Of a DNA stretch of 64,000 bases, positions 1 through 64,000 are shown piece by piece. Location of the stretch: assembly GCA_902594515.1 (NCBI GenBank), contig CACJML010000001.1, forward strand, positions 78,121-142,120. The letters are read 5' to 3'. Every line of letters starts with the position of its first letter. The stretch's first letter is position 1. The stretch comes from an uncultured SAR86 cluster bacterium (GTDB lineage: Bacteria > Pseudomonadota > Gammaproteobacteria > Magnimaribacterales > D2472). Under the pieces are notes generated by a model, which saw nothing but the letters and a program-made list of their open reading frames with translations, had not been told where the DNA came from and did no database searches. The position numbers were made by a program, and so were the translations under genes.

Positions 1-255
1 GACGGCTGTATGACATGACTGGTATTTTGGTTTAATGGAGTATTGTGTTTTAATTTTTTGAAGATTTTGATGATCCTTTATCATCATAGAAAAACTATTA
101 TCCTCAAGATGTTTGACCCATTTCTTGCAACAGCCACAAGTAGGTGTCTTATGAACAAGGAGTGAAAATTTGTTTTGGGCAGATGTATATTCTTGCTCAA
201 AAGAGCTAAGTGAAATTGAAAAAATGATGAATGTGAAATTAAAAAATTTACTCAT
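1..255 (-). CDS. DUF411/CopG-like periplasmic metal-binding protein, N-terminal 85 codons (3' end runs off the window)
   Basis: Not in the ORF track because it is open at the window edge. The minus-strand ATG is at 255-253. My translation is MSKFFNFTFIIFSISLSSFEQEYTSAQNKFSLLVHKTPTCGCCKKWVKHLEDNSFSMMIKDHQNLQKIKTQYSIKPKYQSCHTAV. It has a signal-peptide-like N-terminus, then CGCC..W and SCHTA motifs that I associate with the DUF411/CopG family. Confidence 0.6.
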   Translation of the reverse strand, partial: MSKFFNFTFIIFSISLSSFEQEYTSAQNKFSLLVHKTPTCGCCKKWVKHLEDNSFSMMIKDHQNLQKIKTQYSIKPKYQSCHTAV

Positions 256-256
256 A

Positions 257-664
257 TTAGTTTAAAAAGATTTGAGCAAATGCCATGTAAGCAATGATCA
301 ACCATCCAGATGCAAAAAGAAAGAATCTTATTAAAATTATGTTGATTGTTATCTGCACAATCGAATGAAGAATTCTTATGAGCACAAAAGCCCATGCTAT
401 TTGAACCATTAACTCATTAAAGTTATTAATTAAAGCTATTGATAAAGTAAGTGCATAAAATGCTACTGGTTGTTCAAAGAGATGATTATAGTTATCTGCA
501 GTCCTATTTACCCAACTAGGCAGCTGATCTTTGTAATCTTTTGAATTTGCTGCATCTTGAGGGTTCTTCATGAATCTGACTCGACCAAAAGCCATCATTA
601 AGAAGATTAGAAAAGTCCAAATAATTAAAGTGAGTATTGGTGTTAAAAGTGCTAGCTGATTCAT
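257..664 (-). CDS. MAPEG-family small membrane protein
   Basis: 135 aa with about 4 hydrophobic segments. The NRTADNYNHLFEQPVAFY and LIRILHSIVQ stretches resemble the N-x-x-E and R-x-x-H signatures of bacterial MAPEG proteins. The family call is from memory. Confidence 0.5.
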   Translation of the reverse strand: MNQLALLTPILTLIIWTFLIFLMMAFGRVRFMKNPQDAANSKDYKDQLPSWVNRTADNYNHLFEQPVAFYALTLSIALINNFNELMVQIAWAFVLIRILHSIVQITINIILIRFFLFASGWLIIAYMAFAQIFLN

Positions 665-749
665 ATTTTTTCCTTTGAAGCTCAGGTTATCATAATCAGC
701 TTAAATATTTATCTTAAAATTTGATATTAAATTAATTAACTATAAAATA

Positions 750-804
750 TGCAATATCGTGATTTGATCCTATTGCGGCGATTAAAAATAACTTGCTAAA
801 ACGG
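750..804 (+). promoter_or_regulatory. Candidate SAM-II/SAM-V-like pseudoknot RNA element in the metH leader
   Basis: There is a 6-bp stem between 751-756 (GCAAUA) and 771-776 (UAUUGC). Loop bases 762-769 (AUUUGAUC) can pair with 780-789 (GAUUAAAAAU) to form an H-type pseudoknot. UUGCUAAAA follows at 793-801. The GAUUU / UUGC / A-rich linker / GCUAAAA order matches my recollection of SAM-II/SAM-V cores. No covariance model was run. Confidence 0.35.
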
Positions 805-841
805 AATTCCTAGGATTAATCACAATACAAAATTTAAACTT

Positions 842-3800
842 TTGGATAGATTAATGAAAAATTTACCTGAATCATCAGCCAGAAAAAGGTTAAGTGAGCT
901 GCTTGATTCACAGATAGTTCTTCTTGATGGTCCTATGGGCACCATGATTCAGTCTTATGACTTAGACGAAGAAGATTTCAGAGGTGATAAATTCAGAGAC
1001 TGGAAATTTGACTTAAAAGGAAATAATGATCTTTTGAACATTACAAGACCAGAGATCATTCAAAATATTCATGATGAATTTATTAGGGTGGGCGCAACTA
1101 TTATTGAGACGAATACCTTCAATTCTAATGCGCCTTCAATGGCTGACTATGGGATGGAGAATTTGGTCTATGAACTAAATTTTGCCGGAGCCAAACTTGC
1201 AAGAGAGTCTGCTGACAGATTAGGAAAATCAGAAAACAGAGATATTTTTGTTGCTGGCGTTTTGGGTCCTACAAACAGAACTTGCTCACTGAGTCCGAAC
1301 GTTGAGGATCCCTCTTATAGAAATATTAACTATGATCAATTGGTTGATACATTTACTGAGTCTACCGAAGCTTTGTTAGATGGTGGCGCAGATTTTATAT
1401 TTATAGAGACTATTTTTGATACTCTTAATGCAAAGGCTGCAATATTTGCGGTAGATAAAGTATCTACTGAGAGAGGAACTGATATTCCACTCATGATTTC
1501 AGGAACCATTACAGATGCCTCTGGAAGAACTTTATCAGGGCAAACAACAAAAGCATTTTGGCATTCAGTCAAACATGCAAAACCGATCTCAATTGGATTG
1601 AATTGCGCTCTAGGTGCGGAGGAACTTCGTCCGTTTCTAAAAAGATTATCCGATATTGCTGATTGCTACGTTAGCGCTCATCCAAATGCTGGGATGCCAA
1701 ATCAGTTTGGTGAATACGACCAAACAGCGTCTGAAATGGCAACAATATTAGAAGGATTTGCTAGTGAGGGCTTTTTAAATATTGTGGGTGGGTGTTGTGG
1801 GACAACTCCTGAACATATCTCCATGATTAGAGACATAATCTCAGATAAAAAACCTCGTAAACCAGCAAATCCTGCAAAAGCAATGCTGCTATCAGGTCTT
1901 GAACCAGTTGATATTGACCCAAGTGGTCTATTCATTAATGTTGGCGAAAGAACTAATGTTACTGGTTCAGCTAAATTTAGAAAACTTATTGAAGCTGAAA
2001 AATTTGATGAAGCAATACAAATTGCTAGGCAACAAGTTGAAAATGGCGCTCAGGTGATTGATATCAACATGGATGAGGGAATGCTTGACTCAGAAGGTGC
2101 CATGGTTAAATTTCTGAACTTGCTTGCAGGCGAGCCCGATATAGCAAAAATTCCTTTCATGGTCGATTCAAGCAAATGGTCAATTATTGAAGCAGGCCTT
2201 AAATGCATTCAAGGAAAACCAATTGTTAATTCGATTTCTCTTAAAGAAGGGGAGGAACTTTTTCTTGAACAAGCTAGGCTTATTAAAAGATATGGTGCTG
2301 CTGTTGTGGTAATGGCTTTCGATGAGGAGGGCCAGGCAGATACGCTTGAGAGAAAGGTAGAAATTTCAAAACGTGCATATGACCTTTTAACGAAGGAAGT
2401 TGGTTTAGATCCACATGATATTATTTTTGATCCGAATGTTTTTGCAGTTGCGACCGGCATCACTGAACATAATGAATATGGAAAATCATTCATAGATGCA
2501 TGCAAAGAAATAAAAAGTTGTTGTCCATGTTCTTCAATTTCAGGTGGAATTTCCAATGTCTCTTTTAGTTTTAGGGGAAACGATACACTGAGAGAGGCAA
2601 TGCATTCCGTATTTTTATTCCACTCAATTAAAAATGGCTTAAATATGGGAATAGTAAATGCAGGCCAGCTTGCTATATATGATGAGTTGCCCGAGGAGCT
2701 AAGAGATGCAGTTGAAGATGTAATTTTGAATAGAAATCCTGATGCAACTGAAAATTTGCTCAATCTGGCACCTAAATATGCAGGTAAAAAAGGATCTCAG
2801 CAAAATGATATCAGCCAAGATTGGCGTAAGCTTGATGTGAATGAAAGGCTTAATCACTCACTTGTTTCAGGTGTTGATACTTTTGTCATCGAGGATGTTG
2901 AAGAGGCAAGATTGCTCGCAGAAAGACCTTTAGATGTTATTGAGGGGCCATTGATGGATGGCATGAATAAAGTTGGTGACCTTTTTGGTGCTGGTAAGAT
3001 GTTCCTTCCACAAGTAATTAAATCTGCAAGGGTCATGAAAAAAGCGGTTGCTTATTTAGTACCTTACATCGAAGCAGAGAAAGGCGGTCAAGCCATGGAA
3101 TCAAGTGGAAAAATGGTTATAGCTACTGTTAAAGGTGATGTTCATGACATTGGTAAAAATATCGTTAGTGTAGTGTTGCAATGCAATAACTTTGAAGTAA
3201 TTGATCTGGGAGTTATGGTGCCAACAGAAAAAATCTTAGATGTTGCTGAGGCCGAAAATTGTGATCTCATTGGTTTATCAGGTTTGATCACACCGTCATT
3301 GGATGAAATGGTTGGGGTTGCAAAGGAGATGGAAAGGAGGAATCTAAAGATTCCACTTCTTATAGGTGGCGCTACCACAAGCCCTGCACATACTTCAGTA
3401 AAAATAGATCCAGAATACAGCGGCTCAGTAGTCTACGTTAAGGATGCTTCAAGATCTGTAGGGGTTGCGCAAAAATTGATGAACCAACCAGATGAATATA
3501 AACAAGAATTGGATAAAGCCCATGTTAACAAAAGAGAAGCTTTCGCTTCAAGAAAAGCATCTCCCCTTAGACCTTTTGAAGATGCACGGGCAAGAAGACC
3601 AAAAATAGATATGTCATTAAAAACTGTAGCACCTCTTAAGCTAGGTATATCTGAATTAAATCCATCACTCGAAGAGTTACAAGATTACATAGATTGGATG
3701 CCTTATTTTAATGCATGGGAGTTTAGCGGAAGGTTTCCTGACTTGTTAAGCGACCCCTCAAAGGGTCCTGAAGCCAGAAAACTGTGGAAAGATACTCAAG

Positions 3801-4516
3801 TCATTCTAGAAAGATTAATTAAAGAAAAATGGCTTAGCCCCAAAGGAATTATTGGATTATTTCCTGCAAGATCTTTAGGGGATGCAATTGGAGTTACAAA
3901 AACTGATGGTTCGAACGAGGAAGCTATTCTGCATTGTCTAAGACAACAGAAATCTAGAGATGACCTTGATTCGTTTTCTTTGGCAGATTTTGTTGATACA
4001 ACAGATGACTTTATAGGTGCTTTTGCTGTGACAGCCGGACATGGTATTGATAAATACATTGAAGATTTTGAGAGAGATCTAGATGATTATAATTCAATCA
4101 TTTTAAAAGCATTGGCTGATCGCTTTGCAGAAGCCTTCGCTGAATATGCCCATCATAAAGTCAGGACTGAATTTTGGGGATATGCTGCCAAGGAATCGCT
4201 AGATAATGAGGCTTTCATAAAAGAAGAATACCAAGGCATACGTCCTGCGCCTGGATATCCATCATGTCCAGATCATCGTCTTAAAAATGATATTTGGGAT
4301 TTATTAGATGTTGAGAAAAAAATTAACATATCTCTTACAGACTCTCTAGCAATGTGGCCAACCGCAAGCGTAAGTGGATTATATTTTTCTCATCCCCAAT
4401 CTCGCTACTTTCAATTAGGAAGGATTGATAAAGATCAGGTTGAGGCCTACTCAAAGTCAAGAGGGGAAAGCATTGATGAAAATGAAACTTGGCTCTCACC
4501 TGTTTTAGGGTATTAA
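842..4516 (+). CDS. metH: Cobalamin-dependent methionine synthase
   Basis: 1224 aa and collinear with E. coli MetH. It has the N-terminal [11 protein letters not shown] Hcy-binding region, the B12-binding D-x-H-x-x-G motif (GDVHDIGKN), and a C-terminal reactivation domain. The track starts at TTG 842. ATG 854 (MKNLPE..) is an equally plausible start. Confidence 0.97.
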
Positions 4517-4540
4517 ACAAAAAATTTTATTGCTATTACT

Positions 4541-6448
4541 ATGAGAATTAGGAGCTTATTTTTCAGCCTTACTACTATTTTGACTCTATCATTTTCATCC
4601 AGCATGGAAGCAGAAATTGGTGAAACGATTGTAGCTGCATCCTTGTTTCCAATCAGTATTTATGACTCTGCAAATTCAATAAATGTTATATCCTCCCAAG
4701 ACATTGAGAACACTCCACATTTAAACCTTGCAGATTTGCTTAGAGATGTTCCAGGAATATCTGTAAGTCAGAGTGGTGTTTTAGGATCACAAATTCAGGT
4801 TAGAGTAAGAGGGAGTGAAGCAAATCATCTTCTTGTTCTCATTGATGGAGTTGAAGTTAATAATGCCTCCCAGAATGATGAATTTAATTGGGGCAACATC
4901 ATCACAACTGACATTGAAATGATTGAAGTTGTCCGCGGACCACAAAGTTCAATTTTTGGAAGTGATGCCATGGCTGGAGTTGTTAATATCATCACAAAAC
5001 GTGCAACAACCTCTAAAAGTACAAATGTTTTCTCAGAGCTTGGTAGCTTTAATTCTCATAAGTATGGATTTAGTAATGGGGCTTCAAATAGCAATTTAGA
5101 TTACCGTTTTGGAGCTACAAAATTTAAGACAGACGGTGCGAATATTTCAAGGTCTGGCAATGAAAAAGATGGATATGAAAATGATTCTCTAAACTTTAAA
5201 TCAAATTTAAAAATTAGTCATACCTCTGAGCTTTCACTTATCGGAAACTACAGCTCGGGTAATAATGAATATGATGCTGATGCAGATTTTGACGGTTTGG
5301 TGGACGATCAAGATAAATATGCTAAATTTAAAAATCATCACTTTGGTTTTAAATATAATTATCTTGATTCAGAGGGTAATCTAAGTCAGCAGATCTTAAT
5401 TTCAGAATCAAACAATCAGAGCTCTGACTATACTAATGATATTTTTGATACAAAAGTAAAGTCATCAAAAAATCAGATTAGATCTATCAGCACGCTTTTT
5501 TGGAATAACTCCAATCAACGTATTTCATTATTACTTGAGCATGAGAATGAGGATTTTAAGCAACAGGGTCCAATCAATGATTACGGGATTTATGGCATCT
5601 TTGATCCTAATCAACAACGTACAAGAAAAACTGATAGCGCATCAATTGAATACAGAACCAGACTTAATCAGGGGTCTATTTTTGCAGTCAGCTCGCGTTA
5701 CGATAAGAATTCTCAATTTAAAAGTGGAACTACTGTAAGGGCAGAATTGATTTTACCCTTATCTAAATCATTAAAATTAAGAGGCAGCTATGGCACAGCC
5801 ATAAAGAATCCAACTTTCACTGAGCGTTTTGGCTACTACACAAATTTTATTGGTAATCCAGATTTACAGCCGGAGTATTCAAAAAATTTAGAGCTTGGAT
5901 TTGATTTTGATTTGCAAAATTACAACAGTTCTTTTTCATCTACATTATTTAAATCCAGATTGGTTGATGAGATTAATGGAAATTTCTTAGATCCAGTTAC
6001 TTTTGGATATACAGCCATTAACTTGGAGGGCAAGAGTCTTAGAGAAGGAGTCGAGTTGAATTTTTCAAGAAAACTTTCTGAGAGATTTAGAATTAATGGA
6101 TCCTATACCTATACTGATTCTATTGAGCCAAATTCCGGCGGAATGTACGTTGATGAGCTTAGAAGACCAAAGCATATTTCAAGCCTTAATATAAATTGGA
6201 ACTCATCCAATAGATTGTTTTTGACCGCCAATATTAGGCACAGAAGTTCACAAATTGATATAGTCTTTCCTAATAGAGTCACCTTACCTGAAGTTACACT
6301 ACTGAATATAAACGCAAAATATAAATTGAATAATAAATTTATTATTAACTTCCAACTTAATAATTTGCTGGATGAGTCATACGAAGAAATTTATGGGTAT
6401 AGAGCTTTGGGCTTTTCAGCACATCTTGGAATAAGGTATCAATTTTAG
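4541..6448 (+). CDS. btuB: TonB-dependent outer-membrane receptor, BtuB-like (probable cobalamin/corrinoid receptor)
   Basis: It has a signal peptide and a TonB-box-like ETIVAAS (E. coli BtuB has DTLVVTA). The plug segment VRVRGSEANHLLVLIDGVEVN resembles E. coli IRGTNASHVLVLIDGVRLN. It ends in a terminal ..GIRYQF. It lies between metH and cobO. Confidence 0.8.
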   Translation: MRIRSLFFSLTTILTLSFSSSMEAEIGETIVAASLFPISIYDSANSINVISSQDIENTPHLNLADLLRDVPGISVSQSGVLGSQIQVRVRGSEANHLLVLIDGVEVNNASQNDEFNWGNIITTDIEMIEVVRGPQSSIFGSDAMAGVVNIITKRATTSKSTNVFSELGSFNSHKYGFSNGASNSNLDYRFGATKFKTDGANISRSGNEKDGYENDSLNFKSNLKISHTSELSLIGNYSSGNNEYDADADFDGLVDDQDKYAKFKNHHFGFKYNYLDSEGNLSQQILISESNNQSSDYTNDIFDTKVKSSKNQIRSISTLFWNNSNQRISLLLEHENEDFKQQGPINDYGIYGIFDPNQQRTRKTDSASIEYRTRLNQGSIFAVSSRYDKNSQFKSGTTVRAELILPLSKSLKLRGSYGTAIKNPTFTERFGYYTNFIGNPDLQPEYSKNLELGFDFDLQNYNSSFSSTLFKSRLVDEINGNFLDPVTFGYTAINLEGKSLREGVELNFSRKLSERFRINGSYTYTDSIEPNSGGMYVDELRRPKHISSLNINWNSSNRLFLTANIRHRSSQIDIVFPNRVTLPEVTLLNINAKYKLNNKFIINFQLNNLLDESYEEIYGYRALGFSAHLGIRYQF

Positions 6449-6458
6449 GAAAGGGCAA

Positions 6459-7064
6459 TTGAAAAACAAAGGTCACACTACTCATAAAGCTAAAATGGAA
6501 AAGCTCAAGAAAAATGTTGATGCTTCGATATCTGCAGCCACTATTGATAAGGGTGTTGGTATTTTGCTTACTGGCAATGGCAAGGGAAAATCAAGTTCAG
6601 CTTTTGGAATGGTAATGCGTGCACTTGGGTATGGCTATAAAGTTGCAGTTATTCAGTTTTTAAAAGGAGCACAATCATCTGGAGAGGAAAAATTTATTCA
6701 AGACAATTTTCCTGAGGTCCTCTTTCATCAAATGAAGACCGGATATACATGGGACACTCAAGATAGAGACAAGGATAAAGCTGCTGCTATTTCATCTTGG
6801 AAGGTAGCAAAAAAAGCTCTTGCAGATAAAAGTTTACATCTTGTGGTACTTGACGAATTGACTTACATGTTAAGTTTTAAATATTTAGATGAGTCTGAAG
6901 TCATTCAAGCGCTAAACAATAGACCACAAAATCAGTCAGTAGTTATAACTGGAAGAGGGGGAGGTAAAAAGTTAAAGAATTGGGCTGATACCGTTTCAGA
7001 AGTAAGAGATATTAAGCATGCATTTAATTCTCAAATTATGGCAAGAAAAGGTGTCGATTATTAA
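6459..7064 (+). CDS. cobO: Cob(I)yrinic acid a,c-diamide / cob(I)alamin adenosyltransferase
   Basis: GILLTGNGKGKSSSAFG..VAVIQFLKG matches the BtuR/CobO motif GNGKGKTTAAFG..VVQFIKG. The TTG start at 6459 is preceded by AGGAAAGGG as a Shine-Dalgarno sequence. An internal ATG at 6495 lacks one. Confidence 0.9.
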   Translation: MKNKGHTTHKAKMEKLKKNVDASISAATIDKGVGILLTGNGKGKSSSAFGMVMRALGYGYKVAVIQFLKGAQSSGEEKFIQDNFPEVLFHQMKTGYTWDTQDRDKDKAAAISSWKVAKKALADKSLHLVVLDELTYMLSFKYLDESEVIQALNNRPQNQSVVITGRGGGKKLKNWADTVSEVRDIKHAFNSQIMARKGVDY

Positions 7065-7099
7065 ACCTACTGAGGAATTAATACTAGAGGTGTGATTTA

Positions 7100-7591
7100 A
7101 TGAATCTATTCATGAATAAGAGTTTAATGCTACTTGTCGGTCTATTGATTGTCAGTCGACTGATAGGCCTGCCCACTAATTTTTCACCAATGTTAGCAGT
7201 CGCAATTTTTATGCCTCGCTTAACAAGTCGAAAAAGTATTCAATCTTTTTTGCCTGCTGGAGTAATGTTACTTACGAGCATATTTTTGCCCCCAGTAGAC
7301 TTATTAATTTTATTTTGCATTATCTTTATTTTTCTCATTACCCCAATAGTAAGCAGACAGATAAATAATCTTGTTTATTCTTGCATAAGCAATGTTCTTT
7401 TATGGTTTTTTGTTGTTAATGGTGCCGTTTGGATATCTGGTGGCGGCTCTTTAATTGAAATATATATTGCGGCGATACCTTTTGATTTTAGGCTACTATT
7501 AAGTACGAGCCTATATCTTCTACTTTTTAATTCCCTTGAAAAGTTTGTTAAAGCACATTCTCAACATAACAAAAAAATCTTAGATTCTTAA
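7100..7591 (+). CDS. Small polytopic membrane protein of unknown function (candidate corrinoid-associated transporter component)
   Basis: 163 aa with about 5-6 hydrophobic segments and an N-terminal LPTNFSPMLAVAIF motif. An AGAGGTG Shine-Dalgarno sequence lies upstream. It is the last gene of the metH-btuB-cobO string. Confidence 0.6.
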   Translation: MNLFMNKSLMLLVGLLIVSRLIGLPTNFSPMLAVAIFMPRLTSRKSIQSFLPAGVMLLTSIFLPPVDLLILFCIIFIFLITPIVSRQINNLVYSCISNVLLWFFVVNGAVWISGGGSLIEIYIAAIPFDFRLLLSTSLYLLLFNSLEKFVKAHSQHNKKILDS

Positions 7592-7618
7592 AAAGACATC
7601 CATAAAAATATTAAGAAT

Positions 7619-8344
7619 TTATTCAGCTCTTAATATTAATAAGATTGCCAATACGGAAAGCAAAAACTTTAAGACAGTTTGAAAAAGTTTAAAGTCAATT
7701 TTATTAATTAACCTTCTTCCAGCCTTCGTGCCAAAATAACCCATCAAGCCAAGAAAAACGATCAGAGGAATATAGTTTAATAACGAGAAACCGATAACAC
7801 TCATAAATAATATAATTTTTATTGAATGCTGAAAGACCATCACCAGCCCATGATTAGCCACCAACGACTCTGGTGATAAACTTTTTAGCCTCATAAATGC
7901 TGTGACGATTGGTCCATTTGCACCTATAAAAATACCAGCGACTCCTGCAAGCAAACCACATATTAAATCATTTGCTAAGCCATGCTTAATAAATTTATTT
8001 ATTGGCACCCAGGTTAGAAAGAGAATTGAACAACCAATGATCAAGGTAAGAATATATTCATCAAGGTTTTGAAAAATAAATATCGCGATCAATGACCCAA
8101 TAAATGAAGCCCATAAAATAGTTTTTAAAATCCCAAAGTTAATATGCTCCTTATAGACATACACTCTAGAAATGTTGTTAAGAAGTTGAACAGAGGCATG
8201 CAAGGGTATTAATGCTGATGCACCCACAAATTGCCCTAGGGATGCAAGCATGATCATGCCTCCACCCACACTAAAAATGGCAGTAATCATTGAAGTAAAA
8301 AATGAAATAGCTCCAAGAATTAAGTAGATCTCAAGAGACGTCAA
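7619..8344 (-). CDS. TSUP (TauE/SafE, DUF81) family anion exporter
   Basis: 241 aa and polytopic. The N-terminal ..FFTSMITAIFSVGGGMIMLASL.. is typical of the TSUP family. Confidence 0.8.
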   Translation of the reverse strand: MTSLEIYLILGAISFFTSMITAIFSVGGGMIMLASLGQFVGASALIPLHASVQLLNNISRVYVYKEHINFGILKTILWASFIGSLIAIFIFQNLDEYILTLIIGCSILFLTWVPINKFIKHGLANDLICGLLAGVAGIFIGANGPIVTAFMRLKSLSPESLVANHGLVMVFQHSIKIILFMSVIGFSLLNYIPLIVFLGLMGYFGTKAGRRLINKIDFKLFQTVLKFLLSVLAILLILRAE

Positions 8345-8645
8345 GGTACTTATTTATTTTTTTAAGAAATCTTCTAAGTGATTTAGTGATTTCATTTTCT
8401 TTTAGATTTTCAATAACTTCTGATTGCGAATAACCATCCCAAAAGTGAAGCTCATAATTTTCTTTTACTTGCTTTATTTCAATTGATGGCGGATCAACAT
8501 TATTTTCATCAATTACAAAAATTCTTATGTTCTCATCAATTGTGAGATCAATTTTTTCAAGGTTATTAAAATAAGATTTAATCTGATTCTCAATTCTTTT
8601 AGAGAGAGGAAATTCATACATTGCATGATAAATACTTTTTTTCAT
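8331..8645 (-). CDS. Hypothetical small cytoplasmic protein
   Basis: The ORF track begins at TTG 8681. I prefer ATG 8645 (MKKSIYHAMYEF..), which is preceded by GAGG. Its 3' end overlaps the TSUP gene start by 14 nt. I recognise no family. Confidence 0.5.
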   Translation of the reverse strand: MKKSIYHAMYEFPLSKRIENQIKSYFNNLEKIDLTIDENIRIFVIDENNVDPPSIEIKQVKENYELHFWDGYSQSEVIENLKENEITKSLRRFLKKINKYLDVS

Positions 8646-8742
8646 ACTTATTACCTCATAAATCAATTTTAATAATAGCAAATGAATCCCAGTAGATTAC
8701 TTAGATATTTTAAAGAAAATTGATTCAAGCTAAGATAAGTTA

Positions 8743-10194
8743 ATGTCAAAAAATCTTCAGGTAGCAATAATCGGTGCAGGAATGGCAGGAATATTGGCTG
8801 CAATTAAACTTAAAGAATTTGGAATTAAAAACATAACCATTTTTGAAAAAGGTGATGGGGTAGGTGGCACATGGAGAGATAACAGTTATCCAGGTTTACA
8901 TTGTGACGTTCCTTCCCACCATTACACTTATAGTTTCGAGAGAAATCCTAATTGGTCAAACTATTATTCCTCTGGACCAGAGATACGCGAATACTTTCAA
9001 GGAATTTTTTTTAAATATGAACTTGATCAAATTTGTATGTTTGAGACTGAAATTATAAGTCTTTCTTTTAAAGATCGTATTTGGAAGATTACTACTAATA
9101 CTGCAGAGACGTATGAAGCCGATATCATAATCGGAGCAACAGGAGTTTTGCATCATCCATACTTACCAGATTTAGAGGGCATAAATAATTTTGATGGCCA
9201 TAAGTTTCATAGTGCTAGATGGGATCATAAGCTTTCTTTGAAGGAAAAAAAGATAGGCGTAATTGGATCAGGATCGACAGGCATTCAAATAGTAAGCGCT
9301 TTATCAGGAAAATGCAGGCATTTGTACCATTTTCAAAGAACTGCACAATGGATTATGCCCCTTGAGAATGGAAGTTTTAGTGATGAAGAAAAGCTATTAT
9401 TCCAAGATCCTAAAAATCTAACTGAAGCTATGAATTTTGAAGAATACTTTAATGCGGTAGAAATTTATTCCCAAGCTCTTCTTAATAAAGACTCGATTGG
9501 TGCAAATGAAATAGCTTTTGCGTGCAAGGAAAATCTAGAAAAGAATATACAAAACGAGGTACTTAAGAAAATGCTAACCCCTGATCACACACCACTATGT
9601 AAAAGGTTAATTTGGTCATCAGATTATTATCCAGCAATTCAAAAACCTGAATGTACATTAATTTCCAAATCAATAAAGAAAATTACTAATGATGGAATTG
9701 AATTGATAGACGGTAATGTCATTGATCTTGACGTAATTGTCTTTGCAACAGGATTTAAGGTAGACCAATTTTTAAGACCAATTAAAGCATTTGGGATTGA
9801 CGGAATTTCCCTGAATGAATATTGGAAAGAATATCCAAAAGCTTATCTGTCAATCGCTATTCCTAAATTCCCAAATTTGTTTTTATTAAACGGTCCTAAT
9901 GGTCCCGTAGGAAATTTTTCTCTAATTGATATAGCCGAACAACAAATGAATTACATACTGGAGCTTATAAAGATAATTAAAAAAAGACAATGCCATATTG
10001 ATGTCAAGGCTGATGTAACAGAAACTTATGAAAGGAAAAGAGCTGCGGCTGCAAAGAAAACCGTATGGTATACAGGTGGTTGTTCAAGCTGGTACCTAAA
10101 TGCTTCAGGAATTCCAGCAAGCTGGCCATGGACTTATGAAGACTTTAAGAAGGCAATGTCAAAACCTGACATTAATTCATTTAATATAATTTGA
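8743..10194 (+). CDS. Type I Baeyer-Villiger monooxygenase (FAD/NADPH class B flavoprotein monooxygenase)
   Basis: It has two Rossmann motifs (GAGMAGI, GSGSTG), GGTWRDNSYPG, and the BVMO fingerprint F-x-G-x-x-x-H-x-x-x-W-D, present as FDGHKFHSARWD. Confidence 0.85.
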   Translation: MSKNLQVAIIGAGMAGILAAIKLKEFGIKNITIFEKGDGVGGTWRDNSYPGLHCDVPSHHYTYSFERNPNWSNYYSSGPEIREYFQGIFFKYELDQICMFETEIISLSFKDRIWKITTNTAETYEADIIIGATGVLHHPYLPDLEGINNFDGHKFHSARWDHKLSLKEKKIGVIGSGSTGIQIVSALSGKCRHLYHFQRTAQWIMPLENGSFSDEEKLLFQDPKNLTEAMNFEEYFNAVEIYSQALLNKDSIGANEIAFACKENLEKNIQNEVLKKMLTPDHTPLCKRLIWSSDYYPAIQKPECTLISKSIKKITNDGIELIDGNVIDLDVIVFATGFKVDQFLRPIKAFGIDGISLNEYWKEYPKAYLSIAIPKFPNLFLLNGPNGPVGNFSLIDIAEQQMNYILELIKIIKKRQCHIDVKADVTETYERKRAAAAKKTVWYTGGCSSWYLNASGIPASWPWTYEDFKKAMSKPDINSFNII

Positions 10195-10209
10195 TGAATA
10201 AAAAAACAA

Positions 10210-10256
10210 TCTTGCTTATATTTCTTTTAGGATCTTTGGTATTTGCAAGAGTTTTT
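10210..10256. terminator. Possible bidirectional intrinsic terminator between the convergent BVMO and DUF3501 genes
   Basis: TCTTGC (10210-10215) pairs with GCAAGA (10245-10250), and there is an inner ATA/TAT pairing. The flanks are AAAAAACAA upstream and GTTTTT downstream, giving a U-tract on either strand. The loop is large, so stability is uncertain. Confidence 0.35.
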
Positions 10257-10278
10257 ACGCCCTTAATAAATAGTTTTT

Positions 10279-10863
10279 TTAGCTAAAGTCTGATGCTAAT
10301 GCATTTACAACGTCATGATGAAGTGTCGTTGGTGGGACGTCATAGTAATCATGATCAATGCCCACGACTACTCCAGCACCATTTTTGAATTTGGCTATTT
10401 GGGTTTCATTAAACTCGAATCTCATAAAATGAACTGCAGAAGTCTTTGTGTCATCTTCACGCTCTAGATCCTCATCAGCGATTCCATAAACCTTTTCAGT
10501 ATCACCAACTTTGAACCATACGTTTCTTTCGATTCCCTTCAGTTTTGTAAGTTCCTCACGCCTAATTTCAACATCAACATACTCAATCAGCATTGTAGCT
10601 TTTAGATTTTTACCATCTGGTATTAAAGGATTGTAGGCATCTAATTCTTCCTGAATGTCTTTGGCTTCGAAAATCTTTTCAATCCTTAACATTTCTTGAA
10701 CCTGATATTGAATCGTATTTTTATTTTCAAAAATTAAGTGAACATGATTTCCTACCATGACACCTCTATTCTTTTTTTCATCCAAAACGCCAGATCTAAA
10801 ACTTGATCTCTTTTCAGAATACTCTTCTAATGTAAATAAATCATCTCTTGATAGCTCTACCAT
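10279..10863 (-). CDS. DUF3501-family protein
   Basis: 194 aa. The ..YNPLIPDGKNLKATMLIEY.., ..SAVHFMRFEF.. and ..GIDHDYY.. stretches match my recollection of DUF3501. An AGGAG Shine-Dalgarno sequence lies upstream. It is the last gene of the rubrerythrin operon. Confidence 0.7.
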   Translation of the reverse strand: MVELSRDDLFTLEEYSEKRSSFRSGVLDEKKNRGVMVGNHVHLIFENKNTIQYQVQEMLRIEKIFEAKDIQEELDAYNPLIPDGKNLKATMLIEYVDVEIRREELTKLKGIERNVWFKVGDTEKVYGIADEDLEREDDTKTSAVHFMRFEFNETQIAKFKNGAGVVVGIDHDYYDVPPTTLHHDVVNALASDFS

Positions 10864-10886
10864 TTATTTTTCTCCTAAGATATTTT

Positions 10887-12248
10887 TTATAATCCATATG
10901 CATCTTTGAGAATACTCATCGGATGCAAAACTGTTTCTGTTTCTGTTGTTACTCCATTGCCAACATGCTTAGCAGCCATTGGGCAATCCGAGGTAAATGT
11001 TTTTGGATCAAACCTCTCAACTTTACCCACTACTGGTTTTCGAATTTTAATAGACGTTTCATGTGATTCTTTTTTTACCGCATAAGTTCCATCATGACCT
11101 GAACATCTCTCAATCATGTCTATCTCTGCACCTGGAATTAGCGAGAGTATTTCTTTTGTTTTTGGACCAATATTCTGCACTCTCTGGTGGCATGCAGCTT
11201 GATATGAAATTTTATCAAAATCTTTTTTGAAATCCTTTTTTAGCAACCCATCTTTCTCTCGAAGACTTAAATACTCAAATGGATCAAATATTCTAGATTT
11301 AATTTTTTGTAGACCCTCATCATCAGGAAACATCAGAGGCAGCTCTTGTTTGAACATCAAAACGCATGAAGGGACAGCAGCAACAATATCATACCCATCA
11401 TTAATTGCTTCTAGGAACCTAGGCGCATTATATTCTTTTGCTTTTTTTACAGACTCTAAATCACCAAGCTCAAATTTAGGCATTCCACAGCATTTTTCTT
11501 GCTGCATAAGTTCTGTTTGTATATTGTTATGCCTGAAAACAGTAAATAGGTCTTCGCCAACCTCAGGAACACTGTAGTTACAGTAACAGGTTCCAAAAAC
11601 CATCACTTTTCCAGTAGTGCTTTCATTTGCCTGAACTTTATCAACAGAATTAGTTAATTTTTCGACTCTCTTTTTAAGATTATTTGATTTAAATTTTGGT
11701 AAATCAGCTTTTGCATGTATCCCAAGCAAGCCTTCAAGTGGCTTTCGAACGATTTGTGAAACATTTAGAGTATTAATTGTTACGTCAACCAGAGGAATCG
11801 AGCCATATTTCATAGTGAAGTCTGTACTACTTAATAGCTTATTTCTAATTCTTTTTTGCAAGCCATCTTTTTTATCTTTAAATTTCTTTGCTTTAGCGCG
11901 AAGCATTAAGTGAGGAAAATCAAGTGCCCAAGGGTGTGGTGGTACATATGGACATTTCGTTTGGTAACACAAGTCACACATGTAGCATTCGTCGACAACC
12001 TTGTTATAGTCACTTTTTTCAACAGTATCGATATCGTATGAGGGCGATTCATCAATTAAATCAAAAAGGGTAGGGTAAGCATCACATAGACTTACACATC
12101 TCCTACAACCATGACAAATCTCGAAGGTGCGGTAAAGCTCCTCATCAATTTTATCTTGGTTATAAAAATCTGGATTGGTCCAATCAAGTGCATGCCTTGT
12201 TGGAGCGTCTATACCGCCTTCTCTCGATGACTCTATTTTTTCTGCCAT
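10887..12248 (-). CDS. HdrD/GlpC-like (Fe-S)-binding protein with CCG cysteine-rich domains
   Basis: It has two ferredoxin-type motifs, CHGCRRCVSLC and CYMCDLCYQTKCP. It then has Cys-rich CCG-type segments (..EKCCGMP.., ..ERCSGHDG.., ..SDCPM..). Confidence 0.85.
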   Translation of the reverse strand: MAEKIESSREGGIDAPTRHALDWTNPDFYNQDKIDEELYRTFEICHGCRRCVSLCDAYPTLFDLIDESPSYDIDTVEKSDYNKVVDECYMCDLCYQTKCPYVPPHPWALDFPHLMLRAKAKKFKDKKDGLQKRIRNKLLSSTDFTMKYGSIPLVDVTINTLNVSQIVRKPLEGLLGIHAKADLPKFKSNNLKKRVEKLTNSVDKVQANESTTGKVMVFGTCYCNYSVPEVGEDLFTVFRHNNIQTELMQQEKCCGMPKFELGDLESVKKAKEYNAPRFLEAINDGYDIVAAVPSCVLMFKQELPLMFPDDEGLQKIKSRIFDPFEYLSLREKDGLLKKDFKKDFDKISYQAACHQRVQNIGPKTKEILSLIPGAEIDMIERCSGHDGTYAVKKESHETSIKIRKPVVGKVERFDPKTFTSDCPMAAKHVGNGVTTETETVLHPMSILKDAYGL

Positions 12249-12256
12249 AATGAAAA

Positions 12257-12276
12257 TAGGGCTGTTGCCAGCCCTA
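12257..12276 (-). promoter_or_regulatory. Intercistronic GC-rich hairpin with GNRA loop (attenuator/processing or stabiliser element)
   Basis: On the minus-strand RNA it reads UAGGGCUG-GCAA-CAGCCCUA, a perfect 8-bp stem. UUUUCAUU follows, then the AUG of the Fe-S gene at 12248. It sits 20 nt after the rubrerythrin stop. Confidence 0.6.
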
Positions 12277-12295
12277 CATCATAAAAGAATTAAAG

Positions 12296-12712
12296 TTATG
12301 CTACTTCGTCTAAAGCTTTTTGGAAACGATTAGCATGAGACCTTTCTGCTTTTGCCAATGTTTCAAACCAATCAGCAATTTCATCAAAACCCTCATCTCT
12401 AGCACTTTTAGCCATACCTGGATACATGTCTGTATACTCGTGAGTTTCACCAGCAATTGCAGATTTTAAGTTGGCAATCGTGTCACCAAATGGCTCGCCA
12501 GTTGCAGGGTCGCCACAAGCCTCAAGATATTCTAGATGACCATGTGCATGACCAGTCTCTCCTTCAGCAGTTGATCTGAAAACAGCAGCAACGTCGTTAA
12601 AACCTTCTACGTCAGCTTTCTGTGCAAAATAAAGATATCTTCTATTAGCTTGAGATTCTCCAGCAAACGCATCTTTTAAGTTTTGTTCAGTTTTTGATCC
12701 TTTTAGTTCCAT
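12296..12712 (-). CDS. Erythrin-type rubrerythrin (four-helix di-iron domain only, no rubredoxin domain)
   Basis: 138 aa. The N-terminus is MELKGSKTEQNLKDAFAGESQANRRY. E-x-x-H motifs occur in EGETGH and AERSH. There is a single Cys, so no CxxC rubredoxin module. Confidence 0.9.
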   Translation of the reverse strand: MELKGSKTEQNLKDAFAGESQANRRYLYFAQKADVEGFNDVAAVFRSTAEGETGHAHGHLEYLEACGDPATGEPFGDTIANLKSAIAGETHEYTDMYPGMAKSARDEGFDEIADWFETLAKAERSHANRFQKALDEVA

Positions 12713-12767
12713 AATAGTCTCCTTAGTATTGATTCAATTATTATTGTTATAAAAAAATTAAATTCAA

Positions 12768-12804
12768 AAAGTTATTTCCTATTTTATATATAGATAAAAC
12801 CTAT
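12768..12804. promoter_or_regulatory. OxyR-type binding site (four tetranucleotide elements at 7-nt spacing)
   Basis: The sequence is AAAG-ttatttc-CTAT-tttatat-ATAG-ataaaac-CTAT. The E. coli OxyR consensus architecture is ATAG-N7-CTAT-N7-ATAG-N7-CTAT, so 15 of 16 core positions match. It is centred about 70 nt from both the rubrerythrin and oxyR start codons. Confidence 0.55.
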
Positions 12805-12856
12805 ATAATGATATTTATTTATAATTTTTATAAATGATAATCATTCTCATTTAAAT

Positions 12857-13768
12857 ATGAATATAAGAGATTTTAAATACATTATTGCTGTCGCAGACTA
12901 TAAAAGCTTCTACAAAGCAGCTATGCATTGCAATGTTTCACAGCCTACGCTTAGTGGCCAAATAAAAAAACTTGAGGATTATTTAGGTAATAAAATTTTT
13001 GAACGAACGACAAAATCGCTATCAATAACACCATTTGGAGAAGAAATAATTTCTAAAGCAAGAGTCATTATTCAGGATGTTGATGCTTTAACTGAATTTT
13101 CATTTAAAAGTAAAAACCCTTGGTCACTTCCATTAAAAGTTGGGATTATCCCAACACTAGGCCCTTACCTTATTCCAAAATTTTATTTGTATCTTAAAAA
13201 AACCATCCCTGAAGCAAAGGTAATCTTTGATGAGAATGTTACTTCAATTCTTTTGGATAAACTAAGTTCTGGTGAACTTGACGTATTGCTAATCAGTGAT
13301 ACGGAAAAAAATCCTGCCTTTACCTCAATTGATTTATTTGAGGAGCCATTTTGGGTTGCCTTCAAGAGAGGTAATCAGTTAGAGCATTTAAACTCTGTGC
13401 AACCTAAAGATCTGGCTAGTCAAAATGTCTTGTTATTAAATAAAACTCACTGCCTCAGAAGTCAAATTTCAAATTTAATCTCACAACCTGACGAATCTGA
13501 TTTAAACACTATTGCTTCAAGTCTTGAAACGCTTATTAACCTTGTTGCTGCAGGAGAGGGCTGCACCCTTGTTCCAGCATTAGCACTTCAGTCAGCATGG
13601 ACAACTGACATGGGAATTTTAGTAAGGAAACTTGATGACCAAAACGCCAATAGAAAAATTTGCCTCGTTTTTAGAAGAAACTTTACACGCATCAAACAAG
13701 TTCATGAGCTAGCAAAGATGATTGGCTATCAATCACCTAATACTGTAAAAATTTTGATGAAGAATTAA
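12857..13768 (+). CDS. oxyR: LysR-family peroxide-sensing regulator, OxyR-like
   Basis: It is collinear with E. coli OxyR. MNIRDFKYIIAVA..CNVSQPTLSGQIKKLEDYLG aligns with MNIRDLEYLVALA..CHVSQPTLSGQIRKLEDELG. The sensing Cys context THCLRSQ aligns with GHCLRDQ, and SLETLINLVAAGEG with SLETLRNMVAAGSG. Confidence 0.85.
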   Translation: MNIRDFKYIIAVADYKSFYKAAMHCNVSQPTLSGQIKKLEDYLGNKIFERTTKSLSITPFGEEIISKARVIIQDVDALTEFSFKSKNPWSLPLKVGIIPTLGPYLIPKFYLYLKKTIPEAKVIFDENVTSILLDKLSSGELDVLLISDTEKNPAFTSIDLFEEPFWVAFKRGNQLEHLNSVQPKDLASQNVLLLNKTHCLRSQISNLISQPDESDLNTIASSLETLINLVAAGEGCTLVPALALQSAWTTDMGILVRKLDDQNANRKICLVFRRNFTRIKQVHELAKMIGYQSPNTVKILMKN

Positions 13769-13776
13769 TTTCTAGT

Positions 13777-14268
13777 ATGATTCGACCAATGAAAGTCGCA
13801 ATATATCCAGGTTCATTTGATCCAATTACATTCGGCCATATTGATATTGTAGAAAGGGCTGCATCGTTATTTGATCAAGTTGTGATAGGGGTTGCAGAAT
13901 CTAAACCTAAAAATCCACTTTTCAGCACAAATGAGCGACTAGATCTTATAAACGAAGTTTTTTCTGGTAACAGTAAAATTCGAGCTATAGGCTACTCAAA
14001 AAAATTAACTGTTGATTTGGCTAGAGAAAATAACGCAATAGCTATCATTAGAGGGCTTAGGGCTGTTGCTGATTTTGAATATGAATTTCAGTTAGCAACG
14101 ATGAATAGGAGCTTAGCACCAGATATTGAAAGCATTTTCTTCACACCTAAAGACACGCTAATTTATGTTTCTTCCAGTCTCGTGAAAGAGATTGCACAAT
14201 TCGGCGGAGATGTATCTAGATTTGTTCCGTCTCATATTGAAAAGGCTTTAAAAAGTAAATTTACTTAA
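13777..14268 (+). CDS. coaD: Phosphopantetheine adenylyltransferase
   Basis: KVAIYPGSFDPITFGHIDIVERA matches the CoaD N-terminus. ATG 13789 is an alternative start. Confidence 0.95.
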   Translation: MIRPMKVAIYPGSFDPITFGHIDIVERAASLFDQVVIGVAESKPKNPLFSTNERLDLINEVFSGNSKIRAIGYSKKLTVDLARENNAIAIIRGLRAVADFEYEFQLATMNRSLAPDIESIFFTPKDTLIYVSSSLVKEIAQFGGDVSRFVPSHIEKALKSKFT

Positions 14269-15074
14269 CTCTGGCAATTTCTACATAGAAATGTTGACCT
14301 CTGGTTTTGCTCAATCCTTTTTATTAAATTTGAGCAACAAAAGCATTTCTCTCCCTCTCGATCATAAACCTTTAAGTCAATTTTAAAATATCCTTTATTC
14401 CCAGAGGGTGAAAAAAAATCTTGTAACGTTGTACCGCCTGCATCAATTGCTTTTCTTAGGATACTTTTTGAGTGTTTAGTAATTTCAGATGCATTTTTTC
14501 TTGTAATGTATTTACCTTTTTTTCTAGGATTAATCCTTGATAAAAAAAGAACTTCATTTGCATATATATTGCCTATACCAACAACTATTTTTTGGTTCAT
14601 GATAAGTGACTTGATGGATGCATTAGATTTCTTAATTTTTGTATATAAGTAATCTTCATTAAATATTTCATCTAATGGCTCTACCCCCAAGTTTTTAATT
14701 AAAAAATGCTCATTTATATTATTAGTTATATGCATAGAGCCAAACCTTCTTGGATCATTAAAAATCAGCTTATTTTTTTTAAAAATCAACTCAACATGAT
14801 CATGTTTTTTATATTCATTAGATTTCGTCGGGATTATCCGAAGGGTTCCAGTCATGCCGAGATGAAGGACTAAAAATTTTTCTTCACAATTAAAAATTAT
14901 GTATTTTGCTCGCCTAAAAATAGAAACTATCTTTCTGTCCTGAAGATCAAGAAAATCATTTGCCTTGATTGGCCATCTTAATTTTGGGATATGTATTTTT
15001 ATTTGCTGAATCTTTTCCCCACAAAGCGAGGAAATACCTCTCACCGATGTTTCAACCTCAGGTAATTCAGGCAT
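14265..15074 (-). CDS. mutM: Formamidopyrimidine-DNA glycosylase
   Basis: It has the N-terminal MPELPEVET and a C-terminal zinc finger (C..CC....CRNCQ). 269 aa. Confidence 0.95.
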   Translation of the reverse strand: MPELPEVETSVRGISSLCGEKIQQIKIHIPKLRWPIKANDFLDLQDRKIVSIFRRAKYIIFNCEEKFLVLHLGMTGTLRIIPTKSNEYKKHDHVELIFKKNKLIFNDPRRFGSMHITNNINEHFLIKNLGVEPLDEIFNEDYLYTKIKKSNASIKSLIMNQKIVVGIGNIYANEVLFLSRINPRKKGKYITRKNASEITKHSKSILRKAIDAGGTTLQDFFSPSGNKGYFKIDLKVYDREGEKCFCCSNLIKRIEQNQRSTFLCRNCQS

Positions 15075-15100
15075 TTAGTCAGCAGTTGGTTTTTAGATGG

Positions 15101-16438
15101 TTATCCTAAGAGACTGTTTATGTCGATAAGATTTTTTGGTTCAAGGGTTCCAGCAGACAAGTGCAACCTGAGTGTAGACATAAGATAATCATATTTTGCA
15201 TTTGCTAAATTTCTTTCAGCAGCATATAAATTTTTCTCAGCCTGCAATAAATCTACAATATTTCTGGTTCCAACCTCATATCCAACTCTAGTAGCCTCAA
15301 GAGCACTTGTAGCAGATATCACTGCTTGACGCTGAGCTCTAAGATTAGCAACAAGTGTCACAACATTTGAATATTGCGATCTGACTTCTTGAATCACTGA
15401 ACGCTGAACAAAAAGCGCATCTTGTGATGATTTATTATAGTCAGCATAAGCTTGCTTTCGTCTTGAGTTAACTGCTCCACCTTGAAAGATTGGCACACTC
15501 CACTGAAGGCTATAATTATCTCTTTGTGTTTCATCAGGAACAGTAATTTGAAAAGCAGAACCTGTGTCAATGCCATCGAATGAAAACTGATTAGTTTCTG
15601 ACTCCACCCTGCTACCTACAATATCTATTTTGGGGAGATGATTAGCCGCGGCGCTCCTAGCGTTATTTTTTGAAGCTTTGGTTCTAAGGTTGGCTGCTTT
15701 TAGTCTAAAGTTATTCTCTATTCCTTTTTGAACCCAATCGTCTTTTGAATCAGGCACAGGATTAGTGACTCTCATCTCATTTACTAGCGCATCAACAGAA
15801 ACAATCTCACGGCCAACTAGTGCATTTAATGCTTCTCTGGCCGTAAAAACCTCACCTTCACGTCTTATTTTTGCAGCCAAACTAACGTCATAAGCTAATT
15901 GTGCTTCTTGCACTTCTGTAATCGCAGAAAGACCGACTTCGTAACGTTGTTTTGTTTGATCCAACTGTTTTTTTATAGCAACTTCTTCTGAGATAGCTGC
16001 ATTTAAATTATCAATTGACCTTAGGACATTGAAATATAATTCTGCTGTTCTAACAATCAGATTTTGTTGTTGAAATGCAAAGTCTGCCTCACTTGCATCT
16101 GTAAGAAATTTTGACCTCCTGAAATTAAACCATGTGTCGAGTCTTAGTAGGGGTTGAGAAATTCTTGCAGCCTGACTGAAGCTATTATATTCATTCTGAA
16201 GTTCACCTAACTGATAATATTCATTCCATGTGGTCTGACCTGAGAGAGAAATATTTGGCAATAATGCTGCCATACCTTGTTTTTTTATTTCTTTGCCAGA
16301 TAAGTAAGTGTACTCGGCAGCTCTAAATTGCGGATCATTTTCAAGAGCCTCATTATAAATATCAAGAAGATTGTCGGCTTCAATGGAAAAAGTAATGCTT
16401 AATATGCTCAATAAAATATAGTTTTTATTTCTTTTCAT
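15101..16438 (-). CDS. tolC: TolC-family outer-membrane channel
   Basis: It has a signal peptide, then DLLDIYNEALENDPQFRAAEY and duplicated coiled-coil/beta repeats typical of TolC. The track start at 16447 is GTG. I prefer ATG 16438 (MKRNKNYILL..). Confidence 0.85.
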   Translation of the reverse strand: MKRNKNYILLSILSITFSIEADNLLDIYNEALENDPQFRAAEYTYLSGKEIKKQGMAALLPNISLSGQTTWNEYYQLGELQNEYNSFSQAARISQPLLRLDTWFNFRRSKFLTDASEADFAFQQQNLIVRTAELYFNVLRSIDNLNAAISEEVAIKKQLDQTKQRYEVGLSAITEVQEAQLAYDVSLAAKIRREGEVFTAREALNALVGREIVSVDALVNEMRVTNPVPDSKDDWVQKGIENNFRLKAANLRTKASKNNARSAAANHLPKIDIVGSRVESETNQFSFDGIDTGSAFQITVPDETQRDNYSLQWSVPIFQGGAVNSRRKQAYADYNKSSQDALFVQRSVIQEVRSQYSNVVTLVANLRAQRQAVISATSALEATRVGYEVGTRNIVDLLQAEKNLYAAERNLANAKYDYLMSTLRLHLSAGTLEPKNLIDINSLLG

Positions 16439-16549
16439 AGGCCGCACATTGTAGGTTTTGCAGATAACACTTTCAACATAAGTAATACTTTAGTCTATTA
16501 TTAAAACTTACAACTTAATAGCTTTTATTTAGAGTAAAATATTTATTAA

Positions 16550-18243
<1,694 letters not shown>

Positions 18244-18244
<1 letters not shown>

Positions 18245-20142
18245 TGGCTAAACAATACGACGCTAAATCCATTGAGGTGCTTTCTGGATTAGACCCTGTA
18301 AGAAAAAGGCCAGGTATGTATACCGATACCAGCTGTCCTAATCATTTGATTCAAGAAGTCCTAGATAATGCAGTAGATGAAGCTTTAGCTGGTCATTGCT
18401 CTCAAATTAAGATTAATCTTTTTAAGGATGGCTTTATTGAAGTAAGTGACGATGGAAGAGGTATGCCAACAGATGTTCATCCTGAACATGAAGTAAGCGG
18501 TGTTGAGTTAATTTTATGTAAGCTCCATGCTGGAGCAAAATTTTCTGGAGAGGATTACAACTTTTCTGGCGGGCTTCATGGAGTCGGTGTATCTGTTGTG
18601 AACGCCTTATCAACAAATTTATCAGCAACGATAAAGCGAGATGGAAAAATTCATGAAATGAGTTTTAGTGGTGGAGAAAAATCAAACGAATTAAAAGTAA
18701 CAGGCGAAGTTGGCAACAGGAATACAGGAACAAGTATAAGATTTATTCCTGATTCTCAGTATTTTGAATCCTCGAAAGTTGATGTAAAAAAATTAAAACA
18801 TCTACTAAAGGCAAAATCAGTCTTATGTCCGGGTTTAAAAATTTCATTTTCAAGTGAATTTAAAAAAGATGATAAAGAAACTTGGGAGTATCCAAATGGT
18901 CTAGAGGGTTATTTAGGTGATGAGATTAAAGATGAAGAGTTTCTCTTAAAAGATTCAATTTTAAGTTCAAAATCTAACGAAGATAATTCAATTGATTTTG
19001 TTATCAATTGGGTTATGAATAACTCCAAAAAACTCCTAAATGAATCTTATGTAAATCTTATTCCAACTGCACAAGGTGGCTCACATCTTAACGGCTTTAA
19101 ATCTGGACTTTTGGATGCAATTAAAGAATTTTGTGAATTTAGAAATCTTTTGCCAAAGGGAATTAAGCTAACTTCTGACGATACGATTAATCATGCCGCA
19201 TTTGTTGTTTCATCGAAACTTAAAAATCCACAATTTGCCGGTCAAACCAAGGAAAGATTAGATTCTAAAGACCACCAATCCTTTGTCAGTGCAGCTACAA
19301 AAGATTCTTTAAGTATTTGGTTCAACCAGCATACTGAAGAGGCGGAACTAATTGCTGACCTTGCTATTGAATCTGCTCAGAAAAGATCAAAAGAAGTTAA
19401 AACAGTCGCACGTAAAAAAACTTTTCAAGGTCCCGCTCTTCCAGGCAAGTTATCTGATTGCAATTCAATTGATCTCAATGAAACTGAACTTTTTTTAGTT
19501 GAGGGTGATTCAGCTGGAGGCTCTGCAAAACAAGCACGCGAAAGAGGCTTTCAAGCAATCATGCCGCTCAGAGGAAAAATTCTCAATACATGGGATCTAG
19601 AAAGCAGTGAAATAATTAAGTCTCAGGAAATTAAAGACTTAGCTACTGCAATGGGTGTTAATCCGGGAGAAACAGACCTATCAAACCTCAGGTATGGAAA
19701 AATATGCATCCTCGCAGATGCTGACTCAGATGGGTTACACATAGCAACACTGCTATGTGCACTTTTTTTAAGGCATTATAAAAATCTTATTCAAGATGGC
19801 CGAATTTATGTTGCGATGCCGCCACTCTTTAGAATAGATTGCGCAAAAGAAAAATTTTATGCAGTTGATGAAAAAGAAAAAGATAAGATTGTAAAAGAGC
19901 TTGGTTCTAAAAAAGGAAACCCAAAAATAGATATTCAAAGGTTTAAAGGGCTTGGTGAAATGAATCCAAGCCAGCTTCGAGAGACTGTTATGGATCCAGC
20001 AACCAGAAAATTGGTTCAACTTACCATAGACTCAAAAGACAATGTTAATGCAATGATGGATCTTCTTTTGTCAAAGAAAAGGGCAGGGGATAGAAAGACA
20101 TGGCTCGAGAAAAAAGGAAAAATTGCTAGGGTGGACATATGA
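18244..20142 (+). CDS. parE: DNA topoisomerase IV subunit B
   Basis: GHKL ATPase and TOPRIM motifs are present ([23 protein letters not shown]). At 632 aa it lacks the GyrB insertion. parC follows immediately. Confidence 0.9.
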
Positions 20143-22388
20143 GTAATCAAAAAATTGATGCAATCAAACTAAAAGATTATGCAGAGGAATCATATTTAAA
20201 TTATTCGATGTACGTCATCTTAGATCGTGCGCTGCCAAATATTGGTGATGGAATGAAGCCTGTTCAAAGAAGGATCCTGTATGCAATGAGTGAGCTAGGT
20301 TTAAATGCTGGATCAAAGTACAAGAAATCTGCAAGAACTGTAGGAGATGTAATTGGTAAATTTCATCCGCATGGAGACAGTGCTGCATATGAAGCTATGG
20401 TTTTGATGGCACAAAACTTTTCTTTTAGATATCCCCTTGTTGATGGGCAAGGAAATTGGGGAACACAGGATGATCCAAAATCTTTCGCCGCAATGAGATA
20501 TACAGAATCAAGATTAACTGCATATGCAAATCTTTTGCTCGAAGAGATTAAGTTAGGCACAGTTGATTGGCAGCCTAACTTTGATGGCTCTCTTTCGGAA
20601 CCAATAATTTTGCCATCTAAAGTTCCAAATATTTTATTGAATGGAACTACAGGAATCGCCGTGGGCATGGCCACAGATATTCCTTCTCATAATATTTCAG
20701 AAGTTATAGATGCTTGTATTTATCTACTTGATAATCCCAAAGCTGACATTTCAAAACTTCTCAAGCATGTCAAAGGCCCAGATTTTTCAAATCATGCGCC
20801 AATAATTGCTTCAGATGAGGAGCTCATCGAAATTTACACAACGGGCAGAGGCGGTTTTAAAATGCAAGCAAAATGGATAAAGGAGGGCAATGATATTGTT
20901 ATCGATGCTCTTCCACATCAAGCATCAGGATCAAAAATTTTAGAGCAGATTGCAGATCAGATGAATAAAAAGAAGCTTCCAATGATTGTTGATCTTAGAG
21001 ATGAGGCTGACCATCAAGAGCCAGTTAGGCTTGTTATCTCTCTTAAATCTAATCGTATTGATGGTGAGGAGGTTATGAACCATTTGTACGCAACCACTGA
21101 TTTACAAAAGAACTACAGAGCAAACATTAACTTAATTGACCGATCTGGATCGCCAAGGGTATTTGGCCTTAGAGACTTGCTCTACGAATGGCTGAAATTT
21201 AGACAAGAAACGGTGCTTAAAAAACTTAAGCACAGACTTCAACAAGTTGATGATAGATTGCATATCCTTGAAGGCCTACTAATTGTTTATGTGGACATAG
21301 ACACGGTCATTAAAATCATACGTCAAAGTGATGAACCTAAAAAAGAACTTATTAAAAAATTTAAGATTTCGGAAATTCAAGCCAATGCAATTCTTGAGAT
21401 TAAGCTTAGACAGCTTGCAAAACTGGAACAAATAAAACTTGAAGAAGAAAGTAAACTATTAAAGGATGAAAAAAAGGATTTGGAAAAGATCATTGGCTCC
21501 AAATCAAGATTAAAGACTTACATTAAGAAAGAACTGCTTGAAATTAAAGAACAGTTTGGAGATGAAAGGAATTCTCCGATTATTGAAAGCTCTAACGCAA
21601 AGGCTTTTTCTGAAGAGGAGGTCATTTCCAACGAACCAATAACCATTATCCTCTCAAAAGCAGGATGGATAAGAGCAGCAAAGGGACATGATGTTGATCC
21701 AAGCTCATTAAATTATCGGGGCGATGATGACCTCAGACATTTTGCACAAGGCAGAAATAATCAAATGGCAAATTTCTTTGATTCGACGGGGAAATGTTTT
21801 TCGTTATCATCTTTCTCGTTGCCCTCAGCTCGAGGCATGGGTGAGCCAATTACTGGTAGAGTAAGTGCCGAGTCAGGTGTGTCTTTTCAAGGAGTAATAG
21901 CTGGCGCTGATGAAGAAAAATTTATTATTTCAACATCTGCTGGATATGGATTTATCAGTGAAATTAGGAATACTCTATCAAACAAGAAGACAGGTAAGAA
22001 TTTTATTAAATTAACTCCTCAATCCAAACTAGTTCCGCCTATCAAGATACTCCCGCATCATCAGTTAATTGTTGCCATTTCATCTATAGGAAGAATGTTG
22101 ATTTTTTCATTAGATAGCTTACCAATTCTTCCAAGAGGTAAAGGGAATAAAATCATTAATATTCCCAAGGCTAAATTTGAAAGTGGTGAAGAAGCAATGA
22201 CACATATATGTTTGTTAGGAGCAGAGTCAAAGCTGCAACTTCATAGCGGGAAACAATTTAAAAATTTCAGTGTTAAAGATCTTGAAAATTATCTCTCAGA
22301 TAGAGCCAAGCGAGGCTTAATGTTGCCGCAAGGATATCGAAAAGTTGATAGGGTTATTGAAGTTTTTGATGCTTCAGAGGAGTCTTGA
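20139..22388 (+). CDS. parC: DNA topoisomerase IV subunit A
   Basis: 749 aa. It has the GyrA/ParC N-terminus ([14 protein letters not shown]), the catalytic Tyr context AAMRYTE, and an ATGA overlap with parE. Confidence 0.9.
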
Positions 22389-23573
22389 AAGACTTTTTTC
22401 TAATTTTTTGACACCCAATTTAATCTCTTTTTCTGAAATTGTCAGTGCTGGCGCAAGCCTAAGGGTATTATTATTTGCTTTTAATATCATCAATCCTTCA
22501 TCATATGCAGATGACATAATATTTTGAAGGGTTAGATTTTCTATTTTAGAGTTAAGCTCAAGACCAATCCATAATCCTGCAGATCTAACCGCAGTAAAAC
22601 AATTATATTTTTTGTTTAAATCATTTAATAAGCTTAAAAAGAGTTTTTCTTTCTTTATTACTGAATTAAGAAAGCTTTTTTTAGATACTTCTTTGAATAC
22701 TTCATATGAAACAGAGCAAGCCAGAGGGTTGCCTCCATATGTTGAACCATGAGCGCCAACATGCATTACCTTTGCAACTTTATTAGTAGTAAGTATTGCA
22801 CCTATCGGCATTCCATTTCCCATGCCTTTAGCAGAACAAAGAATGTCAGGCTTTATATTGTACTTCTCGTACGCATAAAGATGACCAGTTCTCCCAACAC
22901 CCGATTGCACTTCATCTATAACAATTAAAGCATTATTTTTCCTACATAACTTTTTAATTTCATTAATGAATACTTTTTTTGCAGGCACTATTCCAGCCTC
23001 ACCTTGAATTAGTTCGATTACAACTGCAGCAGTATTTTTATTGATGATCTTTTTTAAACCATCTACTTGATTAAATGGGTGCTGCTTAATGCCACCTGGC
23101 ATAGGACCAAAACCTTCGGTCATCCTTTTGGAACCATTAAGAGCAATAGCCATCATCGTTCTGCCATGAAAAGCATCATTAAAAGCAACGATCTCATTTT
23201 TTTTGTTAGAAAAATTAGTTGAAGCATATTTTCTTGCTGTCTTTACAGCTCCTTCAACAGCTTCTGCGCCAGAATTTGTAAAGAAGATTTTTTCGGCAAA
23301 TGTCTTATTGCAAATTAATTTTGCCAGCTTTAATGCAGGCTCATTTGCTAATACGTTTGATAGATGCCAAAGATTTTTTGACTGCGCATTTAATGTTTTT
23401 ACTAAAGTTGGATGACAATGGCCTAAGTTTGATACAGCAATACCTGAAGCAAAATCAAGATACTTATTATTATTTTGATCCCATACATAACTGCCTTTTG
23501 CTTTTTTTGGAATAAATTTAGCTGGATTATATACAGGCAATATGTACTTGTTAAAATCACTTCGAGTAACCAT
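22374..23573 (-). CDS. argD: Acetylornithine/succinylornithine-type class III aminotransferase
   Basis: It is collinear with E. coli ArgD from [44 protein letters not shown] and the PLP-Lys context [13 protein letters not shown] are present. The track start at 23657 adds 28 non-homologous residues, so I call ATG 23573. Confidence 0.85.
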
Positions 23574-23579
23574 GTAAAC

Positions 23580-24065
23580 ATGATAAAGGTTGAACAAAAT
23601 AAACAAAATAGTTTTTTCTTTGAAATTAAGCCTAACCGTTCGCTTTACGGAACCCAAAGAGTTATTTTTTTTACTCTCCTTTTTTCAACTTGCTTAATAA
23701 TTGGCTTAGCTTTTTTTATGTTAGGGGCAACACTAATTCTCCCATTTGCAGGTTTAGAAATTTTTTTTGTAAGCCTAGGATTTTATGCAAACTTTAAATG
23801 GAGCAGGCAAAAAGAAATCATTTACCTATCCCACTCAAAAATAAAGATTGAAAAGGGGAGGATTTTTAGAGATTTTGTTTGGGAGGAGTTTAGAGCATTC
23901 GTTAAGTTTCAGATTAAAAAAACTAACAACGAAACGAATAAATTATTTTTTTCATCTAAAGGCAAGCATATTGAGGTGGGTAATTTTCTTAATAAAGAAC
24001 AAAAAGAGGATTTAATTAAAGAAATCAGATCGGCAATTTCATTCCTTAATAATTTAGACCCATAA
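23580..24065 (+). CDS. DUF2244-family integral membrane protein
   Basis: From ATG 23580 (MIKVEQNKQNSFFFEIKPNRSLYG..) there are two TM segments and then a soluble tail. The PNRSL motif and layout match DUF2244. The upstream part of the track ORF lies inside argD antisense. Confidence 0.7.
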   Translation: MIKVEQNKQNSFFFEIKPNRSLYGTQRVIFFTLLFSTCLIIGLAFFMLGATLILPFAGLEIFFVSLGFYANFKWSRQKEIIYLSHSKIKIEKGRIFRDFVWEEFRAFVKFQIKKTNNETNKLFFSSKGKHIEVGNFLNKEQKEDLIKEIRSAISFLNNLDP

Positions 24066-25301
24066 AGGCAGCTTCTTTTTTACTAACTTGAGTTTGCCTT
24101 TTTTATATTTAGGCATTGATGAAAACTTATGCTCCAATTTGCCAGAAATTAAAGGCTTGAAATAAGCAATACCTTTTTTGGTTATTCCATATCCATCCTT
24201 TGTAATAAATGAAGCGGGCAATTTTTTTTCTACATTTGCAATCTTTTTTAAAGAAGCAGGTTCAATCGTCCATTTATAGGGATTGTTAGATAGGCGTTTT
24301 ATTACAGGCATTATTCCATGCATATTTTTGCTTGCATACTTAACAGCGTGCTTCCCAACCGCAAAGGCTTGATCGAGATCAACTCCCGATGCAATATGTC
24401 GAGCACTCCTTTGAAGATAGTCAGCAACTGCCCAATGATTCTTAAGACCTGTTTTTTTACTAATAATATTTGCTAAATTAGGAGCAACGCCCCCAAGCTG
24501 CGAGTGTCCAAAAGCATCTTTCAAGCCACTTTCTGCAATAAATCTACCCTTATTATTTTTAATTCCCTCAGACGCAACGACTACGCAAAAACCTTTTCTT
24601 GCTACCGTATCTTTTACTTTCCTTAAAAAGTCTCTTTCCTTGAAAGTAATTTCAGGTAGAAGAATGAGATCAGGTGCATGAGGATAACTTTCTATGGCGA
24701 CTGAACTTGATGCAGCAATCCATCCGGCATGCCGACCCATAACTTCCAGGATAAAAACTTTAGTTGAACTAGCCGCCATTGATTCAACATCTAGAGCAGC
24801 TTCAATTGTTGAGTTGATTACGTATTTAGCAACTGAACCAAAGCCTGGACAACAATCAGTTACGGCTAGATCATTATCCACTGTCTTTGGTATTGCAATG
24901 CAATTTAAATCATAGTTAAGTTTTTTACATGCCTCAGAAATTTTTAGTGCAGTATCAGCAGAATCATTGCCTCCGTTATAAAAAAAGTAACCAATGTCAT
25001 GAGCACGAAATACATCAATGATTCTCTGATATTCTTTTTGATTTTTACTAAAGTCTTTCAGTTTATATCTGCAGGATCCAAAGACACCACCTGGTCTAAA
25101 TTTTAAATCCTTTATAAATGATGTTGACTCAACTGATGTGTCATATAACTCTTCATTAAGGGCACCAAGAATTCCGTTTTTGCCTGCAAAAACTTTGTTA
25201 ATTTTTTTACTTTTTTTTGCTTCTAAAATTACAGCCGAAGCAGTTGTATTAATGACTGAAGTAACGCCACCAGACTGAGAATAAAATGCATTTTTTGACA
25301 T
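24054..25301 (-). CDS. pfp: Pyrophosphate-dependent 6-phosphofructokinase (PPi-PFK, short type)
   Basis: It belongs to the PFK family. GGNDS replaces the E. coli PfkA GGDGS, putting Asp at the Gly104 position. PKTVDND replaces PGTIDND, putting Lys at the Gly124 position. Both are the classic PPi-specificity substitutions. Confidence 0.8.
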   Translation of the reverse strand: MSKNAFYSQSGGVTSVINTTASAVILEAKKSKKINKVFAGKNGILGALNEELYDTSVESTSFIKDLKFRPGGVFGSCRYKLKDFSKNQKEYQRIIDVFRAHDIGYFFYNGGNDSADTALKISEACKKLNYDLNCIAIPKTVDNDLAVTDCCPGFGSVAKYVINSTIEAALDVESMAASSTKVFILEVMGRHAGWIAASSSVAIESYPHAPDLILLPEITFKERDFLRKVKDTVARKGFCVVVASEGIKNNKGRFIAESGLKDAFGHSQLGGVAPNLANIISKKTGLKNHWAVADYLQRSARHIASGVDLDQAFAVGKHAVKYASKNMHGIMPVIKRLSNNPYKWTIEPASLKKIANVEKKLPASFITKDGYGITKKGIAYFKPLISGKLEHKFSSMPKYKKGKLKLVKKKLPLWV

Positions 25302-25357
25302 ATATTTATAATTAATGAAATATCGTCTATGGTATCAACAGAGATAAAAATTTAAAA

Positions 25358-26650
25358 ATGAAAATTCATATTCTTGGAGTTTGCGGCACCTTTATGGGCG
25401 GACTTGCAAGGATATTATCTGAGTCAGATCATGATATTTCTGGTTCAGATGTTGCCTTTTATCCACCAATGTCAGATCAACTTAATGACTTAGGAATTAA
25501 TCTAACTTCTGGATATGCAGTAAAGGATCTTCCAGGTGCTGATTTGTATATCATTGGGAATGCTCTTTCTAGAGGCAATGAAAGTGTTGAATATATTCTT
25601 GAAAAGAAACTTAATTTTACCTCTGGGCCCGCGATGCTTGGCAATGTCCTCAAAGATAAAAATGTCTTAGCAGTATCAGGTACTCATGGCAAAACTACTA
25701 CCGCAGCAATGCTTTGTAAAATTATGCACGACAAATATAAAGATATAGGATATTTGGTTGGAGGTGTTGCCCAAGATTTAGAGGGATCAGCAAAGCTTGG
25801 AAAAGGTGAATATTTCATTATTGAAGCTGACGAGTATGATTCAGCTTTTTTTGATAAGCGATCAAAGTTTATTCATTATTCTCCAAATACTTTAATAATA
25901 AATAATATTGAGTTTGATCACGCTGATATATTTTCTGACGTTGATGAAATTTATAAGCAATTCCATCATCTAGTAAGAATTATTCCAAATAATGGCAACA
26001 TCATTTTTCATTCTGATGATAAAGATGTAGGGAAGCTAATTCAGATGGGATGCTGGTCGAATCTTTTTGGTCTAGGAGAGGAAAGTATTTCTTATAACCA
26101 TCAAGAAAATATTATTTCAACTGATAATAATCATTTTCCAGTTGATAAATTACCATTTTTTGGAAGACACAATTATCAAAATGCAGTCGCTGCGATGCAT
26201 GCAGCTTACTTAAATGGTGTGGATTATAAATCTGCATTTAATTCATTGAGGGAGTTTGGTGGTGTAAAGAGACGATTGCAGGTCGTATATAACAAAAATA
26301 ATAAAATCGTTTACGATGATTTTGCTCATCATCCAACTGCCATTTCAGCAACAATTGACGCCGTTATTAAGGATCACTCAGGTGTGACGCTAGGCATTAT
26401 TGAGTTAGCATCGAATACGATGAAATCAGGCTATCATGGAAAAGCTCTTTTAGAGAGTGCTCACAAGCTCGATTATGTGTATTGGCTTGATAGGAATCGT
26501 GTACTTGATCATCAGAATGCTTTTGATGACCTTGAAAACTTGCTAAATGTCGCCAATAAAGACTTAAGGGAATGTAAAAACATTCTTATAATGACCAATA
26601 GTGATAGTAAAAAATTAATAGATCCAATAATAAAAATTCTAGATGAATAA
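25358..26650 (+). CDS. mpl: UDP-N-acetylmuramate:L-Ala-gamma-D-Glu-meso-DAP ligase (murein peptide ligase)
   Basis: MKIHILGVCGTFMGGLARIL..GSDVAFYPPMSDQL closely parallels the E. coli Mpl N-terminus. The Mur ligase P-loop GTHGKTTT is present. Confidence 0.9.
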   Translation: MKIHILGVCGTFMGGLARILSESDHDISGSDVAFYPPMSDQLNDLGINLTSGYAVKDLPGADLYIIGNALSRGNESVEYILEKKLNFTSGPAMLGNVLKDKNVLAVSGTHGKTTTAAMLCKIMHDKYKDIGYLVGGVAQDLEGSAKLGKGEYFIIEADEYDSAFFDKRSKFIHYSPNTLIINNIEFDHADIFSDVDEIYKQFHHLVRIIPNNGNIIFHSDDKDVGKLIQMGCWSNLFGLGEESISYNHQENIISTDNNHFPVDKLPFFGRHNYQNAVAAMHAAYLNGVDYKSAFNSLREFGGVKRRLQVVYNKNNKIVYDDFAHHPTAISATIDAVIKDHSGVTLGIIELASNTMKSGYHGKALLESAHKLDYVYWLDRNRVLDHQNAFDDLENLLNVANKDLRECKNILIMTNSDSKKLIDPIIKILDE

Positions 26651-27236
26651 AGCCCTTCCAATTTTTCCATTAGGTATCGTTGTACTCCCTGGAAATATTC
26701 AATCTTTACAAATTTTTGAACCGCGATATTTAAAAATGATAAAAGATGTTATGCGGGGTGATAATCAATTTGTTATCTCACTTTTGAGCAACTCAAATCA
26801 AGATATTTCCTTTAAAGACAAAGGCACCCTTGTAGAAATAATAGATTTTAATGATTTACCAAATGGCCTGCTTGGGATTACAGTCAAGGGCACAACTAGA
26901 GTTGAAATTTCTTCGGCTGAAATAAATGAGGATGATTATCATGTTGGTCAAATTTTTCCAATTTCTGAACCAACCGTTGATGATCAAGCATTATTGGCAA
27001 AGTTTCCTGAACTTATTAATGTATTAAGTCAATTAAAAGAACATCCCAAAGTAAGAGAGTTGCCGATAGATATTAATTTATCATCAGCTGATTCGGTCAG
27101 TTTTCATCTTGGAGGCTTAATACCTTTGAGCCCACTTGACAAACAATTATTATTAGATGCATTTGATGCAGGTCAAAGATTAAATATCTTATCCAGACTG
27201 CTTGATAAGATTTCTAGTTCGTCAAGAAAAGCCTAA
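26643..27236 (+). CDS. LON N-terminal (substrate-binding) domain-only protein
   Basis: LPIFPLGIVVLPGNIQSLQIFEPRYLKMI is the Lon N-domain signature. At 197 aa it has no AAA or protease domains. Confidence 0.8.
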   Translation: MNKALPIFPLGIVVLPGNIQSLQIFEPRYLKMIKDVMRGDNQFVISLLSNSNQDISFKDKGTLVEIIDFNDLPNGLLGITVKGTTRVEISSAEINEDDYHVGQIFPISEPTVDDQALLAKFPELINVLSQLKEHPKVRELPIDINLSSADSVSFHLGGLIPLSPLDKQLLLDAFDAGQRLNILSRLLDKISSSSRKA

Positions 27237-27359
27237 TTTGATTATGAACTAAATTTAAGTGTTTCTTAGTTTCACACTAGTAGAATCTTTTTGCCTACTA
27301 TTTTTTTTTAGGCAAACATTTAATATAGCTTTATAAGGAAATTCTAAAAGGGAGAGAAT

Positions 27360-28361
27360 ATGGAAAATACTAAGTGGGTTTTAAAAGAAAGACCAATTGG
27401 ATTAGTTAAAGATTCAGATTTTGAATTAATTAAAGAAGAAATCAGTGAATTAAAAGATCAGGAAATTCTACTACAAAATTTATATTTGTCTTTTGATCCT
27501 ACTCAGAGAATGTGGCTGAATGATATGCCAGGGTATTTACCTCCAGTTCAAATAGGAGAGGTAGTTCGATCAGGCGGCGTTGGCAAAGTGATTGATTCTA
27601 AGCACTCCGACTATAAGGTTGGAGATTTAGTTTTCGGATTTGTTGGATGGCAATCTCATTGCTTGGTTGCACCAACTCAGGATGAAAGATTTAGAGTTAT
27701 TCCTGATATTCTTCCATTGCCCACTATGTTAAATGTTTTAGGCACAACAGGTATCACTGCCTATTATGGCTTGGTTGAATTAGGTGATCCTAAACCGGGT
27801 GAGACTGTACTAGTATCTGGAGCAGCAGGTGCAACTGGTTCAGTTGCAGCTCAAATTGCAAAGCTCAAAGGTTGTAATGTTATCGGAATAGCTGGTGGTG
27901 AAAAAAAATGCCAATGGCTAAAAGACTGTGGAATCGACGAGGTTATAGATTATAAAAATAGCAATGTTCATGAGGAGCTACCAAAGGTTGCTAAAAATGG
28001 TATCGATGTTTATTTTGATAATGTTGGTGGAAAACTTCTTGAGACAGTCCTATTCCTCATTAATATCAATGCCAGAGTTCTTCTATGTGGCGGCATTTCT
28101 TCTGGTTATGACGCCACTAAGTTACCTGATGGGCCTAAAAACCTTTTTTCATTAATTATTAACAGAGCAACAATGCAAGGATTTTTAGTTTTAGATTATC
28201 TCCCTCATGCTGAAAAAGCCTTAGAAGAAATTGGGACTTGGGTTATGGAAGGTAAGATTAAGCATATTGAAGATGTACAAGAAGGGCTTGAGAACTGCCC
28301 TCAAACTCTAAACAGACTCTTCACCGGTCAAAACTTTGGAAAACAAGTGCTAAAAATTTAA
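27360..28361 (+). CDS. NADP-dependent alkenal/enone oxidoreductase (MDR superfamily, YncB/CurA-like)
   Basis: 333 aa. ..LYLSFDPTQRMW.. and the cofactor motif VSGAAGATGSVAAQIAKLKG are typical of the YncB/leukotriene B4 dehydrogenase-like family. Confidence 0.8.
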   Translation: MENTKWVLKERPIGLVKDSDFELIKEEISELKDQEILLQNLYLSFDPTQRMWLNDMPGYLPPVQIGEVVRSGGVGKVIDSKHSDYKVGDLVFGFVGWQSHCLVAPTQDERFRVIPDILPLPTMLNVLGTTGITAYYGLVELGDPKPGETVLVSGAAGATGSVAAQIAKLKGCNVIGIAGGEKKCQWLKDCGIDEVIDYKNSNVHEELPKVAKNGIDVYFDNVGGKLLETVLFLININARVLLCGGISSGYDATKLPDGPKNLFSLIINRATMQGFLVLDYLPHAEKALEEIGTWVMEGKIKHIEDVQEGLENCPQTLNRLFTGQNFGKQVLKI

Positions 28362-28789
28362 ACCTTTAACGGTGGTTTACTAAGACGAGATCTAATCCAA
28401 TTTATTGAGTTGATCACACCTTTTTGCTTTAAAAGCTTCCTCTCAAATTTATATTTTCCTGGGTAGTCTATGAAGACTAGTCCAGTGATGATTGTGAGAA
28501 TTCCTTGTCCTGGTAATACGAGCATTAAAATTCCAGACAGCAATAATAAGATACCAAAAAAATTCTTTGTAATTAAAACCAATAATTTTATCAATGGATA
28601 TCGAGAGTTTTGAACGCTAGAAATTAAATTTCTATTTTCAGATTTGAAATAATCTTCTGGCAAAAAAGAAATAATCAGTACCATCATTAAAACTGAGATG
28701 ATAAGAATGAATATAGATAAGCTGCCTAAAAAAAATAGTAAATCGCTATTCATACTTGACCATAAAATAATTTTTTCACTAATGCTCAT
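28358..28789 (-). CDS. Small membrane protein, PGPGW-like
   Basis: 143 aa with 3-4 TM segments. The motif LVLPGQGILTIITGLVFIDYPGK resembles the PGPGW transmembrane family. Confidence 0.45.
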   Translation of the reverse strand: MSISEKIILWSSMNSDLLFFLGSLSIFILIISVLMMVLIISFLPEDYFKSENRNLISSVQNSRYPLIKLLVLITKNFFGILLLLSGILMLVLPGQGILTIITGLVFIDYPGKYKFERKLLKQKGVINSINWIRSRLSKPPLKV

Positions 28790-28884
28790 TTAATAGATAC
28801 TTTATAGCTCTTCGAGTGGATTGATCAATCTATTTTAGTTATTCTTAACCTATTGAATATGAAGATATGGGTTAATAACCTTCA

Positions 28885-29238
28885 ATGAAAAGCATCGAAT
28901 CACTTAATATTTGTATTCAAGCACTCAACGATTTAAAGGCACAAAATTTACTTACATTAGATATATCAAAGTCTTCGAATTTTTCAGATTGGTTTGTAAT
29001 AGCTACTGCAACTTCAGATAGGCATGCAAAAGCGATTGCTAATAATGTAGTTGAAGAACTGAAAAATAATAATGTAGAAATTATAGGTGTGGAAGGCAAA
29101 GAAGAATCTGAATGGATATTAATTGATTCCGGAGAAGTTGTAATAAATATAATGCTTGATGAGACAAGGAGCTTTTATGATCTAGAAAGTCTCTGGGGGG
29201 CTGAAATGAGCTCATCAATATCAAGCGATGAAATTTAA
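28885..29238 (+). CDS. rsfS: Ribosome silencing factor
   Basis: It has ..SNFSDWFVIATATSDRHAKAIANNV.. and is 117 aa. rlmH follows, as in many bacteria. Confidence 0.9.
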   Translation: MKSIESLNICIQALNDLKAQNLLTLDISKSSNFSDWFVIATATSDRHAKAIANNVVEELKNNNVEIIGVEGKEESEWILIDSGEVVINIMLDETRSFYDLESLWGAEMSSSISSDEI

Positions 29239-29686
29239 AGTTCACTCAATTTCAAGTAAATCTCAAGTCTGGGAAGAAACTGCGTTAGAATTTTATAAAA
29301 AAAGGCTACATGATCACGAGCTTATTTTTTTAAATCATAAGCATAAACTTTTATTAAAGAACCCTGAAGAGTTAATAGTGGCTGAGTCCAAAATATTATT
29401 AAACAAAGTTGAAAAAATAGATCATGCAATTGCATGGGATATTAAAGGAAGGTCAATTTCTAGCAATGAATTTGCTAATTTGATCAAGGAGTGCTCCATG
29501 AATGATCATCAAATAGAATTTATTATTGGCGGATCTCATGGCTTGTCTAGAGAGGTATTAGATAAGTCAAACCATGTAATCTCAGCCTCAAGACTTACTT
29601 TCCCCCATAGACTATTTAAAATAATATTATCAGAACAAATTTATAGAGCATGCTCAATTATCTCAAATCACCCTTATCATAAATAA
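29228..29686 (+). CDS. rlmH: 23S rRNA (pseudouridine1915-N3)-methyltransferase
   Basis: SPOUT family. The C-terminal IIGGSHGLSREV..LTFPHRLFKIILSEQIYRA..HPYHK is present. Confidence 0.9.
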   Translation: MKFKVHSISSKSQVWEETALEFYKKRLHDHELIFLNHKHKLLLKNPEELIVAESKILLNKVEKIDHAIAWDIKGRSISSNEFANLIKECSMNDHQIEFIIGGSHGLSREVLDKSNHVISASRLTFPHRLFKIILSEQIYRACSIISNHPYHK

Positions 29687-29689
29687 AGA

Positions 29690-31528
29690 ATGGATTTTAA
29701 TGAAAGACAGTTAGAGCGCCAATCATTTACGCAGAGATCGCTATTGGTGACGTCTCTTTTGGTGATTTTTATTGTAGTTATTTTATTTCGAACTTTTTCT
29801 TTACAAATTTCAAACTTTACAGAATTTGATAAAGCCTCCTTAAATAACAGAACCTATTCCGTTCCTGTCCAACCACTTAGAGGGAAGATCCTTGATAGAA
29901 ATGGCGAAGTTATTTCTGAAAACATAGCTACGTTTGATTTAGTTACTACTCCAAGGGATATTAAGAATGTTGATGAATTTCTAAAAAAAATTGAGAATAT
30001 CCTTGATCTTGATAAAGATGAGATCGATCTTTACATTAAAAATTTTAACTCTAAGGCATTTTTTAACAGAGAGCTGGTTCTTAAAAAAAACTTATCTGAA
30101 ATTGAAATCGCAAGATTTGAAGTAAGAGGATTTGAGCATAAGGAAGCTTTTGTTGGCAAAAGATTCAGAAGGGTCTCAAGGTATGATGAGATTTTTTCTC
30201 ACGTTCTTGGTTACACGGGTGGTGCTGGAGAGAATAATTTAGATGAACAAAATAGATTTAGATCCAATAGCTGGAGAGATGCAGTTTTTTCATATGCCAA
30301 TGGATTAATAGAAGGTAAAGCAGGTTTAGAGAAGACGTACAATCAAAGTTTAACCGGCACATTTGGTATTAAGCAATTCGAGGTTGATGCAAGAGGGCGT
30401 CTAGTCAAGGAGTTGAGTTATACACCCCCAATCAATGGAGAAAATATTTTAACTACCCTCGATATTGATGCTCAAAAAGTAGCAGCCAATCAACTAGGCA
30501 AAAGAAAGGGTTCGATCGTTGCTGTAGATGTAGAAACAGGAGGTATTGTGGCAATCTACAGTTACCCAACATTTTCAGTTAATAAAATGGCAAATGGGAT
30601 TAGCCAATCAGATTATGACGATTTAATAAATGATCCTGATAAACCGTTCTTTGATAGGTCTGTTGCTGGAAGATATCCTCCCGCCTCAACTATCAAACCT
30701 TTAATGGGCATTCATGCTTTAAATAGAGGTCAAATAAGCTGGACAACAAAAATAAATGACCCAGGTTTTTTTGAATTACCGGAAGATGGAAGAATTTTTA
30801 GAAGCTGGGGAGAAATTGCTCATGGTTTAATAAATCTTAATCAAGCTCTTATAAGAAGTTCAAATACATATTTTTTTGATCTTGCCTATAACTCTGGGAT
30901 AAATGAATTGGCTGATGATATTGAAAAATTTGGTTTTGGAAGTACTGTTTGCATGGATTGCATCTTAGAAGACGAAGGATTGGTTCCAAGACCTCAATGG
31001 AAAATGAATAACCTAAATTTTGGATGGTTTAAAGGCGATACAGTTAATATTGGAGTAGGACAAGGATACATTAGTACTACCCCAATTCAGTTAGCCCATT
31101 ACACAGCGGTACTGGCAAATAAAGGAACAAAAAAACCACTTTTTTTAAATAATTCCTTAAGTGAAAAGATTCAATCATCAGAAATCCAGCTAGAAAATTT
31201 TAATCAACAGGACTGGAGTCTTCTTCATAAAGCAATGGAGAGTGTAGTTGAATCTGATTACGGAACAGCAAGACGAATCAGAGATCAAAAGGATTTTCCT
31301 ATAGCTGCAAAAACTGGTACAGGGGAAATCATTAGTTTAGATTCTAGAGAGGAGTATGAAAGGATTAGAGAGGATCAAGGTCTAAGAGATCATGCAATTA
31401 TTGTAGCTTTTGCTCCGGTTGAAAAACCCAAGTATGCCGTCAGTGTCATTATAGAGAATGGTGAGAGTGGTGGTTCCGTAGCTGGCCCAGTAGCTTTGAG
31501 AATACTTAAAGAGTTATTAAAAGAATGA
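29690..31528 (+). CDS. mrdA: Penicillin-binding protein 2 (elongasome transpeptidase)
   Basis: It has an N-terminal TM anchor and the transpeptidase motifs STIK (ASTIKP), SSN and KTGTG. rodA follows. Confidence 0.92.
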   Translation: MDFNERQLERQSFTQRSLLVTSLLVIFIVVILFRTFSLQISNFTEFDKASLNNRTYSVPVQPLRGKILDRNGEVISENIATFDLVTTPRDIKNVDEFLKKIENILDLDKDEIDLYIKNFNSKAFFNRELVLKKNLSEIEIARFEVRGFEHKEAFVGKRFRRVSRYDEIFSHVLGYTGGAGENNLDEQNRFRSNSWRDAVFSYANGLIEGKAGLEKTYNQSLTGTFGIKQFEVDARGRLVKELSYTPPINGENILTTLDIDAQKVAANQLGKRKGSIVAVDVETGGIVAIYSYPTFSVNKMANGISQSDYDDLINDPDKPFFDRSVAGRYPPASTIKPLMGIHALNRGQISWTTKINDPGFFELPEDGRIFRSWGEIAHGLINLNQALIRSSNTYFFDLAYNSGINELADDIEKFGFGSTVCMDCILEDEGLVPRPQWKMNNLNFGWFKGDTVNIGVGQGYISTTPIQLAHYTAVLANKGTKKPLFLNNSLSEKIQSSEIQLENFNQQDWSLLHKAMESVVESDYGTARRIRDQKDFPIAAKTGTGEIISLDSREEYERIREDQGLRDHAIIVAFAPVEKPKYAVSVIIENGESGGSVAGPVALRILKELLKE

Positions 31529-32604
31529 TCAAAAAAATTTATTTAGATCCATATATTTTTATAGGCATCTCATTGTTAGCAATGGTTGGAGTCTTAATTC
31601 TTTTTAGTGCATCAGAGGGTGATACAACCATTGTTTTCAAGCAATCAATTTATGTTGTTTTAGGACTCATATTGTTTTTATTTGTTAGTCAGCCTGATCC
31701 AGACATATATAGGAGGTTCTCTCCGCTTATTCTTTTTGTAACCCTAGTTCTCGTATTTATAGCCTATTTTTTTGGTCCAGAAATAAATGGCGCTAGAAGA
31801 TGGATAAGGCTTTTTGGATTTTCATTTCAGCCTTCAGAGCTCCTCAAAATATCCCTACCACTTTTTTTAGCATCTTTTTTATTTAATAAAAAGCTGCCAA
31901 TCAACGCAAAGCAAACAGCTATTTCAATCTTTTTTATTTTGGTTTGTTTTTTATCTGTTTATATTCAACCAGATCTTGGGACGGGATTACTGATTGCTGC
32001 ATCCGGATTTTTAGTTCTATTTCTTGCCGGATTAAGTTGGGTTTTTATTGGAATTACAATTGCAACAATTTTAATTTTCTCACCCTTCATATGGAATAAT
32101 CTTCTTGAACCATTTCAGAGAGATCGCATTTGGACTCTTTTTAATCCTGAGTCAGATCCCTATGGTTCAGGATGGAATATTATTCAATCAAAGATTGCGA
32201 TCGGTAGTGGCGGCTTCTTTGGAAAAGGTTATGGGGAGGGCAGCCAGACGCACCTCAACTTTCTTCCTGAAACACAAACAGACTTTATTTTTTCTGTTTT
32301 GGCAGAGGAGTTTGGATTTATTGGTGTACTACTATTGCTATTTTTATATACCTTTGTTCTTTTGAGAACATTTTATTTAGCTGTTAACGCTCGTGATCGC
32401 TTTTGTCGTCTAGTAATAGGCGGATTTATTTTTACATTCGGCTTTAATGTCATGATTAATCTTGCAATGGTAATTGGACTTATACCTGTAGTGGGAATGC
32501 CGCTTCCTTTCTTTAGTCGAGGAGGAACCTCTCTACTTTCAATATTTCTGATGTTTGGGATAATAACCTCGATGTCAACACATAAAAAATTTATACCAAA
32601 ATGA
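31525..32604 (+). CDS. rodA: SEDS-family peptidoglycan glycosyltransferase RodA
   Basis: 359 aa, polytopic, with SEDS motifs (..QPSELLK.., ..PETQTDFIF..). It has an ATGA overlap with mrdA. Confidence 0.92.
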   Translation: MIKKIYLDPYIFIGISLLAMVGVLILFSASEGDTTIVFKQSIYVVLGLILFLFVSQPDPDIYRRFSPLILFVTLVLVFIAYFFGPEINGARRWIRLFGFSFQPSELLKISLPLFLASFLFNKKLPINAKQTAISIFFILVCFLSVYIQPDLGTGLLIAASGFLVLFLAGLSWVFIGITIATILIFSPFIWNNLLEPFQRDRIWTLFNPESDPYGSGWNIIQSKIAIGSGGFFGKGYGEGSQTHLNFLPETQTDFIFSVLAEEFGFIGVLLLLFLYTFVLLRTFYLAVNARDRFCRLVIGGFIFTFGFNVMINLAMVIGLIPVVGMPLPFFSRGGTSLLSIFLMFGIITSMSTHKKFIPK

Positions 32605-33557
32605 GAATTTTTTTACTTCTTTTAATGTCAAGTCTTCATTTGTCCGGATATGATTTTGAACATCCTAAATATGAACTTATTCAAAAAGCTTTAGTTGAAG
32701 AACATAATTTTACTGCAGAAGAAATCAAGCTGATCATTGGCCAAGCTGAGAAGCAACAAAAAATCATTGACTCAATGAATTCTCCAGCTGAATTTACTTG
32801 GACATGGGATAGATATCGAAAATTGTTCATAGAACCAAAACGGATAAAAAATGGAAAACTATTTATTGAAAATAATCTTGAGACTTTACAAAGAGCAGAA
32901 GCTCAATTTGGTGTTCCCAAGGAAGTTATTACGGCAATTCTTGGGGTAGAGACAAGATATGGAAAAATAATGGGTTCGTACAGAGTTTTAGATGCGCTGT
33001 CTACTCTAAGCTTTGATTATCCGAGACGGTCAAATTTTTTCTCACAGGAGTTAATCAACCTCCTTCTTTTAACTAGAGAGAACAATCTTGATATTTTTAA
33101 GCTTAAGGGCTCATATGCTGGGGCTATGGGCTATGGACAATTTATTCCCTCAAGTTATAGGGCATACGCAGTTGATTTTGATAATGATGGGTCTGTTGAT
33201 TTACTCAATTCTGTTGAAGATGCAATAGGAAGCATAGGAAATTATCTTTTTCAGCATGGTTGGAAATCTAATTATCCAATCATTTGGGAGGTAAATAATT
33301 CTTTCGAAGGCTTTAATGCAGATTTCGTAAACAATGTAAGAAAAAAAGTTAATTTTGACAGCAAAACAATGTCTCCTAAAAATGCTATTGATTTTAATTT
33401 TGAAGGATTAAATACTGATGTTTTGTTGCTAAGTTATGAGACTAATAAAAGTACTAATTATTTTGTTGGCACAAGAAACTTTATAGCTATTACGAAGTAC
33501 AATGTGAGTCATTTTTATGCAAAGGCTGTCTATGACCTAGCACAAGAATTTTTATGA
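32601..33557 (+). CDS. mltB: Lytic murein transglycosylase B family
   Basis: AILGVETRYGKIMGSYRVLDALSTLSFDYPRRSNFFSQEL matches the MltB/SltB core, including the catalytic Glu. Confidence 0.88.
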   Translation: MRIFLLLLMSSLHLSGYDFEHPKYELIQKALVEEHNFTAEEIKLIIGQAEKQQKIIDSMNSPAEFTWTWDRYRKLFIEPKRIKNGKLFIENNLETLQRAEAQFGVPKEVITAILGVETRYGKIMGSYRVLDALSTLSFDYPRRSNFFSQELINLLLLTRENNLDIFKLKGSYAGAMGYGQFIPSSYRAYAVDFDNDGSVDLLNSVEDAIGSIGNYLFQHGWKSNYPIIWEVNNSFEGFNADFVNNVRKKVNFDSKTMSPKNAIDFNFEGLNTDVLLLSYETNKSTNYFVGTRNFIAITKYNVSHFYAKAVYDLAQEFL

Positions 33558-34711
33558 AAAATAATATTTTAAAAAGTTACTTAATTGTTTCACTGTTCGC
33601 AGTCTGTGCTTCGGCTCAATCTATTGTACCAACGCCTCCCGAATTGAATCTCACCAGCTATATTTTAATGGACGCAACAACCGGAAAAATTTTAGCTGAA
33701 TCCAACTCTAATTCTCAAATTGAGCCTGCAAGCATGACAAAGGTTATGTCAGGTTACATCGTTGCAGATCAAATTGACCAGGGCATGATTTCAAACGATG
33801 ACAATGTATTAATTTCAAGAAAGGCATGGAAGATGGAAGGATCTCGAATGTTTATTGAGGTTGGAAAGCGTGTCACGGTTGATGATTTGCTAAAGGGACT
33901 AGTTATCCAATCAGGCAATGATGCAGCAGTTGCACTTGCTGAATATGTAGCTGGCTCAGAACAAATCTTTGTTGATGTTATGAATGAGTATGCTTCAGTT
34001 CTAGGTTTGCGAAATACACTATTTCAAAACTCAACTGGCCTTCCAGATGCTGATCATTTTACTAGCGTAAGGGATCTTGCTGTTTTATCTAGAGCACTGA
34101 TTGATGAATTTCCATCGCATTATGATCTTTATAAAGAAAAAGAATTTACATTTAATAATATAAGGCAGCTCAACCGCAATAAATTACTTTGGCGGGATGA
34201 ATCTGTTGATGGGATGAAGACAGGCCATACTGAAGCTGCTGGATATTGCCTAATTGCATCTGCAAAAAGAAACGATATGCGATTAATAAGCGTTGTTGCT
34301 GGAAGTAAATCTGATAAAGAAAGGTTTGACGCATCACAAAGACTTCTCGAGTACGGTTTCAGGTTTTATGCAGCACAAAAATTATTAGAAGGTAACAAAG
34401 AGCTCAAGTCCTCAACAGTTTGGGGTGGCAAAAAAGAATCAGTTTCAATAGGTTTGGAGGATGATCTTCTGGTGACCCTGCCAAGAGGAGACTTCAGAAA
34501 CTTAACTATAAATTACACAATCCAAAACAACATACAAGCACCGATAAAAGCTGGCGATGAGCTGGGGCTTGTTGAAGTTATTTCTAATAATAATATTGTT
34601 GTTTCTGAATCACTTATTGCGCTTGAAGATATTGACGAGAAGGGATTTTTTGGCAGAATGATTGCAAAAATTATCTTATGGTTTATTGGACTCTTCAATT
34701 TTAATGACTGA
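33554..34711 (+). CDS. D-alanyl-D-alanine carboxypeptidase (PBP5/6 family)
   Basis: It has a signal peptide and the SxxK (ASMTKV), SGN (QSGNDAA) and KTGHT motifs, plus a C-terminal amphipathic anchor. Confidence 0.9.
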   Translation: MKNNILKSYLIVSLFAVCASAQSIVPTPPELNLTSYILMDATTGKILAESNSNSQIEPASMTKVMSGYIVADQIDQGMISNDDNVLISRKAWKMEGSRMFIEVGKRVTVDDLLKGLVIQSGNDAAVALAEYVAGSEQIFVDVMNEYASVLGLRNTLFQNSTGLPDADHFTSVRDLAVLSRALIDEFPSHYDLYKEKEFTFNNIRQLNRNKLLWRDESVDGMKTGHTEAAGYCLIASAKRNDMRLISVVAGSKSDKERFDASQRLLEYGFRFYAAQKLLEGNKELKSSTVWGGKKESVSIGLEDDLLVTLPRGDFRNLTINYTIQNNIQAPIKAGDELGLVEVISNNNIVVSESLIALEDIDEKGFFGRMIAKIILWFIGLFNFND

Positions 34712-35552
34712 CCTGATTCAAGGCGTCTACCAAGGCGCATTTATGCCGCTTAATGAGATAAAAGTTTCACCACTTTCTCGTGCATACACTTTCTCAGATA
34801 GTATTTATGAAGTCATCCCTTACTATAGTGGAAAACCTTTATGCCTTGATGAACACATCGATAGATTCAAAGTAAGCGCAGATTTTTTAAAAATCGAATT
34901 AAATTTCTCTGTTGTAAAAAAAGAGATTGAGCAATTAGGAAAATCCTTAGAGAACTATTCAAATGCTTACGTTTATTATCAAATCTCTAGAGGAGTTGAC
35001 TCTGTAAGATCCCATATTGTCAAGGAGGAACTCGTTCCTGAAAGATTTGGTTATGCTAGTGAAGTTACATTGTCCACTGATCCAATAACTGCAAAGCTCA
35101 ATCAAGATAATCGATGGGCTCATTGTAATATCAAGACCACTTCTCTACTTGGAAACGTCTTGAACATGAATGATGCTTATGGTGATGGTTGCAACGAAAC
35201 AATCTTAATTAGGGATAATAAAATTGTTGAAGGCGGTGCGTGCAATATATTTATGACTTATAAAAATGAAATTTATACTCCAAGCCTGGAAGAAAATATT
35301 CTTCCTGGAGTTACCAGAGAGTTCTTTATTTCTTCTCTGCAAAAGAAAGATATCAATGTAAAACAAGTTGACTGTCCAGTTTCATTTTTAGATTCAGTAT
35401 CAACTATCTGGTTTACGAGCTCTACAAGAGGAGTTCAACCAATAAAATCAATTTTGAATCACGGCTATGAAATGGACCCAGACGATGCTCTATTTAGAAA
35501 TGCTAAAGAGGCATTTACTAATTCGATAAAAGACTATTTTCAAGATCACTAA
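34704..35552 (+). CDS. Class IV (fold-type IV) aminotransferase, D-amino-acid transaminase-like
   Basis: ..FSDSIYEVIPYYSGKPLCLDEHIDRF.. and ..LPGVTRE.. are fold-type IV signatures. I call the start at ATG 34704, which gives an ATGACTGA overlap with the dac stop, rather than the track start at 34662. Confidence 0.75.
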   Translation: MTDLIQGVYQGAFMPLNEIKVSPLSRAYTFSDSIYEVIPYYSGKPLCLDEHIDRFKVSADFLKIELNFSVVKKEIEQLGKSLENYSNAYVYYQISRGVDSVRSHIVKEELVPERFGYASEVTLSTDPITAKLNQDNRWAHCNIKTTSLLGNVLNMNDAYGDGCNETILIRDNKIVEGGACNIFMTYKNEIYTPSLEENILPGVTREFFISSLQKKDINVKQVDCPVSFLDSVSTIWFTSSTRGVQPIKSILNHGYEMDPDDALFRNAKEAFTNSIKDYFQDH

Positions 35553-36504
35553 TAATTGTTTCTAACACATTCCACGAGTTGATCGGATGTATTCCTTTGG
35601 AAGATTTATCAAGTAAAAAAGCATTTGCAAGCAAATCAATTTGATTAAAGTCTATTTTGTTAGAGAAAGACATATATTCAGACTGAACATCACGCCATAT
35701 TCCTAAATCATATAAGTTTGGTTTCCCACTAGAACTCTTGATTCCGTAGCATGATGAAATTACCTTGGATAATATCCAGCTTACTAATGGCGGAACCGAA
35801 GAACTATTATTTCTGATTGATTTAATAATTTTTCGTGCTCTATCAAAGTCAGTGCAAATAATGGCATTCTCTAAATCAAATATTTCATGATTTTGCATTA
35901 CTGAGTAATTTTTAATTGTTTCTTCAATCTTTTCATCTTTAACAAGTTTTAAGATCGAGACTTCATTTTTTTGCATTAATAGATTGCCTGTAAAATTATT
36001 ATGAATTGCTGATCCAACAACACCGAGATATTTTTCTGGTAAAAATGAAAGTTGGTTTTTTAACCATAGTTTTTCTTCGTAAATATTAAGTTTATTGCAA
36101 TTAATAATTTCTAGGTTTGCGTTGAGAGCTTTAACCCATTTTGTAGTCTTATTTAGCTTGGTTTGGGCTGAATCAATGATAAATACATTTTGATCATTCG
36201 TATTAAATTTTTTTTCCTCGATAAGTTTTTTAAGAATTTCAGGGAACCTGCCCTCTAAGTGCTTAATTTTTATTATTAATTTTTCTTGAAATAATGATCC
36301 ACCTGAAAGTTTTAATATTTCTTCCTCAAGATTATCAAAACCATCCAAACCAAATGTGACTAATTTAGAGTAACCTTCTAAACAGAAATTTTTGGATATT
36401 AGCTCACTACAATCTTGTCGTAAAACTTCTTCATTACCATATAAAAAATAGCTCTTTAGATTGATTTTAGATTTCTGAATAAATTTTATATAGCTTGTTT
36501 CCAC
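35518..36504 (-). CDS. holA: DNA polymerase III delta subunit
   Basis: 328 aa. The N-terminal ..YFLYGNEEVLRQD.. resembles HolA. It sits directly after lptE in the conserved leuS-lptE-holA order. The GTG start at 36504 shares its G with the lptE TAG stop. Confidence 0.75.
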   Translation of the reverse strand: METSYIKFIQKSKINLKSYFLYGNEEVLRQDCSELISKNFCLEGYSKLVTFGLDGFDNLEEEILKLSGGSLFQEKLIIKIKHLEGRFPEILKKLIEEKKFNTNDQNVFIIDSAQTKLNKTTKWVKALNANLEIINCNKLNIYEEKLWLKNQLSFLPEKYLGVVGSAIHNNFTGNLLMQKNEVSILKLVKDEKIEETIKNYSVMQNHEIFDLENAIICTDFDRARKIIKSIRNNSSSVPPLVSWILSKVISSCYGIKSSSGKPNLYDLGIWRDVQSEYMSFSNKIDFNQIDLLANAFLLDKSSKGIHPINSWNVLETIISDLENSLLSN

Positions 36505-36932
36505 TAATTTCTTACCTTCATTATCAATTCGTCAATCAGCTGATTCATGAGCTCATAAGAGATTTGACTGACCGCATTATTTTGAGCTATCGGATTAAAC
36601 TCATTTACATAAACATTATCTTTTACATTTATGTTCTGAATTTTATTTTCATTACCCAGCCTGTATGACAAGTCATAGTAAATCTCCAGATTAGTTGGTC
36701 TTGCACCAATGCCAGAAAAGAATGGTTTCTCGTAATATTTCAGATCCAAAATATAAATCTCTTGCTCTGTTTTTATTTCATGAAAAAATCTTTTATGAAC
36801 CAACTCTGCAAAGCGAACATCAACATCATTTGCAATGAGGATACTTTTAGATTGAAAAGACTGATAACTAGTATTACAAGAGCAAATTAATAAGACTAAT
36901 GGTATGAAAAGCGATTTTTTATTCAGTAACAT
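36504..36932 (-). CDS. lptE: LPS-assembly lipoprotein LptE
   Basis: From ATG 36932 it reads MLLNKKSLFIPLVLLICSC.., a lipoprotein-type signal ending in Cys. Size and position between leuS and holA fit LptE. The track start at 36971 is less likely. Confidence 0.7.
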   Translation of the reverse strand: MLLNKKSLFIPLVLLICSCNTSYQSFQSKSILIANDVDVRFAELVHKRFFHEIKTEQEIYILDLKYYEKPFFSGIGARPTNLEIYYDLSYRLGNENKIQNINVKDNVYVNEFNPIAQNNAVSQISYELMNQLIDELIMKVRN

Positions 36933-38019
36933 CAAAAAGATCCTTAAATCCTGAAGGATCATGTCTTCCAACTACAAGGTTTTCAAGAGTTCCATAACCC
37001 TCTGAATCATTCATTGTGGCCTTAATAATTTGATGTATGTGAAAGAACGAGTAATCTTCAGGGTTAATTTCATTTAGATCCCAAACTTCATAGCCTACAG
37101 CCTCTTCACCTTTCCAGAAACCATGGCCCCATTCGGGATGTTGATAACCAATACCTTTGCAGTGAAATCTAGGCCCACAGGCCTTTGCATTAATCTCAAT
37201 TTTTTTATCTCCCTCTTTAGCTGAAATCTGAGCACCGCTTGACCATCTTGTGCCTTTTATCCAATCAACTTTATGTGAAATATTATTAAGAGGCTTAATG
37301 ACTTCATTATTCGAAATCTCAACTAAATCTGCAGAGAGCTGCGTAGCATTTCCATCATGATCTTCAAAAGTTCCAAAATGAGTGAAAGTATCTCCAAAAT
37401 TTATTGGAATCCAGCACCAATATACTCCTGGCTCAGCATTAAGTTTTCCAGGAGCGCCAATCTCAGGTTCTCCCACTGGCCTAACACCCCAAGATTTATC
37501 TCTGGTTCCGTATTCTTTTGTAAGATCTAGGTTTCCAGACTCTGTTTCAATGCTTCCATCCCATTTACCAAACTGAGTGAATCTGCTTGTTTCAAGTATT
37601 TTCCTCGTTCCTTCAATCATCAAAGATTTTGGTTCAAGATGGGGTTCTGTAATGCCATTAAAAATTAAATCACAGCTAAGTTTTTTTTCAGGATCTTTTA
37701 AGCTGAATCTAATCTTTTGCATGGGCTCTAATATTTCAAGGGAGATTGGTCCAATATTTATCGGATATCTCGCTGGATTCATTCTTGCTGAAGCATGATA
37801 CGAGTATTGTTTTCCTGCAGTTGAGATGCTGAAATGTGCATCCATAATGTGTCTGTTAGGGTAAAAGCCAACACCGATTTCAAAAAGAAAGTCTTTTTCT
37901 TCGCTGAACCCATTAAACCAATATCTATCGTAATGATTGCGATCAGACGAAGACGGGACGGCTAAGGTTTCAGCTGTTTGATGTATTGGAAAATCGTCAA
38001 AGGGTGTTATTAATGCCAT
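36919..38019 (-). CDS. Conserved-looking hypothetical protein (no family recognised)
   Basis: 366 aa with no signal peptide. It is rich in W/H/G beta-type segments (PIHQT, DRYWFNG, GTRDKSWGVRP, GIGYQHPEWGHGFW). Its start forms a TAATG overlap with the leuS stop, and its end overlaps the lptE start by 14 nt. Confidence 0.6.
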   Translation of the reverse strand: MALITPFDDFPIHQTAETLAVPSSSDRNHYDRYWFNGFSEEKDFLFEIGVGFYPNRHIMDAHFSISTAGKQYSYHASARMNPARYPINIGPISLEILEPMQKIRFSLKDPEKKLSCDLIFNGITEPHLEPKSLMIEGTRKILETSRFTQFGKWDGSIETESGNLDLTKEYGTRDKSWGVRPVGEPEIGAPGKLNAEPGVYWCWIPINFGDTFTHFGTFEDHDGNATQLSADLVEISNNEVIKPLNNISHKVDWIKGTRWSSGAQISAKEGDKKIEINAKACGPRFHCKGIGYQHPEWGHGFWKGEEAVGYEVWDLNEINPEDYSFFHIHQIIKATMNDSEGYGTLENLVVGRHDPSGFKDLFDVTE

Positions 38020-40580
38020 TAGATTACAAAATTAATTAGTTTTTCTTTAACATAAATCACCTTCTTGATGTTGTCTAGCTGTAAGTGCTTTGAAACATTT
38101 TCATTAGAAAGCGCAATACTTTTGATTTGCTCTTCTGTTAGGGTTTTTTCGATTTTCTCTTTCCCACGGACTTTACCATTTACTTGAATGATTAATTCAA
38201 AGTTATCATCGAGAATCAAATTCTCTTTGAATTCGGGCCAACTTGTTTCAAATAAACTTTTATCTTGAGAGGAATTAAATTTGGACCATAACTCTAAAGT
38301 TACATGAGGCGCTATTGGGGATAATATCTTAAGTGAAAACTCAATTGCTTCATTAAGACAGTATTTTTGTGATTCTGAAGCATCCTCTTTTTTAAATGAC
38401 TCTGGGATTGCATTAATTAACTCCATTACCGCTGCAATAACGGTATTAAAGGAGTTTCTTTCTTCATAATCTTTTAATACTTTTTTAAGCGTTTGATGAG
38501 ATTTTCTTCTTAATGTTTCTTCCTCTTTATTAAATGCAGATGGCTCTTCAATATTATTAGATCTGCCCTCAACTAAGGTCCAGAATCTCTTGATAAATCT
38601 GTAAGAACCTTCAATTGCATTTTCTGACCATTCAAGAGTCTGTTCTGGAGGAGATGTAAACATCATATATAACCGCACGGTATCAGCTCCATATTTATCA
38701 ATCATCTCTTTTGGGTCCACGCCGTTAAGTTTTGATTTACTCATTTTTGACATGCCATCTTTAAAAACTTTGTTTCCTGAATTATCAAGAAGCTCATCAT
38801 TTTTGTCTTCGAGTGAGTCTTTATTCAGCCAAGTTTTATTTCCTGCTTCATCTAGCACATAAAAAGCATCTGCCAAAACCATGCCTTGAGTTAGAAGTTT
38901 AGTGAAAGGTTCTTCGTTATGAATTAGCTTATTCTCATGCATTAGGATATTAAAGAACCTTGCATACAAAAGGTGAAGGATTGCATGCTCTATACCTCCG
39001 ACATATTGATCTACCGGAAGCCAATAGTTGGCTTCTTTGCTGATCATTTCTTTATCGCTGATACCTGCAAACCTAGCAAAATACCAAGAGCTCTCAAAAA
39101 ACGTATCAAAGGTATCAGTCTCACGAGTAGCATCTTTAGAGCATTTTGGGCATTTAACAGCCATCCAATCAGAAAAGGTTGAAAGGTTTAGACCTTTTGA
39201 GGAAATATTATCAATTTCAGGTAGTTCAACTGGAAGATCTGTTTCTGGAACTTTTACAGGACCACAATCATCGCAATGAATTATCGGAATAGGACAACCC
39301 CAATATCTTTGCCTAGAAATTCCCCAATCCCTCAGTCTAAAATTTGTTTTGACTTCAGCATTATTAGTTTTAACAAGCTCTTTAGTTATCGAATCAAAAG
39401 CATCATCAAAATCCAAGCCATTAAATTGTTTCGAATTAATAAGAATACCTTTGTCTTCTAATGCACCATCACTAACTCCATTATCTTGATCGGACTCAAT
39501 AACTTGTTTGATAGAAATACTATATTTTTTCGCAAACTCCCAATCCCTTTGATCATGTCCCGGAACACACATTACTGCTCCAGTGCCATAGTCCATCAAA
39601 ATAAAATTTGCTATCCAAATTGGAATGTCTTCATTCGTAAAAGGATGAATTGCCTTTAGTCCTGTATCAATTCCAAGTTTTTCTTGAGTTGCAATTGCTG
39701 CCTCTGATGTCGTTATATTTTTATTATTCTCAATAAAATCACGGATTTTTGGATTTGATTCAATCAATGAGATCGCCAAGGGATGATCCATAGCCACAGC
39801 ACAATATGTTGCACCAAAAATCGTATCAGGCCTTGTTGTAAAAACTCTTAAAGCATTATTATGATCTTTAATATGAAAATTGAATTCTAATCCCTTGGAT
39901 TTTCCAATCCAATTTTCCTGCATCAGCTTTACTTGGTTAGGCCAGCCATTAAGCTCTTGGATATTCTCCAAAAGTTTATCTGCATAATCAGTTATCTTTA
40001 TAAAATACTGATCTATTTTCTTTTTTTCTATTATTGCTCCAGACCTCCATCCCTTACCATCGATCACTTGTTCATTGGCTAAAACTGTTTCATCAACGGG
40101 GTCCCAATTTACTTCTGATTCCTTTTTATAAATCAGTCCTTGGTCAAAGAGTTGATTGAAAAAAGATTGTTCCCACTTATAGTAGTCAGGTGACGAGGTA
40201 GCAAATTCTCTGTTCCAGTCGTAACTGAACCCCAAACTTTTAAGCTGCCCCCGCATAGCGTCAATATTTTGAATTGTCCATTCCTTAGGGGAAACGTCAT
40301 TTTCAATTGCAGCATTCTCGGCTGGCAAACCAAATGAATCCCAGCCCATAGGCTGAAGCACATTGAAACCTTGCATGCGCTTAAACCTCGAGATCACATC
40401 CCCAATCGTATAATTTCTAACATGACCCATATGCAATTTTCCTGACGGATACGGAAACATTGAAAGGCAATAGTATTTAGGTTTTTTACTTTCTTTTGCT
40501 GCAAAACTATCCCTTTCATCCCAAAAAGATTGGGCGGCTTTTTCTACTACTTTGGGATTATATGCTTCAGTCATTTTCAA
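38019..40580 (-). CDS. leuS: Leucyl-tRNA synthetase
   Basis: 853 aa. The HIGH-type motif (LHMGHVRNY), the KMSKS motif and the CP1 editing domain are present. Confidence 0.97.
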   Translation of the reverse strand: MKMTEAYNPKVVEKAAQSFWDERDSFAAKESKKPKYYCLSMFPYPSGKLHMGHVRNYTIGDVISRFKRMQGFNVLQPMGWDSFGLPAENAAIENDVSPKEWTIQNIDAMRGQLKSLGFSYDWNREFATSSPDYYKWEQSFFNQLFDQGLIYKKESEVNWDPVDETVLANEQVIDGKGWRSGAIIEKKKIDQYFIKITDYADKLLENIQELNGWPNQVKLMQENWIGKSKGLEFNFHIKDHNNALRVFTTRPDTIFGATYCAVAMDHPLAISLIESNPKIRDFIENNKNITTSEAAIATQEKLGIDTGLKAIHPFTNEDIPIWIANFILMDYGTGAVMCVPGHDQRDWEFAKKYSISIKQVIESDQDNGVSDGALEDKGILINSKQFNGLDFDDAFDSITKELVKTNNAEVKTNFRLRDWGISRQRYWGCPIPIIHCDDCGPVKVPETDLPVELPEIDNISSKGLNLSTFSDWMAVKCPKCSKDATRETDTFDTFFESSWYFARFAGISDKEMISKEANYWLPVDQYVGGIEHAILHLLYARFFNILMHENKLIHNEEPFTKLLTQGMVLADAFYVLDEAGNKTWLNKDSLEDKNDELLDNSGNKVFKDGMSKMSKSKLNGVDPKEMIDKYGADTVRLYMMFTSPPEQTLEWSENAIEGSYRFIKRFWTLVEGRSNNIEEPSAFNKEEETLRRKSHQTLKKVLKDYEERNSFNTVIAAVMELINAIPESFKKEDASESQKYCLNEAIEFSLKILSPIAPHVTLELWSKFNSSQDKSLFETSWPEFKENLILDDNFELIIQVNGKVRGKEKIEKTLTEEQIKSIALSNENVSKHLQLDNIKKVIYVKEKLINFVI

Positions 40581-41922
40581 ACTGCTTCATAAAATTATCT
40601 TCAAGATAATTAATATTATGTTTGTTGTCTTGGAATGTTTGATCATTCATTAATGCAAGATGAAGAGAGTGATTGGTTTTAATGCCCTCTACAAAAAATT
40701 CATCGAGTGCATTTTTCATTCTTTTGATACACGATTTGCGTTTATTTGTTGCAGTAATTATCTTTGCAAGCAAAGAATCATAATATGGTGGCACTGTGTA
40801 GCCAGAGTATATATGCGAATCAAATCTTATCCCAAAACCTCCTGGAGGATGCATTTTTGTTATTTTGCCTGGTGACGGTATAAATGTGACAGGATCTTCC
40901 GCATTAATCCTGCACTCCATTGCATGACCTTTGAAAGTGATTCGGTTTTGATCAAGGACAAAATCCATGCCCAGTGCTACTTTTAGCTGAGCTTTAACAA
41001 GATCAAACATAGTTATCATTTCAGTTACCGGATGTTCAACCTGAATTCTTGTATTCATTTCTATAAAGAAAAACTCTTTATCCTTATAAAGAAATTCAAT
41101 AGTGCCTGCGCCTTCATATTTTATTGATTCACATAAATTCACGCATGCTGTTAATACTTTTTGCGTTTCAACCTCATCAATATCCACAGCTGGCGCTTCT
41201 TCAATAATTTTTTGATGTCTTCTTTGCAGACTGCAATCTCTTGTTCCTAGATGGATCGCTTTACCCTTTCCATCACCGAAGACCTGAACTTCAATATGCC
41301 TAGGATTTTCAATATATTTTTCTAGGTATAAAGTCTCATTTCCAAAAGCATTTTTTGCTTCTTGCTGAGTAATCGAAATGCCTGAGATTAACTCATCAAT
41401 ATCATTAGCAACCCTCATTCCTCTTCCTCCACCACCAGCAGTTGCTTTGATCATTATGGGAAACCCTATTTTCGTAGCTATTTTTTCCAATTCACCCTTA
41501 TTCTCTGGAAGTTTGTCTTTGTAGCCCGGAACTGTTGGAATTCCAGATTTTTCAGCTATTGTTTTAGCAGTAATCTTATCTCCCATTTTTTTAATGACCG
41601 CCGAGGAGGGCCCTATGAATTTAAAACCACTCCCTTCACATTTTTCGGCAAATTCATGATCTTCGGCGAGGAATCCATATCCAGGATAAATCGCATCTGA
41701 GCCGGTCACTTCAGCTGCAGAAAGTATGCCTGGGATATATAGATAACTTTCAAGCGGATTGGAAGGACCTATGCAAACTGTTTCGTCGGCAAATCTTAAA
41801 TGTTTAAGCTCTTGATCTCCGCTAGAGTAGACACCAACTGTTTTCAGGCCAACTTCTTTACATGCTCTAAGAGCACGCAATGCGATTTCTCCTCTATTGG
41901 CAATTAAAACTTTTTTTGTCAT
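40567..41922 (-). CDS. accC: Acetyl-CoA carboxylase biotin carboxylase subunit
   Basis: 451 aa. It has the ATP-grasp N-terminus MTKKVLIANRGEIALRALRACKE. accB lies directly upstream. Confidence 0.97.
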   Translation of the reverse strand: MTKKVLIANRGEIALRALRACKEVGLKTVGVYSSGDQELKHLRFADETVCIGPSNPLESYLYIPGILSAAEVTGSDAIYPGYGFLAEDHEFAEKCEGSGFKFIGPSSAVIKKMGDKITAKTIAEKSGIPTVPGYKDKLPENKGELEKIATKIGFPIMIKATAGGGGRGMRVANDIDELISGISITQQEAKNAFGNETLYLEKYIENPRHIEVQVFGDGKGKAIHLGTRDCSLQRRHQKIIEEAPAVDIDEVETQKVLTACVNLCESIKYEGAGTIEFLYKDKEFFFIEMNTRIQVEHPVTEMITMFDLVKAQLKVALGMDFVLDQNRITFKGHAMECRINAEDPVTFIPSPGKITKMHPPGGFGIRFDSHIYSGYTVPPYYDSLLAKIITATNKRKSCIKRMKNALDEFFVEGIKTNHSLHLALMNDQTFQDNKHNINYLEDNFMKQFEND

Positions 41923-42363
41923 TTAACTAACGGTAATAAGATTTTGATCGAATTCTACAGGCGTTCCATCTTCTACGTTAATAGATTTAATTATTCCAGA
42001 AAAATCTGATTTGATTTCATTCATCATTTTCATTGCTTCAACAATACAAACAACTTGACCTTTTTCAACATGATCACCAACTTCAACAAACGGAGGCTTA
42101 TCAGGCGCTGGTTTTCTATAAAAAGTTCCAACAATTGGGGATTTAATGTGATTTCCCGAAGCATTTGAATCGTCAATATGAATCTCTTCGGTAGTTGTTT
42201 TTATTGCTTGAGTTGCCTGATTTGAAATGACATATTCTTCTGTTGGCGAAACTATGCCCCCTCTCGCAATCCTTACCGATTCTTCACCTTCTTTAACCTC
42301 AATCTCTCTGAGGTCTGAAGCTTGAAGCATTTCAATTAACTTCTTAATTTTTCTAATATCCAT
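41923..42363 (-). CDS. accB: Biotin carboxyl carrier protein
   Basis: It carries the biotinyl-lysine motif [10 protein letters not shown]. 146 aa. Confidence 0.95.
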
Positions 42364-42806
42364 TAGCTACTCCTAAATTTTTTGATTGCTTTATTAACTG
42401 CATCTTCATATCCCCTTATCCCTTTTCCTGAAATTTGTTCAATAGCTATATCTTCAAAAAAAGAATGATGCCTAAACGCTTCCCTGCTTTTAATATCAGT
42501 TATATGGACTTCATAGAATGGAATATCAACAGCAAGAATCGCATCTCGGATAGCAATACTTGTATGGGTAAAAGCTGCTGGATTAATTATGATGACTTCA
42601 ATATTTTCAACACTAGCACCATGTATTTCATTGATAATTTTTTCTTCTGAGTTTGATTGGAAGCAATGCAGTTCACAATCCTGATCCTCTGCTATTGAAC
42701 GAAGTTTAGACTCAAGTTCTTTGAGACTTAAATCACCATATTTTTCAGTCTCTCTTGAGCCGAGAAGATTAAGGTTTGGACCATTAATAAGTAAAATTTT
42801 CATCAC
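42363..42806 (-). CDS. aroQ: Type II 3-dehydroquinate dehydratase
   Basis: 147 aa. It has [18 protein letters not shown] and ..[17 protein letters not shown]... The aroQ-accB-accC synteny is present. Confidence 0.93.
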
Positions 42807-42847
42807 TTTTATAGATTTTTGAAGATTTTAGCAGATTTTTACGTATT

Positions 42848-43297
42848 TTATAGAAAAATGACTGTAGACTTTATTGGGTAGCAATAAGTATTTTCTTTAC
42901 AACCTTGATATTCAACATTCATTGAAACTTTTTGATTGTCTAATCTACTTAATGAAGACTCAACATCATATTCGATTTCAACTTTATTATAAATCACTTT
43001 TTTTATACCCAAGAAGGGATCATCTTTAACAATCCATTTTATTTTATCAATGTTGATTGGTGAGATTTTATGATCTGAAATTAAAGCAAAGGAATCCTTA
43101 TACATATAATATCCTGGCTCAATTTCCCATATTAATTTTAAAGTATTATTATTTATCAAATAGTTAAATTTAAATGCTTGTTCAGGTGGAATAATCCTTT
43201 CATCACCTAAAATGGACTGAATTTTTTCAGTACTGAAGGCGCTTAATGAAATAAGCATTAAGATAAAAAAAGTGTATTTATTAGATATTTTTTGCAT
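42848..43297 (-). CDS. Stand-alone DsbD N-terminal (alpha) domain protein
   Basis: It has a signal peptide. PPEQAFKFNY, LIWEIEPGYYMYKDSF and VEYQGCKENTYCYP parallel the E. coli nDsbD segments PADQAFAFDF, LTWQIKDGYYLYRKQI and VTYQGCADAGFCYPP (C-x5-C). The ORF stops 9 residues after the CYP motif, with no TM or thioredoxin domains. Confidence 0.75.
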   Translation of the reverse strand: MQKISNKYTFFILMLISLSAFSTEKIQSILGDERIIPPEQAFKFNYLINNNTLKLIWEIEPGYYMYKDSFALISDHKISPINIDKIKWIVKDDPFLGIKKVIYNKVEIEYDVESSLSRLDNQKVSMNVEYQGCKENTYCYPIKSTVIFL

Positions 43298-43311
43298 AAC
43301 TTAATCCTCAA

Positions 43312-44664
43312 ATGATAGAAAAAAATCAAAGCATTTGCATCATTGGTGCTGGAAGTACCGGTATAGCAGCATGTAAGAATTTTCATCAAGCAGGTTTAGA
43401 TTTTATTTGTTACGAAGCAAGCGATCAGATTGGTGGGAATTGGGTCTACAAAAATAAGAACCAAATGTCATCCGCTTACAAATCACTGCATATCAATACT
43501 TCCAGAGAAAAAATGGAATACTCAGATTTCCCAATGCCTGATTCCTTTCCAGACTTTCCTCATCACAGCGATATTGCTAAATATTTTAATGATTACGTAG
43601 ATCACTTTGGCTTTAGAGATAAAATTAAATTTAATACATCTGTAGTTTCAGCAATTCTACTAGAGGATGAATCATGGCAAATATCTACCAGCGACGGCGT
43701 CACAAATATTTATGATAATTTGGTAGTTGCAAATGGCCATCATTGGGATCCCAGATATCCTAATCCATATTTTAAGGGTAAATTTTCTGGAGAAACCTTG
43801 CATTCTCATCATTACCTTGAGCCTCATGACCCAGTTGACTGTGTGGGCAAGAATATTGTCATTGTTGGTGCAGGAAATTCTGCGATGGATATCGCGTGTG
43901 AACTTAGTAGAAAAAATACTGCAAACAAAGTTTTCCTTGCTGTTCGCAGCCCTGTTTGGATAACGCCTAAATATTTTGGTTCAACACCCTTGGATAGTTT
44001 TCAAAGACATCCATCAATAAAAGCAAATATTTTTCAAAAAGCATTCGAAAAGATTTTTAGTTTTTTAGCTGACTTTATTCTTACACGCAGAGTTATTAAG
44101 TATATTGGTAGACCAGAAGATATTGGATTGCCAAAACCTTCTCATAAATTTACACAGGCTCACCCCACAATATCAAGCGAGATTCAGCTAAGAATCGGAT
44201 CAGGCGACCTAATAATAAAACCAAACATAGATAATTTTAATAATAAAACAGTTACATTTGATGATGGATCGAAGGAAGAAATTGACGTTATCATTTATGC
44301 CACCGGATATAAGATTTCTTTTCCATTTTTTAGCGATTCTTTTTTAAAAGTAAAGAACAACGATATTGCTTTATATAAAAGAATATTTCATCCTCAATAT
44401 TCATCACTTTTTTTTCTGGGTTTGGTGCAGCCGCTATGCGCAATGATGCCAATCGCAGATGAGCAATCTAAACTACTTACCAGTTATCTAAAAAACACAT
44501 ACAAATTGCCTTCACAAGAGGTGATGAGGCAAGATGCTGAATCCATTCACAATGAGATGAAGGATTACTATGTGGATTCACCTCGTCACACAATACAAAT
44601 TAACTGTTTAACCTACACGGATGATCTGAGAGACGAGTTAAAATTAGGTAGTAGGAGGTTGTAG
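43312..44664 (+). CDS. Flavin-containing monooxygenase (FMO-type class B flavoprotein monooxygenase)
   Basis: It has GAGSTG and GAGNSAMD dinucleotide motifs, IGGNW, and the FMO-identifying motif F-x-G-x-x-x-H-x-x-x-Y, present as FSGETLHSHHY. Confidence 0.85.
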   Translation: MIEKNQSICIIGAGSTGIAACKNFHQAGLDFICYEASDQIGGNWVYKNKNQMSSAYKSLHINTSREKMEYSDFPMPDSFPDFPHHSDIAKYFNDYVDHFGFRDKIKFNTSVVSAILLEDESWQISTSDGVTNIYDNLVVANGHHWDPRYPNPYFKGKFSGETLHSHHYLEPHDPVDCVGKNIVIVGAGNSAMDIACELSRKNTANKVFLAVRSPVWITPKYFGSTPLDSFQRHPSIKANIFQKAFEKIFSFLADFILTRRVIKYIGRPEDIGLPKPSHKFTQAHPTISSEIQLRIGSGDLIIKPNIDNFNNKTVTFDDGSKEEIDVIIYATGYKISFPFFSDSFLKVKNNDIALYKRIFHPQYSSLFFLGLVQPLCAMMPIADEQSKLLTSYLKNTYKLPSQEVMRQDAESIHNEMKDYYVDSPRHTIQINCLTYTDDLRDELKLGSRRL

Positions 44665-45677
44665 TGCTGGCTAATTTTTTTATAGCGTTATTTCTAGCTA
44701 TACCTGAACCTATTTTGAGAATTATATTCTTCTACAAAAGAAGGATTATTATTGATAATCAGCGCCTAAATTTTCAGTCTCAAGTTTTTTTAAGTTTTAT
44801 TGAAAAATCTTTGAAAGCATTGGGAGATGATCCCGTAAAGATAAGAACAGAAAGGGAAAAAAATAATTTAAAAAATCTTTCAGCAAAACCACCAATAAAA
44901 GTATCGACTCAAGATCATAATCTTGTCATAGATGGTCATGAATTAATCCTGAGAGAATACATTCCTGAATCTATTAAAAGCAAAAACTCAATGCTTTATT
45001 TTCATGGCGGAGGCTATGTGATAGGCAGTATAAATACTCACCATACCTGGGTGGAATATTTTGCATCCAAGTTGGAGATGAAAATTTATTCCCTAAATTA
45101 TAGATTGGCACCCGAATATCCATTCCCGTGCGCACTTGAGGACGCAAATTTTGCTTTTGAATGGATAATGAAGAAGTACAATTGTGAGGCTAAAAATATA
45201 ATATTATGCGGTGATAGTGCTGGCGCTCATCTCGCAGCTTCTCTCTCTAACTTCAGATTAGATAATCAATACAAAAGCAGCAAAACACAACTATTAATTT
45301 ATCCAATGATAGATCCTAGCTGTAATTCGAAATCACAAGATCTTTTTGCTAATGGCTTCCTATTAACTAAAGAATCAATGTACAGATTTTGGTCTCTATT
45401 TAGAGGAAATGTCAGTGATGATGAAAATCCATATTTCAACTTAATGCATCAAGAAGACCTTTCAAATTCTCTAGACACTCTTATAATTACAGCCGGATTT
45501 GACCCATTGAGGGATGAGGCAGAAGTTTATGCCAAAAAACTTAATCGATCAGGAGCTCGAGTTAGACAATTGCACTACCCAAATTTATTTCACGGATTTG
45601 TAAATTTAACTGGATTAAGGGCATGCAAGACTGCAGTTGACGATATGATTGATGAAATGAGAAATTTTTGTGAATAA
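44664..45677 (+). CDS. Alpha/beta hydrolase, hormone-sensitive-lipase (family IV) type esterase
   Basis: It has the oxyanion HGGGY, the nucleophile elbow GDSAGAH, DPLRDE and a late His (LFHGF). The GTG start at 44664 shares its G with the FMO TAG stop. A strong AGGAGG lies 6 nt upstream. Confidence 0.85.
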   Translation: MLANFFIALFLAIPEPILRIIFFYKRRIIIDNQRLNFQSQVFLSFIEKSLKALGDDPVKIRTEREKNNLKNLSAKPPIKVSTQDHNLVIDGHELILREYIPESIKSKNSMLYFHGGGYVIGSINTHHTWVEYFASKLEMKIYSLNYRLAPEYPFPCALEDANFAFEWIMKKYNCEAKNIILCGDSAGAHLAASLSNFRLDNQYKSSKTQLLIYPMIDPSCNSKSQDLFANGFLLTKESMYRFWSLFRGNVSDDENPYFNLMHQEDLSNSLDTLIITAGFDPLRDEAEVYAKKLNRSGARVRQLHYPNLFHGFVNLTGLRACKTAVDDMIDEMRNFCE

Positions 45678-47268
45678 ATTACTTTCAGTTTCTAGCTTAG
45701 ACGTTAAGTTTAATCTTAGAGATTCAGTTTTTCATGCTGTTAAAAATGCTTCGTTTGAAATATCAGAAAATGAAATTGTTGGTCTTGTCGGAGAATCTGG
45801 ATCAGGTAAATCAGTAACTGCCATGTCACTGATGAGGTTACTGCCGGAGCCTAAGGCAGAGTTTGGACCAAACTCAAAGATATCCTTTAGAGATAATGAT
45901 GTTCTATCGCTCCCTGCTAACCAACTTCGACTAACAAGAGGCAGTGAAATAAGCATGATATTTCAAGAACCAATGACTTCTTTAAACCCCTTTCATAAAG
46001 TTGGAAAGCAGATACAGGAATCAATTCGTTTGCATCAAAAATTAACAAAAGAAGAATCAAAAAATGAAGCCATTAACTTAATGAAACTCGTTGAGATTCC
46101 AGATTCGAAGAATAGATATCATTCATATCCATATGAATTATCCGGAGGTCAAAGGCAAAGGATTATGATTGCAATGGCCCTAGCTAATAAACCAAAATTG
46201 CTCATTGCGGATGAACCAACTACCGCTCTCGACGTAACTATTCAAGCTCAGATACTTGACCTAATCTCAAAATTAAGAAATGAGGTCGGCATGGCAGTTT
46301 TATTTATCACTCATGATCTTGGACTGATTGAATCTTTTTCAGAAAAGGTAATTGTGATGAAGGAAGGCGAAATTGTAGAACAAGGCCAAACAAAAGAAAT
46401 TTTTTCAAATCCACAACATGCCTATACAAAAATGCTTTTAGCCTCAGAGCCCAAACCTCTAGAGAGTACTCAGAAAGATGAAGCTGTATCACTTGAAGTT
46501 AAGTCTTTATCAGTAAGATTTAATCTTAAAAATAATTCTTTTATGGCAAGCAAGCAATTTACAGCAGTTGATGATGTAACTTTCAAGATCAATACAAATT
46601 CTACTGTTGGATTAGTCGGCGAATCTGGTTCGGGCAAGTCTACATTGGGTAAAGCAATTGCTGGATTATTAAATTACGAGGGTGAAATATTATTTGATAA
46701 AAGAAATCTTGCAAAGATTTCTGGCTCTGAAAGACAAAGAATTAAAAAAGATATTCAGATTATTTTCCAAGATCCTTTCGGCTCATTATCTCCTAGAATG
46801 ACCGTGGGCGAGATTATTGGTGAAGGCCTAGATGTACATTTTGATTTAAAGAAAAATGAAAAGGTATCGCTAATAAAAGATTCAATGGAGGATGTTGGGT
46901 TAAATCCAGAGCATATGTTCAAGTATCCTCATGAATTTTCAGGAGGACAACGTCAAAGAATTGCTATTGCTAGGTCGATCATTTTAAAACCTAAATTACT
47001 TATACTTGATGAGCCAACTTCTGCACTTGATCGATCCATCCAGATTCAAGTCTTGGAGCTGCTAAAAGAACTTCAGAAGAAACTTAAATTAACCTATTTA
47101 TTTATTAGCCATGATCTTAAAGTTATCAGATCAATCTCAGATTATATTTTTGTTATGCAAAATGGGAAAATTATAGAAACCGGGCCATCAAAAGTTGTAT
47201 TTGAAGATCCTAAAAATCAATATACAGTAGACTTGTTAAAAGCAGCATTAAAGTACTCCTCTGGTTAA
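45670..47268 (+). CDS. Duplicated ABC ATPase (peptide/nickel Dpp/Opp-type, YejF-like), no adjacent permease
   Basis: It has two Walker A motifs (GESGSGKS twice) and two signature motifs ([16 protein letters not shown]). The GTG start overlaps the esterase stop by 8 nt. Confidence 0.85.
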
Positions 47269-47270
47269 AT

Positions 47271-48944
47271 ATGACTAAAAGAAAACATTCAAGCAAATTA
47301 GTAGATGGCCCATTACAGGCCGCTTCAAGATCAATGCTAAGAGGTGTTGGGTTTTCTTCAGAGGATTTCAAAAAACCATTAGTAGGAGTTGCTTCCACCT
47401 GGTCAAAAGTTACGCCCTGCAATATGCATATTAACGATTTGGCTGAGATCGTTGAGCAATCAATTGATGAATCAAATTGTAAAGCAGTCTTATTTAATAC
47501 TATTACAGTATCTGATGGTATTTCGATGGGAACTGAGGGCATGAAATACTCATTGGTCTCAAGGGAGGTGATAGCTGATTCAATTGAAACGGTTGTTGGT
47601 TGTCTTGGTTATGATGGCTTAGTTGCAATCGGTGGATGTGATAAAAATATGCCAGGAGCCCTGATTGGGATGGCAAGATTAAATAGACCATCTCTTTTTA
47701 TCTACGGCGGATCTATCAAGCCCAGTCATGAAAATACAGATTATGTAACTGTCTGTGAGAAGACTGGAGAGTACGCAAAAGGAGATATTTCTGAAGACGA
47801 ACTCATTAGAATTGAAGAAATTTCTGTTAAAGGCCCAGGCTCATGCGGAGGCATGTACACAGCTAATACGATGGCTTCAGCCATAGAAGCTCTTGGAATG
47901 AGTCTTCCTGGCAGCAGTAGTCAAGATGCTATCTCTAAAAATAAAAAACAAGATTGCAAAGAGGCAGGTGCAGCGATAGAACATTTAATCGAATTAGATT
48001 TAAAGCCTTCAGATATTATGACCAGAGAAGCTTTTGAAAATGCCATAACTGCGGTTATTGCTCTAGGTGGATCTACAAATGCAGTGCTGCATCTTTTGGC
48101 AATGGCAGATGCAATTGGAGTTGATTTGCATTTAGATGATTTTTCTAGGATTGGTGAAAATGTTCCCGTTATTGCTGATATCAAACCATTTGGCAATCAT
48201 TTTATGTCTGAGCTGAATGAGCAAGGTGGAATTTCGCCCGTTTTAAAAATGTTACTGGATAAAAATTTACTCCATGGGGATTGTTTAACGGTAACAGGAA
48301 AAACGGTTGCTGAAAATCTTGAAAATATCAGTCCTTATAATTCCAGTCAGGGCATTATTAAGTCTCTCGAAGATCCAATAAAAGGAAGTAGTCATCTTAG
48401 AATTCTTTACGGTAACTTAGCACCTGAAGGAGCAGTTGCTAAGATTACGGGCCAAGAAGGAACTACTTTTGAAGGGAAGGCAAGAGTTTTCAACTCTGAA
48501 GAAGACGGTAATCAAGCTATTCTCAACAAGGAAATAAAAGCAGGAGATGTTGTGGTGATCCGTTATGAGGGTCCAAAAGGTGGCCCTGGTATGAGAGAAA
48601 TGCTAAAACCGACTTCAGCCATAATGGGACAAGGTCTTGGCGATAAAGTTGCATTTATTACAGATGGAAGGTTTTCAGGTGGGACTCATGGGTTTGTTGT
48701 AGGTCATATCTCTCCAGAAGCAGAAGTTGGAGGACCAATTGCATTAATTGAAGATGATGATCTTATTAGAATTGATGCTGAATCAAATGAACTAATCCTT
48801 TTGGTTGATGAGGAAATTTTGCAAGAAAGAAAAAGAAATTTGAAAAATATCAATACGTCCCCAAAAAAGGGTGTGCTGGCTAAATACAAACATTTAGTTG
48901 GCAGCGCATCTAAAGGAGCTGTCACTGATTCATATGATCAATAG
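47271..48944 (+). CDS. ilvD: Dihydroxy-acid dehydratase
   Basis: 557 aa. It has ..[10 protein letters not shown].. and the C-terminal ..[11 protein letters not shown]... Confidence 0.96.
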
Positions 48945-49929
48945 AAAATACCCAAGCACAAGGCTTAGAAGACTTCGACAATCTAAAACAATAAGAGATT
49001 TAGTTGCTGAAAATACTGTTTCCAGTAACGATCTAATTGAGCCAATGTTCTTAGTAAACTCTAAATCAGATGCAGGCCCTGTAAACTCGATGCCTGGTGT
49101 TGAGAGGTTTGAAAAAGATCAGCTTTTTAGAGAAATTGAGGAAAGTATTAAACATGGCATCAAGGCGTTTGCTATTTTTCCAGTTGTACCAAGTGATTTG
49201 AAGGATGAAAGCGGCTCATATGCTTTATCAGCAGATAATTTTTTGATTAATTTTCTTAGAGAGTTTAGTGAAAGATATCCTGATGTAATTTCAATTGCAG
49301 ATGTTGCGCTGGATCCATATACATCTCACGGGCATGATGGAATATTGGCCAATGACATTGTTCTAAATGATGAAACTAATGAGCTCTTAGGAAAACAGGC
49401 TGTATTACTTGCAGATGCTGGCGCTAGTATCGTAGCACCATCTGACATGATGGATGGAAGAATTGGCGTCATAAGGTCAGCTTTGGACGCAAATAAAAAT
49501 AAAGACACCATTATCTTATCTTATGCAGCAAAATTTGCTTCTTCGTTTTATGGTCCATTTAGGGATGCGGTCGGCTCCAAAACCAATCTTGCAGGTGCAT
49601 CAAAAAAAACATATCAAATGGATGTAAGAAATTCAGATGAAGCATTGCACGAAGTTGCAATTGATGTAGATGAGGGTGCGGATATTGTTATGATTAAGCC
49701 CGGTATGCCGTATTTAGATATCATTTCCAAGGTAAAAGAAAAGTTTCAAATGCCTACTTTTGCATATCAGGTGAGCGGTGAATACAGCATGCTTTCGAAT
49801 GCTATAAGCCAAGGATTGCTTGATAAAAGCGTTATGCTAGAATCGATTGTAAGTTTAAAAAGAGCTGGATCTGATGCAGTTCTTACCTACGCTGCAAAGC
49901 AAATTGCCAAGGAGATAAAAGATGAGTAA
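48934..49929 (+). CDS. hemB: Porphobilinogen synthase (Mg-type, Zn-independent)
   Basis: The start is ATG 48934 ([17 protein letters not shown]..). The metal-site region reads [14 protein letters not shown], which is Asp-rich like P. aeruginosa HemB, rather than the Cys-rich Zn motif. Confidence 0.93.
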
Positions 49930-50248
49930 TGGTGTTTTAGAAGTTTCAAATGATAATTTTGAGTCCGAAGTTGTGAATAGTGAAAAACCAGTACTTGTAG
50001 ATTTTTGGGCTGAGTGGTGCGGGCCATGCAAACAAATTGCCCCTGTAGTTGAAGAAATAGCTGATGAACATTCAGATAAGTTAAAAGTTTGCAAGATGGA
50101 TGTTGACGCAAATAGAGAAACGGCCGTTCAATTTGGAATTAGATCTATACCAACATTATTGATTTTTAAAAATGGTGAAGTTGCAGGATCACAAATCGGG
50201 GCAGTTAGTAAGCAGCAGCTTTTAGAGTTTATTCAAGCAGAAATATAA
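49922..50248 (+). CDS. trxA: Thioredoxin
   Basis: 108 aa with the WAEWCGPCK active site. It lies upstream of rho, as in E. coli. Confidence 0.96.
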   Translation: MSNGVLEVSNDNFESEVVNSEKPVLVDFWAEWCGPCKQIAPVVEEIADEHSDKLKVCKMDVDANRETAVQFGIRSIPTLLIFKNGEVAGSQIGAVSKQQLLEFIQAEI

Positions 50249-50343
50249 TTTTGCATCTTTAGCAAAAAGCTACTATCATTCGCATATCACGGTCTTTTGA
50301 CCACCATTCATTGTAATTTTTCTTTTCCAGAGGACAAAACCAT

Positions 50344-51621
50344 ATGAATTTATCAGAGATTAAAACTAAATCTATTAGTGATTTAATTGATATTGCTACC
50401 GATCTTGGCATCGAAGATGTCGGGCGACTTAAAAAGCAAGACATAATTTTTAGGATTTTTAAGCAACAAGCCAGTGAGGGAAGTGATATTTTCGGTGGCG
50501 GTGTTTTGGAAATACTTAATGATGGTTTTGGTTTTTTGAGATCGACTGAGAATTCTTACTGTACCAGTGCAGATGATATTTATGTTTCACCAAGCCAAGT
50601 TAGAAAGTTTGCGCTTAGAAAAGGTGATGAAGTTCAAGGCAAGATAAGGCCGCCCAAGGATCAAGAAAGATATTTTGCGCTTGTCCAAATCGATACCATC
50701 AATGGAGAAACACCAGATAAGGCTAAAAAGAAAATACTATTTGAAAATCTGACTCCTCTCTTTCCTAATAATAGACTAATGCTTGAGCAAGGCACTGGAT
50801 CAAATGCTGACATCTCATCAAGGGTTATTGATTTAACTGCTCCTATCGGTAAAGGCCAACGTGGCTTAATTGTGTCGCCTCCCAAAGCAGGTAAAACCTT
50901 AATGCTTCAAAGTATTGCTCACTCAATTACAAAAAATAATCCTGAAGTCGAGTTAATTGTCTTGTTAATTGATGAGAGACCTGAAGAGGTTACCGACATG
51001 AGTCGAACTGTAAGAGGAGAAGTGGTTGCCAGTACTTTTGATGAGCCTCCAACTAGACATGTTCAAGTTGCGGATATGGTGATTGAAAAGGCTAAACGCT
51101 TAACTGAACATAAGAAAGATGTTGTTATATTGCTTGATTCAATCACTAGGCTGGGAAGAGCTTATAATGCAGTGCAACCAGCTTCGGGGAAGATACTTTC
51201 TGGAGGTGTAGATTCAAATGCGCTAGAAAGACCAAAAAGATTTTTTGGAGCGGCTAGAAATCTTGAAGAGGGCGGAAGTCTTACTATCATTGCAACTGCT
51301 TTAGTGGATACTGGTTCAAAAATGGATGAAGTAATTTATGAAGAATTTAAGGGCACGGGAAATATGGAGATTCATCTGGAAAGAAACATTGCTGAAAAAA
51401 GAATCTATCCTGCTATAAATATTAGACGTTCAGGAACTCGAAGAGAGGACTTACTTACCACTGATGAAGAACTACAAAGAATGATAATTTTAAGAAAACT
51501 TCTAGATGATATGGAAGATGCTCAAGCTATCGAGTGGCTGATAGAGAAACTTAAAATGACAAAGACTAATGATGAATTCTTTGCTGCAATGCGAAGTGGA
51601 AACGGAAAGAAGAAAAGTTAG
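50344..51621 (+). CDS. rho: Transcription termination factor Rho
   Basis: It has the N-terminal [18 protein letters not shown], the RNA-binding GFGFLRS, and the Walker A motif PPKAGKT. Confidence 0.97.
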
Positions 51622-52328
51622 TTAATTTTTATACAAGCATCAATCATATCTTCATCGATTGCACTGCTCGCCTGAACAATCTTACCTGATACCTTGCTAA
51701 CATGATTGGCTATTCTCGTTGATGGAATTATCCATGTTGTGCTTGATAAAGCCTTTTTAGAAAGGTCTGCAGTTAGAGCATCAAAAATATTTGTGCTGTA
51801 AATAAAGACAATGTTTTCGGAGGACTCTAATTCTTTTTGTAAATTCTTAACCATTTCATGATTTATTTCTAAATCATGAGATGCAATATAAACTACTTCT
51901 GTTTCTTCATTGCTTGAGATACTTTTCTCGGACCATGAATTGCTAAAAATAATTACTTTTTTTAATCCCTCATCTTGCATCAGCAGTCCAAGTCCTTCAG
52001 ATTGAAATTCTTTAGGGATTAGACTATGAAGACCATGGTTTGAAAGATTTTCTTGAGTAGATGGGCCGACTGCAAGGAATTTTGCATTGCATTCCTCTAG
52101 AGAGATAAAATCTTGAACAATTTTTATCCCGTACTTTACTGCTGCGGCACTGGTAAAAGCTATGCCATCAAAAGTATGAATATCTTTGAGTATCTCAATA
52201 TCGGCTGATGTTAAGTTTTTGCGTTGTTTAATATCTGATAATGGAAATGAAGTATGTTCAATATTTAATGCTTCTAATTTATAGCTAAGCTTTCTTGCTT
52301 GTTTGTGTGGTCTGGTATTAATGATCAT
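51618..52328 (-). CDS. hemD: Uroporphyrinogen-III synthase
   Basis: 236 aa. It lies immediately downstream of hemC with a 1-nt overlap, and has the weakly conserved HemD-like layout. Confidence 0.7.
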
Positions 52329-53239
52329 TAATTTGAAATTAATTCTTTGATTTTTAAATCTTCTATTTTATTAAATAACTCTAAATAAAATTGATCTAAT
52401 TCAGCTTCAATGAAACACATATCAATTTTTTCTACTTTTAAGCTTTTGTGATCAAACGCACGAAGATTCACCTCGAACGTACTTTCTTTTATTTTTTTGC
52501 AAATCAAAGCAATTGCAGAGTTACAGTCACCTTCTAAATATTTAATAATTTTTCTCTCAACAGAGGCAATAAAGTATGTTTCATGATGATTAATGCTTTT
52601 AATGATTTCTAATTTCTGTGGATTTATATCTCTACCCACTTCAATTCCAATTATTGCTTGTGTCGCTGCAGGAAGCATTACTGATGAATCAATTTTCTCT
52701 ACATTTTCTAAATTTAACTGAAGTCTATCCAGAGCAGCTGTCGCTATAACTAATGCATCAAATTCATTATCTTTTAACTTTTTTATTCTTGTATGAATAT
52801 TGCCTCTAACTGGACACACTTCCAAAGAAGGATTGAATAATTTGACTTGTGCTGCACGTCTAGGAGATGAGGTTGCGACAATTGATTTATCTTTTAGCTG
52901 GTGAAGGGTTATTGATTCTTTAAAAATAATTGAATCGGAAGGGTTAGCCCGCTCTAGAGTGGCTACTATTTGGAATTCATCATTAAGATCTGCTGGAACA
53001 TCTTTAAGGCTATGCACCGCAATGTCTGCATCACCCATCACTAATGCTTCTTCAAGTCGTTTAACAAAGACACCTTTTCCACCTAATTCATGAATTGGCC
53101 TTAAGTCCTTGTCACCTTCAGAATCAAGGGGTATCAACTCACAAATACAATCTGGATGCTTATCAATGATTGCTTGTTTTACAGCTTCGGCTTGATAAAG
53201 GGCTAAAGGAGATTTTCGTGTTGCAATTTTTATTTCCAT
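52328..53239 (-). CDS. hemC: Hydroxymethylbilane synthase (porphobilinogen deaminase)
   Basis: It has IKIATRKSPLALYQAE.., ..HSLKDVP.. and ..RGNIHTRIKKL... Confidence 0.93.
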   Translation of the reverse strand: MEIKIATRKSPLALYQAEAVKQAIIDKHPDCICELIPLDSEGDKDLRPIHELGGKGVFVKRLEEALVMGDADIAVHSLKDVPADLNDEFQIVATLERANPSDSIIFKESITLHQLKDKSIVATSSPRRAAQVKLFNPSLEVCPVRGNIHTRIKKLKDNEFDALVIATAALDRLQLNLENVEKIDSSVMLPAATQAIIGIEVGRDINPQKLEIIKSINHHETYFIASVERKIIKYLEGDCNSAIALICKKIKESTFEVNLRAFDHKSLKVEKIDMCFIEAELDQFYLELFNKIEDLKIKELISN

Positions 53240-53787
53240 TGAATGAGTTGTCCTTTTGCTTCTCCTACTTTTTTTTCTCTTATGGCTTTTAAAGTATCGG
53301 GTATATTAATGGAGATTCTTGCTGCATGCTCTAAAAAAATAAAACCATTCTTTGAAAGCATTTTATTTAAAGCAATAGCTTCTAATAGAATTTCATAATC
53401 TTTGAACTCGTAGGGAGGATCCATAAAAATAAGGTCAAATACTTCTTCATTGCCATGCATCCATGCAGAAACATCAGCTCTAATGCATTCACACTTATCC
53501 TTATAATTAAGCTCACCAGTTAATTTATTAATCTTATTGATGTGATCTTTTGTATGATCAACAAATGTAACCTTTGATGCACTTCGAGAGAGACATTCCA
53601 GACCAAGACTTCCAGTCCCTGCAAATAAATCCAAGCAATTTGAATCCAGAATATTGAATTGCACCCAATCAAAAGCAATTTTTTTTAAACGATCACTGGT
53701 AGGCCTTAATTTTGAACTAGGTCTAAAATTTATCTTGAATCCCTTGTTAGAACCACTGATAATTCTTATGCTTGGATTAGTTTTCAA
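53230..53787 (-). CDS. rsmD: 16S rRNA (guanine966-N2)-methyltransferase
   Basis: It has IRIISGSNKG, the SAM motif DLFAGTGSLGLE, and the FMDPPY motif. Confidence 0.88.
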   Translation of the reverse strand: MKTNPSIRIISGSNKGFKINFRPSSKLRPTSDRLKKIAFDWVQFNILDSNCLDLFAGTGSLGLECLSRSASKVTFVDHTKDHINKINKLTGELNYKDKCECIRADVSAWMHGNEEVFDLIFMDPPYEFKDYEILLEAIALNKMLSKNGFIFLEHAARISINIPDTLKAIREKKVGEAKGQLIQWK

Positions 53788-53810
53788 TATTTCTAAAAGT
53801 AAGTTTATAA

Positions 53811-54275
53811 ATGTTACAACAAGAATTCCTAAAATCGATGAGATATTTAGCTGCCTCAGTCAGTATTATCTCTGCAAAGGATTCAAATGATAAGCCTTAT
53901 GCAATGACGGCATCCTCAGTTACTTCTTTAACTCTTGAACCCCCATCAATCTTGGTATGCGTCAATCATGATGCATCAATTCATGACCATCTATTAAATG
54001 ATGAGGCTAAGTTTTGCGTTAATTTGCTCAAGCAAAATCAACAAGACATCGCTACACTCTGCAGCATCAAAGAAAAAGAAGATCAAAGATTTGAAGATAA
54101 AAATTGGAATTTAGACAGTGTCCCTTTTTTACAAGGCTCTCAATCGAATTTATTTTGTAACGTTAAGAAATATTTAGACTATGAAACCCATACTATAATA
54201 ATTGGAGAGGTTTATAAATCTCATAACGATGATGACTTTGACACTTTGATGTATGCAAATGGAAAATACTTATAA
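53811..54275 (+). CDS. Flavin reductase-like domain protein
   Basis: ..MRYLAASVSIISAKDSNDKPYAMTASSVTSLTLEPPSILVCVN.. is typical of the HpaC/RutF-type flavin reductase domain. Confidence 0.8.
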   Translation: MLQQEFLKSMRYLAASVSIISAKDSNDKPYAMTASSVTSLTLEPPSILVCVNHDASIHDHLLNDEAKFCVNLLKQNQQDIATLCSIKEKEDQRFEDKNWNLDSVPFLQGSQSNLFCNVKKYLDYETHTIIIGEVYKSHNDDDFDTLMYANGKYL

Positions 54276-54696
54276 CTTATTAAAATCATTCTTATCTTTG
54301 TTGTTATGTGCCTTGTGTGCATTATCAATGTTTCATTTGTATGGAGAAGAAACAGAACCTCAGGCATATGTAATTTCTCCAAAAAATGGTGATATTGTTT
54401 CGAGTCCCTTCAAGGTTATATTTGGCCTTAAGAATTTTGGTGTTGTGCCTGCAGGCATTGACCTTGAATTTGCAGGGCACCATCACCTCTTCGTCAACAG
54501 CCCAGGAATAGATTATTCAAAACCAATTCCAGCTGATAAAAATCATTTACATTTTGGAAAAGGGCAGACTGAAACTGTCCTTGATTTAGAGCCAGGTGAA
54601 TATCAACTTCAATTAGTTCTAGGTAATTATTTGCATATCCCCTTTAACCCGAGCATTGAATCAAAAATAATTTCAATAAAAGTTAAAGCCAATTAG
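54253..54696 (+). CDS. DUF4399-family secreted protein
   Basis: It has a signal peptide, then ..PKNGDIVSSPFKVIFGLKNFGVVPAG..AGHHHLFVN..HLHFGKGQTE..LEPGEYQLQLVLG.., which matches my recollection of DUF4399. It overlaps the flavin reductase gene end by 23 nt. Confidence 0.7.
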   Translation: MQMENTYNLLKSFLSLLLCALCALSMFHLYGEETEPQAYVISPKNGDIVSSPFKVIFGLKNFGVVPAGIDLEFAGHHHLFVNSPGIDYSKPIPADKNHLHFGKGQTETVLDLEPGEYQLQLVLGNYLHIPFNPSIESKIISIKVKAN

Positions 54697-55331
54697 CTTT
54701 TAATTAATGCGTCAATTGAAGAATTCATAAAGGGAACAATATTGTCTTTTGCAGCTCTCAGAGCAGCGATTGGAGGAGGTAAAGAGTTTTCATCTTCCCC
54801 TGGAGTCTCATTGAAATTATTCAATTTGTCGTTTAGACCAACTATCCCATGTAAAAAAGCCCATACCTTGACACACTTTTCATCATATTCTCTATCATTC
54901 TTGAGCACAATATATCTTTTAATTGATGATTTGAGAGCATTGTATGAATCTAGTGCAGCACCATGAAGGTCTGGGAAATTTCTAAAATCTTTGATGACTG
55001 TACCAAACATAACCTCATAAATATTTTTGTTAGTTTGTGCAAAATCCAAATAAGCCAACATTCCATCAACTAGTGTTTTTTTTGAAATCCTGCTTGTTTT
55101 AGATGTATCCACGATTTCATCAATTGATTTTTTCATCTCGACAAATCCATAAGCAGCTACAGCGGCCAACAGCGATTCTTTAGTTTCAAAATGCCTATAG
55201 GGTGCTGTTTGAGAGACATTTGCTTCCTTGGCAATACCTCTTAAGCTAATTTTGTCATGACCATGTTCTTCACATAAGGTGCACGCACAACGGATAAGTT
55301 CTGAGCGCAAATTTCCGTGATGATATTTCAT
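54693..55331 (-). CDS. TetR/AcrR-family transcriptional repressor
   Basis: It has the N-terminal helix-turn-helix ISLRGIAKEANVSQTAPYRHFETKESL. It is divergent from an RND efflux pair. Confidence 0.9.
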   Translation of the reverse strand: MKYHHGNLRSELIRCACTLCEEHGHDKISLRGIAKEANVSQTAPYRHFETKESLLAAVAAYGFVEMKKSIDEIVDTSKTSRISKKTLVDGMLAYLDFAQTNKNIYEVMFGTVIKDFRNFPDLHGAALDSYNALKSSIKRYIVLKNDREYDEKCVKVWAFLHGIVGLNDKLNNFNETPGEDENSLPPPIAALRAAKDNIVPFMNSSIDALIKS

Positions 55332-55335
55332 ATTT

Positions 55336-55354
55336 ATGTTGACACTGTAAACAT
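55336..55354. promoter_or_regulatory. Putative TetR operator 1 (imperfect 19-bp palindrome)
   Basis: The sequence is ATGTTGACACTGTAAACAT. The arms ATGTTGAC and GTAAACAT are complementary except for one symmetric mismatch. It begins 5 nt upstream of the tetR start codon. Confidence 0.6.
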
Positions 55355-55362
55355 TTAGTACT

Positions 55363-55381
55363 ATGTTTACGCTGTAAACAT
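55363..55381. promoter_or_regulatory. Putative TetR operator 2 (19-bp palindrome)
   Basis: The sequence is ATGTTTAC-GCT-GTAAACAT, with perfect 8-bp inverted arms. Its centre is 27 bp from the centre of operator 1. Confidence 0.6.
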
Positions 55382-55522
55382 TAATTCTTAACTATAAATT
55401 TGTCAAATAAATGAAAAAATTGATATACAAAAACCAAACTCTCGTAGCTTTTTTAATTTCAGTAAGCTCTTTAAATATAATTTTGATAACTATGTTTCAA
55501 CTAACAAAGATAGGTTAATTCT

Positions 55523-56512
55523 ATGAAAAAACTTTTCTTGTTTCTTATCCTTGGAGCTTCGACTCTTTTGATGGGGCAGGATTCATTGGAGGTTTTAGAA
55601 GTTGAAATTCAAGATAGTTACAAAGAGATTAAATTAATACCAGGAAAAGTACTTCCGACTCAAATATCAAATCTTGCTTTTGAAATTCCTGGGATTGTTT
55701 ATAAGATCAATGCAGACATAGGAGATAGGTTTGCAAAGGGCGATGTCCTTGCTGAACTTGATAGCAGAGAGGTTAATGCAAATTTTATGCAAGCCGAGGC
55801 AAGGTTTAAATTATCTAAGCTTGCTCTTGATCGTTTTGAGGACCTCAAAAAAGATGGCTTTATTTCTGCACAAGAATTTGATCGTGCCAGTGCAGAATAT
55901 GATGTAGCTAAATCTGAACTAGAATTTTTCAAAGTAAAACTTTCTCAAACTAAAATCACTGCTCCATACGATGGTTTTATCCAAGATCGTATGATTGATA
56001 AAGGTACCATTATCTCTCCCGGGGCTATGATCTTTCAATTTGTAAGCTCAACTTCCGTTGAGGCACATGTCTCAATACCTAGCAACATCATTCAGAACCT
56101 TGTGATTGGACAAGAATATACATTCACTATTGAAGGTGGAAATGCAAAAGCAAAATTCTCCCGTGTTGCTCCTATGACTATTGGAGGATCAACCAATCGT
56201 TTAGCAATCTTTAGGTTTAAAGAGTTCATCAATCCTGGTTCGATAGGCTATCTCAATTATGAGAATTTAGTCCTAGAAAAAGGAGTCTGGGTTCCGTTTA
56301 GTGCTTTATCAGAATCTGACCAAGGCTTATGGAGTTTGTTTGTCCTTGCACCTGAAAATGATAGTTTTGGATCAGTAAAGGTAGTTCGAGAGCTTGTTGA
56401 GTTGTTGCATATTGAAGGTAATTTTGCTTATGTAACTGGGACCTTAACTCCGGGTGAGCAAGTTATTGTGGGTGGGGCATCAAAAGTAATTGAAGGCAAG
56501 ATCTACGATTAA
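55523..56512 (+). CDS. RND efflux periplasmic adaptor (membrane fusion protein)
   Basis: It has a signal/anchor, a lipoyl-hairpin-barrel layout, and ..GDVLAELDSREV..AEARFKLSKLALDRFEDL.. typical of the HlyD/AcrA family. Confidence 0.88.
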   Translation: MKKLFLFLILGASTLLMGQDSLEVLEVEIQDSYKEIKLIPGKVLPTQISNLAFEIPGIVYKINADIGDRFAKGDVLAELDSREVNANFMQAEARFKLSKLALDRFEDLKKDGFISAQEFDRASAEYDVAKSELEFFKVKLSQTKITAPYDGFIQDRMIDKGTIISPGAMIFQFVSSTSVEAHVSIPSNIIQNLVIGQEYTFTIEGGNAKAKFSRVAPMTIGGSTNRLAIFRFKEFINPGSIGYLNYENLVLEKGVWVPFSALSESDQGLWSLFVLAPENDSFGSVKVVRELVELLHIEGNFAYVTGTLTPGEQVIVGGASKVIEGKIYD

Positions 56513-56520
56513 TTTCCGCC

Positions 56521-59500
56521 ATGAATCCCATAGAAATATTCCTTGAAAGACCTAGAGTCTTTATTCTAACAATTATATTTATTTTAATTTCAGGATTTTT
56601 TGCTCTTAATTCTGTTCCAAGGCAAGAAAATCCAGAGCTTGCCCAAAGATGGTCAAACGTTCAGGTTATTTATCCGGGAGCCTCTCCCGAAAGAATTGAA
56701 ACTCAAGTATTAGAGCCACTTGAAGCTAAATTAAGAGAAGTTTTTGAAGTAAGAAGATTAGTCTCCTCAGCTTCAGATGGCTTCAGTCTGACCTTGGTTG
56801 AGCTAAAAGAAGATGTAGATCCATCTCTTATCGAAGATGCATGGTCAGAAGTTCAGGACAAGATTGATCAGGCTAAAGTTAACTTACCGCGAAATGTAGA
56901 TACGGAATTAATAAGAAGTAGTGGTCCACCAGCTACATTAATTTATGCAATTAAATGGATGGAAGATGGTCCTCCACCAAAAATTCTTATGACCAGGGTG
57001 GCAGATGATTTAAGGCTGGAGCTGGCGTATGGCGGAGGCACGGATAAAGCCTTTATATTTGGTGGCACCGAGGAAGAAGTCCTTATTGAGATTGATAATG
57101 CAAGAATCTCTAGCATGGGATTATCATTCCAAGAAATAGCAAATCGAGTCCAAGCTTTAGATAACAAAAGACCTATAGGAGTATTCACAGATCAAAGTAG
57201 TGAAATATTGGTCAAATCAAAGGATAACTTTAGGACTATTCAAGAAATAGAAGACTTACCAATAGAGACTTTTGATGGAACGGAAATAGTCAGGCTTGGG
57301 GACATTGCTAGCGTTAAGAAAACTCCAAGAATTCCTTCTGAAGAAATAATTTATGTAGATGGGCAGCCTGCAATCTTGATTCAAGTACATGCAGCTTTTC
57401 AGCAAAGGATAGATTTATATGTAAATAATCTTGAAAAAATTGCCGAAGCCTATGATAAAAACCTTCCTGATGAGTTAAGTGTGGTAAAGCTCTATGATGA
57501 ATCCTTTTACCTAAATCAGAAATTTGACAATCTTTCTTGGAGCATCTTTTTTGCAACCAATATTGTTATATTGCTAAGCTTTTTCTTGCTGGGACTTAGG
57601 TCTGCTTTAATTGTAGGCGTAACCATTCCGCTGACTATTTGTTTGGTTCTTTTGGGTTGTAATTTATTGGGATTGCCACTCCATCAAACATCCATGACAG
57701 GAATAATAATTGCACTGGGATTACTTATTGATAATGCAATTATTATGGTTGAAGACTATAAATTTAGACGGCGAAGCGGTCATGCTCCCAGAAGTGCAGC
57801 TTTAATTTCATTTAAACATCTTTGGGTGCCATTAGCGGCTGCTACAGCAACCACAGCGTTTGCTTTTCTACCGATTGCTGCAGGGAAGGGTCCAAGTTCA
57901 GAATTTGTCGGCGGTATGGCAATCACAGTAATTCTTTCGGTGTGTGGCTCCTTATTTTTAGCTTTATTCATAACTCCTGTTTTTCTAAACCTTTTAGAAA
58001 AAATTCCACTATTTAAAAGTCAAAAACTTGCTACCGAGGGCTATTCAAATGAAGATTTAGCTCGCCACTATCGCAACTTCTTAAAGTGGTCATTTGACAA
58101 ACCTCGTCGGGGTATTTTATTAGCACTTATTCTTCCTACCATCGGTTTTCTAGCGTTCCCATTACTTAAGCAAGATTTTTTCCCTGAGTTAGATCGAAAT
58201 ATGTTCAGGGTTATAGTTGAGCTACCACCAAACTCTTCAATTGATGCAACTGAAAAAGAGATTCTTAGATTAAGGGAGGAGATGTATGAAAAGGCAGGCT
58301 TTGAGATTAAATCTGATGTTTGGTTTATTGGGCGAAACCTTCCACGTGTTCTTTACAATGTAATCGGAGGAGACTCACCTTTAGGTAATAACAATGTAGC
58401 AGATGCATTTTTTATTTCTGAAGACTACTCCAAAATGATGAAAGGCCTCCCAGCATTAGCAAGGTCTATGGTTGAAACAAATCCTGATCTCAGAATCATT
58501 ATTGATAAGTTTGATTCTGGTCCACCAGTTTTTGCTGCTGTTGAGTATCGAATATTAGGAGATGATCCAAAGGTTTTACAAGTATTGGGTGAGCAATTAG
58601 AGCTGATCATGAATAATGCACCGGATGTTTTCTTAACAAGAGCAGATCTATCTCAAATCAGCGCAAAGTTTGAAATTGATTTCAATAATTCTCAATTATT
58701 ATTATCTGGTGTAAACACACAGGTTCTTTTAAATGAAATCTCTATAGCAACTCAAGGCATTAATGTTGGAACAATGCTTGATGGAAATAAAGAAATTCCT
58801 TTAAGAATTAGAGGGATGAAGTATCAAGATTTGAATGATTCAATTCAATACATCTCCATTCCCGGAGATAATTCCCTTAATTACTCTTCTAGTTTTGGTG
58901 AGCTTAAATTAACCTCCAAGCCAACATCACTAGCTCGTTTTAAAGGCTCTAAGTCAAATACTGTTCAAGGTTGGATTTGGCCAGACAAACTTGCATCAGG
59001 CACCGAACGCTACATTAAGACTTCCATTGATAAATTTAAAGAGTCTTTACCTCCCGGATATCGATTAGAGCTTTCTGGTGAGGCTGAATCTAGATCAGAG
59101 TCGCAAGGACAACTTTTTTCCTCTGCTGCAATATTTTTTATCCTAATAATTATTGCTCTAATTTCTGCGCTCAATTCTTTTAGAGAGGCAACAATTATCT
59201 TAAGCGTTGCAATACTATGTACAGGCTTGGCTTTTGTGGGCTTGGTCTTGGGGAATGCTAATTTTGGTTTTATAGGTTTGGTTGGAGCAGTAGGTCTAGT
59301 CGGTTTATCCATCAATGATTCAATAGTTGTTCTATCTCATATTAAAGAGGCAAATGAGAATAATGATCTCACTAAGGAAGGATTGATAGATGTGGTGATG
59401 CGCTCCACTAGACATATCATTACAACCTCGGTGACTACCATAGGAGGATTCTTACCTCTGCTAGTTTCAAGTATATTTTTTAAACCCCTTGCTTGGGCAA

Positions 59501-59583
59501 TGGCGGGCGGAGTCTTTGGAGCAACAATAATTGCTTTATTTTATATTCCCAGCCTTTATCTCATCAAAGAGAAGATAATTTGA
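56521..59583 (+). CDS. RND efflux permease (AcrB/AcrD/AcrF family)
   Basis: 1020 aa with 12-TM RND topology and two large periplasmic loops. It has the N-terminal ..ERPRVFILTIIFILISGFFAL..PRQENPEL... Confidence 0.92.
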   Translation: MNPIEIFLERPRVFILTIIFILISGFFALNSVPRQENPELAQRWSNVQVIYPGASPERIETQVLEPLEAKLREVFEVRRLVSSASDGFSLTLVELKEDVDPSLIEDAWSEVQDKIDQAKVNLPRNVDTELIRSSGPPATLIYAIKWMEDGPPPKILMTRVADDLRLELAYGGGTDKAFIFGGTEEEVLIEIDNARISSMGLSFQEIANRVQALDNKRPIGVFTDQSSEILVKSKDNFRTIQEIEDLPIETFDGTEIVRLGDIASVKKTPRIPSEEIIYVDGQPAILIQVHAAFQQRIDLYVNNLEKIAEAYDKNLPDELSVVKLYDESFYLNQKFDNLSWSIFFATNIVILLSFFLLGLRSALIVGVTIPLTICLVLLGCNLLGLPLHQTSMTGIIIALGLLIDNAIIMVEDYKFRRRSGHAPRSAALISFKHLWVPLAAATATTAFAFLPIAAGKGPSSEFVGGMAITVILSVCGSLFLALFITPVFLNLLEKIPLFKSQKLATEGYSNEDLARHYRNFLKWSFDKPRRGILLALILPTIGFLAFPLLKQDFFPELDRNMFRVIVELPPNSSIDATEKEILRLREEMYEKAGFEIKSDVWFIGRNLPRVLYNVIGGDSPLGNNNVADAFFISEDYSKMMKGLPALARSMVETNPDLRIIIDKFDSGPPVFAAVEYRILGDDPKVLQVLGEQLELIMNNAPDVFLTRADLSQISAKFEIDFNNSQLLLSGVNTQVLLNEISIATQGINVGTMLDGNKEIPLRIRGMKYQDLNDSIQYISIPGDNSLNYSSSFGELKLTSKPTSLARFKGSKSNTVQGWIWPDKLASGTERYIKTSIDKFKESLPPGYRLELSGEAESRSESQGQLFSSAAIFFILIIIALISALNSFREATIILSVAILCTGLAFVGLVLGNANFGFIGLVGAVGLVGLSINDSIVVLSHIKEANENNDLTKEGLIDVVMRSTRHIITTSVTTIGGFLPLLVSSIFFKPLAWAMAGGVFGATIIALFYIPSLYLIKEKII

Positions 59584-59584
59584 T

Positions 59585-60412
59585 TTAGGAGTCTTTTTGT
59601 AAGGGTTTTGGAGCCCTCATTTCTACTGTAGCTGCTTGAGTTGTAACTCTTGATGTTTTTAAATCTTGATCAGGATAATTTATTGCAATAACTTCATTTA
59701 CCTCTTCAAGTAAATCAAGGTATCCTAAATTTTCATATGATTGTTGAAGTATGTATAGAGCCCTAAGATTCTCGCTAGAATTAGGAATATTTTCAATAAC
59801 ATATTTAGCTCTTCTGAGTGATGCGATGTATGCTTTTCTTTTTATGTAATATTCAGCAGCGGTAAGCTCATGCCTTGCTATCATATTTCTTAAATAGATT
59901 AATCTTTGATTAGCATAAGGAGCATATTGGCTCTCTGGAAAACGCATAAGAAATTCAGTCAGCTCAGCGAATGATTGTTTTGCACCCGAGATATCACGCC
60001 TTTGTAAAGTGCTTTGAAAAAGTCGAGCAAAGAAGCTTTTATCACGAGTATAATTTGTTATGCCCCTCATAAAGTACGCATAATCAATATTGGGATGTCT
60101 TGGGTGCATTCTGATAAAGGTTTCTGCAGCAGAGTAGGAGGCTTCATCATCTCCATTCATGTAATGAGCATAAATAAGCTCAGACTGTGCTTGTTCAGCA
60201 TACCTTCCAAATGGATATCTTGTAACAATCATCTCAAGGGCTTCAATTGCTGAAAAATAATTACTTGCTTTCATTCGACTTTGTGCAATTTCGTAGTATT
60301 GTTGCTCTGGCTGCTCAATAACTTTTCCGTCTGAGCTGCATCCTGTGAATACAATTAACAAAGCAAGTATGGCTAGGTTACTTTTGAGCAATTTTTTGAT
60401 ATGTATACTCAT
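59585..60412 (-). CDS. bamD: Outer-membrane protein assembly factor BamD
   Basis: It has the lipobox LIVFTGC and TPR-like repeats. ..YAYFMRGITNY.. and ..AEYYIKRKAYIAS.. parallel E. coli BamD. It is divergent from rluD, as in E. coli. Confidence 0.9.
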   Translation of the reverse strand: MSIHIKKLLKSNLAILALLIVFTGCSSDGKVIEQPEQQYYEIAQSRMKASNYFSAIEALEMIVTRYPFGRYAEQAQSELIYAHYMNGDDEASYSAAETFIRMHPRHPNIDYAYFMRGITNYTRDKSFFARLFQSTLQRRDISGAKQSFAELTEFLMRFPESQYAPYANQRLIYLRNMIARHELTAAEYYIKRKAYIASLRRAKYVIENIPNSSENLRALYILQQSYENLGYLDLLEEVNEVIAINYPDQDLKTSRVTTQAATVEMRAPKPLQKDS

Positions 60413-60500
60413 AATTTGGCAACATTTTACCCTTTTAATTCTAAGCTTAGTAAACTAATCATAAAAATTTTTAGACTATTAAATTTTTTGTCAGTTCCTT

Positions 60501-61445
60501 ATGAAGCATAAAAAGTTAGAAATTCCTGAAATCCTGCATGGTAAAAGGGCTGATATTGCAATTAGTGAGCTTCTTGGCAATGAATTATCTAGAAATCAGA
60601 CCAAGGATTTAATTAAATCGGGTGATATTTTGATTAATGATGAGCAGTGCAAGCCAAAAGATAAAGTCTGTCATAATGATCAAATACATGTCTCCATTCC
60701 AAATACCGAAGTATCTTCATGGACCGCAGAGGATATTAAACTTGATATTATTTTTGCATGTGATGATTATGCAATCATAGATAAACCAGCTGGGATAGTA
60801 ATGCACCCTGGAGCAGGTGTTAAGTCAGGCACTCTAGCAAATGCAGTAGCAAAAATTTTTCCAGAAGTTTTAAGCCTTCCAAGAAACGGAATAGTGCACA
60901 GGCTTGATAAAGATACCTCAGGGTTAGTAGTTATTGCGAGAAAAAATGGTTTTAGAAATCACATTGCTGAGCAATTCCAAAATAGAAGAGTAGAAAAAAA
61001 ATATCTAGCAGTAATAAAGGGTGAGATTCTTGGTGCTCTTACTTTAGACAAGCCTATTGCCAGGGATAGACAAAATAGAACTAAGATGAAAGTTGATGAA
61101 AGTGGAAGAGAGGCTATATCCGAAGCGATATCTTTAGAAAGTTTTGATGGATACTCTTTGGTTGAAGTAAGAATTGAAACCGGAAGGACCCATCAAATAC
61201 GAGTGCATTTAAGCTCAAATAAAACTCCAATAATTGGAGACAAGGCTTATGGTTCTGGAAGCCAACTAATCAAGAACCTTTCTGAAGATTTAAAGGATAA
61301 AATTTTGTCATTTCCAAGGCAGGCTCTCCATGCATATCAATTAGCATTTCTGGATGCTAGCAATGATATGCAGACTTATAAGAGTGATCCACCAGATGAC
61401 ATCTTAGGCTTAATAGAATCATTGAGGAGCAATGAAAATGCTTGA
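60501..61445 (+). CDS. rluD: 23S rRNA pseudouridine synthase RluD
   Basis: It has an S4 domain, then the catalytic HRLDKDTSGLVVIA motif and RTHQIRVH. Confidence 0.9.
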   Translation: MKHKKLEIPEILHGKRADIAISELLGNELSRNQTKDLIKSGDILINDEQCKPKDKVCHNDQIHVSIPNTEVSSWTAEDIKLDIIFACDDYAIIDKPAGIVMHPGAGVKSGTLANAVAKIFPEVLSLPRNGIVHRLDKDTSGLVVIARKNGFRNHIAEQFQNRRVEKKYLAVIKGEILGALTLDKPIARDRQNRTKMKVDESGREAISEAISLESFDGYSLVEVRIETGRTHQIRVHLSSNKTPIIGDKAYGSGSQLIKNLSEDLKDKILSFPRQALHAYQLAFLDASNDMQTYKSDPPDDILGLIESLRSNENA

Positions 61446-61505
61446 AATACTTGTTTTTACAAGAATTTAAGGTATAAATCCATCTTCCAATTTAGATTAT
61501 TAGGT

Positions 61506-63238
61506 ATGAACTTATCTGGCGGTGACATGTTAATGCGGGCTCTTAGAGAAGAGGGCGTTAAATTTATATTCGGCTATCCCGGAGGAGCTGCTTTACATAT
61601 TTACGATTCTGTTTTCCGTCAAAAGAGTATTGAGCACATTTTAGTTAGACATGAGCAAGGCGCCACTCATGCAGCTGATGGTTATGCAAGAGCTACTGGA
61701 AAGCCTGGAGTTGTACTGGTCACCTCCGGACCCGGGGCCACAAATGCAATTACTGGGATAGCAACAGCTTTCATGGACTCCATTCCTATGATTGTTATCT
61801 CAGGTCAAGTTCAAAGCCATTTAATAGGAACAGATTCATTCCAGGAAACTGACATGATTGGTATTTCGAGGCCAATAGTTAAGCACAGTTATATTATTCA
61901 AGATGTTCGGGATATTCCAAAAGTAGTCCAAGAAGCATTTCATATAGCCACTTCAGGAAGGCCTGGACCAGTCGTAATTGATATTCCTAAAGATATGACT
62001 GATCCTTCTAAAAAGTTTAAATATCTAAAACCAGCTAATCCTGACATTAGATCGTATAAACCAAAATCATTGCCACATCCAGGGCAGATAAAAAAAGCAG
62101 CAAAAGCTATCTTGTCATCCGAGAGGCCAGTAATTTATTCAGGTGGTGGAGTAATCATTGGCAATGCTTCTAAAGAATTAAATGACCTTAATAAGCTCTT
62201 AAAAGTACCATTAACTAGTACTCTAATGGGTCTCGGAGCATTCCCTGCAAATAATAAACTTTTTCTTGGCATGCTGGGCATGCATGGCACTTATCAAGCA
62301 AATATGTCAATGCATAATGCAGATCTTATTCTAGCTATAGGCGCAAGGTTCGATGATAGGATTACCAACACTCCAGCACTTTTTGCACCTAATGCAAAAA
62401 TTGTTCATATAGATGTTGATCCAGCCTCAATATCAAAAATTATCAATGCTGATATCCCCATAGTTGGGCAAGTGAAGGAATCATTGCAGGCTCTTATAAA
62501 AGAAATCAAAAGGTCAAAGATAAAAATTGATTCAGATGCTATTGAAGATTGGCTAAACAAAATTAATATTTGGAGAGAGAAGCATGGTCTTGATCATGAA
62601 CTTTATATGAAACACCTCAAAACTAAGGCAATTTTGCCACAAGCTGTTGTTCAGGAGCTATATCATGCAACAAATGGAGATGCTTACGTAACTTCAGATG
62701 TGGGTCAACATCAGATGTTTGTTGCACAGTATTATCATTTTAATAAGCCAAGGAGATGGATTAATTCTGGTGGCTTGGGAACAATGGGATTCGGTTTGCC
62801 AGCTGCTTTAGGTGTTAAGCTGGCTTTCCCAAAAAAAGAGGTAGTTTGTGTTACGGGTGAAGGCAGCATTCAGATGTGCATCCAAGAACTTTCTACCTGC
62901 TTGCAGTATGGATTACCTATAAAAATTATTAATATCAATAATGAAGCACTTGGCATGGTTAAGCAGTGGCAAGACATGAACTATGGTGGAAGACATTCAG
63001 AAAGCACATATCAAAATTCATTACCGGATTTTGTAAAGCTGACAGAATCATATGGCCATGTTGGAATGCGAGTAAAAAAATATGCTGATCTAAGGCCAGC
63101 ACTTAACAAAGCTTTTTCCATGAAGAGAAAATTGGTTTTCATAGATGTATTGGTGGATCCAAATGAGCATGTGTACCCAATGCTTGTTGCACCAAATGGA
63201 AGTATGAAAGATATGTGGCTGAGCAAATCAGATAAAGT

Positions 63239-63242
<4 letters not shown>
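61506..63242 (+). CDS. ilvI: Acetolactate synthase large (catalytic) subunit
   Basis: 578 aa. It has the ThDP-enzyme N-terminus ..GYPGGAALHIYD.. and the ThDP motif GGLGTMGFGLPAA. Confidence 0.95.

Positions 63243-64000
<758 letters not shown>

What the first reader, a model, noticed from the sequence alone, without database searches (positions are those of the whole stretch)
42848..43297. Orphan DsbD alpha-domain: the periplasmic redox hub without its membrane electron conduit
The 149-aa secreted protein aligns along its whole mature length with the N-terminal domain of E. coli DsbD. The alignment includes the C-x5-C redox pair in VEYQGCKENTYCYP. The protein ends 9 residues after the CYP motif.

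The transmembrane beta domain and the thioredoxin-like gamma domain, which normally reduce nDsbD, are missing. Only 41 nt separate the stop from aroQ, so there is no decayed remnant.

The gene sits upstream of aroQ-accB-accC, where Pseudomonas carries full-length dsbD/dipZ as I recall. This suggests domain loss in situ rather than acquisition of a new gene. How this domain is kept reduced is open; a CcdA- or ScsB-like protein elsewhere is one possibility, and it may have a different role altogether.
Basis: partly seen in the sequence, partly recalled or inferred. Interest (0 to 1): 0.55.

Follow-up and report, generated by a model that had tools for sequence, protein, structure and literature searches.

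The report
Stand-alone DsbD alpha domain in SAR86
A small secreted protein in the marine bacterium SAR86 is the substrate-facing redox domain of DsbD; it was left behind when the membrane and thioredoxin-like parts of the gene were deleted in place, it has been kept ever since, and what recharges it is unknown.

Summary
The ORF at 42848..43297 (- strand, 149 aa) is a real DsbD N-terminal (alpha) domain. It matches Pfam PF11412 at E 5e-21 and E. coli nDsbD structures at E 4e-13. An AlphaFold model finds nDsbD as its 18 best PDB matches. The YQGC-x5-CYP cysteine pair and the cap-loop Asp/Phe/Gly are present. It stops 8 residues after CYP, and aroQ-accB-accC starts 41 nt later.

The window is from SAR86. 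The truncated form is not an assembly error: four SAR86 genomes and 35 near-identical 149-aa metagenome proteins share it. Two more SAR86 clades only 33% identical carry a stand-alone alpha at the same locus.

Other Gammaproteobacteria carry full-length dsbD at this position, so loss of the beta and gamma domains in place is well supported. An unrelated GC-rich lineage did the same independently.

The "orphan" claim could not be tested. No DsbD beta or CcdA gene lies in the 64-kb window or within 10 kb of the gene in relatives, but the rest of the genome was out of reach.

The likeliest mechanism is a soluble periplasmic thiol-disulfide relay reduced in trans by a conduit encoded elsewhere, as proposed for separate ScsB-alpha proteins. 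NCBI already annotates this architecture. Interest is moderate to low.

The parts
42848..43297 (-). Gene for a 149-aa stand-alone DsbD alpha (nDsbD) domain protein
   Evidence: Pfam PF11412 at E 5e-21. NCBIfam DsbD model matched only over its N-terminal 136 of 574 positions, 78 bits against a cut-off of 330. PDB nDsbD at E 4e-13. AlphaFold model with mean pLDDT 80; Foldseek top 18 hits are all nDsbD, target-normalised TM 0.64-0.85.
43232..43297 (-). Predicted Sec signal peptide (residues 1-22, MQKISNKYTFFILMLISLSAFS); no lipobox cysteine
   Evidence: Read from the sequence: a Lys-containing n-region, a 14-residue hydrophobic core, then small residues A-F-S. The model has low pLDDT and a helix here. 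No dedicated signal-peptide predictor was available, so this is an inference.
43007..43024 (-). Cap-loop equivalent (residues 92-97, DDPFLG; E. coli D68-E69-F70-Y71-G72)
   Evidence: Alignment to 1L6P. D93 and G97 are invariant across 11 stand-alone alpha proteins. Residues 93-98 are invariant in 35 close homologues.
42875..42910 (-). Active-site motif YQGCKENTYCYP (residues 130-141); Cys133 codon at 42899-42901, Cys139 codon at 42881-42883
   Evidence: Aligned to E. coli Cys103/Cys109. QGC-x5-CYP is kept in 35 of 35 149-aa homologues and in 52 of 52 139-aa homologues. It is invariant in alignments A2 and A3.
42807..42847 (-). 41-nt spacer between the alpha stop codon and aroQ; the site of the former beta-gamma coding region
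   Evidence: Coordinates. No terminator-like site in 41800-43800. Relatives carry about 1.3 kb of beta-gamma coding sequence, with or without a redoxin gene, at this position.
40567..42806 (-). aroQ (42363..42806), accB (41923..42363) and accC (40567..41922), probably co-transcribed with the alpha gene
   Evidence: Pfam DHquinase_II, Biotin_lipoyl and biotin carboxylase domains. The same gene order follows full-length dsbD in other Gammaproteobacteria.
43312..44664 (+). Divergent FMO-like monooxygenase gene, start codon 14 nt from the alpha start; context only, not part of the redox system
   Evidence: Pfam FMO-like at E 8e-87. The same divergent pair occurs in SAR86 locus L072. It is absent from locus L010.

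Best explanation
The gene encodes a secreted, redox-active DsbD alpha domain that is a separate protein.

Origin: it is what remains of an ancestral full-length dsbD at the conserved locus fxsA/cutA - dsbD - (TlpA-like redoxin) - aroQ - accB - accC. The roughly 1.3 kb encoding the transmembrane beta domain and the thioredoxin-like gamma domain was deleted cleanly, early in the SAR86 lineage (order Magnimaribacterales).

Retention: the remnant was kept as a working gene. Its Cys-x5-Cys pair, the GYY tyrosines and the cap loop are conserved across SAR86 clades whose alpha proteins are only 33% identical.

Inferred mechanism: in the periplasm it works as in DsbD, as the substrate-facing thiol-disulfide relay that hands electrons to partners such as CcmG, DsbC/DsbG-like or TlpA-like proteins. 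Having no tethered gamma domain, it must be re-reduced in trans. The donor would be a conduit encoded elsewhere: CcdA or an alpha-less DsbD, acting through an exported thioredoxin-fold protein or domain, and ultimately cytoplasmic thioredoxin.

Shown here: identity, fold, catalytic residues, conservation, synteny, deletion in place.
Inferred: export, the trans reductant, the substrates.
For: Identity and fold.

Real and conserved:
- 149-aa orthologues at 91-98% identity in four SAR86 genomes: MED-G82, the single-cell genomes AH-324-F14 and AG-917-F05, and TMED104.
- 45 close homologues in metagenomes. All 35 full-length ones keep QGC-x5-CYP, and residues 128-141 and 93-98 are invariant.
- Within the clade, dN/dS is about 0.15-0.45 in most pairs, based on few substitutions.

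Deep conservation at the same locus:
- L072 clade: Abhydrolase-FMO | alpha-aroQ-accB-accC, alpha 33% identical.
- L010-12 clade: rho-trxA-hemB-ilvD-ABC | alpha-aroQ-...-leuS, alpha 33% identical.
- Members of related clusters are named '[SAR86 cluster bacterium]' and lie on contigs of 1.23 and 1.34 Mb.

Ancestral state: full-length dsbD directly upstream of (redoxin-)aroQ-accB-accC in L006, L013, L014, L017, L029, L040, L049, L052 and L056.

An independent parallel: a 57-58% GC gammaproteobacterium (1.35-Mb contig) has a tandem-alpha-only gene followed by the TlpA-like redoxin and aroQ-accB-accC, with no beta-gamma DNA between them and intact neighbouring genes, in four contigs. Keeping the alpha domain together with a likely substrate while losing beta-gamma argues for an electron source elsewhere.

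Precedent:
- Separately encoded ScsB-alpha proteins occur in many alphaproteobacteria. [quoted passage not shown]
- From my own knowledge: Katzen and Beckwith (Cell 2000) reported that E. coli DsbD split into three co-expressed polypeptides regains function.
Against: No partner was found. There is no DsbD beta, CcdA or exported thioredoxin-fold gene in the 64-kb window or in the flanks of relatives. An AT-biased metagenome scan for the beta-domain motif returned 54 loci, none evidently SAR86.

[quoted passage not shown] The authors conclude the tether supplies the local concentration needed (PMC2631958). Trans reduction of a free alpha domain may therefore be inefficient.

The alpha protein evolves much faster than its neighbours between SAR86 clades (33% identity against 51-85%). 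That fits relaxed constraint or a changed partner.

Export is inferred by eye only.
Confidence: 0.6

Rival explanations
1. True orphan. SAR86 has lost every DsbD/CcdA-type conduit. The alpha domain then works without a dedicated protein reductant. It could be a disulfide-exchange or redox-buffer protein, it could be reduced by exported low-molecular-weight thiols, or its conserved disulfide could be structural in a protein that now has a binding or chaperone-like role.
For: No beta, CcdA or exported thioredoxin-fold gene in 64 kb or in the flanks of relatives. No SAR86-like alpha-less DsbD in the metagenome scan. The alpha protein diverges faster than its neighbours. SAR86 genomes are heavily reduced, at 1.05-1.66 Mb (PMC11582366). 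A second, unrelated lineage made the same deletion.
Against: Only about 5% of a genome was inspected, and the metagenome scan required one exact, codon-biased motif. The active-site residues and cap loop needed for regulated thiol-disulfide exchange are strictly kept. In the ScsB-alpha precedent, all but one organism had a conduit elsewhere (PMC3322552). From my own knowledge, SAR86 respires with c-type cytochromes, whose maturation normally uses DsbD or CcdA.
Confidence: 0.2
2. Redundant leftover. A second, full-length dsbD elsewhere in the genome does the real work, as in the DsbD1/DsbD2 pairs I recall in Pseudomonas and Legionella. This alpha-only gene would then be a dispensable or weakly selected remnant, or an extra substrate adaptor fed by that paralogue's gamma domain.
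For: A second conduit would explain why beta-gamma could be deleted here twice independently. Selection on alpha is somewhat relaxed: dN/dS up to about 0.4 within the clade against 0.05-0.15 for aroQ, and 33% identity between clades.
Against: A dispensable remnant would not be expected to survive, with an intact reading frame, signal peptide and every catalytic residue, in at least three deep SAR86 clades that otherwise shed genes. No SAR86 full-length DsbD was seen. The AT-rich full-length hits in the scan carry SUP05-like contexts, with sulfur-oxidation genes nearby.
Confidence: 0.15
3. Artefact or pseudogene. A frameshift or misassembly hides a full-length dsbD, or the ORF is a decaying fragment.
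For: Many database 'DsbD_N-only' proteins of 230-310 aa are such artefacts: L007 has a scaffold gap, and L069, L153 and L154 are frameshift-ridden long-read assemblies.
Against: There is no room for beta-gamma: aroQ starts 41 nt after the stop. The same 149-aa ORF occurs in two single-cell genomes, two metagenome-assembled genomes and dozens of metagenome assemblies. Catalytic residues are invariant.
Confidence: 0.02

Closest known systems
N-terminal (alpha) domain of E. coli and Neisseria DsbD (nDsbD; PDB 1L6P, 1JPE, 3PFU, 1VRS, 6DPS)
   Same: Same Pfam family and the same immunoglobulin-like fold. Same Cys-x5-Cys pair in YQGC...CYP. The GYY tyrosines and the cap-loop Asp/Phe/Gly are present. 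It carries an N-terminal export signal.
   Different: It is a complete protein rather than a domain, with no tether to a membrane beta domain or a gamma domain. It is about 25% identical to E. coli nDsbD. The cap loop reads DDPFLG rather than EDEFYG.
Separately encoded ScsB-alpha proteins of alphaproteobacteria (Cho et al. 2012, mBio, PMC3322552)
   Same: The substrate-facing alpha domain of a DsbD-superfamily reductase is encoded as its own secreted protein. The proposed chain is CcdA -> thioredoxin-like protein -> alpha.
   Different: ScsB-alpha belongs to a different alpha family (COG4233) that, according to that paper, cannot be aligned with DsbD-alpha. The authors read it as a pre-fusion state. 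Here the synteny shows a secondary loss from a fused gene.
Split-DsbD experiments (Katzen and Beckwith, Cell 2000; cited from my own knowledge, not in the library)
   Same: The alpha domain, expressed as a separate periplasmic polypeptide, can take part in the beta -> gamma -> alpha cascade.
   Different: That is an engineered, over-expressed system in E. coli, with beta and gamma supplied. Mavridou et al. 2009 (PMC2631958) could not trap an alpha-gamma complex in vivo without the membrane tether.
Tandem-alpha-only gene plus TlpA-like redoxin in a GC-rich gammaproteobacterium
   Same: The same locus and the same clean loss of beta-gamma, with alpha retained.
   Different: It has two alpha domains (272-292 aa) and keeps the adjacent redoxin gene. 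The organism is unrelated to SAR86: 57-58% GC, and its AccC is 54-56% identical to the window's, no closer than that of other Gammaproteobacteria.
CcdA and alpha-less DsbD ('No_alpha' forms in PMC3322552; L068, L015 and L046 here)
   Same: These are the complementary half of the same system, a membrane conduit without an alpha domain. They are candidate partner types.
   Different: They are not homologous to the protein in question. None was found in SAR86 sequence.

Membership tests
DsbD_N / nDsbD domain family (Pfam PF11412) | Sequence match to the family profile above the curated threshold, over the whole domain | tested here: met
   75.3 bits against a cut-off of 25, E 5e-21; residues 33-147 cover profile positions 2-115 of 119.
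DsbD_N / nDsbD domain family (Pfam PF11412) | Immunoglobulin-like beta-sandwich fold of nDsbD | tested here: met
   AlphaFold model with mean pLDDT 80, and mostly 78-95 over the mature domain. The 18 best Foldseek PDB hits are nDsbD, at E 1e-10 to 3e-6 and target-normalised TM 0.64-0.85.
DsbD_N / nDsbD domain family (Pfam PF11412) | Redox-active cysteine pair equivalent to E. coli Cys103/Cys109 | tested here: met
   Cys133 and Cys139 align to Cys103 and Cys109. They are invariant in all homologues examined. Redox activity itself was not tested.
DsbD_N / nDsbD domain family (Pfam PF11412) | Cap loop shielding the active site (E. coli D68-E69-F70-Y71-G72) | tested here: met
   DDPFLG aligns with EDEFYG. 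Asp, Phe and Gly are kept, while Glu becomes Pro and Tyr becomes Leu. D93 and G97 are invariant among stand-alone alpha proteins.
DsbD_N / nDsbD domain family (Pfam PF11412) | Export to the periplasm | tested here: inconclusive
   The N-terminus looks like a Sec signal peptide by inspection. No signal-peptide predictor or experiment was available.
Full-length protein-disulfide reductase DsbD (NCBIfam NF001419, EC 1.8.1.8) | Transmembrane beta domain with two essential cysteines (PF02683/PF13386) | tested here: not met
   The protein ends at residue 149. NCBIfam gives 78 bits against a cut-off of 330, matching only model positions 5-136 of 574. No beta domain anywhere in the window.
Full-length protein-disulfide reductase DsbD (NCBIfam NF001419, EC 1.8.1.8) | C-terminal thioredoxin-like gamma domain | tested here: not met
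   Absent from the protein. The only thioredoxin-fold ORF in the window is the cytoplasmic-type trxA at 49922..50248.
Split alpha + conduit system (as described for ScsB-alpha with CcdA or ScsB beta-gamma, PMC3322552) | Alpha domain encoded as a separate secreted protein | tested here: met
   However, the alpha domain is of the DsbD type (PF11412), not the ScsB type.
Split alpha + conduit system (as described for ScsB-alpha with CcdA or ScsB beta-gamma, PMC3322552) | A CcdA or beta-gamma conduit encoded elsewhere in the same genome | not testable with these tools
   Whole SAR86 genomes could not be searched. The conduit is absent from the window and from the flanks of relatives. One motif-based metagenome scan was uninformative.

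The most novel reading that the evidence does not exclude
SAR86, one of the most abundant bacterial groups in the surface ocean, and independently a GC-rich gammaproteobacterium with a 1.35-Mb contig, have discarded the DsbD membrane conduit altogether while keeping its substrate-facing alpha domain under selection. If so, either reducing power reaches the periplasm by a route not yet described, or nDsbD has a function that needs no reductant.
Probability: 0.15. Interest if true: 0.7.

Novelty: new variant of a known kind. Interest (0 to 1): 0.35.

Why it matters
DsbD is the textbook way in which Gram-negative bacteria carry reducing power across the inner membrane. Its three domains are normally fused, and the tether is thought to matter for electron transfer from gamma to alpha. 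SAR86 is a natural case, conserved across a whole order, in which the alpha domain has worked as a free protein for a long time. It arose by deletion from a fused gene, not as a pre-fusion ancestor.

If a partner exists elsewhere, SAR86 is a natural test of how an untethered alpha domain finds its reductant. If none exists, periplasmic redox supply in a dominant ocean bacterium would need a new explanation.

A SAR86 isolate with a closed genome now exists (HIMB1674, PMC11582366), so both questions can be tested directly.

The result is also a caution for annotation. NCBI already labels these proteins 'DsbD N-terminal domain-containing', and many similar-looking database entries are assembly artefacts.

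Tried and rejected
1. Partner in the window. tblastn with a full-length DsbD, a beta-gamma HMM and a TlpA-like redoxin HMM over all six frames found only trxA. The 8-TM protein at 7619..8344 is TauE/SafE and has no cysteine pair.
2. Partner in the flanks of relatives (L001-L004, L008-L012, L070-71): none.
3. Protein-database search with a beta-gamma profile. The 120 listed hits were canonical DsbDs. The three apparent alpha-less entries were a scaffold-gap artefact (P0252/L007) and contig-end truncations (P0247, P0237).
4. AT-codon-biased DNA pattern for the CxxPMxPILxxIxxG motif.
   - Viral contigs: 0 hits.
   - Metagenomes: 54 loci, 53 with DsbD-type ORFs, of which 48 also carry an alpha domain. 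Real alpha-less forms appear only in L068, L015 and L046, which are not evidently SAR86.
   - AT-rich marine hits with dsbD-aroQ-accBC carry SUP05-like contexts.
5. Beta-gamma profile against viral contigs: almost only short thioredoxin-region matches, and none SAR86-like.
6. Other 'alpha-only' proteins as possible natural splits. L069, L153 and L154 are frameshifted long-read assemblies, with GroEL, UvrD, AccC and others also broken.
7. Literature. Nothing on stand-alone DsbD-alpha or on DsbD/CcdA in SAR86. The supplements of the SAR86 isolate paper hold no DsbD, CcdA or cytochrome terms.
8. Promoter and terminator scan: not above the shuffled background.
9. dN/dS within the clade: the sequences are too similar (dS 0.01-0.09) for a firm value.
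10. The window's exact protein is not on record in the gene-position collection.

Full report
**What is there**

The ORF at 42848..43297 on the - strand encodes 149 aa.
- It matches Pfam DsbD_N (PF11412) at E 5.2e-21 over essentially the whole profile.
- It matches the NCBIfam full-length DsbD model only over that model's first 136 of 574 positions, at 78 bits against a cut-off of 330.
- It matches the solved N-terminal domains of E. coli and Neisseria DsbD, with 1L6P at E 4e-13 over residues 31-145.
- Cys133 and Cys139, in VEYQGCKENTYCYP, align with the redox pair Cys103/Cys109.
- DDPFLG aligns with the cap loop EDEFYG.
- An AlphaFold model built on a 30-sequence alignment has mean pLDDT 80, and its 18 best PDB matches are all nDsbD structures.
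- The first 22 residues look like a Sec signal peptide. This is by inspection only.

Downstream on the same strand, after 41 nt and no terminator-like site, come aroQ, accB, accC and leuS. Upstream, only 14 nt away and divergent, is an FMO-like monooxygenase gene.

**Not chance and not an artefact**

The window is from SAR86.
- Four genomes carry the same 149-aa gene at 91-98% identity with the same flanks: MAG MED-G82, SAGs AH-324-F14 and AG-917-F05, and TMED104.
- 45 close homologues occur in independent metagenome assemblies.
- All 35 full-length ones keep QGC-x5-CYP, and the active-site and cap-loop stretches are invariant.
- There is physically no room for a hidden beta domain, because aroQ begins 41 nt after the stop.

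**How old is it, and how did it arise**

A full HMMER scan of 1.84 billion representative proteins gave 1491 relatives.
- The closest outside the window's clade are full-length DsbDs with tandem alpha domains, about 31% identical.
- The list also holds a set of 136-181-aa stand-alone proteins at 31-38% identity.
- Cluster look-ups place two of the ten clusters checked in SAR86. One member is named 'protein-disulfide reductase DsbD N-terminal domain-containing protein [SAR86 cluster bacterium]', and members lie on contigs of 1.23 and 1.34 Mb.

Two of these divergent clades were examined in context, and both carry the gene at the same place:
- L072: Abhydrolase_3-FMO | alpha-aroQ-accB-accC.
- L010-12: rho-trxA-hemB-ilvD-ABC | alpha-aroQ-...-leuS.

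The alpha protein is only 33% identical between clades, while the neighbouring genes are 51-85% identical. An alignment of 11 stand-alone alpha proteins keeps the Phe of the AF motif, GYY, the cap-loop Asp and Gly, and QGC...C.

In other Gammaproteobacteria the same position holds a full-length dsbD.
- L006 reads cutA-dsbD(738 aa)-redoxin-aroQ-accB-accC-dusB-fis-purH.
- L013 and L014 show the same order.
- So do many AT-rich marine contigs, including SUP05-like ones: groEL-groES-fxsA | dsbD-aroQ-accB-accC.

The SAR86 gene is best explained as an ancestral dsbD from which beta-gamma was excised in place, along with cutA and the redoxin gene where present.

A 57-58% GC lineage, unrelated to SAR86, made the same deletion independently. 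It has fxsA | tandem-alpha-only (272-292 aa) - TlpA-like redoxin - aroQ-accB-accC on four contigs, one of 1.35 Mb, with all neighbouring genes intact.

**Is it an orphan?**

This is the part I could not settle.
- No DsbD-beta, CcdA or exported thioredoxin-fold gene lies in the 64-kb window or within about 10 kb of the gene in any relative.
- The only thioredoxin is the 108-aa trxA next to rho.
- A profile search of the protein database was swamped by canonical DsbDs.
- A codon-biased scan of metagenomes for the beta-domain motif returned 54 loci. Nearly all are full-length DsbDs from other organisms, plus three real alpha-less DsbDs that are not evidently SAR86.

These are weak negatives. Several apparent natural 'splits' in the databases turned out to be scaffold gaps or frameshifted long-read assemblies.

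**Most likely mechanism**

The strict retention of every residue that nDsbD needs for regulated thiol-disulfide exchange, over a divergence that erased two thirds of the remaining sequence, says the protein is still a redox relay.

In DsbD, electrons flow from thioredoxin to beta, to gamma, to alpha, and then to substrates. A free alpha domain must be reduced in trans.

The published precedent is ScsB-alpha. Many alphaproteobacteria encode it separately, and all but one of them also encode CcdA or a ScsB beta-gamma protein. The chain proposed there is CcdA -> exported thioredoxin-like protein -> alpha (PMC3322552). From my own knowledge, E. coli DsbD cut into three co-expressed polypeptides regains function (Katzen and Beckwith 2000).

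The GC-rich lineage keeps alpha next to its probable substrate, the redoxin. That points the same way.

Against this, Mavridou et al. found no alpha-gamma complex in vivo when the two soluble domains lacked the membrane tether (PMC2631958). So trans reduction may be slow, or may need an adapted partner. The fast evolution of the SAR86 alpha protein would fit such adaptation.

My estimates:
- Trans-relay model: about 0.6.
- True orphan: about 0.2.
- Leftover alongside a second full-length DsbD: about 0.15.
- Artefact: about 0.02.

**Comparison with what is known, and novelty**

- The protein is a member of the nDsbD domain family. Profile, fold, cysteine pair and cap loop all pass.
- It is not a DsbD reductase. 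The beta and gamma domains were tested and are absent.
- It works like the separately encoded ScsB-alpha proteins, but belongs to the other alpha family.
- It arose by loss from a fused gene rather than preceding the fusion.

NCBI's annotation pipeline already has a name for the architecture, so the object is not unknown. I found no study of a stand-alone DsbD-type alpha protein. I rate it a new variant of a known kind, of moderate to low interest.

The interest would rise sharply if closed SAR86 genomes prove to lack any DsbD/CcdA conduit. That check is simple now that closed SAR86 genomes and an isolate exist (PMC11582366).

Noticed in passing
L010 7601-7771 (also L011 and L012): In the SAR86 clade with the 139-aa alpha protein, aroQ is followed by a 56-aa ORF and then directly by leuS. 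The ORF matches only the N-terminal third of AccB (56% identity to window AccB). The biotinyl domain of accB and the whole of accC are missing from this locus.
   Followed up: partly
L008/L009 10001-11478; L070/L071 10001-11437: An unrelated GC-rich (57-58%) gammaproteobacterium, with one contig of 1.35 Mb, independently lost the DsbD beta-gamma region at the same locus. It keeps a tandem-alpha-only gene (272-292 aa) coupled to a TlpA-like redoxin gene.
   Followed up: partly
window 43298-43311: The start codons of the alpha gene (- strand) and the FMO-like gene (+ strand) are only 14 nt apart, and 6 nt apart in L072. Both divergent promoters must therefore lie inside the neighbouring coding sequence.
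   Followed up: no
L007, L069, L153, L154: Database proteins listed as 'DsbD_N only' (230-310 aa) or 'beta-gamma only' on these contigs are artefacts. L007 has a run of N between the domains. The other three are long-read assemblies in which GroEL, UvrD, AccC and PrmA are also split by frameshifts.
   Followed up: yes
L068 178-1596; L015 2-616; L046 2-397: These are real alpha-less DsbD (beta-gamma) genes with their own short N-terminus, in 36-37% GC contigs from one sample series (Ga02568xx). The organism was not identified.
   Followed up: partly
window 42848-43297 compared with L072 and L010: Between SAR86 clades the alpha protein is 33% identical, while neighbouring genes are 51-85% identical (aroQ 51-59%, FMO 66%, ilvD 74%, rho 85%). 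It is by far the fastest-evolving gene of the locus.
   Followed up: partly
window 40567-40580: The TTG-start leuS ORF overlaps the end of accC by 14 nt, and accB and aroQ share one base. Gene packing on this strand is very tight.
   Followed up: no
window 54253-54696 and 7619-8344: A small DUF4399 protein with a hydrophobic N-terminus containing CALC, and an 8-TM TauE/SafE-family protein. Neither is related to DsbD or CcdA.
   Followed up: partly
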